A DNA stretch of 64,000 bases from Octopus vulgaris. Lineage: Eukaryota. Made by a program: the position numbers and the translations under genes. The notes beneath the pieces were generated by a model. It saw only the letters and a program-made list of their open reading frames with translations. It did no database searches and was not told the origin of the DNA. Location of the stretch: assembly GCA_951406725.2 (NCBI GenBank), contig OX597827.1, forward strand, positions 66,154,001 through 66,218,000, written 5' to 3'. Within the stretch, counting starts at the first letter, position 1. Each line of letters opens with the position of its first letter. Of the stretch, positions 1 through 64,000 are shown one piece after another.

Positions 1-227
1 TCCAGATCAGCAAGGAAGCAACGTCAGACAGCTGTAGTATCTTATCCGCTTATGTGATTGTGGACTAGAGAGATACCAATATCCAGATATCCAATGCAAT
101 AAGATTTAAGTCAATCAAATTACCGTAATGAGGGATGTACCTTCTACGAAGATAAGAATCTCACCAATAACACGGAATTCATACCTCGTAAATATGCACT
201 CATTTTGGTAACTTGATGAAATAGTTA

Positions 228-279
228 TTACATATACGTAATAAGTTGACCTTACATATACGTAATAAGTTGACCTTAC
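228..279. repeat. 24-bp tandem duplication (ttacatatacgtaataagttgacc x2 + ttac)
   Basis: Two identical adjacent units at 228-251 and 252-275. Confidence 0.9.
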
Positions 280-1243
280 GTGCGCATTAAACAATGACGC
301 TTGTGATTGCATTTAAGACGTTAAAATATTGCGATACAGTTTTGATACCTTAAGACAAAATACGACACTTAAATATGCACAGACTAACCGACATTCATGT
401 TGACAAGGGCATACACTCAGATACATACACAAATAAAATATAATAAAAAGTGATATAATATAATCCTTACACCCATAACCCTATAATTATTTCGCAGTCG
501 ATTTTCTTAACTACTGCCAACACATTCGCTCTCTTTCTCTCCCGTTTCATTTCCTTTAGTCACTCTTTAAACATTATAGTATGCGCGCGTCTGTGTGCGC
601 GCATTTTTTCGAGTGACCACGATATTTGTAGGATATATCTAAAATTGTATGGTCTACATCTTATTTCAACTGATGACACACTTAGAGAAAAAAAACTGTT
701 AAACACACCTATGTTATTTTCTATATTATTCAGCACATACTTGTTTAAAAGTAATAGTTTTCAACACAAGGATTATACGGGAAATCTAGACGGCGTTATA
801 TGCAAATTCTGTCGTAAAAAATATTAGCAAAGCAACCGAGAAATCTAGTTATAAGCTGTAATGTAATGATTATAATTCAGCGAACGAGAGCAGAAACCGA
901 AGAGCTTAGACATGATATTAGCTATTTTCGAGGTTATTTTCTTAATTACTTGATAATTATTCCTTACAATTGTAACATTAACAAACGGAAGAACGCGAAA
1001 TATGCAAATTATGCCTTAAGGAAGATTAACCGAGAGAGAAACACATGTATTTATAGCTGATACCTTATTTCAATGGACTGTTTTTAATTAATCGATAATT
1101 ATTTCTAATAATTAGATGATATAAATAATCCAGTCGTAAAATATGCAAATTCTGCTGCATAGTACGATCAGTGGACTTATTGAGGAATTTATTGGAAATA
1201 CGTTAATATGGAGTAGTCTATTGTCTATCAGTGGAGACATACG

Positions 1244-1476
1244 TATTTCTTTACTACCGACAAGGGGCTAAACAAAAAGAGGACAAACAAGGACAGACAA
1301 ACTGATCAAGTCGATTACATCGACCCCAGTGCGTAACCGGTACATAATTTATAGACCGCGAAATGATGAAAGGCAAAGTTGACCTCGGTGGAATTTGAAC
1401 TCAGAACGTAACGGCAGACGAAATACGGCTACGCATTTTGCCCGGCGTGCTACCGCTTCTGCCAGCTTGCCGCCTT
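1244..1476 (-). mobile_element. tRNA-derived SINE, family A (Meta-domain-like core), full length with TSD
   Basis: Minus strand reads head ggcggcaagctggcagaagc, B-box gttcaaattcc, core gtcaactttgcctttcatc...gtaccggtt, and tail ending gtagtaaagaaata. 13-bp TSD gtggagacatacg at 1231-1243 and 1479-1491. Confidence 0.9.
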
Positions 1477-2098
1477 CTGTGGAGACATACGGACGCACAG
1501 CTCCCTTCATTCCCGCCGCTTCGAGACTTACTTCGAACATCATTTAGTACTCGGAGCTTAAGATTATTAGAAATGTCAAAGAATATCATCCCTTTTAACT
1601 TATCAAAAACGTTGGGATTTAGGTTGGATATAATTTCTCAACAACATATATCTGTAATCGGATCAGTTATCCATTGACTCAACATATCGTTGCAAACGAA
1701 TACAATAATTTTACTGACACAGTTCCGAGGGAGCAATACTTTCTCGAAGATCCAGTGTCAATTGATAGTAAATGATTGCAACTTCTTGTTCGATGTTCAA
1801 AGGCAATCTATGATGAGTGGCAAAACAGGCATCCTACTTCCAGAAGACTTCGGACTAACCTGGCCACAGTCTAATATACATCTGAAGTAAGTTAACGAAA
1901 ACGGATATATCTATTTATCTATCTATCTATGTGTATGTACGTGTGTGTGTGTATTTTTCTTTAACAAGAATTGTATTGGCTGTGAATATGAAATATCGGC
2001 CTGCTACACTCTCATAGGATTGTCATTCATCAAAGTTCTTCTTGGTTATCTTTATTCTCTGTCTAGTTCAAATATCCTGAGATAAGCTAAGATTTGTA

Positions 2099-2134
2099 GT
2101 ATAGAAGACTGTATAGAAGACTGTATAGAAGACT
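2099..2134. repeat. 12-bp unit gtatagaagact x3 at the 5' edge of a SINE array
   Basis: Three exact adjacent copies. Confidence 0.85.
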
Positions 2135-2600
2135 GGGATCGATGTAATCGACTTAATCCGTTTGTCTGTCTTTGTTTGTCCCCTCTGTGGTTAGCCCTTT
2201 GTGGGTAGTAAAGAAATAAGTATTTCCTCTTTCTTTACTTTCTGAGTTCAAATTCCGCCGAGGTCGACTTTGCATTTCATCCTTTAGGAGTTGATTAAAT
2301 AAGTATCAGTTACGCACTGGGGTCGATATAATCGACTTAATCCATTTGTCCTTGTTTTCCCCCTCTATGTTTATCCCCTTGTGGGCAGTAAAGAGATAAG
2401 AAACGTTAGTACACAGGGCGAAATGCATATCGGTATTTCGTCTACCTTTACGTTCAGAGTTCAAATTGTGCCAAGGTTGATTTTGCCTTTCATCCTTCCG
2501 GCGTCGATACATTAAGTACCAGTTATGCACTGGAGTCGATCTAATCGACTGACCCCTCCCCTCAAAATATCGGTCCTTGTGCCTTGAGTAGAAAAGTATA
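2131..2600 (+). mobile_element. Tandem array of about 3 family-A SINE units
   Basis: Core tctgagttcaaatt...gtcgactttgc and tail aatcgacttaatcc...gtaaagaaataag recur; junctions near 2220 and 2400; the last unit ends in an alternative tail (gacccctcccctcaaaa...ccttgtgcc). Confidence 0.85.
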
Positions 2601-2948
2601 TACACAATATACGCAACGGTGATAATTTATATATGTTTCCCTCCATCTAAGAGATATTAGCACCAAGTAAACTTTAAATTATCCCTATCTGCTTTTCTCT
2701 CCAGTTCTATATTTAATCATTAAACACTCACACACGCACATACACTCATCCATATATATATATATAAATATATGTGGAATCTATTGTGATACATAATATC
2801 CGAATTACATAACGCGTAATATGCTTAGGCATCGCAAATGTAATGCATCCATAAGAAGATGTAGATATATTTCTACATCGTCTTCGTACGAGAACATATC
2901 ATAGAAACGCCCACAAGCATATACACACACGCGCACGCACACCTCTGT

Positions 2949-3160
<212 letters not shown>

Positions 3161-3781
3161 TATGTATGTTTATATATGTACATATGTATGCACATGGAGA
3201 TGTTTATGCATTTCATGAGGAATGTTTCTTTTTCAGCTCATAGATAACGATGATTATGTTAACAATATATTGCGACTGTTCGTATATAGTGATACACAAC
3301 GATGTCTTTCACAGCGATGGAACCCCAGGACACAATCCACTAATACTTTTTAACAAACCAAATCCATTAGCACAAAGAAAATTCACATGAACTAGTAAAA
3401 GTTAACATTTGAAAGAATGTAAGTAAAAAAAAAGACATCAAATATTCGATATTACAAATATTACACTGGAGTCGTATCACCAAAAGTACTGAACAAATAT
3501 GCTCGCAACAAAAGAAATTTTGCCTTTTTTCATTCTGTAATGGGTTTTGTTAGTCGTATATATTTCGAGGAAATAAAAGACCGATATTCAACATCTCTGT
3601 AATATACGTGTATACACACCTTTACGTTTTACATGGGGTGTTTTAGTTTAGAAATACACAGAGTATTGCGTATGTAAATGTTCATCGTACAGGCAAATAT
3701 GTTCGCACACATACGAACGCGTACACACACACACGCACTGAAACATGCGCACGTACACAAAACCCAAATATTTACATATAT

Positions 3782-3879
<98 letters not shown>

Positions 3880-4068
3880 ATGGTGATATCTAGCGTAAGC
3901 ATCTATAATATACAACCCTACGAACAGATCATAGTCACAGAAACAGTCAGATACACACATGCAAACATAACTCACACACACAAGCACACACACACACACA
4001 TATATATGTATATATATATATATGCATATGTCTGGATACAGAGAAATGCATGGTTGCATACAAACATT

Positions 4069-4136
<68 letters not shown>

Positions 4137-4206
4137 TATATATATATATATATATATACATACATGTATATATATACATACACATATATACATACATATA
4201 TATATA

Positions 4207-4237
<31 letters not shown>

Positions 4238-4247
4238 ATATATATAT

Positions 4248-4462
4248 TACTCTTTTACTTGTTTCAGTCATTTGACTGCGGCCATGCTGGAGCACCGCAT
4301 TTAGTCTAGCAAATCGACCCCGGGACTTATTCTTTGTAAGCGCAGTACTTATTCTATCGGACTCTTTTGCCGAACCGCTAAGTGACGGGGACGTAAACAC
4401 ACAAGCATCGGTTGTCAAGCAATGATAGGGGGACAAACACACACACACAAACACACACACAT

Positions 4463-4537
<75 letters not shown>

Positions 4538-4694
4538 TAGGACAGGCTTCTTTCAGTTTCCGTCTACCAAATCCACTCACAAGGCATTGGACGGCCCGGG
4601 GCTATAGGAGAAGACACTTGCCCAAGATGCCACGCAGTGGGACTGAACCCAGCACCATGTGGTTGGTTAGCAAGCTACTTACCACACAGCTACT

Positions 4695-4697
<3 letters not shown>
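4248..4697 (-). mobile_element. tRNA-derived SINE, family B (internal CA/TA microsatellite)
   Basis: Minus strand: aggagtagctgtgtggtaagtagcttgc head, gggttcagtccc B-box, cttgggcaagtgtcttc body, internal (TA)n(TG)n, tail tgctccagcatggccgcagtcaaatgactgaaacaagtaaaagagta. Confidence 0.9.
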
Positions 4698-4746
<49 letters not shown>

Positions 4747-6192
4747 CCAATATATATGTATACACACGATCATATTTATATTTGTATATATATGTTTATA
4801 ATATTGTATCTGTGTCCGTGCGTTTCTGAGTGTTTATGTACAAAACGAAATATGCGTGCGGGTGTGTGTGAATAGGTGAGCATGCTTGTGCGTTTGCTTG
4901 TGTGTTAAAATGAAAAACTTTTAAAAATAATGATGCCTTTACATAAAGCTAATGTATTTCAATATGTATATGCCACTTCTAAATACATATATAATGTTAA
5001 ACGAGAATATATTACGGTAAGACGATATTGAATATTGAGTATCGGGTTATAGCAAAATATTTTCTTTATGAAGAATATCAATTTCATTTCTCTATCCATA
5101 AGTGTAGCATCTACGTATACTTAAATGGTTTCATATGCGATCACACATATATATATAGGAGATGCATGCATGAGTGTATATGCGTATGCAATTTCAGACA
5201 GAAAACTCACGTGTGTATACATATATATTTATATATAATAATCCATAGATACATGGATATATATACATACACATATATATATATATAGATCGATATATTC
5301 ATATATATATATATATAGATCGATATATTCATATATATATATATATATATATATTTATGCACACACATTCATATATTAATACGTGCATGCATGTACGTAT
5401 GAATTGATGTATTTTTATGGAAATATAAAAGAGGAGTGGTTATGAATATACATGTGCATTTCAATGTCATGCATTATATATGTAAATTTTTAATGCACCT
5501 TCATCTGTGGGTCCATTAGAAATTTAAATGTTTCTAGCATGTAGGTGGTGGGTCAGTATAATAACATTAAATTTTATCCATGTTCAAACATAGGTACATA
5601 TTTTTTTTCTTCTGATAACCAGCGATTCCATGTGCGCTTCTATGCTTGAAGTGTATTGTATTCTACATTAGATATAAGGATGTAAGAGACGAAATATGAA
5701 GCAAGGTGCTGTGACATATCTTTCTAAAAAATAGTTGTATCTTGTCTCTGCATTCGTAAAAACAGAGACGTATACCCCAACATAGTCACCACAGCATTGA
5801 TACATACATACACACATACACACGCACACACACACACAAAAACACAGACGCACACACACTCACACACACACACATTCACACATACACACACATATATATA
5901 TCTTATATATATATATAAATATAAGATAGCAAAGTGTACGTACGCCGCTATATGTATATATATATATATATAATACACATACATATACATGCATATGTGT
6001 TTACATGTGTACACCCTGAAAAACTACACTTATAATAGTGCCAGGATGCATCTGCAACTGACACTAGCATGTGCAGTGTTCACGCGTGTAGGTCATGAAA
6101 AATATAATAACATGGTGTATAAATTTGTAAAGTAAGGAAAGTACATTTTCAAGATGAACAAGTTACCATCCTGTATATAATCATGTACAGGA

Positions 6193-6228
<36 letters not shown>

Positions 6229-7280
6229 TTCCCACTTTCACACATGCACAGACACACACACACATACAAACAAGTACGCGCGTATATATGTATTCATGTA
6301 TATATGCGTATATCTTTAAACCAATATTTCTTAAATGAAATCGTTCATCAGCCGGTTCTAATTGTAAATATCTGGGTTGAGTCAAAACACTTAAAAACCG
6401 AGCTTTTCTATTTTCTTTTATTTGGACTTATAGGCTTAAGCGAAGTGTAAAGGAGAATTATGAAAAGGTACGATGATCGAATTTCTTATAATTTTATGAT
6501 TTCTCTATATATTCGTCGTATAGTGAGTTCATTCTATGCGAGAATATTTTACGATACAACAAAAAAGATTAATACAGACATACACACACAAGTGGGCGCC
6601 CAGGCATAGACAATTATATATATGGAGTGTGGATAGAATCGGATTTCCCATTAGTTTGTGTAAAGAATATTTCCCACTTTAAAACGGTATGAAAAGTATT
6701 TATTAATTGATATCGATTGCTAGAATGAATTAACAAACTCATTTGATTTTTCAACACAAAATTATATATTAATAACAAAAGTAGTATTTACGGTTGTATA
6801 ATTTTATGTATATTTGTTGAACATTTTAAATAGTTTTCTTATGTGCAATATAATTTACTTCTTGGTTCAGACTATGAAATAAATATTTCATAAATGTTTT
6901 TCTAATTGATTTAGAGTTATTTTCTATAGTGCTTTTATTGTGAGCGCAAATTTACATTACGTACGAGATTGTTTACATTTCATCATAAATCTTAATTTTA
7001 AAATGAAGTAATGCTAGAAAATATTGTAAGCTCGTATAATACCCATTGAAAATTGGCCATATTAATTGCTTTTGAGAACAGGAAGCGTCAAACAAAGTTG
7101 AAAAATAATATACCTGTAGGTGATCTCAGATATTTATTATTAATAAATAAATGTATTTTATTTTCAGGTATTACGTTATATTTATTTTCCAACACGTCAC
7201 ATGTACGATTAATGCATCATCATTGAATTTTTGAGTGAATTTCATCGAGACAATTAAAAGATATACAAATTACATTGCAT

Positions 7281-7336
<56 letters not shown>

Positions 7337-7389
7337 CACAGACATATATAAATATAGATATATATATATATATATATACACATGGATAC

Positions 7390-7438
<49 letters not shown>

Positions 7439-7501
7439 CACATATATATATACACATACATACATTTATATATATATATATATATATATAAACGTAAAAA
7501 C

Positions 7502-7803
7502 GTCGCCTTTTTCAAGCCTAGCCAGACTTATGGGCCAGGTTTCTCGGTTTCTGTGGCGTCTCTGTTCCTCCCGGCTGGATAAGACGCCAGTCCATCGCAG
7601 CGATACTCAAGAAACAGAAAGAGAGAGAGTGAGAGAAAGTTGAGGCGAAAGAGTACAACAGGAGTCACCATCAACCCCTTCCGGATCCTCGTAGAACTTT
7701 TAGGTGTTTCCGTATAATAAACACGATGCCCGGTCTGGGAATCGAACCCATGATCCTCCGACCGCGAGTCTTCTACCCTAACCATTGGGTCATTGCGCCT
7801 CCA
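7502..7803 (-). mobile_element. tRNA-derived SINE, C-group (C-type 5' body + gcgatggactgg tail)
   Basis: Head tggaggcgcaatgacccaatggttaggg...ggttcgattcccagaccgggc and body acacctaaaag match the 9107 copy; tail gcgatggactggcgtc...ctggctaggcttgaaaaggcg matches the 47636 copy. Confidence 0.85.
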
Positions 7804-7823
7804 AACACACACACATACACACA

Positions 7824-7887
<64 letters not shown>

Positions 7888-8097
7888 TGTATATCTACAC
7901 GGATATACATTCATACAGATATTTTTACTCCTCAATTGTCACAATGCATATCGTATCGATTTGCACCAGAAGAAAAACGCGGCGGCCTGTATGAGGATCG
8001 ATCACACAATGTAGCGTTCGTAAGTGCAACCCCCTTAAACGCTAATCCACCTGTCTTCACGCAAACACACACGCGCGCGCCTATGTATTTATATATG

Positions 8098-8137
<40 letters not shown>

Positions 8138-8226
8138 AAAAAGTATATATATAGAGAGAGACAGACACTGAGACAGACACCAAACGTTTAATGCAGGGTG
8201 TTAACGATTCTGTCAGGTCCCTGCTA

Positions 8227-8230
<4 letters not shown>

Positions 8231-8297
<67 letters not shown>

Positions 8298-8315
8298 GTA
8301 GTAGTAGTAGTAGTA
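8231..8315. repeat. (TAG)n microsatellite
   Basis: Direct reading. Confidence 0.95.
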
Positions 8316-8542
8316 CTAATAACTACGGCACTCTTCTAATTTATATTTCTTAATAATAATAATGATGATGATGATGATGATGATGATGATAAGTTGATAA
8401 AAAAGTACCAGTTACTTCCACAAAATAAGCTCCAGTTACATCGATCTCACTCGAGTACTGGGGTCGTAATATGCCCTCCTCGAAGATTCAAAGCGTTGTG
8501 CTTATATTGCTAACAATATTTATCAGGGTTGTATTTGATTCT

Positions 8543-8876
8543 GTGAAGACGCATGGCTCAGTGGTTAGAGTTTCGAGCTTACGATCGTGAAGTTGTGTGT
8601 TCGAATCCGTGACAGGTCTGCATGGTGCGTTCTTGAGCAAGACACCTTATTTCACGTTGCTCCATTTCCTTCAGCTGTAGAAATGAGTCACGACGTCACA
8701 AGTGCTAAGCTTTATCGTCCTTTGCCTTTCCCTTGGATAACACTGGTGGCGTGGAGATGGGATGCCGGTATGCATGGCGACTGCTGGTCTTCCATAAACA
8801 ACCTTGCCCTGACGTGCCTAGGCGGGTAACTTTCTAGGTGCAATTCCATGGTCAGTCATGACCGAAGGGGGTCTCA
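8543..8876 (+). mobile_element. tRNA-derived SINE, C-group (CORE-like body, third tail type)
   Basis: A box tggctcagtgg, B box gttcgaatcc, body ttcttgagcaagacacc-tatttcacgttgctcc...gaaatgagt. Imperfect 14-bp TSD: gtatttgattctgt (8531-8544) and gcatttgattatgt (8877-8890). Confidence 0.8.
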
Positions 8877-9106
8877 GCATTTGATTATGTTTAATGATTC
8901 ATACATCTATTTAATAAGCACTTGATATCCGGTTTAGAATTTTTACAAATTATACATACACCATTAACTTAGTTCAGTACTCTAAAGATTCCTTTGAATT
9001 CTGCTCGTAGCATCTGGCTGTAATCCTTAGGAAATCAGTTCTTTATACTTCCTAGGTGATGATCGGGAAGAATTTTAAGTTATAGCTGACAATGTACTAA
9101 CCGGTG

Positions 9107-9495
9107 TGGAGGCGCAATGGCCAAGTGGTTAGGGCAGCGGACTCGCGGTCATAGGATCTCGGTTTCGATTCCCAGACCGGGCGTTGTGAGTGTTTATTGA
9201 GCGAAAACACCTAAAAGCTCCACATGGCCCTGGCAGGGGATGGTGGTGATCCCTGCTGTACTCTTTCACCACAACTTTCTCTCACTCTTACTTCCTGTTT
9301 CTGTTGTACCTGTACTTCAAAGGGCCGGTCTTGTCACTCTCTGTGTCACGCTGAATATCCCCGAGAACTACGTTAAGGGTACACGTGTCTGTGGAGTGCT
9401 CAGCCACTTACACGTTAATTTCACGAGCAGGCTGTTCCGTTGATTTGGATCAACCAGAACCCTCGTCGTCGTAACCGACGGAGTGCTTCCACTCC
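9107..9495 (+). mobile_element. tRNA-derived SINE, C-group, full length, nested in an older family-A copy
   Basis: Head tggaggcgcaatggccaagtggttaggg...gtttcgattcc; tail cgtcgtcgtaaccgacggag; TSD aaccggt at 9099-9105 and 9499-9505. Confidence 0.9.
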
Positions 9496-9504
9496 ACCAA
9501 CCGG

Positions 9505-9660
9505 TATTTCATCCGGCTCTTTACGTTCCGAGTTCAAATACAGTCGAGCTCACCTTTCCCACGCATCGTTTCGGGGTCGAAAATATGAACCACTTGAGAA
9601 CTAGTATCTGTGTAAACGACTAAACAGAAACGCTGGTTTTTACCCCAAAATTTGAAATTA
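9505..9660 (+). mobile_element. Old family-A SINE remainder (its 5' part lies at about 9075-9105)
   Basis: ggtatttcatccggctctttacgttccgagttcaaat...tttcggggtcga matches the family-A core in diverged form. Confidence 0.7.
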
Positions 9661-10354
9661 CTTCTTAATGATAAAATTACTTTCGTGATAAAATATTGTA
9701 TACAATATAAATAATTTTTTATATCTTCAGATTTAACGAATATTCACAAAACAATTTGATTTCAAATTAAGTAATACAGTTTGGCACAAAATAATTTTAA
9801 ATTATAATCATGTAATTGCCGTCTAGTAACGAGATCAGTTCTCAATAAATATATATCGCATTTAAATGCTAATAATGTTCTGAAGGGTACATCATTATTG
9901 TTAGCAGTGTTTTCAGATTGCAGACTTATCGAATTAGTTTGCCAATACGTTAAATATGAAACATAATTATTCATCTGTTCACGTATGATATTTCCATATG
10001 TGAAAAACAAGTGACATATATAATTCAAAATTAACATTAATCTATGTGCTGTTATAGAAACATCACGTAGATTGAACAAATATATATTGCTCTTTCGAGG
10101 CAAATTTTGAAATTCATACAACAGCATATCAATGATTTAATATTACAATTAAAGCACGTTTATACATGTACACACACACACACACACACACGAGCGCTCA
10201 CACACAGACACACAGACACACACAGACATGTACCTACGAATATACGTATATGTGCAGTCAATTGAAATAAACAAACATTTCATATAAACGAATAAGAACG
10301 GAATTGTGGTCCTGCATATGAAATTTACTAGCTTCACGCTCGTGTGTATGCATT

Positions 10355-10414
<60 letters not shown>

Positions 10415-10663
10415 TGTGTGTGTGTCTGTCTGTCTGTCTGTGTGTGTGTGCGTGTAAGAGAAGGGCAGATAGAGAGAGACAGAGATATAGACAGAAACAG
10501 AGACGGATGTATATATGTATGTATATATAATATAAAATGCATAATTGCCGGAGATGATGAAGCGTGGACTAGGTAGTGTTGCATAAATCCCGGAGACTCT
10601 AATTTCTGACTTCATCAGTCACTGATTTAAATATTGCTTGTGATAAAACTTGTATCAATAATA

Positions 10664-10960
10664 GCCGGTGAGCTGGCAGAAACGTTAGCGCGAAATGCGA
10701 AGCGGTATTTCGTCTGCCGCTATGTTCTGAGTTCAATTTCCACCGAAGTCGACTTTGCCTTTCATCCTTTCGGGGTCGATAAATTAAGTACTAGTTCCGC
10801 ACTGGGGTCGATGTAATCGACTTAATCCCTTTGCGTGTCCTTGTTTGTCCACTATGTTTAGCCCCTCGTGGGTAGTAAAGAAATAGGTATTTCGTCTACC
10901 GCTACGATCTGAGTTCAAATTCCGTCGAGGTCGACTTTGCTTTTGTTCTTTCGGGATCGA
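10664..10960 (+). mobile_element. Family-A SINE plus partial second unit (concatemer)
   Basis: Head gccggtgagctggcagaaacgttagc; junction aaagaaataggtatttcgtct at about 10878-10897. Confidence 0.9.
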
Positions 10961-11169
10961 AGTTACATGATGCACTGGCAATATTGCCATCTTTTCTACT
11001 CCAGCTTATCTCGGCTGCATTTCAACTGAGAAGTGAAAGAGCCTGATAATCTGCCGCTGAAGATTATCTCCGACGTGCTAATGGTACCTGAGAGTTTACC
11101 ACCTTAGTATGGATGGAAAGCTGTTTCAACGGTTGTACATACAGGTTAGAAGAAGTAATGTAAGGGAAA

Positions 11170-11830
11170 TATATCCCGCAAAGTATCTCGCCAGAGAGTT
11201 TTGTAAAAATATTATCGGAACTAGTGAATTGAAACATTTAAGAATTTTCGATAAAATTACAAAAAACAAAAAAAAAAATGTATAGTCCAGTAGGAAATCT
11301 ATGGGCACTTGCAGAGAGGTTCGTTTCGCTAAAGTGCTAAAATATAACAAAAATCCACAATATTCCTATAACAGATATTGCTGGAAGAGCATATAAAAAT
11401 GCCATATGAATATTTCCTGGTATTTTGAGGAAAATTATTGAATAAGAATGATCTCAAACAGCGCTGCTCGATGGGTGATATTTTATTAATGCTTTCAAAA
11501 TGATTTTATATAAAAAAAATATCACATCTTGTTTCAAAACATCGCTTAAAACTTCTTGGGAGAAAAGCGTGAAAATGTCGTTAATATGATGCACATGCTA
11601 ATATGCAGTGCATAACAGTTATCTTAAGTGCTATAGCCAATAAAATTTGCTGTTTTGTCCTTGCATAAAAGAAGCATGTGTGACCAAAACGCATTTTGAA
11701 TATTGTTATTGAATTTACTTTTACAGAGTCGAAGACCGATAGATTGAATGTCAAAAATATGACACGGTTGAAAAAGAGAATTCCGACGTCCTTTAGCCAC
11801 AAGCACGACGTCAATTTCGCGATCTATGAC
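11170..11830 (-). pseudogene. Heavily decayed hAT (Charlie/SPIN-like) transposase fragment
   Basis: Minus-strand frameshifted motifs occur in the expected order: MQGQNSKF-IG (cf. MxGKxKGFVG), ITVMHCIL (cf. HCIIH), SETNLS-LQ (cf. NELNLSLQG). Confidence 0.4.
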
Positions 11831-12696
11831 CGAACCGAAAGTGTTTATTGCTATTTTATTCCATATATTTTATGAAAATGGGAAGAAAACAGAAGTACAT
11901 TTTGGCAAAAGAATTTAATATAAATCTAGCTTCTCAGCGTATTCATGAATTATGCAGTTAAGTAATATCGACATGAGCACTATTTGGAAAGATATAGGTA
12001 TGCGCTAATGATTTTTTTCTGAACTTCCTCAATCAGAATATATCATGGAAGGACTGTCTAGTACTGAAACAGTGATGGACTTTGAAAAGAAAGTGACGAT
12101 GAAAATAGGTGTGAGTTTCTTGTTTTGCATTCGGAAGAAGTAACAGAACACGTTCTTCGTACCTATTCAATATATGAGGGTTCACACAAAAGCAGGACTC
12201 GTAACAGAAACAGAAATACATAAATTAGAATCAAAGAATTTGTTAGGAATTTTTAGAGATTTGACATATAAAACTCATAATGGACATTGACCCTAACATC
12301 GAATATCTTATTAAAATTCGGTGAGATCAAGATAAAAAAAAAAACTGTTCATTGTTACATTGTCACATTGTCCGTGCTGTGAAGGGGATGAAAAAACAAA
12401 AACTCAATTCAAAAGAATTTGACTTATTGATTTTATATAAATAATTTCGTTGAAATTAATATTATTCTCTCCCCATTTTATTTGAACGACAGCAAGAGAT
12501 AAAATATCATTTTAAATATAAAGTTGATTTTAATTCCTATTTTGATTATGCTATTTTACAATGGGCTTCGTTAAAAGAAAATATACAGAAAAATAATGAT
12601 CATTGCTGGCTATTTGAATCACACTGAAGAATATTCAAATACATTCGGTTTGCATGATAAGGATATTTCATTGAATCAAGTGACAGTCGTACTTGG

Positions 12697-12763
<67 letters not shown>

Positions 12764-12776
<13 letters not shown>

Positions 12777-12931
12777 TTAGAGACAAAACCACTATTTTGC
12801 AAAACAAACAAGGAAAGACTTAATCAATACATAAAATTTTAATAAAATTTTATTAAAATTTTATGTATTGATTAAGTCTTTCCTTGTTTGTTTTGCAAAA
12901 TAGTGGTTTTGTCTCTAATTAATATTATATA
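12764..12931. repeat. Perfect 168-bp palindrome (84-bp arms, no spacer) inside a (TA)n tract
   Basis: Centre between 12847 and 12848; attagagacaaaaccactattttgcaaaacaaacaaggaaagacttaatcaatacataaaatttt is mirrored exactly by its reverse complement. Confidence 0.95.
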
Positions 12932-13002
12932 ATATTTTACTATAAAATTGGATTTAATCCTAAATCTGATTTTTTCCCTGTAAATTTGGATTTATTCCCT
13001 AA

Positions 13003-13054
<52 letters not shown>

Positions 13055-13089
13055 AAGAGACTGATAGAAAGACAAAGGGAGAGAGAGAT

Positions 13090-13131
<42 letters not shown>

Positions 13132-13198
13132 AAGTACGAGTGTCAATTGATTCAATGAAATATCCTTATCATGCAAACCGAATTATTTGAATATTCTC

Positions 13199-13267
<69 letters not shown>

Positions 13268-13874
13268 TGTATGTATGTATAATAAAAAAAAGGCTGGGTA
13301 AGTTAAGAACCTGTTTGCTGGAAAGAGGAGTTAATGTCCTGCAAAAACACACATCTCTCGCTATACGTAAACACGCATGGGAAATGCTTCAAACATATTT
13401 CTCCGAATCAATCTTCTCATTTCTTTAAATATGTATAGTAAAATACAAATATGATCATAGATATTCTGATATCAACTGATCTCGCCTTCAGTGTTGAACC
13501 AACACTTAAGTCTTAGCAGCCAGACTTACTATATAAACTACATAAAAGGAAAAGTAAATATAATTTTAGAAACACATGTATACAGATATATATACAAACA
13601 CTCGCGCACACGCATGCATATCATTCCCAAAGCACCTATATGTGAAAGCATATATAGGTGTTTGGTGCAAAGAAGCATACATGTGGATGGTAGCAGACGA
13701 GTATCTTGCGTCATCGGCCCAGTAAACCCAATACCACATCATTTCCTTGTACTGGAAATCATGACTGGCGGGTGGCATCCTCCGATCGGGGCTTATCAAT
13801 TAAATATTTTTTCAATGTGTATGATAGGATCTCTCCTGTATAATAAGATTGTATTCAGTATCCTAACAAAACAA

Positions 13875-13973
<99 letters not shown>

Positions 13974-14399
13974 TGTATGTATGTATACACACACTATCTA
14001 ATCTCGAGAAACCAAGACACATCGATAAGTGACAACTGGCAAGGCATCACACAAACTAAGCAATCAATTCATTAACTGATGAAAAATCAATTAGTCAATT
14101 GCATAGTTAATTATCAAAAACGAGAAATAAAACAAAAATCGTGACTGAGTTTCTTTTGGTAAAATAATCATCATCGCAGCTTCACTTTGCGAAGTGGAAC
14201 ACGAGTCAAAACATAGCAAGTGCAAATATAAAAATTATATATATATATATGTATACGCACACATATATATATACATGCTTACTTGAAAATGGATGCGTGG
14301 CTTTCGATAATATGATAAGATAAATAATATATAAATATATGAATATGTACATACATATAGGTTCTTACCTACTTATATATGTATATATACATGCACATG

Positions 14400-14640
14400 G
14401 GTACAGGAAATTAAAAATCAACAAAATGAGAGACGAGTACATAAAAACAAAAATATAGAAAACGAACTTTTTTCGAACAACGAAAGTAACATATAGAGAA
14501 ACGAGACAGGCAACTAAGGAATATTCCCTTCATCAGTTGACCCCTGTTTTAAAAACTCCGCGTTTCGTAGGTACGTAGAAGACGCGACTTCGTTAAAACA
14601 ATCCTTCCTGTAAAGCAAATTAAATAAAATTTGGGACACC
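14400..14640 (-). mobile_element. Possible Penelope-like pLTR remnant; related diverged copy at about 24945-25110
   Basis: Minus strand has tgttttaacgaag...cgaaacgcggagt...ttaaaaca (decayed hammerhead-like layout), then caactgatgaagggaatattcc; the 25070-25105 region has the similar ataactgatgagaacattactc. Confidence 0.35.
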
Positions 14641-14696
14641 GTTTGTTTTTACTGATTTGTTCTTGATGACCTGTTTTTGCTACCACTTTGAAGCTC

Positions 14697-14769
<73 letters not shown>

Positions 14770-14773
<4 letters not shown>

Positions 14774-14989
14774 ACATTATATAAAAGGGCTTAGTAAAAT
14801 AAATTACTTTGCCGCATACTGAACTCATTAGAAATAGCAGCCAAAAAAACTTTTTTAAAAACTATTTCCAATACTTAAAGAAAATCTCTCTCAAATAGTG
14901 CTTGTTCAATTCAACTCACGAATTGGTCCCTTTGCATACTGAACACTTGGTGAAATTGATTAATTAATTAATTTTACCCTCAATTGTTG

Positions 14990-14995
<6 letters not shown>
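14770..14995. mobile_element. Unique about 225-bp insert flanked on both sides by (TA)n; probably a TA-targeting retroelement end
   Basis: Non-repetitive block between two pure TA tracts; internal direct repeat gcatactgaac. Confidence 0.45.
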
Positions 14996-15026
<31 letters not shown>

Positions 15027-15340
15027 AGACGCCGACCAAGAAACATTACTGTTGCTCCCATTGGAACACAAGGTAAAATCTATAATGAACTCCTCGCCTT
15101 TTCAAGAACATGGATTTTTTATACTTGACTCTATTGAATGTATGTCACAATTATGAACTGTTACGTCATACTCTTTAAGCATATAGCATGGACTCTCTTT
15201 ATTATAAAACATTTTTTTTTTCATAAGGTTCGTTATTTCAAGAACCGAAACATGTTAAATTAAAATTTATCTAACATAGCGGCATTTTCAAACTTCATGT
15301 TTTACAAATATATATATATATATATATATATTGGTGGGTA

Positions 15341-15709
15341 TAGGTGCAGGCGTATGTGTATGGTAAGTAGCTTGCTTACCAATCACATAGTTCGGAGTTA
15401 AGACCCACTGCGTCATCTTGGGTGTCATCTACTATAACCTCGGGCCGACCAAAGCCTTGTAAGTGGAGCCTTGTTAGACGGATTTGAAAGAAGCTCGCCG
15501 TATGTGTGTTTGTGTGTGCTTGTGTTTTTTCCTCCACAATCGCTTGGCAACCTAGCGGTTCGGCAGAAGATCTCGATCGGATTAACACTAGGCTTACAAA
15601 GGATAAGTCCGGGACTCGAATTTCTTGACTAAATGCGTTGCTCCAGCATGGCCGCAGTCAATTGACTGAAAGGAGTAAATGACAGAAGGAATAAAAGAAT
15701 AAAAGAATA
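15341..15709 (+). mobile_element. Family-B SINE (internally deleted)
   Basis: Head taggtgcagg...ggtaagtagcttgcttacc; tail tgctccagcatggccgcagtcaattgactgaa, then (aataaaag)n. Confidence 0.85.
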
Positions 15710-16045
15710 CTACGTATGGATGTATGTATATATGTATGTATATATCTAAATATATAGGCATCGTTGTTGGTGTGTCACCGATGCACTTAAAACAATGTTA
15801 TCGAGATAGTAAACTTGCTGAACTCATTAATGCTGGTAGCGGTTTTGGCGGTTAGGCTCGCAGAATTGTTTAGCCTCAAGTCGCTATTAAATGACTATAT
15901 GTATGATCAAAGGCAGTCCTGTCACATATATCTTATCTTTACTCCCATGTCTCCTTTTATCTTCTCATCTCTGCCTGTTTGTGTATGCGTATATATATAT
16001 ATATATATGAAAACCGCATACACACGTCTATATATGGAAAACGGC

Positions 16046-16126
<81 letters not shown>

Positions 16127-16299
16127 TGTATATATGCGTTTGTGTATGTGTGTGTGTGTGTGTGTTGGTGTTCAGTTCAAGGTCTACAGCATAACATACA
16201 TGTGATAGACGGATACATAATGGATATCGACATCTCTTTAGAATTTTCACCATTAATATAATGGTTCACTAACCGTTAATATATATCTAAGAAAAATAA

Positions 16300-16560
16300 T
16301 AAATTGGCACCAGTGTATCAAATCCATTACTTACCGTAATAGCAACTCGCTATATAACAACTTCATAATCATTTACGACATGTACCAATGTAATAGTGTC
16401 GGTCTTCAAAGAACAGTGCTTAATGCTGAACGGTGAATTCAGAAGAATTGTTGAAAGCTCACAAAAGCGGTGTTCAGACGATATCAAATTCTGCATTAAG
16501 AACATCGATGTAAATTAACACCTGGTTGAATACAAAGTCAAAGATCAGGCATTATATCTC
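16300..16560 (-). pseudogene. Decayed hAT transposase fragment (GTF2IRD2/SPIN-like)
   Basis: Minus-strand translation NQVLIYIDVLNAEFDIV*TPLL resembles the hAT AQLLIFIRGVxxEFxVxEELL motif. Confidence 0.35.
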
Positions 16561-16702
16561 GTTCTCTCACAGCGATTAAGCTGAACAAAATAATCCACAG
16601 TTAAGTCATGTATTTAACACACATATATGTGCATGCGCACAAAAACCATGCATAACAGACATAGACACACACATACACACATATACAAGTACACACACTC
16701 AA

Positions 16703-16753
<51 letters not shown>

Positions 16754-17057
16754 GATATATGTAAATATTTATTTATTTTCTATGGTTCATTCTTGCTCAG
16801 TTTAAGTCTATTTCTGTTTCCCTCTCTATATAAATATATATACAGATAGATATATGGATAGATAGATAGGGAGGGAGAGAGGGACCAACAGATAGAGAGA
16901 TACTTTCATATATAGAAAGACACACAGACAGAGTCAGACATAGGTAGATTGATAGATAGATACATAGACAGATAGATGGATAGATAGATAGGGAGAGAGA
17001 GAGAGACCTTGGATACATAGATACTTGGATACATAGAAAGACACACAGACAGAATCA

Positions 17058-17204
<147 letters not shown>

Positions 17205-17547
17205 CAGATAGTCGTAAAATATCTGCTATTACCCATGAAGAGATTTTCAAAAAGAAAAAAAACCCTTGCGATCTGGTCATCGATATCTGAAACGGTGATT
17301 TACATATTCATTCTTATTACATTCTGGCAGACTGGAACGCCATTATGCTTGTCATTACTGTGTACGCCACAGGTAAACAATCTTGTCCACTTACGACTGC
17401 AATTTACCCATGACACTCAGATATTTAGTGCAAACGATCATGGAGAGAAATTCTTTGATAATCTCCAAGTTTGAAGCCAGTGTTTAGTATGGTTTCCAAA
17501 ATATGCCTCAACTCCGATCTGGAATTCAGGGTGACATTCCAAAATAC

Positions 17548-17721
17548 ACTCCTTTACTGGTTTCAGTCGTTTGACTGCGACCATGCTGGAGAACCGTCAT
17601 TAGTCGAACAAATCGAACCCAGGACTTATTATTTGTAAGTCTAGTTCTTATTCTATCTGTCTGTTTTGCAGATCCGCTAGGTTACGGGGACGTAAACACA
17701 CTAATACAGACACACAAACAT

Positions 17722-17777
<56 letters not shown>

Positions 17778-17920
17778 ACATATATAAATCCACTCAACGG
17801 CTTTGGTCGGCCCGAGGCTATAGTAAAAGGCACATGCCCAAGGTGACACGCAGTGGGATTGAACCCGGAACCATGTGGATCATAAGCAAGCTACTTACCA
17901 CGCAGCCACTCCTGCGCCTA
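17548..17920 (-). mobile_element. Family-B SINE
   Basis: Same head (taggcgcaggagtggctgcgtggtaag), body and tail as the 4248 copy. Confidence 0.9.
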
Positions 17921-18376
17921 ATTAAATACTTACGACAAGCAGAAAATAAAATACTCTGTCGTAGAATCGGACGCTAATTTTCAAATTCGCAGAGAATGTC
18001 TGCTCCGAGAATCTAATCTTCAATAAATTCGCTTCATGCTCCAATCTTCCTATATATCCGTTCATATAAGTATGCATATGTATATATATCCGTACCTTTA
18101 AGAGTATCTCCCTCTCGTTCACTCTCTCTCTCTCCCTCTCTCTCTCTCTCTGTTTCTCTCTGCCACTCTGTCTCTCCATCTACGTCTCTCTATATATATA
18201 GATACCTATGTGCGTATGCGTGTGAGTTTGCTCACATAAATAGAAACACACACGAATGTATAAATGGCTGTAATCCTATGTGATTGCATGTGAACATTTC
18301 AGTGGTTCTTCACGTGTATGAATCTTCAGTAGTTTTAAATGTGTAGATTCATACGAATCTCTCTCATACACCTCTC

Positions 18377-18422
<46 letters not shown>

Positions 18423-18446
18423 AAACCATATATATGCGTGCGTTTG

Positions 18447-18481
<35 letters not shown>

Positions 18482-18484
18482 ATG

Positions 18485-18553
<69 letters not shown>

Positions 18554-19945
18554 TACATAATGTTGTGTCTATTTTTTATTTTCCTACTATATCAAAATTC
18601 TATATTATTATCCTTCTTTTTTCAATAATTTTAAAATTATCCACCTATTATATTTTACATAACATTATTTTTTTCAATTGACATCATATAATTTTATCAA
18701 CGTATCAATATATTATATTATGATATTATTACATTATTAAAATATCATATCATTATTTTACTGAAGCTATTTCACACACATATACAGCGAATATTACACA
18801 CACAGCTTCATTTTCATGTCTCAACGAACGGGGAAATTTACACTAATAACAAGACACCATCACATGAACGAAATTTAGTTATTATGGTTTTTCACGCTGT
18901 TCACATGGGTTAGCGCAAAGTATACATCACACACAAACGCAAATTTCATCATAACACATTATGTATTTTGCGCACAATTTATGGCCATAACGCAGCAACG
19001 AACACGAAATTTGTGAATTATCACAAAGATACGTTATGTTTAGAAATACGTACACCATTTAAGTAACATACAAAGTTATAACGTAATATTCCATATAGCC
19101 ATGTATACATTTGGTCTTCTGCATTCAAATAAAGACACACACAGACGCACAAAAACACACACACACACAGAATCCATCCCAAGCATAGACACACACACAA
19201 ACACAAACACATACACATATATTTGTTAAGCAGAGTCGATTTTTTACAATTCTGTAAATAACAGTAATATTTTAAAAGTTTATAAGCGATCATTGCGCAA
19301 TGACTAAAGAAAATGGTCTGATAAAGGGGTACATAAGTCCTTGAGAGAAAAAAGTAGGCTTTCCTGTACGCGCAGGACTCGAACCCACGCTCCCTTTGTT
19401 GACCAAGTGCCACGTATCAGAGGTGGTTTCACATATTACTGTAGCACATTCAACTGTGTTGCCCCAGCTTCGCCGCAGCTTTCGGGCTGAAATATTTTTA
19501 TGTATTTAAGGATTTAAGGATTTGTAATGGAAAAGATGTTCCAGTGTCATTGGATATTAACATTCTTATTTTCGTTATTTCTTTATTTTCTATATTTTAC
19601 AAAACACATTGAAGGATTTTTTCTGTTTTCCGTATCCAAGGAGACTTAATGAAGTGAAGCGCAACTAGGATTTTCACAAATGCATCTGTCTATGACCGCA
19701 CATGTGTATGATCGACTATCATACCACTTTGATTGTCTTCAATCATGAACTCCCAAAATGTTAATGCTTGTTAAATGAGCATGCGAATGCGTTCGGCATC
19801 TATAAAATTAATGAGCTTTATCATTGAATTTATCAAAACTAAACATCAAGGGTGGTAATAAATATGATGTTCTCTTAAACAGATACACCTGTCAAAACAT
19901 TTATGCATATTTTAAATAATTTAAATATGTATGTATATGCATCTA

Positions 19946-20121
<176 letters not shown>

Positions 20122-20158
20122 TATATATATATATTTATACATATATATATACATATGT

Positions 20159-20201
<43 letters not shown>

Positions 20202-20232
20202 ATTTACATATATATGTATATATATATCAATA

Positions 20233-20295
<63 letters not shown>

Positions 20296-22199
20296 GTGTG
20301 TTTGCCTATGTGTGTAGTGTCTGTCGGAAGTTGTATTTAATTATTAATTTCATTTTGAACATAACGATACAGATATTTTCAAAGCTTTTATTTCGTTTGT
20401 ACTAAAAACATTCACCGCATATTTTGACAGTTGATATTTTAAATATATGGAAGCATGACGTAAATAATGTCTATGGAATTGTGGATTTTTTTTTTTCCTG
20501 TGCTAAATAATACAGGAACGTGCTTAAACACCAATTTAATATAAACTTTGCGTTATGAAATTATTCACAGAATTAGAATCAATTCATCATAATGTCTATT
20601 GATCGTAAAGAAAAAAAAAACGATATAACAAGATATATTATTAAACAAACTGTTATGTTATCCCAATAAATGTACAAACAATGCTTTTCAGAATCTGAAA
20701 TGTGTTTGTCAATACTTTAATACGTTTGTTCAAGAAATAGGAATCAGACGTGTTATATAAATAACACGTCTGTTTTAAATATGTAATACAAGAACATTTA
20801 TATAACCGAATTAACCGACAGATTTCAAGTGAAGTCTATACTTATATGTGTATACATGTATGTGACTAAATACACACATGAATGCTCTTACATACACTCT
20901 CACTCTGAGACAGAGACACATACATGCATATAGAGATAGATATTTATGTATGATGAAAAGTGCATTATCTCTCCATTTAACACGTGTGTCAATTGATTTA
21001 AATTGCCGACAGTATATATTGAATGTTTTTGCATGGAAACCGTCCTTCATAAGAGGAATGAAAGCAAACGCTAACAACCACAGATAAAGGAATGACGATA
21101 GAAATAAAGAAAAATTGAGCAGGTGTTATAAATTCATTGAAATGTAATCTATATTTGTGACAAGATTTCTTGTTTTGAAAATAGGCATCTTTTCAAATGC
21201 TTCTAAATTGATGTGCAAGTACTTTGACATCTTCTCATTTTCTATTATCTAAAGCAGTTTAATCTTCTTCACGAGTGTTACTTTCTCTTTTATTACTGTT
21301 ACCTGGCTGTAGAATCTGTCTTTCGCTTTCTCATTTGCTCTATCAACAATACTCCGCTAGTTTTCCGCTCTCTCTATCTCTGCCATTTATCCTTCGCTTA
21401 TTTCGCGATGAGAAATGTGTTATAATATTCCAAGTCCTCCACCTTCTTGTTGCTCCAGTGAATAGTTCCTTCATATATTTATCAGTCTCACTCTCTCAAT
21501 GTATCTCTATTCCACACCCTGACGTTGTACGTGTGTATATATATGCATGCGCACGCGTGTGTGTTTGTGCGAGGAAGTTAATCCCCTCAGGAATACTGCA
21601 TCCGAAGTCTAACCTATGTGAAGCTATGGATGGCAGTGCAAAACCTTTCTCACAGTGGTGTTCATCCAAGTGTTGTAAAGAAAAACAAAGATCCTTGCCC
21701 AGGGGAATTTATAATATGTGGCCGATATTTCTGATCCAACAAACACCATTTTAGTAGTGTTGCATGTAAATGATAATGCAGAAGAATCCAGCCCTAATAA
21801 AATCGGCACCAAAATAATTGACTGTTGACTCAAAGTAAATATAGAATGTGAAACATATATAATCTCACAACCGTTACCAAAAGTGGATATCGGTTTATTA
21901 TCTGAACTGGATATGTTTACTTCAAATGGATTATTCCATGCAGGCTATCCTACTCTCATGAAAAATGTACTTAAAACAACTTCAAAATCTCGTCAAATTT
22001 TTGGCACATATATATACGTTACACACACACGCACGCACGCACACCAACATACACACACATACGTAAACATCCATAGTAAGCTCCTGTCATTAGTAATCTG
22101 GTTGTGTCGTCCAATCTCTGGTAATACTTTATACAATTCTATCGTACAAAGCACACCTCACACGGAATGATTTCAAATTATTATCAAGCATTATTTTAT

Positions 22200-22560
22200 C
22201 GCTGGACATGTGCTTTGTGAATACAGGATTGCGTGATAGCCATCTCAGAATAGTTCTCATGTGAAGCGGGACGACTACATGTAGCAAGACTCATCTTTTA
22301 TTAAATGTACATCTTCATTTTCTCACAAGATTTCTCTGACGCAAATGCTGAGGACAAAGCTGGTTGTGCATAACTGTCATTGTACATTTTTCTAACATGT
22401 GTTAGTTCTTTAAAATAAGAAAAAATGCACCATACTGTTGCAATTTCATAAGACTAATTCGTTTGTCCAAATATTTTCATATCTATATACAGCTCATCTG
22501 CTCTCTTCTTAGTAGAAACAACTCGAAATATTTTCTAATTAGAGCTAAATAGATGTGGTG
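22200..22560 (-). pseudogene. Possible decayed hAT C-terminal dimerisation-domain fragment
   Basis: Minus strand SAFASEKSCEKM ... HMRTILR resembles SxFxSTYxCE ... HLxxxLR. Confidence 0.3.
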
Positions 22561-23952
22561 CATCCTTTATGTTCTCTAACTTCTTACACTCAACAACATA
22601 CATTATATGGAACTTAAAATTCATACGTACGAGTGCAGTTAGTCCCCGTTAATTAGGGTAGGAAGACAGGTGATCTTATCATTTAAATTATATAACATAA
22701 AATGGGGTCCTTTTCTACAACCATTATAAACGGTTGTGCTTAAATCCACTTACAAGGTTAATCATTTAAATTCCATAAATATAAAGTTCCATTCCTATAA
22801 GTACTTACTACAAATTTATACATTCAATAGACACGCCGTCGTACTAAAGTGAATGTTTTATTGATTAGTCAACGTCCATACGTTTACTTGTAAAATTCCT
22901 ATCACACATTTCTTGTTTGAATGTTGAAAAGTTAGGTCCTGGATGAAAACTTATAGGGAAGACGTAAAGAAAGTCACATTGAGGATATCATATACTTATT
23001 AAAATAAAGCTGAAATTGAAAACATCGAGATCAAGTTGCTTTCAAGATTATGCTGAATAAAGAAATCAATGTTTTTAATAAACTGATATGTCCATACCTT
23101 GACTGTATGTAAGGAAAGGCCGATTACATGTCTTTTTACTTTAAGAATCTCGAGGACTGGCGGTTACCGGACGGCAGACTTTTCACAGGAAAACCTAAAC
23201 CTGACACACATTTTCAGCGGATTCTAGACTTTGAACTTTACACTAATAGTCCGAGATTTTAAACCAGTGGTGGGATCAGCTCTAAAATCAAGAACTAAGA
23301 AGACAAGGATCCAAGACAAATACTCCATCGTTTTCCAACAGAGAGCTCTCGTAAATCCAGCAGCCTAACGACGAACATTACTTTAAGTTGAGTTTGAAAT
23401 TCAGTAAAAAATATCACAGAACATTAAATACTTGAGTATTGACAGCAGATTTGTCTTATATCTTGACGGGACATATAGTTATTACAACCAAAATCCCAAC
23501 AGATCGAACAAATGTGTTAGTTTTAGGGGTATACTGGAAATAATATTCAATGTGTCATTCGCAATTATCAAACAATAATTTTTTAATATCAGGAAGAATT
23601 AGTAAATATTTACTCATTAGTCGATCATCTGTGTAATGATATCCTAGACGGCATGTTTTATTAATTAATGTTACAATACCGAGTAGAAATCTCTTCCGCA
23701 GGTTAAGTCCTATAATGACTAATTGAAGAAATATTTAAAATTCTCAAGAGTTTGGGAAGGAGAATAACTACAGTTCCTACGTAATAACATTAAAGCCTTC
23801 GTTCAGAATATTCTTCTGAACTAATTATTTAATATAACGGCGAAATAGGAATCTTGCGTGAGCGCCTACAAACTCATACCTATTAAGGCAAGTGAAAATC
23901 GTCTACATTTGCAAAATCATTAATGTTGGATATGCGGACACGAAGAACAGAC

Positions 23953-24004
<52 letters not shown>

Positions 24005-24311
24005 ATATATATACGTATATATATATATACTATATATATCTATATATATAACTCACGTATATATGTATATATATCGAACCTATTATATATATCGTCGATA
24101 ATAATCCAGACAAAAGTCTACGAATTTATATATTTTCCCCCCGATTAGTGGTGTGTTGATTTCAAGAATCGTTTTACAATGGACCAAAAGTTTATGTCAG
24201 TAGAATTTGGAGAATGCTATCGAATGTCTCTTTTCAATAAAGGGTGTGAGTCAATCGATTATTGTAGGCAAAACAGCAAGAACAATAACAAAACATACAG
24301 ACAGAAGAACA

Positions 24312-24428
<117 letters not shown>

Positions 24429-24754
24429 AAATATATATATACACATATATATACATACATAGATATATATACATATATATATTTATATATATATAGCGCT
24501 CGTCGTGAGCGCTACACACATATGGAAAATATCCATGCATTATACATATATCACATTAAAACAGAAACTGACCTATAGGGTTCAAGAAGTCTTTGGACAG
24601 AATATATATATATATCCCGGATATATATATATACATATATGTCTCTGTAAACAATACTACTTGAGTGGGCCATATAGATATATATAGGTGGTGCTATATA
24701 TATAGACATGGCCTGGGCCAATATATATATATATATCATATATATCATATGTAT

Positions 24755-24868
<114 letters not shown>

Positions 24869-24907
24869 GTATGTATATATATGTATATATATATGTATAT
24901 GTATATA

Positions 24908-24938
<31 letters not shown>

Positions 24939-25501
24939 GAAATATAATGGGGGAGAAATGAAATTAAATATACATACAATGAGTAGGTAAACATTCACTA
25001 ATATATAATCTGGTTCTAGATATTTATAAAAAAAAAACGCACAACAGAACTTAACATTCCTAACACAACACAGAGAGTAATGTTCTCATCAGTTATCCAC
25101 TGCATTACGGATTTTTCTTCATAATGAATCCAAGGCAGATTGTAATGTTGTAAATCATGAATCAGACGTAGGAAACGCAAAGGTACATACAGGAGGTCAT
25201 ATATATGATCTATGGCATTTAGCTTTCAGGCAGATATTAACCTTCTCTGAACCCATAATTTAAATAAAATCACATCTGCAATAGTGAGCAAGTACAAATA
25301 TAATGCACGTAATTATTTGGATATTGCAAAACTTACGCATACTTCACGGAAATGTAGTTATACTTCTATATATGGAGATAGACGTGGATAACTGGGAAGC
25401 ATTCGTTCAAGACAGAGCAAGGTTCAAAGCAAAGATTGCACTACTCTGACACAAAGGAACTATCAATTTGACATACACGCACACACACAAGCACACACAC
25501 A

Positions 25502-25550
<49 letters not shown>

Positions 25551-25737
25551 GAGGAGAGATAGAGATAGAAAAAGAGACAGATAGTTATGTATATATATAT
25601 TACTATCTATCTATCTATGTACGTATATATATATATATATGTGTGCGTGTATATATATATATATACATATGTACCTACATATATATATATATGTATATTT
25701 ATCTATTTATACATATGTATATATATATATATATATA

Positions 25738-26150
25738 TACTCTTTTAGTCTCTTTTACTCTTTTAATTGTTTCAGTTATTTGACTATGGCCATGGTGGAG
25801 CACCACCTTTAGTCGAGCAAATCGGCCCCAGGACTTATCCTTTGTAAGCCTAAAACTTATTATTTTACCGAACCGCTAAGCTACGGGGACGTAAACACAC
25901 CAGCATCGGTTGTCAAGCGATGTTTGGGGGACAAATACAGACACACAAACATATACACATATTTATATATATGTATACATATATAAGACGGGCTTCTTTA
26001 AGTTTCCTGTCTACCAAATCCACTCGCAAGGCTTTGGTCAGCCCGAGACTATAGTAGAAAACACTGGACCAAGCTGCCGTGCAGTGGAACCGAACCCGGA
26101 ACATATGGTTTGTAAGGAAGTTGCTTACCACACAGCCACTCCTACGCCTA
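25738..26150 (-). mobile_element. Family-B SINE
   Basis: Matches the 4248 and 17548 copies along its length. Confidence 0.9.
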
Positions 26151-26590
26151 TATATACAACTATTTATCTATACATTGAGTTGGCAAGGAAGTAATATGGT
26201 TTTTTTAATGTTAATGAAAAGTAAATTTTTCATACAAAAAATTAACTTTAATCAATTATATATTTTCCATTTTGTTCGAAAACCGTTTGCCCTCTCCCTG
26301 GCAACTTCAAGATTTCGTGCTCGTAAAACTTCTGGTCTTTATCAGTCAAAAACTGAAGCAAGTGGGATTTCAGGTCATCATTATTTCAGGTCATCATCAT
26401 TATTCAAAGAATATTGGAAACAACGAAATAAATGGTAATCTTATTGTGCAAGGTCAGAGGTATATGGCGGTTGTAGCATCACTTTCCAATCAACCCCCAA
26501 TGGTCTTTTCATTAGTTAACAAAGACATCTGTGGTCTAGCGTTGCCATGGTGGAACACGATTCCTTTAAAAATATCGGTCTTCTTTGGAA

Positions 26591-26777
26591 GCGGCGTGCT
26601 GGCAGAAACGTTAGCACGCCGGGCGAACTGCGTAGCCGTATTTCGTCTGCCGTTACGTTCTGAGTTCAAACTCCGCCGAGGTCGACTTTGCCTTTCATCC
26701 TTTTGGGGTCGATTAAATAAGTACCAGTTGCGCAGTGGGGTCGATATAATTTCGTCTGCCATTTCGGTCTGAGTTCA
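26591..26777 (+). mobile_element. Family-A SINE, truncated, with restart at atttcgtctgcc
   Basis: Head gcggcgtgctggcagaaacgttagc and core present; after gatataat the sequence re-enters the head (ttcgtctgccatttcggtctgagttca). Confidence 0.85.
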
Positions 26778-26843
26778 TGCATTTCTCTTTTATGTGTGTG
26801 AGTGCGAGAGAGAGAGAAAAAGAGGGAATGTGCCACTTAGGTA

Positions 26844-26883
<40 letters not shown>

Positions 26884-27581
26884 GCACACATACATAGAAA
26901 AAAGATGTATGTATATTTATTTTTGTGTGTACGTATACATCACAACACACCCCTTCACTCACACACAGGCACACACACAGACATGAATATAAACAAACGC
27001 ACATACAAAAACGCGCATGTGCGTTTGTGACTGGATACAAATACCTAGAGCTAAACACGGTGTGCGAAGAGAAAATAAACAAACATTTTTACAGAAATTA
27101 ATGGAGTGTGGAGTTCAGAAGGAAATTAAACCAGGAGCGAGTGTGTGTGAGAGGAAGGGAGAGAGAGAGAGCGAGAGAGAGAGAGAGAGAGAGCATTGCA
27201 AACAAAGAATGAGATAAACATGGAATGAAAAAATGGTATATATAAAAGCACGTTAAAAACTATCTTGTAGCGAATATTTAAATTTGTGAACTTCATAAAA
27301 TATATCTTTCAGTAATTTATCGTAGTTGTTTACAAATAACGAACATTAAAATAGAGAGTGACAGACCTCTCCGTTTTGACGTCCATACCGGAAGTTGACA
27401 TTGAGAAACCCTTTTAAAAAAGTGAATAATAAATATAAATCAATATTTTTTTATTTGATGAAAAAAAAAATCAAATGAAGATCCTATTATATGTACGAGG
27501 TCAAATTATTCATGCTTCACAAATATGAAAGTTATTAGTGAAGCCGTTTTCATGGGAATTGCGATTACACACACATCTCTG

Positions 27582-27644
<63 letters not shown>

Positions 27645-27647
<3 letters not shown>

Positions 27648-28054
27648 TCCTTTATTGTCTTGTTTCAGTCATTTGACCGTGGCCATGCTGCAGCACCGCC
27701 TTTGGTCGAGCAAATCGACCCTGGGACTATTTCTTGTAAGCCTAGTATTTATTCTATCGGTTAGCTTTAACCGACCTGCTAGGTTACGGGAATATAAACA
27801 CACCAACATCAGCTGTCAAGCAATGGTGGGGCTAAAAATACTGACACACAAATATATACACACACATACACATACATAAATATTTATATATATACACGCC
27901 GGGGTTCTTTCAGTTTCCGTCTACCAAATCTACTCTCAAGTCTTCGGTCGGCCCGAGTCTATGCTAGAAGACACTTGCCCAAGTTGGCACACAGTGGGAC
28001 TGAACCCGGAGCCATGTGGTTGGTAAGCAAGCTACTTACCACATTGCGACTCCT

Positions 28055-28058
<4 letters not shown>
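27645..28058 (-). mobile_element. Family-B SINE
   Basis: Full head, body and tail match. Confidence 0.9.
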
Positions 28059-28095
<37 letters not shown>

Positions 28096-28097
<2 letters not shown>

Positions 28098-28248
28098 TGT
28101 TTTCCAGAATAACCTCGGGCCGTCCAAAGTCTTGTGAGTGGATTTGGTAGGCGGAAACTGAAAGAAGCCCATCGTATATATATATATATATGTATATGTA
28201 TATACATATGTGTGTGTGTATGTTTGTTTGTCTGTGTTTATCCACCCC
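28096..28248 (+). mobile_element. Partial family-B SINE, inverted relative to its neighbour
   Basis: cctcgggccgtccaaagtcttgtgagtggatttggtaggcggaaactgaaagaagccc. Confidence 0.85.
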
Positions 28249-28482
28249 GAAACGCCTGCGAACGTAGAAGTGAATGACAAAGAAATAGAAGAGATTAAAA
28301 AGAAGCACAATAGAAACTGCTGAAAGATGTGATTGCAAGAATTTGTGTATTGAAAAAAAAGGAACAATAAGGCAAATAATTGATGGCTGTCTGGGTGCAT
28401 AAACAACATGATTTGTGGGGAGAATTTAGGATTGACATGAAGGTAGAACTGCCCTATTGAGAATCACACTGGATTATAAAAT

Positions 28483-28718
28483 ACCTATTTCTTTACTACC
28501 CACAAGGGGCTAAACACAGACAGAACAAACCAGGACAGACAAAGGGATTAAGTCGATTATATTGACCCCAGTGCGTAACTGGTACTTATTTAATCGACCC
28601 CGAAAGGATGAAAGGCAAAGTCGACCACGGCGGAATTTGAACTCAGAACGTAAAGACAGACGAAATACCGCTAAGCATTTCGCCAGGCGTGCTAACGTTT
28701 CTGCTAGCTCGCCGCCTT
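28483..28718 (-). mobile_element. Family-A SINE, full length
   Basis: Near-identical to the 1244 copy. Confidence 0.9.
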
Positions 28719-29037
28719 AAACAAGCTGTTTAACATATTCTCGTTGACGCCTGGTTTATATTCAATGCCTTTTATGTTCAGAGAGATCATGGACGGTGGG
28801 GTCCCTCGATTATCTCTAGAGATCCTCCTGTATCAACAGGACTATATCACCATCATCCTTACATTTATTTACAGCTGTATACTATGTGTATTTCCTTTTT
28901 ACTTGTCATTGCCAATTTGTATACTTACTGTTTTTTTTTATTATTTATTTCACTATTTCGTTATATACAAAACATCTATACTTTCCGTCTGTCTTGGTAT
29001 TGAGTCCTCGTCCGTCGCTCTGATGACAAATAATGAA

Positions 29038-29510
29038 ATCATCATCGTCGTCGTCGTCGTCGTCATCATCACCATCATCATCATCATCATCATAATCATC
29101 ACCACCACCATCACCATAATCATTTCATCATCATCGTCATCATCATAATAATCGCCACCAGCACCACCACCATCATCATCATAATTATCACCACCACCAC
29201 CATCACCATAATCATCTCATCATCATCATTGTCATCATCATAATAATCGCCACCAGCACCACCACCATCATCATTATCATCATCATCATCACCATCATAT
29301 TAATCACCACCACCACCATCACCATCATCATATCATCATCATCATCATAATCATTACCAACACCACAACCAACACCACCACCAACACCAACACCACCATC
29401 ATCATCATCATCATAATCATCACCACCACCACCACAACAACAACCATCACCATCATCATCTCGTCACCATCATCATCTCATCACCATCATCACCAGCAGC
29501 AGCAGCAGCT
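29038..29510. repeat. (CAT/CAC)n trinucleotide low-complexity tract with higher-order duplication
   Basis: The block gtcatcatcataataatcgccaccagcaccaccaccatcatc occurs twice, about 95 bp apart. Confidence 0.9.
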
Positions 29511-30434
29511 TCATTGTAGATACGTAAAATGCTCCATGGGAATGTTTAGCAACCTAAACTTTCGTCGAGATTTTACTACCGATTTCATTTACACCATCCT
29601 CACATCAATCAGATTAGCCATTATTACCATCACAATAATGGAACATATGTTGGGAAGCGCTCTACAGCCCCGCCCCGTCTTCAAGATGACTGTGCAAGAA
29701 GATAAATGAACAATTGTTGCCGTACCAATTGTTATATCGACATTGTTGAAATGAATATACTCTATATACGTTTTGTCCATTTGTCCTTCCATACATCTGT
29801 CTATATGCCTTCCCGGCGATGTGTTTTTCATTTTGACCATTCAACTGTACATTAAAAACAACTGGAGCAGATTTGAATGGCTGCAGTCGACCGTGGTCTA
29901 TTTTCCGTCCCCATTCAACCTTTAGAAGACAACCACCACAGTTTTTTTTTTTTTTTTGTGATACACAAACTATCAAAGCGTAAATCATCAGCAGCGGTAG
30001 TGGCCGCTTAAGGATTATGGAAAGCTTTATTATAATACTGATATCAAGTCATATTCGTTGTCGATCGTGTACATATGGCTGCAAGTGAAAGGTTATTGAT
30101 TATAGACCGATAGTATTCAATGGATTACCAATATAAATAATTGCAGAATAGAAGAGGTCGGCTGCCATTAGATTCATGATAATTGCCAATTTCAGATGTG
30201 TACACAAACACACATCTCATATATATATATATACATATTCCTTTCTCTCTCTCTCCCTCTCTCTCTCTCTCTAACTCTCTCTCTCTTTCTCCTTCTCTCT
30301 CTCTGCTTCACTGTTTCTCACCCTCTTACTATCTGTCTGTCTATCTACCCCACTTTTTTAATCCCCCAAAAGAAAACCTCTACCTTGCAATTTGGCCCCT
30401 CTGTGTTCAGCCATGTGTGGCTAATAACGAGACA

Positions 30435-30721
<287 letters not shown>

Positions 30722-31294
30722 GACTATCTCAGTCGTAACCCATTGATACTCCTGCAATCGAATCTGTTCCATCCACCTGATTTTGCCAATTTTTCTTCCT
30801 CTCTATTTCTCAATATGAAGTACAACACCGCACTGTTTCACTATATTCTCCAGTAGAAAGATTCAATTCGGCATGTACCATTACATCTATCCACATTTAC
30901 AAACAAATAAATAATCAGTCAAGTATTCGAACGGCGAATGACATACGTACGTAAAAATTCAATTAATCGTTATTACGAGAAAAAAATGTACCGACAACAG
31001 CGTATTCTGCTAGAGGCCATTTCCCTCCATGTCGTATTTCAATGTAGCATACGTATATTTCTAACAGATATTCACTGGCAAAATGAGCACACACACATAC
31101 ACACACACATAGTTGAGGTGTATTCCCTTAAGACGTATTAGAGTACGGAGACATTCATTCATTTACTTATATCCACCTGAGGAGATACAACTAGTTCCTA
31201 TTTTACAGGTAAACTGTTACTTAATTTAAATTCAAATCCTGTATATAAGTGGAGATATGTTGTATCAAAACATATGTAGTGGTCCTTAAACAGC

Positions 31295-31586
31295 TGGGAA
31301 ATTGCTGGCTTCAGTTTGTTGACCAGCAAAGCATTGTATCTTGCACTGTTGATCGTTCGCCCCTTTTCCAGGTAGTCTCCCAGTATAGGACCTTTTGAGT
31401 GCCAAAACAGAGGTAACATAATCTTTCCTGCGAAAGAGTGAATCTTGAATTTCTTCGTTGTTGGTGAACCAGGATGTCTCTACCCCACGCTAACATTTGC
31501 ATTCTGCCTCACAATGATGGCTCCACGTTTTATCTCCTGTAACTAGTCTGCTCAAAACATCGTCGCTCTCGTTGGTGTAGCGAATC
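31295..31586 (-). pseudogene. Inverted partial mariner transposase (catalytic-domain segment)
   Basis: Minus strand gives LVTGDKTWSHH...; MLPLFWHSKGPILGDYLEKGRTINSARYNALLVNKLKPAI; paralogous to about 32130-32415. Confidence 0.85.
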
Positions 31587-31685
31587 GTTCTGCATTCTGC
31601 GCATGCGTGCTTATAAGTGGTACTGTTTTGGTCATGTGATTGATGCTTTTCGTACCGATCTTCCTTCTGGCTTTACAGTATAATT

Positions 31686-32573
31686 ATGGTCGCTACACTA
31701 GCTAATGTGCACGAAAGAAGAACAAAGTGTGTTGATCCGATTTCTCTGGTTGGAAGGTGTCCCAGGTGCTTAAATTCATCAGAGGCTTTTAGCAATATAC
31801 GAGGACAGTGCACTACCGTGTAGAAGTGTGTATGTGTGGGTCGAGAAGTTTAAAAGTCGCTGGACAAGCGTGACGCACGAAGCGGCAGCAGGACGCCCGT
31901 CAAATTCCACCAGTCGCGAGAAGATTCAGCAAGATCGATAGATGATGGTGATGAACCAGCGAGTTATCATGGATGAGATAATTCATTCTCTGCAGATTAC
32001 TCAAGGTTCTGCCTTTCGAATCATACATGATGAGATCGGCGTCCATAAAGACTGTTTAAGATGGGTGCCAATACAGATTACTGCTGAGCACAAGCGCGAA
32101 TGGCTAGAGGTCTGCTAACGTTTACTCAATCGCTAAAAGAATGAAAACGACGAAGTTTTGAGGTGAATTGTCAGAGGATATGAAACATGGGTCCATCCTC
32201 ATGAGGCAGAATCCAAAGGACGGAGTGTGGAGTAGAAATATCTTGGCCTGCCAGCGACGGAGAAATTCAATATTCAGTCATCAAAGGCAAATTTGTTGCT
32301 AACTCATTTTTGGGGACTCAGATGGTCCTATACTGGGAGACGACCTAGAAAAGGGGTGTACGTTCAACAGTGCAAGATACAATGCTTTGATAGCCAACAA
32401 ATGAAGCCAGATATTTGCACCAAACACTGAAGCCTATTTCTGAAAATATTTTCTTGTTGATTAACAATGCACACCCACACAAGTCCACCCAGACCGTTGA
32501 AACCATGAACAAATTGGGCTTTGAAGCAATGGATCACCCTGCCTACAGCCCTAATCTTGCCCTTTCAGAATAG
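31686..32573 (+). pseudogene. Decayed mariner (Tc1/mariner, DD34D-type) transposase
   Basis: CTKEEQSVLIRFLWLEG, VYVWVEKFK, GRPS, RWVPIQIT (WVPHEL motif), IVRGYETWVH, HPAYSPNLA (YSPDL motif); several stops and frameshifts; 3' end and TIRs not seen. Confidence 0.92.
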
Positions 32574-32905
32574 AGTAATTCAATGTCTAAGAGTTTCATG
32601 CTTTGGTACTTATCAAACTAGTTATAGGTCGAAGTCCTCAGAGTTTCTCTAGTTATTTTCGTATCAACAACTATTTGAGCTAGCAAAACATTCGGTTTGT
32701 GAGTATTTGTAATTATGTGTAATTGCCAACGCACGAAACTCTCGGAACATGAGTCACTTCTACTGAATATCAATTATTTATATATACGACGGGCTTATTT
32801 TTTTCCGCCTGTCAAATCCACTCAAAAGTTACCGATATTTACAAAGCTTTAGAAAGATGTGGTCGAATTTTCGACTAAACCTTCGATGTGGTGCAATGCC
32901 GATGT

Positions 32906-32946
<41 letters not shown>

Positions 32947-34257
32947 TATATGTGTGTGTGTGCGTGTGCGTTTATATACGTACATCGAGAGCTAAGCTAG
33001 TCAGAATGAGAAACTGCATTTCAAGCATCATGTGAAAAATGATTCCCAGTGTTTTATAATATTCTTCCTCCTTTGTCTTCTAAATCATATTGCCGTTCAA
33101 AGTTGAATGTCTCTTTTTTACTTTTATAAATTCCATTTTCTATAGATAGATATATATTCGGGTTACATAATTCGTTACCAGAAGAGCCATCCTTTGATAA
33201 ATTGTGCAAACAAAATATTTCTCTATGTTCGACGAATATCCGGTTTGAGAAGACCGGAATATATTTCTTTAACCACAGGCAATATTAAAAATCACTATTC
33301 TTCAACAACAATATGTATGCCATTTCGTACTTCCAGCGTCGCACACGTCTGTGCGTGAACAAGCACAGACACACACACACAGACACACACAACGACAGGA
33401 ACACGGAAACATACACACAACACGCATATACACACATACATATACGCGCTGGCATACATGTGCGCGTATCTCTGTGTAAATGTACATATACACAGATATA
33501 CGTACCGTCACACATACCTTTATCTATCAATCTATCTATTTATCTATCTCTCTGTCTATCTGTATATCTATCTATCGATGTATGGATGGATGTAAGTGAA
33601 TGAATGTCTGTTTCCGTGTATACGTGACTGCATTTCGTAGCCAGGTTCGTTTGAATGATAGTGCAAACAGTCAAAACAGGCATGCAGACTTTCTCACACA
33701 TAACACATACATACACAGACACACGAAGGCATATATTTCGATGTAAGTGTTCATATATGTTTTTCTTTCACGAGTCAATAGCTTAGGTTAAATCAAACCT
33801 AATATCAGACCTTGGTCGCTGGATAAAATTATTGAAGTATATTACTTTAACCTGTTCGAGCATATTATTTATTATTTAGCCAATCGAGTCCAGCTCCCGG
33901 CGTCATTTTTATACTTTCTCACACTTGAATAAAGCACGTTCAGAAAGTAGATATATTGGAAATGTGTTCAGGTCGGTGATAGATTCCGGTTGAATATTTC
34001 TTCCAATAGTTTGGTTAAATAAATTTTATATCTACCTTAACTTCAGACTTCATAAAAACAACCTCGACTCACATTCCGTCGGTTGCGACGACGAAGGTTA
34101 CACAAAAACAAATGCCGGTCATTTTCTAACGATTGAATAGGGGCATAAATACACCATGGGCAACTACAGGCACCATACTCTGCTACAGTTATGTTCCATG
34201 CATTGTTGAACGGACCACGTGAAAGATATATCGAATGAGAAGCATCGAGACAGATTG

Positions 34258-34511
34258 AGTGTGAAATTGGTTTGCAAGTGGCTGACCACTCCCCAGACAC
34301 GAGTGCCCTTAACGTAATTCTTAGGGAGATATAGCGTGACAAAGAATGTGACGAGGTTGGCCTTTTGTATTACAGATACAACTAATTTTTTTTTTTAGTT
34401 GCATGGATTCTAATGAAGTGACTTACTCAAGGACACAACGCACCGATGTTAATCGTGCTAATATCATTACCATCGAACCCGAGAACCTCAACCACTGTAC
34501 CATGCGCCTTT
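34258..34511 (-). mobile_element. Old C-group SINE (CORE-like body + 9107-type tail)
   Basis: Minus strand: aggcgcatggtacagtggttgagg head, gttgtgtccttgagtaagtcacttc body, ttacgttaagggcactcgtgtctggggagtggtcagccacttgc tail. Confidence 0.7.
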
Positions 34512-34986
34512 ACTTCAGACTTCATAATAATAAATGAAAGAGCCAAAATAAAGAGCTCAGAGTTCATCAGAAGATTGTCGATAGAGCACACCACACTGGA
34601 CTCGACAAAATAAAACAAGATGACTGTATGAATAGGCCATAGAATGATAAAAACGCACACAAATGGTTATAACTCCACATTTGCTGGTTATAACCCCAGA
34701 CATATTCCACTCTACGTCAGACTACCCAGCAACTATGAGAGAGTACAGCATGCTTGAAGAAACTCTGTATATGTAGTAGGTTATATTTTTTATACCAATC
34801 ACCTGAGGTGACACAGGGTGCATTGATTAAAGTGTCACTACTACAGGCACAACATGCTACAGGATGGGACGATATGGTACAGATTGGATAAAGTTTCGTA
34901 CCAAATCCCCATCAATTATGTACGTGTTTATATATATATATGTGTGTGTGTGTGTGTTTCTGTGTGTGTACGTGTCTGTATCCATC

Positions 34987-35037
<51 letters not shown>

Positions 35038-35067
35038 ATGTATCTCTCTATCTATCACTCTGTTACT

Positions 35068-35128
<61 letters not shown>

Positions 35129-35822
35129 AAGAGGTTTTAGAATGAATTTATATTATTTTCTGAAAATATAAACGATTGATTATACCAAATAAACTTTTAA
35201 AAGAATGTGGGAAACATCATTTCACAAATATTTTGGGAAGAAGAGCTCACATTTTTGAAGTGATTTTAAGTGTTTTCAGTTTTTGACATACGCCTATATT
35301 AGCTTAATTTATATAAGAATTCAGTTCTTAAATGAAGTGAGGAATATATTCAGCACAGTTTGTGATACTTCAAAAATTATTCTTGTTATTGTCTTATTCC
35401 ATTTCGAGAAATGGAAATATTATGAATTCCCAATTTCGAACCATCCGTACACGTTACTAAATGAATCATTCCTGAACAATAAATTTGTTCTACATGTAAC
35501 CTAAACCGAAATATTAATTTTGTTCCTATTTCTCCACCATATTTCTGATTGCATTGTTGGCAGGTCAGACATTACCTAAGATTTTCTCTGCCATTCACGT
35601 TTGTATTATTAATACATTCCGGTTCCTTTCCATTTTTAATCATTTAGATCTTGCCCTGTTCTATTATTCCACATACCGTATCACGAAGATTTCCACATAT
35701 TTTTACCCACGTTATTTCTTCTGATGTGAATTTGACCATTGTTAGGGGTATTGCGGATTTCATGCTTGTCTTTTTCGTTCGATGAAACTTAGTGCTTTTA
35801 AAAATTACATTTCTAAATTTCT

Positions 35823-36235
35823 TTTCTTTATTGCCCACAAGGGGCTAAATATAGAGGGGACAAACAAGAACAGACATTGGATTAAGTCGATTACATCGAT
35901 CTCAGTGCATAACTGATACTTATTTAATCGTCCCCGAAGGTGTGCAAGGCAAAGTCGACCTCGGCGGAATTTGAACTCAGAATGTAAAGACAGACGAAAT
36001 ACCTATCTCTTTACTACCCACAAGGGGCTAAACATAGAGGAAACAAACAAGGACAGGCATAGGTACTAAGTCGATTACATCGACCCCAGTGCGTAATTGG
36101 TACTTAATTTATCGACCCCGAAAGAATGAAAGGCAAAGTCGAGATCGGCGGGATTTGAACTCAGAACGTAACGACAGACGAAATACGGCTACGCATTTCG
36201 CCCGACGTGCTAACGTTTCTGCCAGCTCGCAGCTT
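35823..36235 (-). mobile_element. Family-A SINE dimer bounded by one TSD
   Basis: Full unit plus restarted unit (junction about 35995-36010); 16-bp TSD acatttctaaatttct at 35807-35822 and 36239-36254. Confidence 0.92.
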
Positions 36236-37257
36236 TCAACATTTCTAAATTTCTATGAATTTTATGGCTTGTTGTAGGGTTGCAAGGCGTTAGTTTCTTG
36301 AGTCAAAGAGTGTATTGTTGCTACGAGTATTGGTGAATAGAATATGTAACTTTTAATTTTGTCTTCACCCTCAGATTTGCAGATTTTCCACTAAGACTGT
36401 GATTTTGATCTATCTCTCTTTTGTGACGCCATGCTTTATTGTGTTGTTCGTACATTATTGAAATTAGAATTGTAGACGCATGTGCTTAAGCGTCTTTTCA
36501 TTCAGCTCCACTTTTCTTAAAATTCCGTCGGCACAGAACGTATCTACATACCCAGATATACACCAGTTTATAATGACTAAAGTAAACATTCAGGTAGACG
36601 TCGCAATATATTACAGATATTTCATGTAGTAAAATTATCATTCATTATACTCAAAATTATATTTGGTTGTCATTTGCGAATTTCTTCAGTACATTGATGT
36701 CTCGTATTTCGTTTCCATCTTGATGATTAAATTCTATCTAAATAATCAAAACTTTTGCATATCAAAGATTATTTATTCTAATATATTTCAAATGGCATAA
36801 ACATAGAGTCCCACAAGCTACACACGCAGAGATACACACTCACAAACACATACATAATTCGTGCATATACTCACTAATGTACTTTACTTAATAAAACTTC
36901 AAACAGTTTCCAAAATAGGAACATATTTAATACGGGCATCATTTTGAAACAGCACATATTAATAATACTTTCTTTAATTTCAAAACCATTTAGAAATTCG
37001 GTTTCTTTGTTTGTTTTTTTACAATGTTTTTATATACTATCCATCATAGAAATTTTCAATTTTTCCATTCGTTAATATTATAATGCAGATAATGCACTAA
37101 AACACCAAAGGCTTCATCAACCAAGAAACCATAAATGGAATACAAAATCAAGTGCAATTTTGCATTTCATTCCCGCAAGAGTATATATTAGTAGAACTTC
37201 TTGGTTCCAGATGGAAAATAAGTATTTCCTATCATATAAATTTACGTTACTGAGAAA

Positions 37258-37259
<2 letters not shown>

Positions 37260-37347
<88 letters not shown>

Positions 37348-37369
37348 ATATATATATATATATATATCA

Positions 37370-37403
<34 letters not shown>

Positions 37404-37572
37404 ATCTATATATATATATATATATATATACGACTAATGTATGTATAATATATATTATATATTAAATATATATTATATATATCAAATATATATTACATGA
37501 ATTATATATATATCATATATATATTATATATATTATATATATCATATATATATTATATATATTATATATATC

Positions 37573-37607
<35 letters not shown>

Positions 37608-37611
37608 ATAT

Positions 37612-37650
<39 letters not shown>
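37260..37650. repeat. Compound (CT)n-(CTAT)n-(TA)n tract with an AT minisatellite (atatattatatatatc-like)
   Basis: Direct reading. Confidence 0.85.
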
Positions 37651-37654
<4 letters not shown>

Positions 37655-38296
37655 TGTATATATATGAGCAATACAGACACAAACGCGCATATTCACAAAT
37701 ACACACACACACACACACATATATATATATCGCTAAGTGTAAGTGCGGTCTTGGCCGTACAGCTAATGCAAACGAAGTTCATTTCAATGAACAAAACGTA
37801 GACAATTCTAGTAGGCAGAGCCTTCTATTAGTCATTTTGGAATTATCCTTTTCAGATGATTGTGTAGACTGATGAACACTGCGCAGTATGATGTATATAT
37901 GTGTTAATATTTATGCGTATACATTTGTAAATATTCATGTATTTAATCGCATAAACAGATGTGTATATGTGCTTATGGAATCATATATATATATATAAGA
38001 ATTTATTGCGTAATGAGATAAAAAAAAACCAAGGCTGTGTAGATATTAGAACATTTATAGATAAGTCTTACAGCTGTTTCCAGGATATTTATGAATTATA
38101 TCCCTTCATCGGAGACGGTGTGAGAGGATTGTTAAATAATAATTAATTTAGATAGGATACACTAAGCCATGTGTCTCCACTATGTGTCGTATGCGAACTA
38201 CGAACTATATTCCAGTATATTTTTCGAGTTCACAGTAGCAGAAAGTTATAGAAGCCAGACGATAGCCTCATGTACTGTCATACTCTTATGATTTGT

Positions 38297-38376
<80 letters not shown>

Positions 38377-39169
38377 AATATGCAAATTCGGTGAGTATTC
38401 ACTTACCAGTCCAATATAAATGACATGACGGTGTGTTACAATGGAGTGTAGATAAATAAAGCTCATTACGTAAGAACAGTTTGTTTGAGTCTATTTGGAA
38501 GTAGTCCATTCACGGTTTCATAAATGTATGACGCTGAAGTAGAACATATTTGCCCAACGTGCTACGCAGTTGGACGAAACCATGGACCTCAGATGCAAAC
38601 TTCTTTAACACGAAGTCTACGAAGATTAAATTGACACCATTACGATTTCATTTTGTTATTGTGGACGTTCTATTAAACCTATATTAGGATTCATCGTGCA
38701 AGCAATGATGTCGTCCAGTGCGAACTGAATAATCTCACAGTTTGTACATGGAAACATCCATTGTTCACACATTCATTTACTACTGAGGAATTATTGCAAT
38801 TCCTACCAGTTCAATGACCGCATACATTTATGCTCATTTGCAACGTGCTTAACATTTGCAGGCGTATAAAAGAAATGAATATTCACACATTGTGTTGGAT
38901 TTCAGTATATATTCCGTTTCTGTTTGCAAGATTGTTGATTATGCTGCCATCATTTTATATCTTGTTTGGTGTTTAGTCGATAAAATTTTATATGTTCCCC
39001 AACAACCAGCATTTCGTAAAACTTCTGAATAGAAATTACGAAATTATATACAAACTTACATACAAGACATACTCATTAATCATTTCAGTAAATATTGTAT
39101 AATAATCTAATTTATGAAAACAGATATTGCATCTTTCTTTGTATATATGTATATATTACATCTTTCTTT

Positions 39170-39375
39170 GTATATATGCCGATTGTCAAACGCAGACACA
39201 CACACGCTCGCGAGCACACCCACCCAGAGTTGCATATATATATATATGCATATACGATGGGCTTCTTTCATTTTCTGTCTATCAAATGATCTCACAAGGC
39301 CATGGTCAGCCCGAGGCTATAGTAGAATTCACTTGCCCAAACTACTACGCAGTGAGACTGCTTCTTACCACACAC
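39170..39375 (-). mobile_element. Degenerate family-B SINE fragment
   Basis: tacgatgggcttctttca...gcccgaggctatagtagaattcacttgccc...cttaccacac. Confidence 0.7.
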
Positions 39376-39490
39376 CCACAGATCTGTTTTATTTTAGCCC
39401 GATCATCTACCTATCTGATGTTTGTTCATTGAGGAGTACATTTAACATTACGCCATATTACTATTGCGTTGAACTATTGTTTATATATAA

Positions 39491-40328
39491 CTAGCAGTAT
39501 TGCCCGGCTCGTGCGCTCGTTCGTTCTATGCACGCGCGAATTAAGCTAAACTTAGCTGAAGTTCAATCAAAATTCAATTGTTTTGGTTTTAAAATCAAGC
39601 ATTTAATGCCCTCTATTTTTGCGCTTATGTGTTCCATTTCCTCAATAGGAAGTACGTAGAAGCGTTTCATAAATTTTTGTTGATCAAATAATTGCATTGT
39701 AGAATTATTCTTTTAGATCAGTATTTCTCAACGGGGATTTCAGGGGAGATTTTCAGGGAGTCGCTGGCGATGTAAAGTGATGATTAAAAATCCGGCCTGC
39801 TAAAATTCGGTTAAAGTGATTTAAACTGCAGACTCAACGCAAAGTGGTCACATTTAATTCAAAGCGTTAAAAATGTTATGAAAACAATTGGTATGTGTTC
39901 ACAAAGTCCAAACGATTAATACGAAAAAAATCCTCCAAGCTACATCCGAAAATTTATTTGTTTGCCAATTTCTACAATGTTTACGGCGATTCGTTTTTAT
40001 ATCTTGATTTTTTTTTATTTTCCATGCAATTTACGCATGCTTGCACGCGTGGTGAACACAATTCACGTCAAACAGCTGACTGAGTAAAGTTCCCTATTCA
40101 ATGCATGGGATAAGGCCTAAACAAACACATTATCGATTTTTGCACTTGCGAGATGAATTTCGGAAGAGAAATAGCGCAGTTCAATTGTCATTCGCCTAAA
40201 CTTTAAGTGACCCATTTTTTGTGGTTCTACGATTTGTTGGCTAGGAGGAGATGATCCGGGAAGTTAAACACACAGACACACACACAGATACACACACAGA
40301 CACACCAGTTGAGTTTTATATATATAGA
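39491..40328 (-). mobile_element. Non-autonomous Helitron
   Basis: Minus strand starts A|TCtatatatataaaactcaa, followed by a (gtgt/ctgt) microsatellite, and ends gccgggcaatactgCTAG|T: canonical TC...CTAG termini inserted between A and T with no TSD. Confidence 0.78.
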
Positions 40329-41030
40329 TATCCGATATGTTTATTTAGTTTGGAGTGTCACTATGTATGCAATCTTTATATTATGTTATAGTAAATAATT
40401 CATCAGTTTGTGGACTAAGTTCAAGACTTTAGCAGTAATTGCTCGAAATATAAAACTGCATATCACCTTTCACCTTTAAGTTATCACTGTAGCGTCCAAC
40501 AAAAATCTACCCGTACTCTTTATCAGTAAATTAGAAAACGTTATCTAACGAATATTTTGTGCCTCTCACACTTTAAGAAAACAAGCATGAAAGAAAAGTT
40601 ATATGGTTTTTCTCGTGAAGAAAAAATGAATTGATTTTCAGTTTTCATAAATATTTTTCTTGAGATGGAGTTAACTTACGCGATAGCTACTCTATATACT
40701 ATCTATAAAGTAGAATAAAAAAAATTATAAATATTCCGCAACGCTACTGATTGGAGTATATATTAGTCATGTTATCGGTAAGATTTGTTGCGACAGTAAC
40801 AGAGAGGATGGCGGACCGTTTAAAAAAAAGAGTGCCATATTTGATGTATGTCGACAAGTTGCTAGTGTGATGGCTTCTCCATCAATTAGAAGTTATATGT
40901 CTCTGCATATATGCTGCAAATTATCCGAACTGTTTTGCATATTTTTGCATCCACTTTTTTGTGTACGAGAATTTACTGTCGGAGTTAGTGAATTCACATA
41001 CACTTTGTATGTGAAGCAGATAGTTTCTGG

Positions 41031-41137
<107 letters not shown>

Positions 41138-41151
41138 TATACATATATATA

Positions 41152-41345
41152 TAATGAGAGACGGAAGATGTAAGATGCGAGGAATTTTCTTACGCACTAC
41201 GTTTATTTCGATACAACTAGCTTCGACTCCTTACCGAGGGACGGATTAATGCTAGATGAGTCGAAACAATTGTAACAATTAATAAAAACGCTTGCATATT
41301 CCATCTTCCGTCTGTCATTAATGAAATGCATAACGAACACTCTGA
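41152..41345 (+). mobile_element. Fold-back insert at the edge of a (TA)n tract; Penelope pLTR-like, with decayed hammerhead
   Basis: Outer arms 41152-41181 and 41291-41320; inner arms 41212-41229 and 41258-41274; cgaaac-aattg-ta motif at 41262-41274. Confidence 0.6.
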
Positions 41346-41471
41346 AAAGTGATAGAGCTTTACCGGTAAGCTACCAGGTATAATCCATTCATTTCATAAT
41401 CAGTTAATATACATACACCCACAGTCTCCCAGTGTCTCTCAGTCACATGCACAGATACACACATGCGCGCG

Positions 41472-41562
<91 letters not shown>

Positions 41563-41662
41563 AGGTATGCATGTATATGTACTGGCAATAAGGAGGGTGT
41601 ATGTTCTCAAAGTTATTTAATCACAATTGTTCAGCGGAGTTTCATGGCTAAAACGCCATGAC

Positions 41663-41724
<62 letters not shown>

Positions 41725-41763
41725 CTCAATCTATCTATCTATATCTATCTATCTATCTATCTA

Positions 41764-41834
<71 letters not shown>

Positions 41835-41905
41835 ATATATATACATATATACATACATATATATATATATATATATGTATGTGTATATATATACATATAC
41901 ATACA

Positions 41906-43990
41906 CAGGCATACCTCGTTTTAAATAAGCCCGATTTACGAAACCTTATCTTTACGAATTGTGGATGAAAAACGAAAAAAACATCGTTACCATGGCAACG
42001 AGCGTCACTTCCAGTCTGGCAGCACTTGTGACCTCCAGTGATCGATTGCAACCTTCTTTCTGGATTTGTAGTGTGTCAGCGTCAACCCGGCTTCCATGAC
42101 GCTAACCCGCATTTCATCTTTGAAATTTTTGACGCATCTTTATGTTTTGGTAATACTCTTCGATGGCTTCAAAAAGAAAGAATTCTGAGAAGTAAAGTAA
42201 TTAAATTAGAAATAAAAGGCAAACATGGAAAATGTACAACTGTTAAACATCTTTTCAAAAAAGTTTGATATGGATCTTTTTTTCCGTTTGTACCATTTTG
42301 AAGAAAAATGAAGATTTTTTAAAATAAAGTTAAAGGAAGTAATTTTCTAAATTCATCTTCGTTAGGAAGAAAAGATAATGAAAGTTTAATTTCACGCACA
42401 GAAAACCTTTTGACAGCTTGGATTAATGATCAAATTCTTAGATTTCCTGTGCCACTTAGTCAGGCTATAATTTTCAGTAAAACAACTTCGTATTTTAACT
42501 CGCTCAGGGATAAATCAGATGGATGAAATGAAGCATTTGTAACGAGTACTCGTTGGTTCGATTGTTTTAAAACACGAGCAAATCTACACAATGTGACGAT
42601 CCAAGGAGAATTGTGTAGCGCAGATCAAAAAGCTGAAGCACCTTTTCATCGCCAATTAGATTTGATTAAAGAAGAAGGCTTTATACAGTCTCAAATATTT
42701 AATGTAGATGCGACGGGCGTATTTTGGAAACGAATGCCTTCAAGGATTTTATTGCGAGAGAAGAATCTTCAATGCCAGGATTTAATGCTGCAAAAAATAG
42801 GACAACATTGCTTCTAGGAGGAAATTGCGAAGAAGCCTGAAAGCTGAAGCTTATTCATTGATCTTAAACCCCCGTCCTTTAAAAGGAATTAATAAGACGA
42901 CACTTACTGTAATATGGAAGCATAAACAAAAGCTTGGGTGAGCGGATCACTGTTTGAAGATTGGTTTTTTTAATCACTTTGTTCCCGAAGTAGAAAAAGT
43001 ATTGTATGGATAAAAAATTCCTTTCAAGGTTCTTTTGATAATGAATAATGCCGCCGGTCACGCTGCATTAAGGCATCACCATCAAAATATTGATGTTTCA
43101 TTTTACCTCCAATAGAACATCTTTATTGCAGCCTATGGACCAAGGAGCCATTTCAACGTTTTAATCTTACTTTCATCTTTAAAAGACACATCGATATGAC
43201 TGATATAGAAAATGGTCTTACAATTCAAGAATTTTGGAAGAGTTTCAACGTCCTTAAGGCAATAAAATTTATTAAATAAAAAGCATGGATAAAATCGCCG
43301 AAAGGAACATGAAAGGAATGGGGGAAATATTTCTTCCCCAAATTAATTTAGGATTTTGAAGAATTTGATAAATCTTCATGAAAATCTTCAAAACGAAACT
43401 GATACGATCATAAACATTGCAAAGGAAATGCACATTGAAATTTCACCCGAAGATGCTGACAGGGATGATGTCACAAATGAAGAATTGCTAGATATGAAAA
43501 ATGAAGAATCGCCTGAAAGATGCTTCTCTGCAAAAAAAGCTAAATGGAGCATTTCTTCACATTGCAAAGGCTTTGGAAATCTTTAAGCAGCAAGATGCTG
43601 ATTTCGAAAGATGCTCAACTGTTGCTGCAAATTTAATGAGAGGTCATAGATGTTATAGTGAAATCTACCGTGAAATTAAGAAGGAATGTTTTCAACAAAC
43701 AAATTTAGACAATATTTTAACAGAGAAAACTAATGCGGACCAAACATCAAAACAAGAAGAAAGTCAACAAATAGAATTGACATGCGAACAAAAGACCCCA
43801 GTGACAGCAGATCCGATGGATACGAATTAAATTCCATGCGTGAAACTGCCTGTCTTAACGAACAGTTTACTAAGAAGCGGCTTATCGACATACTTTTCAA
43901 ATTAACTGTCATGGCATTTAGAAACATTATGATTTGTGAATTTTATAAACGCACTTGTGCAGTTCATGTTGTATGATGTGTATTTAAAGC
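41906..43990 (+). mobile_element. Decayed Tigger/pogo DNA transposon
   Basis: The 5' terminus caggcatacctcgtttta is Tigger1-like; transposase relics follow; no 3' TIR found. Confidence 0.88.
42163..43830 (+). pseudogene. Tigger/pogo (CENP-B HTH + DDE_1) transposase pseudogene
   Basis: MASKRK; LLTAWINDQ; RWFDCFKTRANLHNVTIQGE; QIFNVDATGVFWKRMP; LLLGGN; KAWV; LLIMNNAAGH; LLQPMDQG; many frameshifts and stops. Confidence 0.9.
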
Positions 43991-44037
43991 CGTTCATTGA
44001 AAACTAATTCGTATTTTGATACACCGAGACCGTAATA

Positions 44038-44275
44038 CTAGTTTCAAGATTTGGCACAAAGCCAGTCATTTGGGGGCTGGGGTAGGTCGATTGAATCAAT
44101 ACCAGTGCTCGACTGGCGCTTTCTTTTATCGAATCCGAAGGGCTTGATAGGCAAAGTTGACCTTGCTTGAATTTGAAAAGCAAATTCAACCGCGGCTGAA
44201 TATGAAAATAATGTCGGGTGAAATACCGCTTAGCATTTTCTCCAATGCGGTAACGATTCCGTTAGCTAGCGACCG
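44038..44275 (-). mobile_element. Old family-A-type SINE (alternative tail)
   Basis: ggcaaagttgacc...gaatttgaa...gaaataccgcttagcatttt; possible 10-bp TSD gaccgtaata at 44028-44037 and 44290-44299. Confidence 0.65.
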
Positions 44276-44518
44276 TTTAATATTACAGTGACCGTAATAT
44301 TAAACCACTTAATGGTACTTTGAAGGTTGATTCAGTATTCTTTGTTTCAATAATTTATATTTATGGAAAAAGAAAAACATAACATCCTCTATGTAGAAGC
44401 TTATGGCTACGAACATACGTATTTCCAGATTGATTAACCTTCAGCTCATTTTCTAGATGTATCAAGCTCAAAATATTTTTATATAATAATATCATCTATA
44501 TAAAAAGTGTTGAAGATG

Positions 44519-44844
44519 CTTTTTTTAATTCTTTCAGTCATTTGACTGTGGCCATACTCGAGCACGACCTTTAGTCGAGCAAATCGAACCCTAGACTTAT
44601 TCTTTGTAAGCCTAGTACTTATTCTATCGGTCTCTTTTGCCGAACCGCTAGGTGAAAGGGACGTAAACACACCAGCATCGGTTGTGAAGCGATGATGGCG
44701 GGGACAAACACAGACAAACAAACATATATACACGTATATATACATATATACATATATACAACGGGCTTCTTTCAGTTTCTCTCTACCAAATCTACTCACA
44801 AGGATTTGGTCGGCCCGAGGCTATTATAGAAGACACTTGCCCAA
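44519..44844 (-). mobile_element. Family-B SINE (5' truncated)
   Basis: Tail and body match the other B copies. Confidence 0.88.
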
Positions 44845-44990
44845 TATTTATTCTATCTGTCTCTCTTGCCTAACCGCTAAGGGAAGTGAAGGGGACGTAA
44901 ACACACCAGCATCGGTTATCAAGTGATGTTGGCGGGACAAACACAGCCACACAAACATACACACACGCACACACACACATACACACATAC

Positions 44991-45028
<38 letters not shown>

Positions 45029-45063
45029 TTTACTTTTTTAAGCAGCAGAAAATTCAACAAAAT

Positions 45064-45101
45064 CTGTTACTCTGAGTTTCTCGTTGCCGTTCATCAGACA
45101 G
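45064..45101 (-). ncRNA. Minimal type-I hammerhead ribozyme motif (probably decayed)
   Basis: CUGU-CUGAUGA-ACG(GCAA)CGA-GAAA-CUC(A)GAG-UA-ACAG: helix I, conserved core, GCAA-capped helix II with an A.A mismatch at its base, tiny helix III, GUA site. Confidence 0.72.
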
Positions 45102-45116
45102 TTTTTCTAGCAAAAA

Positions 45117-45153
45117 CTGTCTGATGAACGGCAACGAAAACTCAGAGTAACAG
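45117..45153 (+). ncRNA. Mirror copy of the minimal hammerhead (1-nt deletion before GAAA)
   Basis: ctgt ctgatga acggcaac gaaa actcagagta acag. Confidence 0.65.
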
Positions 45154-45439
45154 ATTTTGTTGAATTTTCTGCTACTTAAAATAAAGCATATTACTCTACC
45201 ACTGGTATTTGAGTACTCTTTTTTCCACCTTGTTTCACATTTATGTGTTTACTCCGGTATATATATATATATATATATATAAATACATATACACGACGGG
45301 CTTCTTTCAGTTTCCATCTACAAAATCCACTCACTAGGCTTTGGTCGGCCCGAGGCTATAGTAGAAGGCACTTGCCATGCACGGTTATCACTAATCCTAT
45401 TGAACCGTTTAATTTGCATTTACCTTTAACGGCATACAC

Positions 45440-45660
45440 TACAGAATACAACGGTCTTTTAAATTTCTGCATCGATCCAGATTTTATTTGCAATGTTTCA
45501 TAGTATGCTTTTGTAAGAAGCCGTAGCGCATCACAAGCCGAATACTCCCTACCTGAAACTGCCTCCCACAGCCAACCCATAGAGTCGGAATTATTCCATT
45601 ATTGAAATCTTGTGGAAAATATAATTTTGAATCTACTTTTTGCAGCTTGTGATTGCTAAC
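45440..45660 (-). pseudogene. Decayed hAT N-terminal (BED-finger-like) fragment
   Basis: Frameshifted minus-strand reading QKVDSK ... LWVGCG/EAVSGREY ... KAYYET resembles SPIN-type KVDSE...CxxCxEAVSVMKEYNLxRHYET. Confidence 0.35.
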
Positions 45661-47152
45661 AATTACAACGTAACGTTGACCGAATTCATACGCCTGAATT
45701 TCGCGACAAAATAAAAACGCATGCTTTGCGTTTCGTTAATAGTGTGTTTGCACGTTAAAGTTCAAGTGCCCTGCTCTTTAATCTCACTTCATTGTTTACA
45801 TAATCATAGTTGTTTTGTAGTTCTCGCTCGTTTCTTATAGCAGAAAGCGTATTGATGTTTTAGAATTCTTAGTTGTCATTATGTTACACTGCAGTTCATA
45901 TTGAAAGGAATTAATGAAGATATTCAATATAAACGATCCGAATTTTTGTAGATTAAAGGATCTGGTCTCCTCCCAACTGTGACGCCTAGCTTCGGTTTTT
46001 TATTCCAGATGTGATATTTTGTGGTATTGCATGGTTGCTCTTGTAAAGTGCATGATATGGAAATATCTCATTTGCAGATAACATTTTTAATTTACTGATA
46101 AACACTATCACTTAGATTTTCGTTAGAAGTATAAGAAATATGTTATATCAACACAGCATGGTATGCTATTTCAGATTAGACGTTCTTTCTTGATTCCTTG
46201 CAAATGTTGGAAACATATGTGCAATATACGTAAATTAATTTACCATGTCTAATTTGGATTAGGCACTGAATGAAAATCCGAAGACAATAATTGAGAATTT
46301 ATTACGCAGATTTAATGATAGCTGTCATACTTCTGCAATAACTCATCAACATATTCTACTACACATAGGTAAATGTTCCAGTCATCACCAAGTCTCTAAT
46401 GGAGTGGACTTCATAGTAGGTCTCGGACTGCATAGTAAGTGTCAGTAGTAAAAATGATGCTTCACGTTATGTATTCTAAGTAGTATGGGCGATACAAACT
46501 ATTCAAGTAGAATATTGTGTAACCTTGTAACCTAGAGTATAGAACAATGTTGTTGTGTATTGCAATGGTCAACTGCCATATACACGACATCACACATGAC
46601 TGTACAAATATAGCGCGCATGACTTTTACGCTTTCTTGTTTACAACAGTAGTTGATTGTTATATTGTGTCCTATGAGCCTTCTTCGGACAATACGTGCAA
46701 GTATGATATAAAAAAAGAGTGGGCTCTCACAGGACCGACAGTCTAAAAGGGAATGTTTAAGTGGAGGGTTTAGTGCACGGCTTAGAAAGTTGCTCACAAC
46801 ACAAGTGAGGAGAAGAGAAACGAGCAGTAGTGCTGGAAACATAGCATATGGCCCAGTGAACCCAGATTTCATGGAAGAGGTAATGCAAATGTAGAAGAGA
46901 AATAAAAAAAGAAAAGACGGAGAGCAGGAAAGATCATTTGCCTACTGCAGCAACGACTGTGTTTCTGATAAAGTTTTTCAACAAACGAAAGAGAATCACA
47001 AAAAACACACCTATCCCTGAGATTTTCCTTTTACTTTGTTACCTATGCTGGTGTGTGGACATATAAACAACATTTCGCAAGTGAAAGCAAATCACCATTC
47101 TGTCCGCCATCTAATATTTGTACATTGGACTCATATACTACTGGTTTATATA

Positions 47153-47390
47153 TATTTCTTTGTTGCCCACAAGGGGCTAAACATAGAGAGGACAAACAAG
47201 GACAGACAAAGGGATTAAGTTGATTACATCGACCCCCCCCCCCAGTATGAAACTGGTACTTTATTTATCGACCCCGAAAGGATGAAAGGTAAAGTCGACC
47301 TCGGCGGAATTTGAACTCATACCGTAACGACAGACGAAATACCGGTAAGCATTTCGCCCGGCGCGCTAACGAGTCTGCCAGCACGCCGCC
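47153..47390 (-). mobile_element. Family-A SINE with TSD
   Basis: 14-bp TSD tactggtttatata at 47139-47152 and 47391-47404. Confidence 0.92.
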
Positions 47391-47635
47391 TACTGGTTTA
47401 TATAAGCTGATGAGGGTTTGTGTCTTAAACGGAACGGGCTAGTGTACTCGGGCTTCTGTCTTAGACATGTTACATTTATGATTTGCTATGAGACAGTTTC
47501 GGTGAGGCAGATTTAAAATAGGTATGCGTTTAAAACTTATTATGCGCTGCATATGCACTGCTATACCGTACGCGTGTATATTATGCTTACATATACAAAG
47601 AAATATCGTGAGTTGCATTAGCTCTATTTACTATC

Positions 47636-47875
47636 GTGGAGGCGCGTGGCTTAGTGGTTAGGGGTCAGCATCAAGATTGTGGTTTCGATTACTGGACCGA
47701 GCGACGGGTAGTGTTCTTGAAAACTTCATTTCACGTTGCTCCAGTCCACTCGGCTGGCAAAAATGAGTAACGCTGCGATGGACTGGTGTCCGTCCAGCTG
47801 GGGAATACATACGCCATTGAAACCTGGAAACCATGCCCATGAACCTGGCTAGGCTTTAAAAGGGCGCATTTATTT
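47636..47875 (+). mobile_element. C-group SINE (CORE-like body + gcgatggactgg tail)
   Basis: Head gtggaggcgcgtggcttagtggttaggg; body tttcacgttgctccagtccact...aaatgagt shared with 8543; tail shared with 7502. Confidence 0.85.
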
Positions 47876-48854
47876 TATTATATATATACTGTAAGGCGTA
47901 GACAAAAGAAAAAAGAGTGGCACAGAAATTTGGTAGAGGAATATATTCGCAACATCGTCAGAGAAAAAAACTTGGCAGATCGTAGAACCGAATAAAAGAG
48001 AAATCCAATATGGCTTCTGGGTATTGATCTACACTTGTCGACGCAGGACACATTATGTTAAGATTTTCGTAGCGACATCAGTTCGCGTTCTGATTTCCTG
48101 GGACTACGTTTTAGGAAAGCATGTTGGTTGCAACACTTTATCTATGTCTTGATTTGCTAGCAACCATAGCTTGTTGGCGTTTGTGTGCGTGTGTGTGTCT
48201 GGTATGTATGAGTTCGTATCCGCTGTGAAACTTCATGTGTGCTTTCGTGTATGCGTGTGCGTGCGTATGTGTACGAATTGTGTATATTAGCAATTTTTAT
48301 TTCTTTTCTATAATCGCATTAGCTGTGTGCGTGTGTTTGTGTGTTTGTGCGTGTCTGTGTGAATGCGTGTGTGTGTGTGTGCTCCTATGTGAATCTGTGT
48401 ATCTAGTATGTGTTGGTAAATGATTGCTGCGTAGATGTAAGAGAGATGGTAATATCAAAATGTGGTAAGATGATATTTGAGACTGATTGTGCAAAGACCT
48501 TGGTTTACTTGAGGATTATTACATTATGAAAGCGATGGTAGGTCATTGTAAAGCTCACATTGTAAAGTGTTGTTCTTCTTTTGAATGGCTGAGGGCAGCA
48601 TATTGAATTTGTGAGGTTTATTGGGAGTGGGATAGATTTCTGGATTGAAAAGGTGCTTCCCTCTTTTAAGATAACAGAAGGAACTCAATATAAAACAGAA
48701 AGCTGTAGAACTTGAGTCTAATTCGCTTCAAACACAAAACCTAGTCTGTACCAGGTGACTGTGTTCCATCACCATCGCAACCAAAATCTTCGGAGTCATG
48801 AGAGGAGAAAACTAAGAAATGAAATGGCAGGAGAGAAAGGCTGGGCAACATTAA

Positions 48855-49133
48855 GGCGGCAAGCTAGCAGAAACGTTAGCACGCCGGGCGAAATGCTTAG
48901 CGGTATTTCGTCTGCTGCTACGCTCTGAGTTTAAATTCCGCCGAGGTTGACTTTGCCTTTCATACTTTTGGTGTCGATAAATTAAGTACCGGTTACACAC
49001 TGGGGTCGATGTAATCGACTTAATCCATTTGTCTCTCCTTGTTTGTCCTGTCTGTGTTTAGCCCCTTGTGGATAATAAAGAAACAGGTATTTCGTCTGCC
49101 GCTACGTTCTGTGTTCAAATTCCGCCGAGGTCG
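48855..49133 (+). mobile_element. Family-A SINE plus partial second unit
   Basis: Junction aaagaaacaggtatttcgtctg at about 49077-49098. Confidence 0.9.
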
Positions 49134-49139
49134 CTGTTC

Positions 49140-49343
49140 TCTCGTTGAATCGTTATACTGTTTGAAAGAGACAAAAGAATAGTTAGATAAGATCTGACAA
49201 TTATCCAAATATTGTCTCAGTTTCTTGTGTATGGTTTCTTGGTTTGCTGCTGGTGTACTGTCATTGGTTTCCTGAGAGTTGTTCCTGTGCACCCGATATA
49301 GATTTCTCTGCAAACGTTGCACTTTATGATGTAGATCACATAT
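49140..49343 (-). pseudogene. Penelope-like element GIY-YIG endonuclease fragment
   Basis: YVIYIIKCNVCREIYIGCTGTTLRKPMTVHQQQ fits the PLE pattern VIY-x3-C-x2-C-x3-YIG-x-T-x3-LRxRxxxH; a frameshift follows. Confidence 0.8.
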
Positions 49344-49906
49344 ACACACGTATGCACACACACACACACGCGCACACACATATACACACACACAGAAAAA
49401 ACTAGGACGTACACACAGACACACACTCATAGATATTTACATATAAAGATGGCGAAAAACAGTCATACGGTTACATAATTATGCTTCAAATATCCATAGA
49501 AGTCACTCGGCTTTTGACGATGATCTGTATATCTTTATATGAGGTTGGAGGGAGGGTTAATGTGCCGATGATTTAGTTGTCGTATGCAGCATGATGGTGT
49601 TCTTTTGCTTCTCTCATTAAAATGCAGAATATCAAATATTCCTCTCTCAGGATCTTTCAGAAATCTTGATATGATCAAGAACACTTCCTTTCATGTGGGA
49701 CTGACACAGAATTTCTTGATTAAGTTTATCATAAGATGTGTAAGGCTCTGGCAGCTTCAGTTGACTATAAGAACTTATCTCTTATAAATATCAACTCCCA
49801 TCACGCGCTTGCCTAAACACATACATGCATACCTATATATACACACTCTCCACATGTATATCTATATACACGCAAAAATGCTTACACATACGTACGCATA
49901 TACACG

Positions 49907-49953
<47 letters not shown>

Positions 49954-50036
49954 GCAAAAGTGCTTACACATACGTACGTACACACACACACATATATATA
50001 CATATATATATTCATATATATGAGTGTAGACATACA

Positions 50037-50093
<57 letters not shown>

Positions 50094-50519
50094 ACACTTA
50101 TATACATAAATACATATACAAACACACACATACGCACTCACGCAAGCTCGTCTGTACACTCACATGAACATATGGGAGTGGAGGTGTATGCTAAAGCTGC
50201 TAGAGTATATGAGAAATATAAACGTGTCACTTAGCAAATCTCTATGTAATTCTGTATCGAACAACATTAATAAATGAGGTCCACACTCTCTTCAGTTTAT
50301 ATATACGTCTGCGTAGGTTTGTGTGAAGTATGTATGAGCATGTGTATTTGTATTATTTGTCTATGCATTTAAACATATATGAATGCACATGACCACACAC
50401 ATACACATATGTAGTTTCATACAATAATATAAACACATTCACAGACATAACAAATTATGGTCATATCAATCGCAGAAAAGCTTCTATATTGAAACATGTA
50501 GTTTCCATAGACACGTTCT

Positions 50520-50730
50520 TCCTCATATTTCCCATCTCATTCTTAAAGTATTGTTTAATGACGCCATCAAGGAAATATCCACTGTAGACACTAAACTGTG
50601 TTGATGGAATCTTTAAATATGTAATATATCTTTCAGGTAATTTCTTCCCTATCAATATAATACCAAACAAAAGAAAACGCTATCCAATTCAAAGAGAAAA
50701 GCTTCGATGAATCTATTCTTCCGCCATCAT
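50520..50730 (-). pseudogene. Possible decayed non-LTR reverse transcriptase fragment
   Basis: IDSSKLFSL (cf. IDFSKAFDSL), followed by LPERYITYLK (cf. IPEKYIxLIK) and GVIKQ. Confidence 0.3.
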
Positions 50731-50894
50731 ATTCTTCCTTCCCTTTATGCGAACCACATTTAGTTCAAATGTATTATTTGGCAAGTTTCTTTCTATTTTT
50801 CAACCCCAGGCTCCGTTACATATTTTGTTCTACATTTATGTTATTTATCTTTCAATTTTCTATTCCTATATTTTATCTCTGATCTAACACTTTC

Positions 50895-50955
<61 letters not shown>

Positions 50956-52179
50956 TCATGTTTCGTAATTTCCTTTCGTTAATATAATGTTAAATTTGGA
51001 ATAATTCTTCCGTTCATTTTTCTGGGACATATTTATTGATTTTTATTATTTCGCAATTCCATTTCATTGAAACAGAAATATTCTTTTGCAATATCATATA
51101 TATTCTTCTTTAAATATTATATTTGTTGATATGTTTCTTAAATAGCTAATTATGCAATTGTTCAGCTTAAGAAATCCAGGACAATATTATTCATAATATG
51201 CTAAGTCTAATGTTTTTTTTACACCGACAATTATACTTCTGTTTAGGTTTTCCGTTCAGATTTGCTTGTAAACCATTAGATGCCTGTATTAAAAAGATAT
51301 ATAAACAATCGATATAAATCTCTAATACGGTGCGGTTTCACATTTACAAAATATACCGAATTATTTTATTTTAAATTAAATAGGCCATTTTAAATGTTGA
51401 TGTTACTTATATATTTCCTTCAAGACTCTCTAGAAATACTGGAAGAAAGCATACCTTTGAATGGCACCCCTACATCTGATATGCATTCCATGTTGTTCTT
51501 AATACGGAATCCATCTTCGTCAATCTGATTTATATTGTGTCTTGCTTGTGATACACCTCATGACACTTTCCAAAGTAAAACCCGCTTTTCTCGTATTCAT
51601 AAGAAATTTGCATGATCTCCTTTCGAAAAGTTCCTTTCATGCAAGCAGATAATTCTATTTATACTGTTGCATTAATCTGACACTTCTGGCTTCTTTTAAT
51701 TAGAAAGTGGACGCACTGAAGGTGTTCACCTTTTGCAAATATGTTTCCTTTTACGGTTCAACATTATATACCTGTATAACTAATTTCATATTAAATTACA
51801 CAGGTAGTATAAGTTCCAGTATATTAATATATATATATATTAAAATGCCTTCAAATTCCAAACAGCTACAGAAGAAAGCAAAGGGCAAACCATGATTTAC
51901 GAGGAGCCTGATAATTTGCTTTAAGGGAACGGAAGTGTTCACTATTTTCGAATTCCTATTATTCAAAAATAGGTTATTAAGAAGCACAAAACAGTTTCAG
52001 ATATTTCCTGGACGCAATTAGAATAAAAACGAAAAAGCATCAAAGCAAGGATGAAGAATATTTTCCAAGTGCGAAGAGTTTCCAAATCTCCATCAACTAC
52101 AGAACATACAAGAGAACACCAATAATCTCGTTTTTCATCATATTCTTCACGACACATCCTACCACTTCGACAACTGATT

Positions 52180-52232
<53 letters not shown>

Positions 52233-53591
52233 TGACAAATATTTTTTGTATAAACGAAGGTGTACAATACCAATTTAATAGTGCTTACATAAATAGTTCG
52301 TAGTATCTTAACAACTACAGATATATATATAAACTTATAAATTCAGCTGAGATTTTTTTAATATTATTTGCAAAATGATATTCAACAAATGTATATTATT
52401 TCTTAATCCTTCTAGATTATCCCCAAAATCTAATGTGGCAAAATCGCATCCATAATATGAGTACCAAAATCTGGATTTGTTCATTCTTTTCTTCGTTATT
52501 AATTCTAAGTTATTTAACTTTAGATTATTCACTATTACTTGAAGATGTATAGAAACTTCGATATACAGAATATTAGGCTATCCGTATCAATAAGCATTCT
52601 TTTTTTTTTGTTTTTGTTTTAAGTCTTGCAGCAAATCATTAATAGTTATTGAAACATATATTCCCAGATATAGCCTCATCGCGAAGTTAATCGAATTCAG
52701 TCAAATAAAGCTGTTTCTTATTTGGTGAGGTTTTTGCATAAACATGATTCATGATGTATTATTGACCTGAGGGAGTAACATCCAGAACATTAACTATTCT
52801 TAGTCAAGTGAAATGACGGCAGAACTTTGCAATCTTTGCCATACAATATATCATTCATGTGATTAACGTGTCATTTGTTTAACTTTTCTGAATAATAAAT
52901 ATACTTTCATTACGATATTTTTCGTTTCTATATTTTTATCTTCACTGAATATGATTTCGTCTCCGATAATTTCTGTATCAATATTTCCTTACGCAAACCA
53001 CTATACAACTACAACACAGTAACTTTCTAAACCATGCGTCAAACTTCAATTTATACGTTTAACGACAAGAAATAGACATCTCTCTTTCATTATACACGAC
53101 GCAGAAATAATGAGACATCATCTCATAATGTAATCCCTATGTCAAATATTAGCTACGTTTCTCGCCCAAACACTTCGACCAACTAATCTTATGAGTGTTC
53201 TGTTCGTTATTTTTATATTAGGAAGACACCTAGAGGTATTTGTCTTCTAACCGTTCGGACAATCTTTGGTTACCTATATTTGTACACGATATATGGTATA
53301 TCTGGGTGATCACGTATTTCTATTCAATATGCAGAATATAATTCTCGGGTGGTCGTTTTTCATAAGACGCCTTAGTTTATCAGTTCTGATCCTTTGTATA
53401 CTTATTACATTAGAATTGCTCTCTGAAGAGAATACTCTTCATTGAACAGTCAAACAAGTTGGGTTTAGTTTTATTGCTGTCAATAAAAACCTCTGTGGTG
53501 TTTGCCATCCCAGGCAATCGGTTGAACTCCAGTACGTATTGCTTGTATATATATATATATTATACACACACACACACACACACACATACAC

Positions 53592-53747
<156 letters not shown>

Positions 53748-54939
53748 AAAATATTGAGAGCGCTGCATATATTTGCTTCATTAATTTTTTCTAAATGTGT
53801 CGTACTGTGTTTGTCAGCCATTGAAATATGAAAACCAAATATTGAATTGAACAAAGCTATAAACAAAGAAAAAATACATAGCTAATAAATAGCGAAATGA
53901 ATGTTATTCTGCATATTAGGTTTCCTCTTATCCATAACCATTTGAACGTACATATTCAAATTGTGTTGTTCTCTTTATATTAATGTATATTTCTTCTAAA
54001 TTTTTTAGGTCACTTATATCGCATAGGTAATTAAATGGCATTGCATTCTATCCAGAAAGCATTGCAATATATCCAGAAAATATTACCTTATATACAGAAA
54101 GATAAACAGAAAGCTAATCGATGTAGATTAGTTTGGTGCGATTTGAACCTATATTATTAAGCGATGTAACTAAATAACGTAAGACTTCCTCTGCCTGCAT
54201 AACGATTTTGCCATACGTGGCATTTGAATAGTGTTATACGAAGTTGACTTTTTAGCAATAACCCATTGAATTAGACAATTTTTTTAAAATGTTTCGTTCA
54301 ATTGACTTGAATAGATTATTTCACACAACTGTAGTTATTAGCTTCTTTATTCCAATTTCAATACATTTTCTTCTTTCTTTAAACGATGTCAAGTAAAAGA
54401 GATTCCGACATTCACGGATATTGAGGTAGTTGATTCTGAGACACAACAAAGCTATTTATGCTTCGCGTTTCTTTTTTTTTCTTTTTATTCAGTTAATGTC
54501 AGTTCATATTGTTCACATTTTGCCAATTTTTTTATCTATATAATTCCATTCAATTTCCAATTTATTACAAAGATTACTAAATTAAATTTCTTTGACATAT
54601 TGTTTGTCGCTTTGCTTTTTTCGATTCTCAAAGACTTTTTATATAAATTTTTGTGTCATTTATAGAACGATTTTGGAAATCGATGTTCACACTGCAGCGA
54701 ACCGTGCAAAGTATTTTTTTTTATTCCAATACGCATAGGCATTAAAGTGGAACATAATTTTAGTAGGCTGTTCTTGTAATTAAACTAGAATGCGTTTACG
54801 GTGGCATTCATTGAGAGGAAATACTGAGTGTTGAAGGTCTAGTGATCCTGAATCATATCGACGTAACTGGTTTAATATTTTTTTATCATATTCTCCGTAA
54901 GAAGCAATATCATAACTTTCATATCTATTGATTGATTCA

Positions 54940-55037
<98 letters not shown>

Positions 55038-55214
55038 ATGTATGTATATGTGGGTGCTTATGGATAATTTATATGCATGTCTAAATACAAACACAGACGT
55101 ACATACATATTATCACACACATATACATACGCATCTATATTGCATCTATCTATATATACATATATGTGTATATACATACATACACACACATACACACACA
55201 CACACACATATATG

Positions 55215-55255
<41 letters not shown>

Positions 55256-55269
55256 TATATGTATATATG

Positions 55270-55313
<44 letters not shown>

Positions 55314-55713
55314 TATTTCAGCAGTTTAGAAGAAATGTTAGAAATGAGAAAGAATGGTTTCTTTTCATATTTGATTCGATTCAAGCATTTCGATTTCAAA
55401 TACGACTCAAAACTTCTAAATTTTATCCTTCAGTGAGTCAATACGTAATGTATTAATTACATTAGCGATGCCTTTCAAATTATAAAAGTGTTCGGAATAA
55501 ATTTGAGGATTTTTATATCCGTATATGCGTTCTGTATCAAAATTCCTCTAAGTTCAACTTCGCTTTTCACCACTTCAGAGTGAATAAAATATGGACCTCT
55601 GAAGAACTATCACCTCTTGCTTCGAGGTGGTCCAGAAAATGTATTTTTGTTTAAATCACGAAGTTTTAGCCCTAATCAGTGTTTAGGTCTGAGCAGAATT
55701 ACATAAGCTGAAA

Positions 55714-55878
55714 TACGTCGCCCGGCTTACCGATAATCGGTGGACCCGCGCAGTTGTCGGGTGGTACCCGCGCGAGCGCAAACGACCACCCGGAAGGCCT
55801 CCACGACGGTGGAGCTACGATTTTAGGAGGACGATTGGGATCATGTGGATGAGAAAGGCGCGATCCAGAGAGGAGTGA
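55714..55878 (+). pseudogene. RTE-clade LINE ORF C-terminal fragment
   Basis: Plus-frame YVARLTDNRWTRAVVGWYPRERKRPPGRPPRRWSYDFRRTIGIMWMRKARSREE* matches the RTE C-terminal HVAR..DNRW....W.PR..KR..GRP..RW motif; not in the ORF track because it has no start codon. Confidence 0.88.
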
Positions 55879-56384
55879 GTTGCATATTAGTGAACTAAAT
55901 CTCCTGTCTGAGAACAACTATTTTGGCTTCTCCCAGTAAACACAGAGGCATTTAAAACGATCATGGATGCCGTTTGTTCTTTCCTGAATAAACCATGTAT
56001 TGTAGCTCGGAGTTGATTACTGTAATAAACATATCTCAACGGAGCCATGAATGGTGCCAGCTTCATTATTCAATTAGTTCTATTGAGCATAAAATGCGAT
56101 ATTTCTCACCGCTTAAACGTCTATGTAATGACAATGAGTCACCGCAGTTCATTAATCTGTTCAACACGGAAAAATCTAAAGAGGAAAACATTAATATTTC
56201 GCACTTCTAACTTATACAGAATTCCACAAAACAAAAATTAAATTAAAAATGTAATATATATTGGGACATAAATGTCATGATACAAAAATATTCACACCTC
56301 ATTTAGCAACAGCTTAATAAACTGGGAACCGATACTGACTGCTTGATCTAGCTTAGTAAAGGAGATACGAAAAGTTGTAACCCT

Positions 56385-56593
56385 TATTACTTGAGGGACA
56401 AGGGCTCAAAACTGTTGGGATCGGAGACTAGTAAATTACATCGACCCTTGTGTTTCACTGGTACTTAATTTATCGATGCCTATGGGATGAAAGGCAAAGT
56501 CGACCTCGGCGGAATTTGAACTCGGAACATGAAGACGGACGTCAAAGCACTAAATATTTTACCTGACGTGCTTTAGCTCCACCAGCCCGCCAC
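56385..56593 (-). mobile_element. Older family-A SINE
   Basis: ctggtacttaatttatcga...gatgaaaggcaaagtcgacctcggcggaatttgaactc. Confidence 0.8.
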
Positions 56594-57097
56594 ATTTGAT
56601 ATGAAAAGTAATAATAAATGCAGAAACACGAAAATGCACACGCACCGTGTATTTGTGACTGTTTGTGCGTGTGTGTTTTGGGGGTGTATGTCTGCGTGTA
56701 TGTGCGCGTGTGAAAGTCTGTGTATGTGTTTGCAAGTTAGTGTATGTCTATGTAGGTGTCCATGTCCAAAAAACTGATATTCACACATAGACTATCGTAA
56801 GGTATGCTATGATTTTTAGCACTCTCAAATACCACTTGTTAATATAGTATATCGGATGTTTAAAATCTAACGTATAGGCCTCATTGCGAATTGCTATACG
56901 TATCTTATAGTTTACTCTAAGTAATAAAAATTACTTTAGAATTACATATTCCACTGAATCAAAGAGTAATTTTTACACCGAATCTCTGTATTTGAAATAC
57001 TAGGAACTAGGTTTTGTTCAAAGAAAGAGTGAACATAAACATGATAGTATCAGTGAAGATAACAGAAATTTCTATCAGTGAAAATAACAGTATTTTT

Positions 57098-57300
57098 ACA
57101 AAGGTGTACTTGCATAGCAAGTAATCTGATCTGAGATCGTATGCTGGAACGAAAACAATTGCAGCGTGGAAGGTGTTTATAAGCGATTTAAGAAACACAC
57201 AAAAACCGTTATATTCACTTCAACATTTAAATTTAATTTGCCAATATATTTCGTCGCTTTGAGACCTCGACCTGTTTACTGACAAAATTCCGTGCTGCTG
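57098..57300 (-). mobile_element. About 200-bp insert in a degenerate about 26-bp tandem repeat; possible Penelope-like terminus
   Basis: Flanked by taacagtattttt at 57085-57097 and 57301-57313; both flanks repeat atcagtgaa..taacag.aatttct. Confidence 0.5.
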
Positions 57301-58679
57301 TAACAGTATTTTTTATCAGTAAAAATTGGAATAATTTTGCATCAATGATAATCACTGTAATTTCTAACAATAGTCTCTGTATCAGTGGAAGTAACAATAA
57401 TTTCTATTCAGTGCATATTGAAGCAGTTATTTAAAAATCATTAGGTGTTATCTGAATTATATTAGAGGATGGATCATTAATGCGGCACATCTATTCGGGA
57501 TTTTGTTTGGTGTGGAGAAGTTGTTACACACTAGTTTCCAAATCGATTACACAGCATTATTTAAAATCGCAGCCGTTAAAATATGTAGCTCATCTATGCC
57601 TGCTCTACCACGTTCTGAGCATACGATGCAAAAGCTGATGATCTTCCTCAAAAAGCTGCATCGAATCTCTGCAAATGTGGTTTGATGTACAATTGCTTTT
57701 AGTATTTGACTCCATTTTGAATGAGACACACCGGCGCCTAAGCATGTATTATACTCAGAGGATAACATTAAAGAAACAAAATCGTGAACTACACATCAGT
57801 TTATAGCCTGTGTGTCTATAGCATTTTCACGCCTACCCGATAAATTAAGCGAACTTTAGTTTCGCTAAAATATTTTTTTGAAATATTTCCAAAAACAAAT
57901 TTTTGGCAATTACCAATGAAGAAACAAATTCACTCTTATAGTATAAAGTGTAAAAACACCATATATTAGAGCTAGTAATGTAGTAACTGGAAATCTGACA
58001 GGGAGTAGCACTGGATAGCTATGGTGATTCTACACCTTTTAGCATAATTGAGAAATTTTCTTCACAGTAATCGCAGTGAATTTGCCATTAGAATTTCAAA
58101 TAAGTAACAAGCATATTTTAAATAACCCAAAGCTCGTTTATACCTAAACACGCACACTCACAAGTAAAATCTGTAGACATACTCTAAATGAGTAGTTTGA
58201 TTTATCACTTAAGTTTCACCTTCCGTGATTTCGAGGAAATTAAGCCATCGCCATGTACATCTATAATAAATATGTTATATTCTTTCATGTTCTAAGTTAG
58301 TATAGAGTTCTATATCTAAGTCAGACTTTACGACTGTAATGTACGAGCCTACGCAAGAATATAAACATGTGTATGCATGTGTATGTTTGTGTATAAGTGA
58401 GTGTGGATATATATAATACATCTGTGTGTGTGTGAGTGTGTGTGGGAACTTGTGTGTGCATTGCATACATTCGATATAAACATTTATCATTGTTACAAAA
58501 TAAAATAAATATATAAAGGCCATAACAATTTGAAAAACACATATTCGCATACAGTGGAAGAAGAACAAACACAAAAAGAATAAAATTAAATTAAAACTAT
58601 TCATACTTGATATCAACAAAATTGTATTTACAGAACTTATATATACATACATATATATATGTATATACACATAAATACA

Positions 58680-58761
<82 letters not shown>

Positions 58762-59539
58762 TGGATGTATTTATACATTTGTATATATATATACATACAA
58801 ATATATGTTGTTAATATTAATTATTATTACTACCGGTATTGCTATTATTATTATTATTATTATGATAAAATCTGTACACATCTACACACACACACACACA
58901 GAGAAATACATAGTCAAGCACTCATGCACAGGGACACAGACACACAAATACAAGTGTGCAGGAACACATATGGCTATATATATCTGTATATATATATATA
59001 GAGAGAGATATATATAGAGATATACACTCACACACACGCACGCATTATATATATATATATTATACATAAGTACGTGTGAGCGTATGTTTGTGAGTATGCA
59101 TATGCGCGTGTATGCATGTGCACGTATGTGTGTATTGGTGCAAGTATGTATCCACACGTCTGTGTGCATTCAGACTACATATTTCTCGTTATCAGAAAAC
59201 AAATATAAATAATCTACAACGAAAATATAATTACAACCAAAATAATAAAATAAAATAAAATATATTTCAAATACGATAATATGATGGTAGTTAAAATGCA
59301 ATATAACTAAGTTATATAACGTAAAATGGAAATTGTCCATGTTTACTTAGAATGGATTTAGAAAACGATATGATTTTTATAGATGTAGCGATGGGAGATA
59401 ATATTGTTTTTCGACTTGATTGTTCAGCCAAAGCAAATATCTTTTACAATTATTATCGGCGAAACAATTCGCCGTTATTAAAACGAATGATAAGTGAAAC
59501 CACATATTGAACGATATGTATGTGCTTGTATGTGTATAC

Positions 59540-59854
<315 letters not shown>

Positions 59855-61119
59855 GTGGTACGTGTGTGAAATAGAGAAAACTCTTTTTGGTTGTTTTATA
59901 GACACAAATGTTGAAACAGACAACCCAGAAGATCAAGAATTCTTGAGAGAGTGTGAAAAGGAGAAAGCGGGTGAGAGAGAAAGAGAGGCAGGGGAAAACA
60001 AAGTGAGAAAGGAATAGAAGTGTATGAATAAAGAATAAGATACGGGGGAAGGTGAGGAGTATATTTTGGTTGCCAGCTCTATACACTTTGAGATACATTA
60101 ATAGTGAGAAACAGAATGAACAACCAAGTGGAGCAAAGTAAAGGAGCGACAGGGAAGATTACAATGTTAATAATGTATGTAGAGACACAAGAGGATGAAT
60201 GAGACGTAGAAAGAACAAATACGAGTAAGAGCAGGGATATGGAAGGAAATGTCGTTGAAAAAGAAAAGGGGTAAGAGAAAAATGTGTACGTAGAGTTAGA
60301 AAGAGGGGTGAAGGTACCAAATATAGAATGAGCGAATATAGGTTTAATCGGAGTACACAGATGAGAAAAACGTCATAAAGTGAGGATAGAGAGAGAAGTG
60401 AACGAGGGAAGAGAGAATTAGAGGAGAGATTGGCCAAGAAAAAATATTGAGTCTCCTGTATATGTCTCGTATATTTTCCCTTACCTATGAGAATAAAACT
60501 GACCTCAAGAGGACGAATATCTGAGGCACCAGAACTAACAGTACAATGCTCTTTTTCAGCGCTCTCAGTAATCTCCCAGTGTACCATTTCTTTGTAATAT
60601 GAGGACAGGAATTGTCAGCCGAACAAAGACTGGGTCATATCGACCACAATATTTCACAATAAGATACTTATATCTACCCTGAAAGAAATAACGCGATAAT
60701 ATTTCGACCTCAGATGCTAAAGATTATTACAAAGAGCAACAAAGTATTTCATTGGTTATATTACGGATTCCGCCGCTCACTAACTTTCGATCTAAAAGAC
60801 AGAGCTGCTTTTAATACATAATTCGAAGCTATTCTCCTTATGCGATAGCATTGCAAGCCAGAAAAAAGTTAATACACTATCTATAAATACTGCGAGCTTG
60901 CGGATCTCTTTTTGTGTCACATTACACAAACAAGCAGCATTGATATCACTTCTGTGTTGATCTCCTTGACCCTGGCTCTGAAGTATATTGCATTTGTTAA
61001 CACTATAGCTTGCTCGTTTAAAAACCGCATTCATTAAATGTGTCGTATTGATAATGCTCATTTCACAATAGAGATGCCGTTAATGTATATTATATAAAAT
61101 CCGTTCTTAATGTGTGGGC

Positions 61120-61290
61120 GTGTGTCTTCTAGGATCTCGAGCATCTTCCATTCGATTGAGCTCAAAGTTGATATGTAGATACCGACGGTATCAGGACGTG
61201 TATAAGTCTTCCAAAAATCGATGCCAGGTGAGATTGCGATTGATAAAGCCGTGGGAACGTGCATTTGTACGCGTCAGTACACCAGCTGCT
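61120..61290 (-). pseudogene. Possible decayed CR1/L2/jockey-type LINE post-RT fragment
   Basis: Minus-strand HGFINRNLT...LYTS resembles LGFIxRNF...LYTSLVRPxLEY. Confidence 0.35.
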
Positions 61291-62399
61291 GCAATGTACT
61301 TACTGGTACTTTAAACTCTTTGGTTGCATATTTGTGTGAATAAAATCATTTTTCTTTGGAATAGAAAAAAGTCTATCTTTATTTCTTCTTTTGCTGGTGT
61401 CTCAAAGTTAGGTTAAACCAGTGTTTCCCAAAGGAGAGGCCTATGGGACGTTCGGAAAAGGTGTTTTGAGAAAATTTGGTTGAAATATTTGACAACTGAT
61501 GGCGTTTTGCTCGTATTTATATGAAATCATTTAACACACTTTGAATTTAAAAACTAGTCTTTCACTACGAGATGTTTACATATCTGCGTACTTCAGAAAA
61601 CAGCCATTCTTATGGTCACTCTTGTCAAAAATATTCAATTTCTATTGGTAGTGATTTCCGAAATACTCTCTTAACGAGCTACATAAAGCAAGCAAACTGC
61701 CTTCGCATCAGGTAAGATAACGATTTCTTTCATGCCCACAGCAATTAATGTATTTATCGTAGTAGTAATTGAATAGGTAAAAACCTGCTCATTGAGTATT
61801 CATCAGAAGTTAAAATAACGATGGATACTATCGTTGGCAAACCGACAACTTCGACCACACAATCATATTTTTATTCCTTGGAAATTACGTCCTCATAAAA
61901 ACCAGGCATTTTATAGCAGTGGCTTTAGCAACAACGTAGTAGAGGGAAGACAGAATCATATAACGATAACTACATAGGAATTGTATGTGCTGTATAACTG
62001 ATATATGCTTATGTGCATATATATGTATATGTATGTATGTATACATGTATATCTGAATGTATGTATCTATCTTTGTATAAATGCATATATGTATGTACAT
62101 ATGTATGTGTATATATGTATGTATATATGTATGTGTGTATATATGTATGTATAAAAATCAATAGACGAAATACCGCTGCATCGTAGCGTTTAATAGCACG
62201 TACATATTATGTGTGATGCTTCAAACACATTTGGAGAACTATAATTGTATATGCATAAGCTCTCTCGCACACACGAACGCACACTCAAACATATACATAT
62301 ACACATGCATATATATATATACACTTATATATGTATATATATATGTTTCTATATCTATATATGTGTACATATATATACAGATATATATATGAGTGTGTG

Positions 62400-62438
<39 letters not shown>

Positions 62439-62444
62439 ATATAA

Positions 62445-62538
<94 letters not shown>

Positions 62539-62717
62539 TCTAAATCACCATGTGTATGATACCCTCCTTTTACGAAAATTGAGATTAAAATTACTGGTGC
62601 GTTGAATTCATACTATCAGACAGCAATTATTTTCCAAACCATATTTATGGAAAAGAAAAAAAAATTACAATGAAGTACAAAAATATACTGTTTTAGATTC
62701 TCTTCTTTTTCATTACG

Positions 62718-62748
<31 letters not shown>

Positions 62749-63127
62749 TCACCATCACATAGCATGAAAAACTACAATATTAATTTATATCATATGTGTA
62801 ATACTTCATGCTAAAAATTGAGTTAAGGTATTTTATGAACGATTAGGTCCAAAATTTGAATGCTATACATAGTCGAGTTTAATACATACGTCTCGTCACT
62901 GTATGTGAGTTTGTTGCTCGTGGTCCACGGATCATTAATTAAAACTCTATGTATACTGCGTCTGGTGAAATGAAGAGAGAATCATACTTCTACTGGAGAC
63001 CTGGTTCCGTGTGACATACGCAATGCACAGTGTTGTGCCACACAACATATTTTTCGACCATAAACACAAACATTACATCACATGCCGCTGAAATATTCTA
63101 CCTTAAAAAATTTCGTAAGATGATCTA

Positions 63128-63171
<44 letters not shown>

Positions 63172-63233
63172 ACACACACATGCGGGTGTGTATTTGTATA
63201 TGTTTGTGCGCGCTCTTGTATATATAAAGTGGT

Positions 63234-63589
63234 GCTCCGTCGGTTATGACGATGAGTGTTCCAACTGATCCCAACGACGGAACAGCCTGCTCGTGAAATT
63301 AACGTGCAAGTGACTGAGGGCTCCACTGATATGTGTCTCCTTGACGTAGTTGATTCAGCGTGACACAGAATGTGACGAGGCTGCTCCTTTGAAATACAGG
63401 TACAACAGAAAGAGGAAGAACGACTGAGAGAAAGTTGTGGCGAAAGAGTAAAGCAGGATTCCTCACTTCCCCCTGCCGGTGCAAAGTGGAGCTTCAGGTG
63501 TTTCCGCTAAATAAACACTCACAACACAACCGGTCTGGGAATCGAAACCGCGAATCTGCTGCTCTAATCCCTGTGCCATTGCACTTTCA
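63234..63589 (-). mobile_element. C-group SINE, same type as 9107
   Basis: ctccgtcggttatgacgatga...cagcctgctcgtgaaattaacgtg...ggtctgggaatcgaaaccgcg is the reverse complement of the 9107 copy. Confidence 0.88.
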
Positions 63590-63591
63590 CC

Positions 63592-63702
<111 letters not shown>

Positions 63703-64000
63703 GACACACACAAAGTACGGGGTTTAGTTCACAGGTGATCTAAACGATTAGGTACTCTAGGTATGTGCTGTAACGGATTACTAGGGGTCCAAGGTTATAG
63801 CCGAGACGGTAGTTATGGAGCCATTGCAGATTTCCAATGCAACGGATATATAATTCTTAAACAGGATGTTAAACATTAAGGCAAGGGAAGCATCTCAAGT
63901 CATATACAATATTATTACAAGAAGAATTCAACATATTACAGCTGTTTCTGAGATATCCCCGAGTATGGGCTATTCCGTCATCAGAGACAAATTGGGGAAA

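Follow-up and report, generated by a model that had tools for sequence, protein, structure and literature searches.

At positions 35807-36254 of the window, that is, the whole 64,000-nucleotide stretch of the Octopus vulgaris genome that was analysed (G000:C14:66154001-66218000), two units of a SINE lie head to tail on the minus strand inside one 16-bp direct repeat (AGAAATTTAGAAATGT), as a preliminary description of this DNA had reported. The SINE, here called family A, is a short, non-coding and dispersed element of very high copy number with a 231-nt consensus, which was computed from 112 copies and supplies the numbering for all consensus positions given below. Read along the minus strand, the upstream copy of the target-site duplication (TSD; 36239-36254) starts with AGAAA, the site motif of unit 2's own subfamily (C219/A221), and is followed by a 4-nt spacer (36235-36238), gaps of a few nucleotides being usual for these elements. 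Unit 1 (36004-36234) is a full-length copy, consensus 1-231, with a head of the G43/C48 type (consensus 1-47; 36188-36234) and a T219/G221 tail. At 36003/36004 this tail re-enters the element at position 48 (tail|GGTATTTC), where GGTAT is the insertion motif of T219 copies, and unit 2 (consensus 48-229; 35823-36003), of the T125/A128 and A200/C219/A221 subfamily, continues to the downstream copy of the same repeat at 35807-35822.

The two units are identical at 152 of 181 positions (84%) and belong to different subfamilies, with 16 differences from the consensus in unit 1 and 21 in unit 2. Of the three variants that they have in common, two fall at frequently polymorphic sites; the third, at 175, is likewise among the positions listed as common. 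Since the TSD starts with AGAAA, the signature of unit 2's subfamily, it likely belongs to unit 2 as the older host, and together with GGTAT at the junction, the signature of unit 1, this leads us to infer as the simplest history that unit 2 was inserted first, making the TSD, and that unit 1 came later into its position 48. The head at 36188-36234 was probably supplied by the incoming cDNA and not by the unit 2 host, because the G43/C48 type is absent from all 8 solo copies of unit 2's subfamily (0/8). That one TSD means one event does not follow, as any copy that lands within an older one comes to lie between the two TSD copies of its host. For this locus alone, the same picture would result from a jump between two RNAs in a single event, and the case against such a jump is made at the population level. 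Among the contigs of four other runs, consulted as an allele or orthologue check, both flanks enter the element in two runs and one flank does so in a third, none of these contigs spanning the dimer; for the chain loci, no before-and-after pair (host alone versus chain, in another genome or allele) was obtained.

The re-entries noted earlier near 2220, 10888 and 49087 were located as the same junction at about 2219, 10886 and 49086, all on the plus strand. The first is part of a mixed chain (2132-2599) composed of a 5'-truncated A unit (145-231), an A unit from 48/49 and a family-B element entered at position 15 (at 2399), while the other two consist of a full A copy and a restart at 48, ending at consensus 123 (10666-10960; restart at 10886) and at consensus 95 (48855-49133; restart at 49086), with no enclosing TSD found for either. 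What had been taken for a similar restart near 26750 is a different event, for at 26591-26777 (plus strand) consensus 2-161 is followed by 51-79, so that the donor ends at 161 and not at the tail, and sequence resumes at about 51. Solo A copies on the minus strand lie at 1244-1474, with a TSD that begins CGTAT; at 28486-28716, followed by GGTAT and unique flank, with no TSD found; and at 47153-47390 (end approximate), a C219/A221 copy whose TSD begins TATAT. A degraded 3' end of an L1-clade LINE at 30350-30440 (plus strand) has about 42 nt in common with the SINE tail and is followed by (TATC)n.

Fixed restarts and the insertion-site motif

Exact matches to the SINE head number at least 34,887 in the 2.8 Gb genome searched (G000), and a second family, B, has the same first 165 nt as family A with another tail. 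TSDs of variable length, mostly 12-19 bp, were found for 29 of 71 solo A copies against a null of 2%. Candidate A- and B-box motifs occur at about 11-21 and 73-85; ARAGORN reported no tRNA gene for the SINE, and an Rfam scan of 35700-36400 gave no tRNA match. The head folds into two hairpins (z -3.07), and the family-A consensus is free of any run of four T (T4). In the fold of the head at 28640-28713 (minus strand) of the window, both insertion sites discussed below lie at stem-loop borders: loop 1 starts at position 15 and the 3' arm of hairpin 2 at position 48. Octopus OR1/OR2 CORE-SINEs and MetaSINEs are named in the accessible portions of PMC4758252 and PMC4824008. Counts given as unbiased come from 120 arbitrarily placed 10-kb stretches, and the full sample adds stretches picked for junctions or heads, making 474 de-duplicated loci away from stretch edges.

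The fixed internal restart proposed from the window holds across the genome, where the exact 20-mer spanning the tail-to-position-48 junction has 39,413 matches and its reversed control none. A second fixed restart, at position 15, has 3,699 exact matches and is represented in the window at 2399; the restart is thus fixed, as had been claimed, but at two points and not at one. In the unbiased stretches, SINE sequence follows on 47 of 118 tails, with entry at 48 in 35 cases, at 15 in 8 and at other points in 4. Up to four junctions in a row, spaced 184 bp apart, are present among the matches listed, and the last units of chains often have a different tail, that of family B. Family-B tails, too, enter position 15 of SINE heads (L058 4390, L063 4616 and L152 65), so that use of site 15 is not confined to family A. 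The junction is indeed self-complementary, but its hairpin is as stable as those of shuffled sequences (z -0.07), and a special structure at this point was rejected on that ground.

Where tails enter non-SINE flank, GGTAT follows directly in 36 of 128 cases, against a background of 0.00074 per position. The upstream TSD copy also has GGT in 10 of the 12 TSD-bearing cases with a downstream GGT, and the bases after the tail therefore belong to the target. A target logo over 34 loci (TSD score of at least 7, with low-complexity TSDs and one duplicate dropped) reads Y|(G/T)(G/A)TAT, which is matched by C|GGTAT at 47|48 of the head. The restart sequence is thus the ordinary insertion-site motif of the element. 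After tails of the C219/A221 type, AGAA (restart at 15 or flank) stands in 31 cases and GGT in 7; after those of the T219/G221 type, the counts are 2 for AGAA and 141 for GGT (p 8e-26 for tail type against site, in a sample that takes in loci picked for each of the junctions). Tail type is predictive of the site within SINEs as well as in unique DNA. For a target-specific SINE, the accessible part of PMC4494074 asks that over 20% of copies lie beside one target type, and here 43 of 118 tails (36%) are found at 48 or 15.

The motif by itself does not account for the extent of self-targeting. A junction is present in 27 of 61 SINE loci carrying the site, as against 21 insertions at about 1,670 other GGTAT sites, and because of this roughly 35-fold excess the bare GGTAT motif is insufficient. 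Pairing of tail positions 217-220 with the target, by which GGTA would select GGTAT and C219 tails should take GGCAT, was considered and rejected, because the share of C219 at GGCAT (12 of the first 100 of 1,566 matches) is about the same as that at GGT sites (19 of 196, counting the four main types of tail). At L127 4665 and L155, the sequence after the C219-type tails is AGAAACTGAAAG, apparently a site within a different repeat family; at L127 sequence of that family lies on both sides of the SINE.

Make-up and age order of the chains

Comparison of diagnostic mutations between units, which had been suggested as a check, goes against circular templating, since 83 of 98 chains mix subfamilies and only 15 consist of one type throughout. 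Unit order and type vary freely, and junctions at 48 and at 15 occur together in chains. Of 62 chains, 41 have a last A unit of higher divergence than the first and 17 one of lower divergence (p 0.017); the C219/A221 subfamily (divergence 4.6% vs 3.2%) supplies the last unit in 25 of 67 chains and the first unit in 8. Family-B elements are entered by 58 junctions. As last units they show more CpG decay than the A unit preceding them (137/511 vs 76/511; p 3e-6) and more divergence outside CpG (6.3% vs 4.1%; n=56, p 0.009), although the B consensus pools subfamilies and may inflate the B value. In chains ending in A, CpG decay is alike in last (44/229) and first units (40/231). Overall, the 3'-most unit tends to be older. 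The B last units carry several sub-lineages; the B subtype that ends 31 of the 58 chains is rare on its own, accounting for 2 of 33 solo B copies, as would also be expected from a chimeric A+B master.

Neighbouring units resemble each other beyond chance in some respects. Agreement at 125/128 is 0.61 for adjacent units and 0.48 for shuffled pairs, and two or more rare variants are common to 18 of 92 adjacent pairs (null 0.45%), from which it follows that some units are copies of adjacent units. One headless four-unit chain, L002 (G000:C1:5517-8536), starts exactly at 48 and shows staggered variant sharing between neighbours, a pattern that would be expected from successive local duplications. 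In pairs of a head unit and a B element, host variants are seen in the upstream unit over 50-122, at 22% against 6-8% in shuffled pairs for 81-122, with none beyond 123, which fits a variable crossover or later conversion. Annealing of a TSD overhang confined to 48-66 was rejected, as variant sharing spreads to 122 or further. Donor-type heads are found in 9 of 33 A-ended chains.

A TSD was found for only 15 of the 37 chains ending in A and 16 of the 54 ending in B. Among the 17 chains with a short last unit, 3 have a TSD directly after it. At L027 1279 and L030 1222, short restart units are followed by a TSD and the flank is, or adjoins, an antisense SINE; these short units may have arisen by fold-back or twin priming. 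The identical TSD of the SINEs at two loci about 10 kb apart (L181 1948 and L182 2235) suggests a local segmental duplication.

Forms in which a copy is nested without merging were sought with a pattern of position 48-62 followed closely by a full head, which gave 72 exact matches in the genome. Of 23 distinct loci examined in detail, 14 proved to contain, in order, a host piece, a duplication from 48 (14-28 bp), a short run of additional bases, a complete copy and the rest of the host from 48 onwards, as in L259 (B 6-66, A 1-231, B 48-215); the remaining 9 do not restart at 48. In 2 of these 9, a head fragment and a full copy lie inside one non-SINE TSD, and these composite inserts, together with the TSDs after short last units, mean that composite RNAs do move as a unit. 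The upstream SINE piece is kept in 8 of 135 runs, 7 of these pieces ending between 42 and 82 of the head or restart, and about 127 of the 135 are seamless. A doubled GAAATA, or an internally cut tail followed by ATA, is present at 6 of 166 junctions and is read as a slip where reverse transcription starts. Tandem runs of a 64-65 bp unit, made of the SINE head and the duplicated 48-62, were seen at G000:C10:17996023-17996506 (eight copies), L262 and L273.

Origin of the chains

We consider it likely that the chains grow by repeated self-insertion, through target-primed reverse transcription with a homology-guided seamless 5' join, accompanied by some local duplication and read-through copying. 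Observed directly are the fixed sites that serve as subfamily motifs elsewhere, the mixed subfamilies, the older 3' units and the unmerged forms with their own TSD. A LINE enzyme, of the L1 clade and probably of Tx1 type, would nick a preferred site in the head of an older copy, at position 48 or, for one older subfamily, at position 15, and would there write a new SINE copy by reverse transcription of SINE RNA from its AUA end. The end of the cDNA, identical to the head and body of the host, could then anneal to the host with no need for chance microhomology, and repair would leave host-type or donor-type sequence upstream. The expected outcome is a single head, extra headless units and the original TSD of the host. 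Local duplication or conversion added a minority of the units, and composite or read-through RNAs were in some cases mobilised as well. Local duplication does occur, as the 18 of 92 pairs sharing rare variants, the runs of C48 junctions and the runs of 64-bp head units indicate; likewise, from the lack of T4 and the TSD after a partial unit in 3 of 17 short-ended chains it follows that read-through RNAs are sometimes copied.

The last 42 nt of the SINE (188-229) match the 3' end of LINE elements at 79-86%, and a neighbouring 21-mer has 1,122 exact matches in the genome. A full-length L1-clade LINE lies on the minus strand at about 1593-7710 of L088 (G000:C10:14010001-14020000), with (TATC)n on both sides and with ORF1 and ORF2 each split across frames. 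Endonuclease, RT and zf-RVT domains are found in two frames, all 9 PDB matches are to L1 ORF2 or constructs derived from it, and a homologue search returned unnamed proteins only; this tail-sharing LINE is putatively of the Tx1 group. At L156 (G000:C1:23525-26545), a LINE 3' end joins sequence matching the 5' end of the L088 element, as a head-to-tail pair. (TATC)n follows most of 12 loci of this LINE family, and two tail-based patterns gave no match for it at site 48 genome-wide, although a LINE ending like the SINE would be missed by them. Because it sits in (TATC)n and was never found at site 48, the L088-type LINE is a tail relative of the SINE and their partnership is putative. A site-48 pattern excluding the head and the A tail had 893 matches; most of the 30 that were read are heads or tails with mutations, and no foreign tail recurs among them.

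Three explanations had been offered for the window, and a rolling circle, that is, retrozyme-like reverse transcription around a head-trimmed circular SINE RNA, was among them. The 184-bp unit is fixed, chains such as L002, L070 and L129 are internally homogeneous, and C48 junctions occur in runs at 184-bp spacing, all of which a circle would produce. A circle cut at 47|48 from a copy's own RNA is expected to give C at close to half of the junctions, as exact head counts are 15,981 for G43/C48 and 18,906 for G48; the junctions themselves count 403 with C48 and 39,413 with G48, or about 1%, which argues against circles from a copy's own RNA. The base after solo tails is T, A or C as well as G, so the G is no fixed part of the tail. 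Moreover, most chains begin with a head that a circle would lack, two junction types occur within one chain, and 83 of 98 chains mix types. A retrozyme would have a self-cleaving ribozyme in each unit, and the Rfam scan of 35700-36400 detected no ribozyme family at E up to 10, with two chance-level matches only; it would also use one template per insertion, which disagrees with the 15 uniform chains of 98 and with the 84% identity of the units at 35807-36254. We regard this mechanism as extremely improbable, and as the main source of the chains it is discarded.

The idea of one multimeric master does not survive the two junction types, the two tail families and the variable order. In a broader form, a few multimeric or chimeric masters would be transcribed through and copied whole or primed part-way, the junction being inherited; a consensus without T4, the TSDs after partial units in 3 of 17 short-ended chains, the two composite inserts each inside one TSD and the rarity of the chain-ending B subtype as a solo copy all agree with this. 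Such masters are nevertheless distinctly improbable, as unit order and type vary freely with junctions at 48 and 15 mixed, the B last units comprise several sub-lineages and are older than their A neighbours, and the slippage marks at junctions point to repeated formation. Template jumping, in which one RNA is copied as far as 48 or 15 and synthesis then moves to the 3' end of a second RNA, would create one new TSD in a single event. It suits the mixed subfamilies, a donor-type head with a host-type TSD as at 35807-36254, the similar distances of the two units there from the consensus (16 vs 21) and the lack of a CpG decay difference in A-ended chains. It predicts neither the older 3' units nor the nested forms with their own 14-28 bp duplication, and needs an added assumption for the same motifs at solo sites in unique DNA, so that we think it quite unlikely, though it may account for a share of the loci. 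The microhomology-guided version put forward earlier is accordingly not the main mechanism, given the older 3' units and the TSD-bearing nested forms, but microhomology probably contributes, as does read-through from chains.

A closer relative of the preferred reading holds that a full nested insertion comes first and that the duplicated head is later deleted by recombination or slippage; it is a variant of self-insertion with the same targeting model. Unmerged forms exist and heads are sometimes of donor type (9 of 33 A-ended chains), as it would have it, but nearly all runs (about 127 of 135) are seamless, and with 184-bp tandem units and even 64-bp head tandems persisting in the genome, so near-complete a later deletion of duplicated heads is hard to expect. 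This variant appears unlikely. Going further than self-insertion as such, the SINE could be its own landing pad and guide in a scarless, RNA-directed writing process, in which read-through RNA from chains already present, by providing sequence that matches the target, raises self-targeting about 35-fold over the bare motif and the subfamily site (GGTAT at 48, AGAAA at 15) is inherited through the RNA and not through a changed enzyme. We put this forward as a doubtful but consequential possibility; if true, it would be a natural system of RNA-directed scarless writing, with one nick and homology at both ends, at tens of thousands of loci.

Several consequences follow for the reading of SINE loci. 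A single TSD around a locus does not establish a single insertion, and SINE "dimer subfamilies" can be stacks built by several insertion events, which record the order of subfamily activity with the oldest unit at the 3' end. About one third of family-A insertions are into other SINE copies, a low-harm niche with a single promoter head per locus. Joining at the 5' end is a poorly resolved step of LINE integration with relevance to retrotransposon-based gene writing, and tens of thousands of natural homology-guided 5' joins are here open to statistics.

Relation to known systems

The phenomenon is real and large-scale, likely one of self-nesting retrotransposition rather than concatemer synthesis, and its parts have precedents. 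No description of such chains was found in the literature, Repbase, Dfam and subscription papers being outside the scope of the search, and the chains are absent from the consulted portion of the main text of the 2026 octopus repeat annotation (PMC13282606).

Metazoan non-LTR retrozymes form tandem non-coding units of a few hundred bases. Unlike them, the octopus chains have no hammerhead or other Rfam ribozyme, mixed units and a single head. R2 elements, which insert into 28S genes, use a restriction-like endonuclease. In the accessible part of PMC3774820, more than 80% of R2 joins are precise if target sequence from upstream is present on the RNA, duplicated forms being a minority, and the annealing of target-identical cDNA to the target that gives these precise 5' joins is what we envisage for the SINE. 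The target of R2 is a host gene, whereas the homology of the SINE arises since element and target are of the same family; R2 is also autonomous and has a ribozyme, unlike the octopus SINE. In tandem Alu insertions, the sites used are A-rich tracts and neither copy loses its head. The octopus SINE differs in using a fixed base within its promoter-bearing head and in that the extra head disappears. It is like tandem Alu and other repeat-in-repeat insertions in that each insertion supplies new cleavage sites (PMC12840619, as far as its accessible text goes, which cites El-Sawy and Deininger 2005).

Squamate SINE-derived satellites likewise are tandem arrays of SINE portions with local homogenisation, attributed in the available portion of PMC10702118 to unequal recombination, whereas the octopus chains are short, have fixed-site boundaries and are mostly of mixed subfamilies. 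SINEU-3 of crocodilians is a target-specific SINE moved by Tx1-Mar LINEs of the L1 clade, with a Mariner transposon as its target (PMC4494074, accessible part). With this system, to the extent that the same text describes it, the octopus SINE has in common a preferred site inside another repeat, tandem copies attributed to sequential insertion and two sites according to family. Its targeting is partial, unlike that of SINEU-3 as given there, with 43 of 118 tails at the two sites. The tandem copies of SINEU-3 sandwich a TSD (PMC4494074, same portion), whereas the octopus SINE has its own head as the target and most of its joins are seamless.

Follow-up and report, generated by a model that had tools for sequence, protein, structure and literature searches.

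A 230-bp insert in a 64,000-nucleotide stretch of Octopus vulgaris DNA (the window) is, by sequence comparison, an inverted plus a direct 5′-truncated copy of the pLTR of a Penelope-like element (PLE) of the Hydra clade that is young and 3.35 kb long. Such head-to-head pLTR pairs in (TA)n probably arise by twin priming on one uncleaved RNA, the two cDNAs running off the start of that RNA. As an insert it is ordinary transposon debris, but the family is so young and so numerous that its copies allow the mechanism to be read. Element positions are counted from +1, the A located 13 nt upstream of helix I in copy L031, which places the predicted hammerhead cut at +47/48. The insert and its surroundings comprise the following features:

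44839..44936, minus strand: left portion of the SINE-like repeat that hosts the insert (its strand was assigned by eye, using the tRNA-like head of a fuller copy in L005)
44937..45027, no strand: SINE tract of (CA)n followed by (TA)n, the left target flank
45028..45106, minus strand: inverted short-end arm, element +84 back to +9, with 3 extra bases near its outer end
45064..45101, minus strand: type I minimal hammerhead motif in the family form, predicted cut between 45068 and 45067
45105..45106, no strand: head-to-head junction; two T's assignable to either arm form a 2-nt microhomology
45105..45257, plus strand: direct long-end arm, element +2 to +155
45117..45153, plus strand: hammerhead motif predicted to be inactive, 1 nt being missing at the helix II/GAAA boundary
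45187..45257, plus strand: tail of ~70 nt, spanning the two insertion end points (+84/89 and +156)
45258..45291, no strand: (TA)n, the right target flank
45293..45376, minus strand: right part of the host SINE-like repeat, truncated

The insert occupies 45028–45257, between (TA) runs at 44987–45027 and 45258–45291. The fold-back described in an earlier note on this DNA is real: inverted arms at 45036–45106 and 45112–45181 enclose a 5-nt centre and are complementary over 44 nt at 98% and 29 nt at 97%. The RNA of the whole insert was predicted to fold as a single hairpin of −117.7 kcal/mol (z −17.9; equally stable shuffles, 0/200), which agrees with the proposal that a long hairpin would mask the ribozyme fold. 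Because any read-through RNA would fold into this hairpin, the window copy was probably dead on arrival. In tandem copies the tail sequence runs on into an open reading frame (ORF); no ORF piece of the family was present within the 64-kb window.

Two SINE halves flank the insert colinearly, placing it in the internal TA tract of the SINE, as first reported. Nesting in a SINE proved not to be a family trait: among the 30 best copies, the window copy was the only one with a colinear SINE, and 23/30 had no SINE piece within 200 bp. A (TA) run followed 122 of 135 arm 3′ ends, and a TA-type run stood on the left in 30/30 best copies (by eye), in agreement with the suggested TA-targeting Penelope-like family. 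SINE-specific targeting was rejected, as copies insert in (TA)n generally, and the SINE nesting of the insert is incidental. The SINE-like repeat has several copies within the window, and those at 44541–44841 and 44839–45376 are adjacent, the first uninterrupted and the second truncated and interrupted.

A 32-nt motif of the family had 3,799 exact matches in the genome and its reversed control had 0, indicating an abundance above chance. A DNA search with the insert found at least 40 places at 97–100% identity (40 of 990 candidates scored). Genome-wide, there were at least 4,179 arms and 579 loci with both arms separated by no more than 30 bases. From same-strand motif pairs 3.35 kb apart we found the parent, a 3,352-bp unit encoding a 711-aa ORF that is intact in copies L031, L032, and L039. 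The arms of the insert match the 3′ repeat of this unit by sequence comparison, and the unit supports the expected linkage to an ORF of the RT/GIY-YIG type. pLTRs from partial tandems, an inverted truncated copy, and a one-sided tail were all present in the family, whose insertions resemble those of other EN+ PLEs, so the inverted pLTR arrangement was also correctly anticipated.

The 711-aa ORF contains RWK at 37, DKT at 113, CRLC at 667, CRH at 695, and YRDD, and no DKG. Pfam, PDB sequence, and PDB profile searches with this ORF returned nothing significant. An AlphaFold2 model built from 118 aligned sequences reached a pLDDT of 93.5, and its best Foldseek match was TERT 3du5 (E 1.3e-9), so on this model the single ORF would encode a telomerase-like RT. 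The C terminus carries GVVY..YTG followed by R and E/N motifs, with Y583, Y598, G600, and R609 invariant across the 118 proteins; one homologue matched the Pfam GIY-YIG domain at E 1e-5, and the ORF itself had no such match. Related proteins at E ≤ 1e-20 numbered 1,060 of 7,996 scored. The CxCx5C linker is 99–100% conserved among the aligned proteins, yet was found in only 4/20 genomic copies. At the second linker Cys, a position that is 99% Cys in the 118 proteins, the ORF copies have Phe in 15/20 and Tyr in 1. In the commonest subfamily the linker may be altered, or the element may be moved in trans.

These features (RWK, DKT, linker, CxxC, CxH, and (TA)n) point to the Hydra clade, a placement made by motifs, with likeness to the published Hydra proteins judged by eye. 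The Hydra-clade PLEs of Craig et al. 2021 (PMC8557442) are described as having a single ORF with RWK, DKT, a CxCx5C-type linker, CxxC, and CxH, together with (TA)n targets, a hammerhead near the 3′ end, an inverted truncated copy, and a one-sided tail. The hammerhead of the family is nearly that of the Hydra-2_aMil row in the same source, and an extra base on each side of stem II is another feature shared with the Hydra clade. By eye, the family is distinct from Hydra-1_Obim, which differs in both hammerhead row and protein. The family unit is also longer (3.35 kb, as against under 3 kb for most Hydra elements there), as is its tail (~70 nt, as against 30–40).

CUGAUGA occurs in the insert at 45121 on the plus strand and 45097 on the minus strand. 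Both arms had been assigned the full hammerhead layout. This held for the minus arm (CUGAUGA..GAAA-CUC-A-GAG-UA), whose motif at 45064–45101 comprises helix I, CUGAUGA, a 2-bp helix II with a GCAA loop, GAAA, a palindromic helix III, and GUA, without the outer part of the extended helix I; the plus arm is one base short at GAAA. Accordingly, the type I core (CUGANGA, GAAA, and NUH with helices I and III) is present in the family form and the minus arm and is lacking in the plus arm. Helix II had been read as damaged in this copy, with GCG-GCAA-CGC expected as the restored consensus. Since 99 of the first 100 listed matches read ACG-GCAA-CGA, the 2-bp stem is the family form and not damage, and the expected consensus was rejected; it occurred in 0/100 listed non-A variants. 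The family helix II thus consists of an A.A mismatch, then CG/CG and the GCAA loop, with no G10.1-C11.1 pair. The suspicion that the window copy is inactive was partly right, in that the plus arm is predicted to be broken, by the 1-nt loss and not by helix II. A search of Rfam at E ≤ 10 gave 28 plus 5 hairpin-type chance matches and no hammerhead.

A dimer-type hammerhead, as had been suggested, was supported in silico. Two copies of +1..+63 were predicted to fold as a double hammerhead (−28.0 kcal/mol vs 2 × −12.9 kcal/mol), whereas the predicted probability of helix III in the monomer was 0. Helix I is predicted to extend from +1 to +63, pairing +1..+17 with +48..+63. Among 44 motifs from related families, helices II and III were nearly invariant and showed no two-sided changes of the kind that covariation would leave. 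The CG/CG stem was kept in 36 and 37 of 38 motifs, with variation in both loops (II and III), N7, and the closing pair; the search patterns used for the related families forced part of the hammerhead core. CCGA replaced CUGA in 20/44 of these motifs. The extended helix I showed one G.U to A-U change, and its duplex was predicted at −6.1 kcal/mol as compared with −5.0 kcal/mol with shuffled partners.

In an older sister family (693 exact matches, helix II ACG-GGAA-CGT) we observed the same short palindromes. Its core is mostly CCGACGA (U4C) in the first 30 of the 693 matches, on contig C1. Judging from this sister family, spreading may be possible without an intact core.

There is a possible, though less probable, reading in which the hammerhead motif does not cleave and is either a relic or a signal for binding or dimerisation. 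It is favoured by a helix II of 2 bp, where all 26 Hydra rows in File S2 of PMC8557442 have 3–7 bp, by the missing G10.1-C11.1 pair and the zero probability of helix III in the monomer, by the U4C core of the sister family and the lack of two-sided covariation, and by the absence of a pile-up of 5′ ends at the cut site (see below). Against it, every core word is present in the family form; the loops, N7, and the closing mismatch vary across families while the stems stay paired (in motifs whose core was partly forced by the search); and the minimum-energy fold of the dimer is the double hammerhead.

We then turned to where the arms stop. The sample came from contig C1, where 80 stretches spanning matches listed for its first 73 Mb yielded 143 mapped arms; 2 arms from a segmental duplicate and 6 that continued into the ORF were dropped, leaving 135. 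The duplicate concerns copies L061 and L062 (contig C1, 67.41 and 67.47 Mb), which show the same insertion with its flanks twice in opposite orientation, and is a segmental duplication or an assembly duplicate. The 5′ ends of the 135 arms fell at −2..+5 (36), +6..+46 (40), +47..49 (1), further down (5), and −22/−23 (2), and the remaining 51 arms were long. Genome-wide, in counts that are lower bounds because the anchors differ in length and drop matches with one letter changed at a far position, at least 240 matches broke after +1 (90 of the first 100 being true junctions by eye), 33 after −1 (32 true by eye), 31 after −2 (28 true by eye), 14 after −3 (11 true by eye), and 31 at the predicted cut site (16 true), among at least 4,179 arms.

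With 1/135 arms ending at +47..49, the cleavage site was rejected as a 5′-end hotspot. A splice boundary was likewise rejected as the cause of the stop: there was no splice-like joint at the acceptor-like TAG (+5..+7) in the sequencing-run contigs listed, and the arm junctions keep bases upstream of it. An extra C, as a cap might leave, followed the arm in 26/28 junctions at −2, most of them readable as the partner arm's own GC; a clear extra C was found only at about 5 junctions to (TA)n. The stop at +1 lies in a motif that we take to be initiator-like. The same motif occurs 16–18 nt before the core in several sister-family copies, and some sister-family palindromes also stop at it. From these sequences we infer that +1 is the RNA 5′ end, with Pol II starting in the initiator-like motif.

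Arms longer than one unit behaved differently. We collected 68 copies with the exact pLTR-to-ORF junction, a set that misses variant junctions such as that of L031. Of these, 52 extended past −3 of the upstream pLTR, 1 stopped at +1, 1 at +47, and 7 at +78..+86. None of the 68 reached two full units, and no two junction copies lay on the same strand 3.35 kb apart. Thus, of the 53 longer-than-unit arms that got as far as +1, 1 stopped there (Fisher P 3e-8 against 36/89). That 52/53 passed +1 indicates that the sequence there is no intrinsic barrier, and long copies would then derive from templates without an end at this position, namely circles, multimers, or template jumps.

This result bears on an unlikely alternative, in which arms pile up at +1 because the foot of the extended helix I makes the enzyme pause or is a site of processing, and not because transcription starts there. 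The predicted helix does start exactly at +1. However, nearly all longer-than-unit arms that reach +1 pass the same sequence, and the initiator-like motif is found at a similar place in the sister family. A further argument against a pause is that Penelope of D. virilis is described as having its start in the pLTR, on the upstream side of an intron that adjoins the hammerhead (PMC2377424, PMC4209133).

The seven stops at +78..+86 (L179, L198, L203, L210, L219, L221, and L231) coincide with the short-end start site. They suggest a roadblock there, and the cluster would suit a circular template. The prediction from a circle that, having gone round once, only short-end arms should stall at +78..86 failed: 4/24 short-end and 3/11 long-end arms did so (P 0.65), in a test that covered 40 of the 68 arms, 35 classifiable and 5 not.

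It is conceivable, if rather doubtful, that two classes of RNA template are used: a capped linear RNA giving dead strong-stop palindromes like the present insert, and a hammerhead-made 3,352-nt circle giving the long and tandem copies. On the capped linear transcript, priming would be confined to the 5′ pLTR, after which the ORF begins, and dimer- or protein-assisted hammerhead cleavage and ligation would circularise the transcript. If true, this would be genomic evidence that a PLE hammerhead licenses productive transposition by circularisation, and the inverted pLTR would arise from obligate twin priming.

The pairing of the arm ends bears on how the palindromes form. Arm 3′ ends lie at +84 (+89 if the bases in common with the TA run are counted) or at +156. 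Among the 53 head-to-head pairs, 47 combined a short-end with a long-end arm, none combined two short or two long ends, and 6 had an atypical end. Across the pairs, partner arms shared 46 variants, whereas 2,000 shuffles averaged 8.3 and never exceeded 18, and both arms agreed at the +76 polymorphism in 46/46 pairs. Both arms of a pair are from the same source. Counted from the table of 53, both sides were long in 15 pairs and short in 38, and no pair was mixed; in 3/68 longer-than-unit arms the partner ends near the pLTR, and these may be mixed pairs. In 17 of the 38 short pairs it is the short-end arm that extends further upstream, beyond the tail arm, and 3 pairs have arms without overlap.

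One end of each type, a shared source, and the two start sites known for PAc, the Poseidon element of Anolis carolinensis (Frangieh et al. 2024, PMC11167929), together make twin priming the likely route. Both nicked target strands would prime reverse transcription on one uncleaved RNA, with +84/89 and +156 serving as two internal RT start sites, by analogy with PAc in vitro. Both cDNAs would run off the likely transcription start just upstream of the hammerhead motif, and the two cDNA 3′ ends would then be joined through the 0–4 nt of microhomology. Against this, overlapping arms on one RNA would require strand displacement, and the identity of the arms could stem partly from conversion between them. 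More speculatively, long and tandem copies may come from a template without a 5′ end at +1, a circle or multimer, which the predicted dimer-type hammerhead may help to make.

Fold-back, which was proposed for inverted PLE junctions in rotifers (PMC3846280), would instead have one cDNA (or antisense RNA) snap back at a short palindrome and copy itself. We regard this as improbable, even though CTAG at +4..+7 is a common centre, the arms share variants, and the window copy, with its tail arm to +2 and short arm to +9, is compatible with it. Where the short-end arm extends beyond the tail arm, or where the arms do not overlap, the former is not a copy of the tail-arm cDNA and fold-back is excluded; this applies to the 17 of 38 short pairs and to the 3 without overlap, and the long pairs L039 and L046 show the same mismatch of coverage. 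Still less credible is that the whole 230-bp palindrome is copied as a non-autonomous master element of its own, similar to a retrozyme or MITE, as the 579 short palindromes and the 97–99% identity and common ends of the 30 best copies might suggest, for junction centres vary by copy and contain bases that only the parent has, arms come in graded lengths of up to kilobases, and no tandem 230-bp arrays were present at the examined loci.

PAc is a close counterpart of the family. As described in PMC11167929, the PAc protein nicks and extends both strands, two internal start sites bound the tail, RNA downstream of the start sites is needed, and uncleaved RNA is used. The octopus family would resemble PAc in the two start sites that delimit the tail, in extending both strands, in using uncleaved RNA, and in lacking RNA ends where the hammerhead would cut. 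PAc belongs to another clade and has its start sites inside the ORF; it shows no strand difference in start sites, in contrast to the one-of-each rule found here, and the available part of that account describes no 5′-end pile-up, unlike the family.

In LINE-1 twin priming, two primers on one RNA lead to an inversion, and in retroviral strong-stop synthesis, a cDNA started close to the 5′ end of the RNA continues to the cap and runs off. In comparison with both, the arms described here overlap as a rule, and neither start site varies. Hammerhead pairs on opposite strands, insertion into TA, inverted pLTRs, and a pair of RT start sites have all been published before. We found no description of strong-stop or run-off PLE palindromes or of PLE twin priming in literature listings, subscription papers being outside this survey. 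How inverted and tandem repeats of PLEs form and what their hammerheads do are presented as open questions in the relevant parts of PMC8557442 and PMC11167929. The end pairing, the +1 stop, its absence in longer-than-unit arms, and the bare cut site yield sharp mechanistic predictions.

The motif also resembles the minimal metazoan PLE hammerheads described by Cervera and de la Pena 2014 (PMC4209133), which are of type I, have a palindromic helix III, and depend on dimers. Those have a long helix II with a conserved G10.1-C11.1, whereas the family has 2 bp and an A.A mismatch. The same work describes dual opposite-strand hammerheads 100–700 bp apart in metazoan PLEs and proposes a circular template; the two motifs in the window are only about 25 bp apart. 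Non-LTR retrozymes (Li et al. bioRxiv 10.64898/2026.07.22.740005) are likewise short hammerhead repeats without coding sequence that have pLTRs as their relatives, and they are described there as head-to-tail tandems, whereas the insert is a head-to-head truncation product. The retrozyme-like family considered in the earlier note was not borne out: instead of head-to-tail tandem hammerhead units we found head-to-head truncated pLTRs, and since the arms are truncated pieces of an autonomous element, a separate family of this kind is not supported.

Several other hammerhead-like sequences were observed. Copies L125–L130 represent further hammerhead families with the same helix III and a longer helix II (14–18 nt from core to GAAA). 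In L011, another hammerhead-like family has left a short palindrome, also head-to-head, to the right of the family copy, where a SINE is itself inverted around the insert. In the window, 55591–55640 (plus strand) and 63915–63995 (minus strand) contain CUGANGA...GAAA with the bases before the core pairing with those before GAAA; the folding z-scores of these two motifs were not significant.
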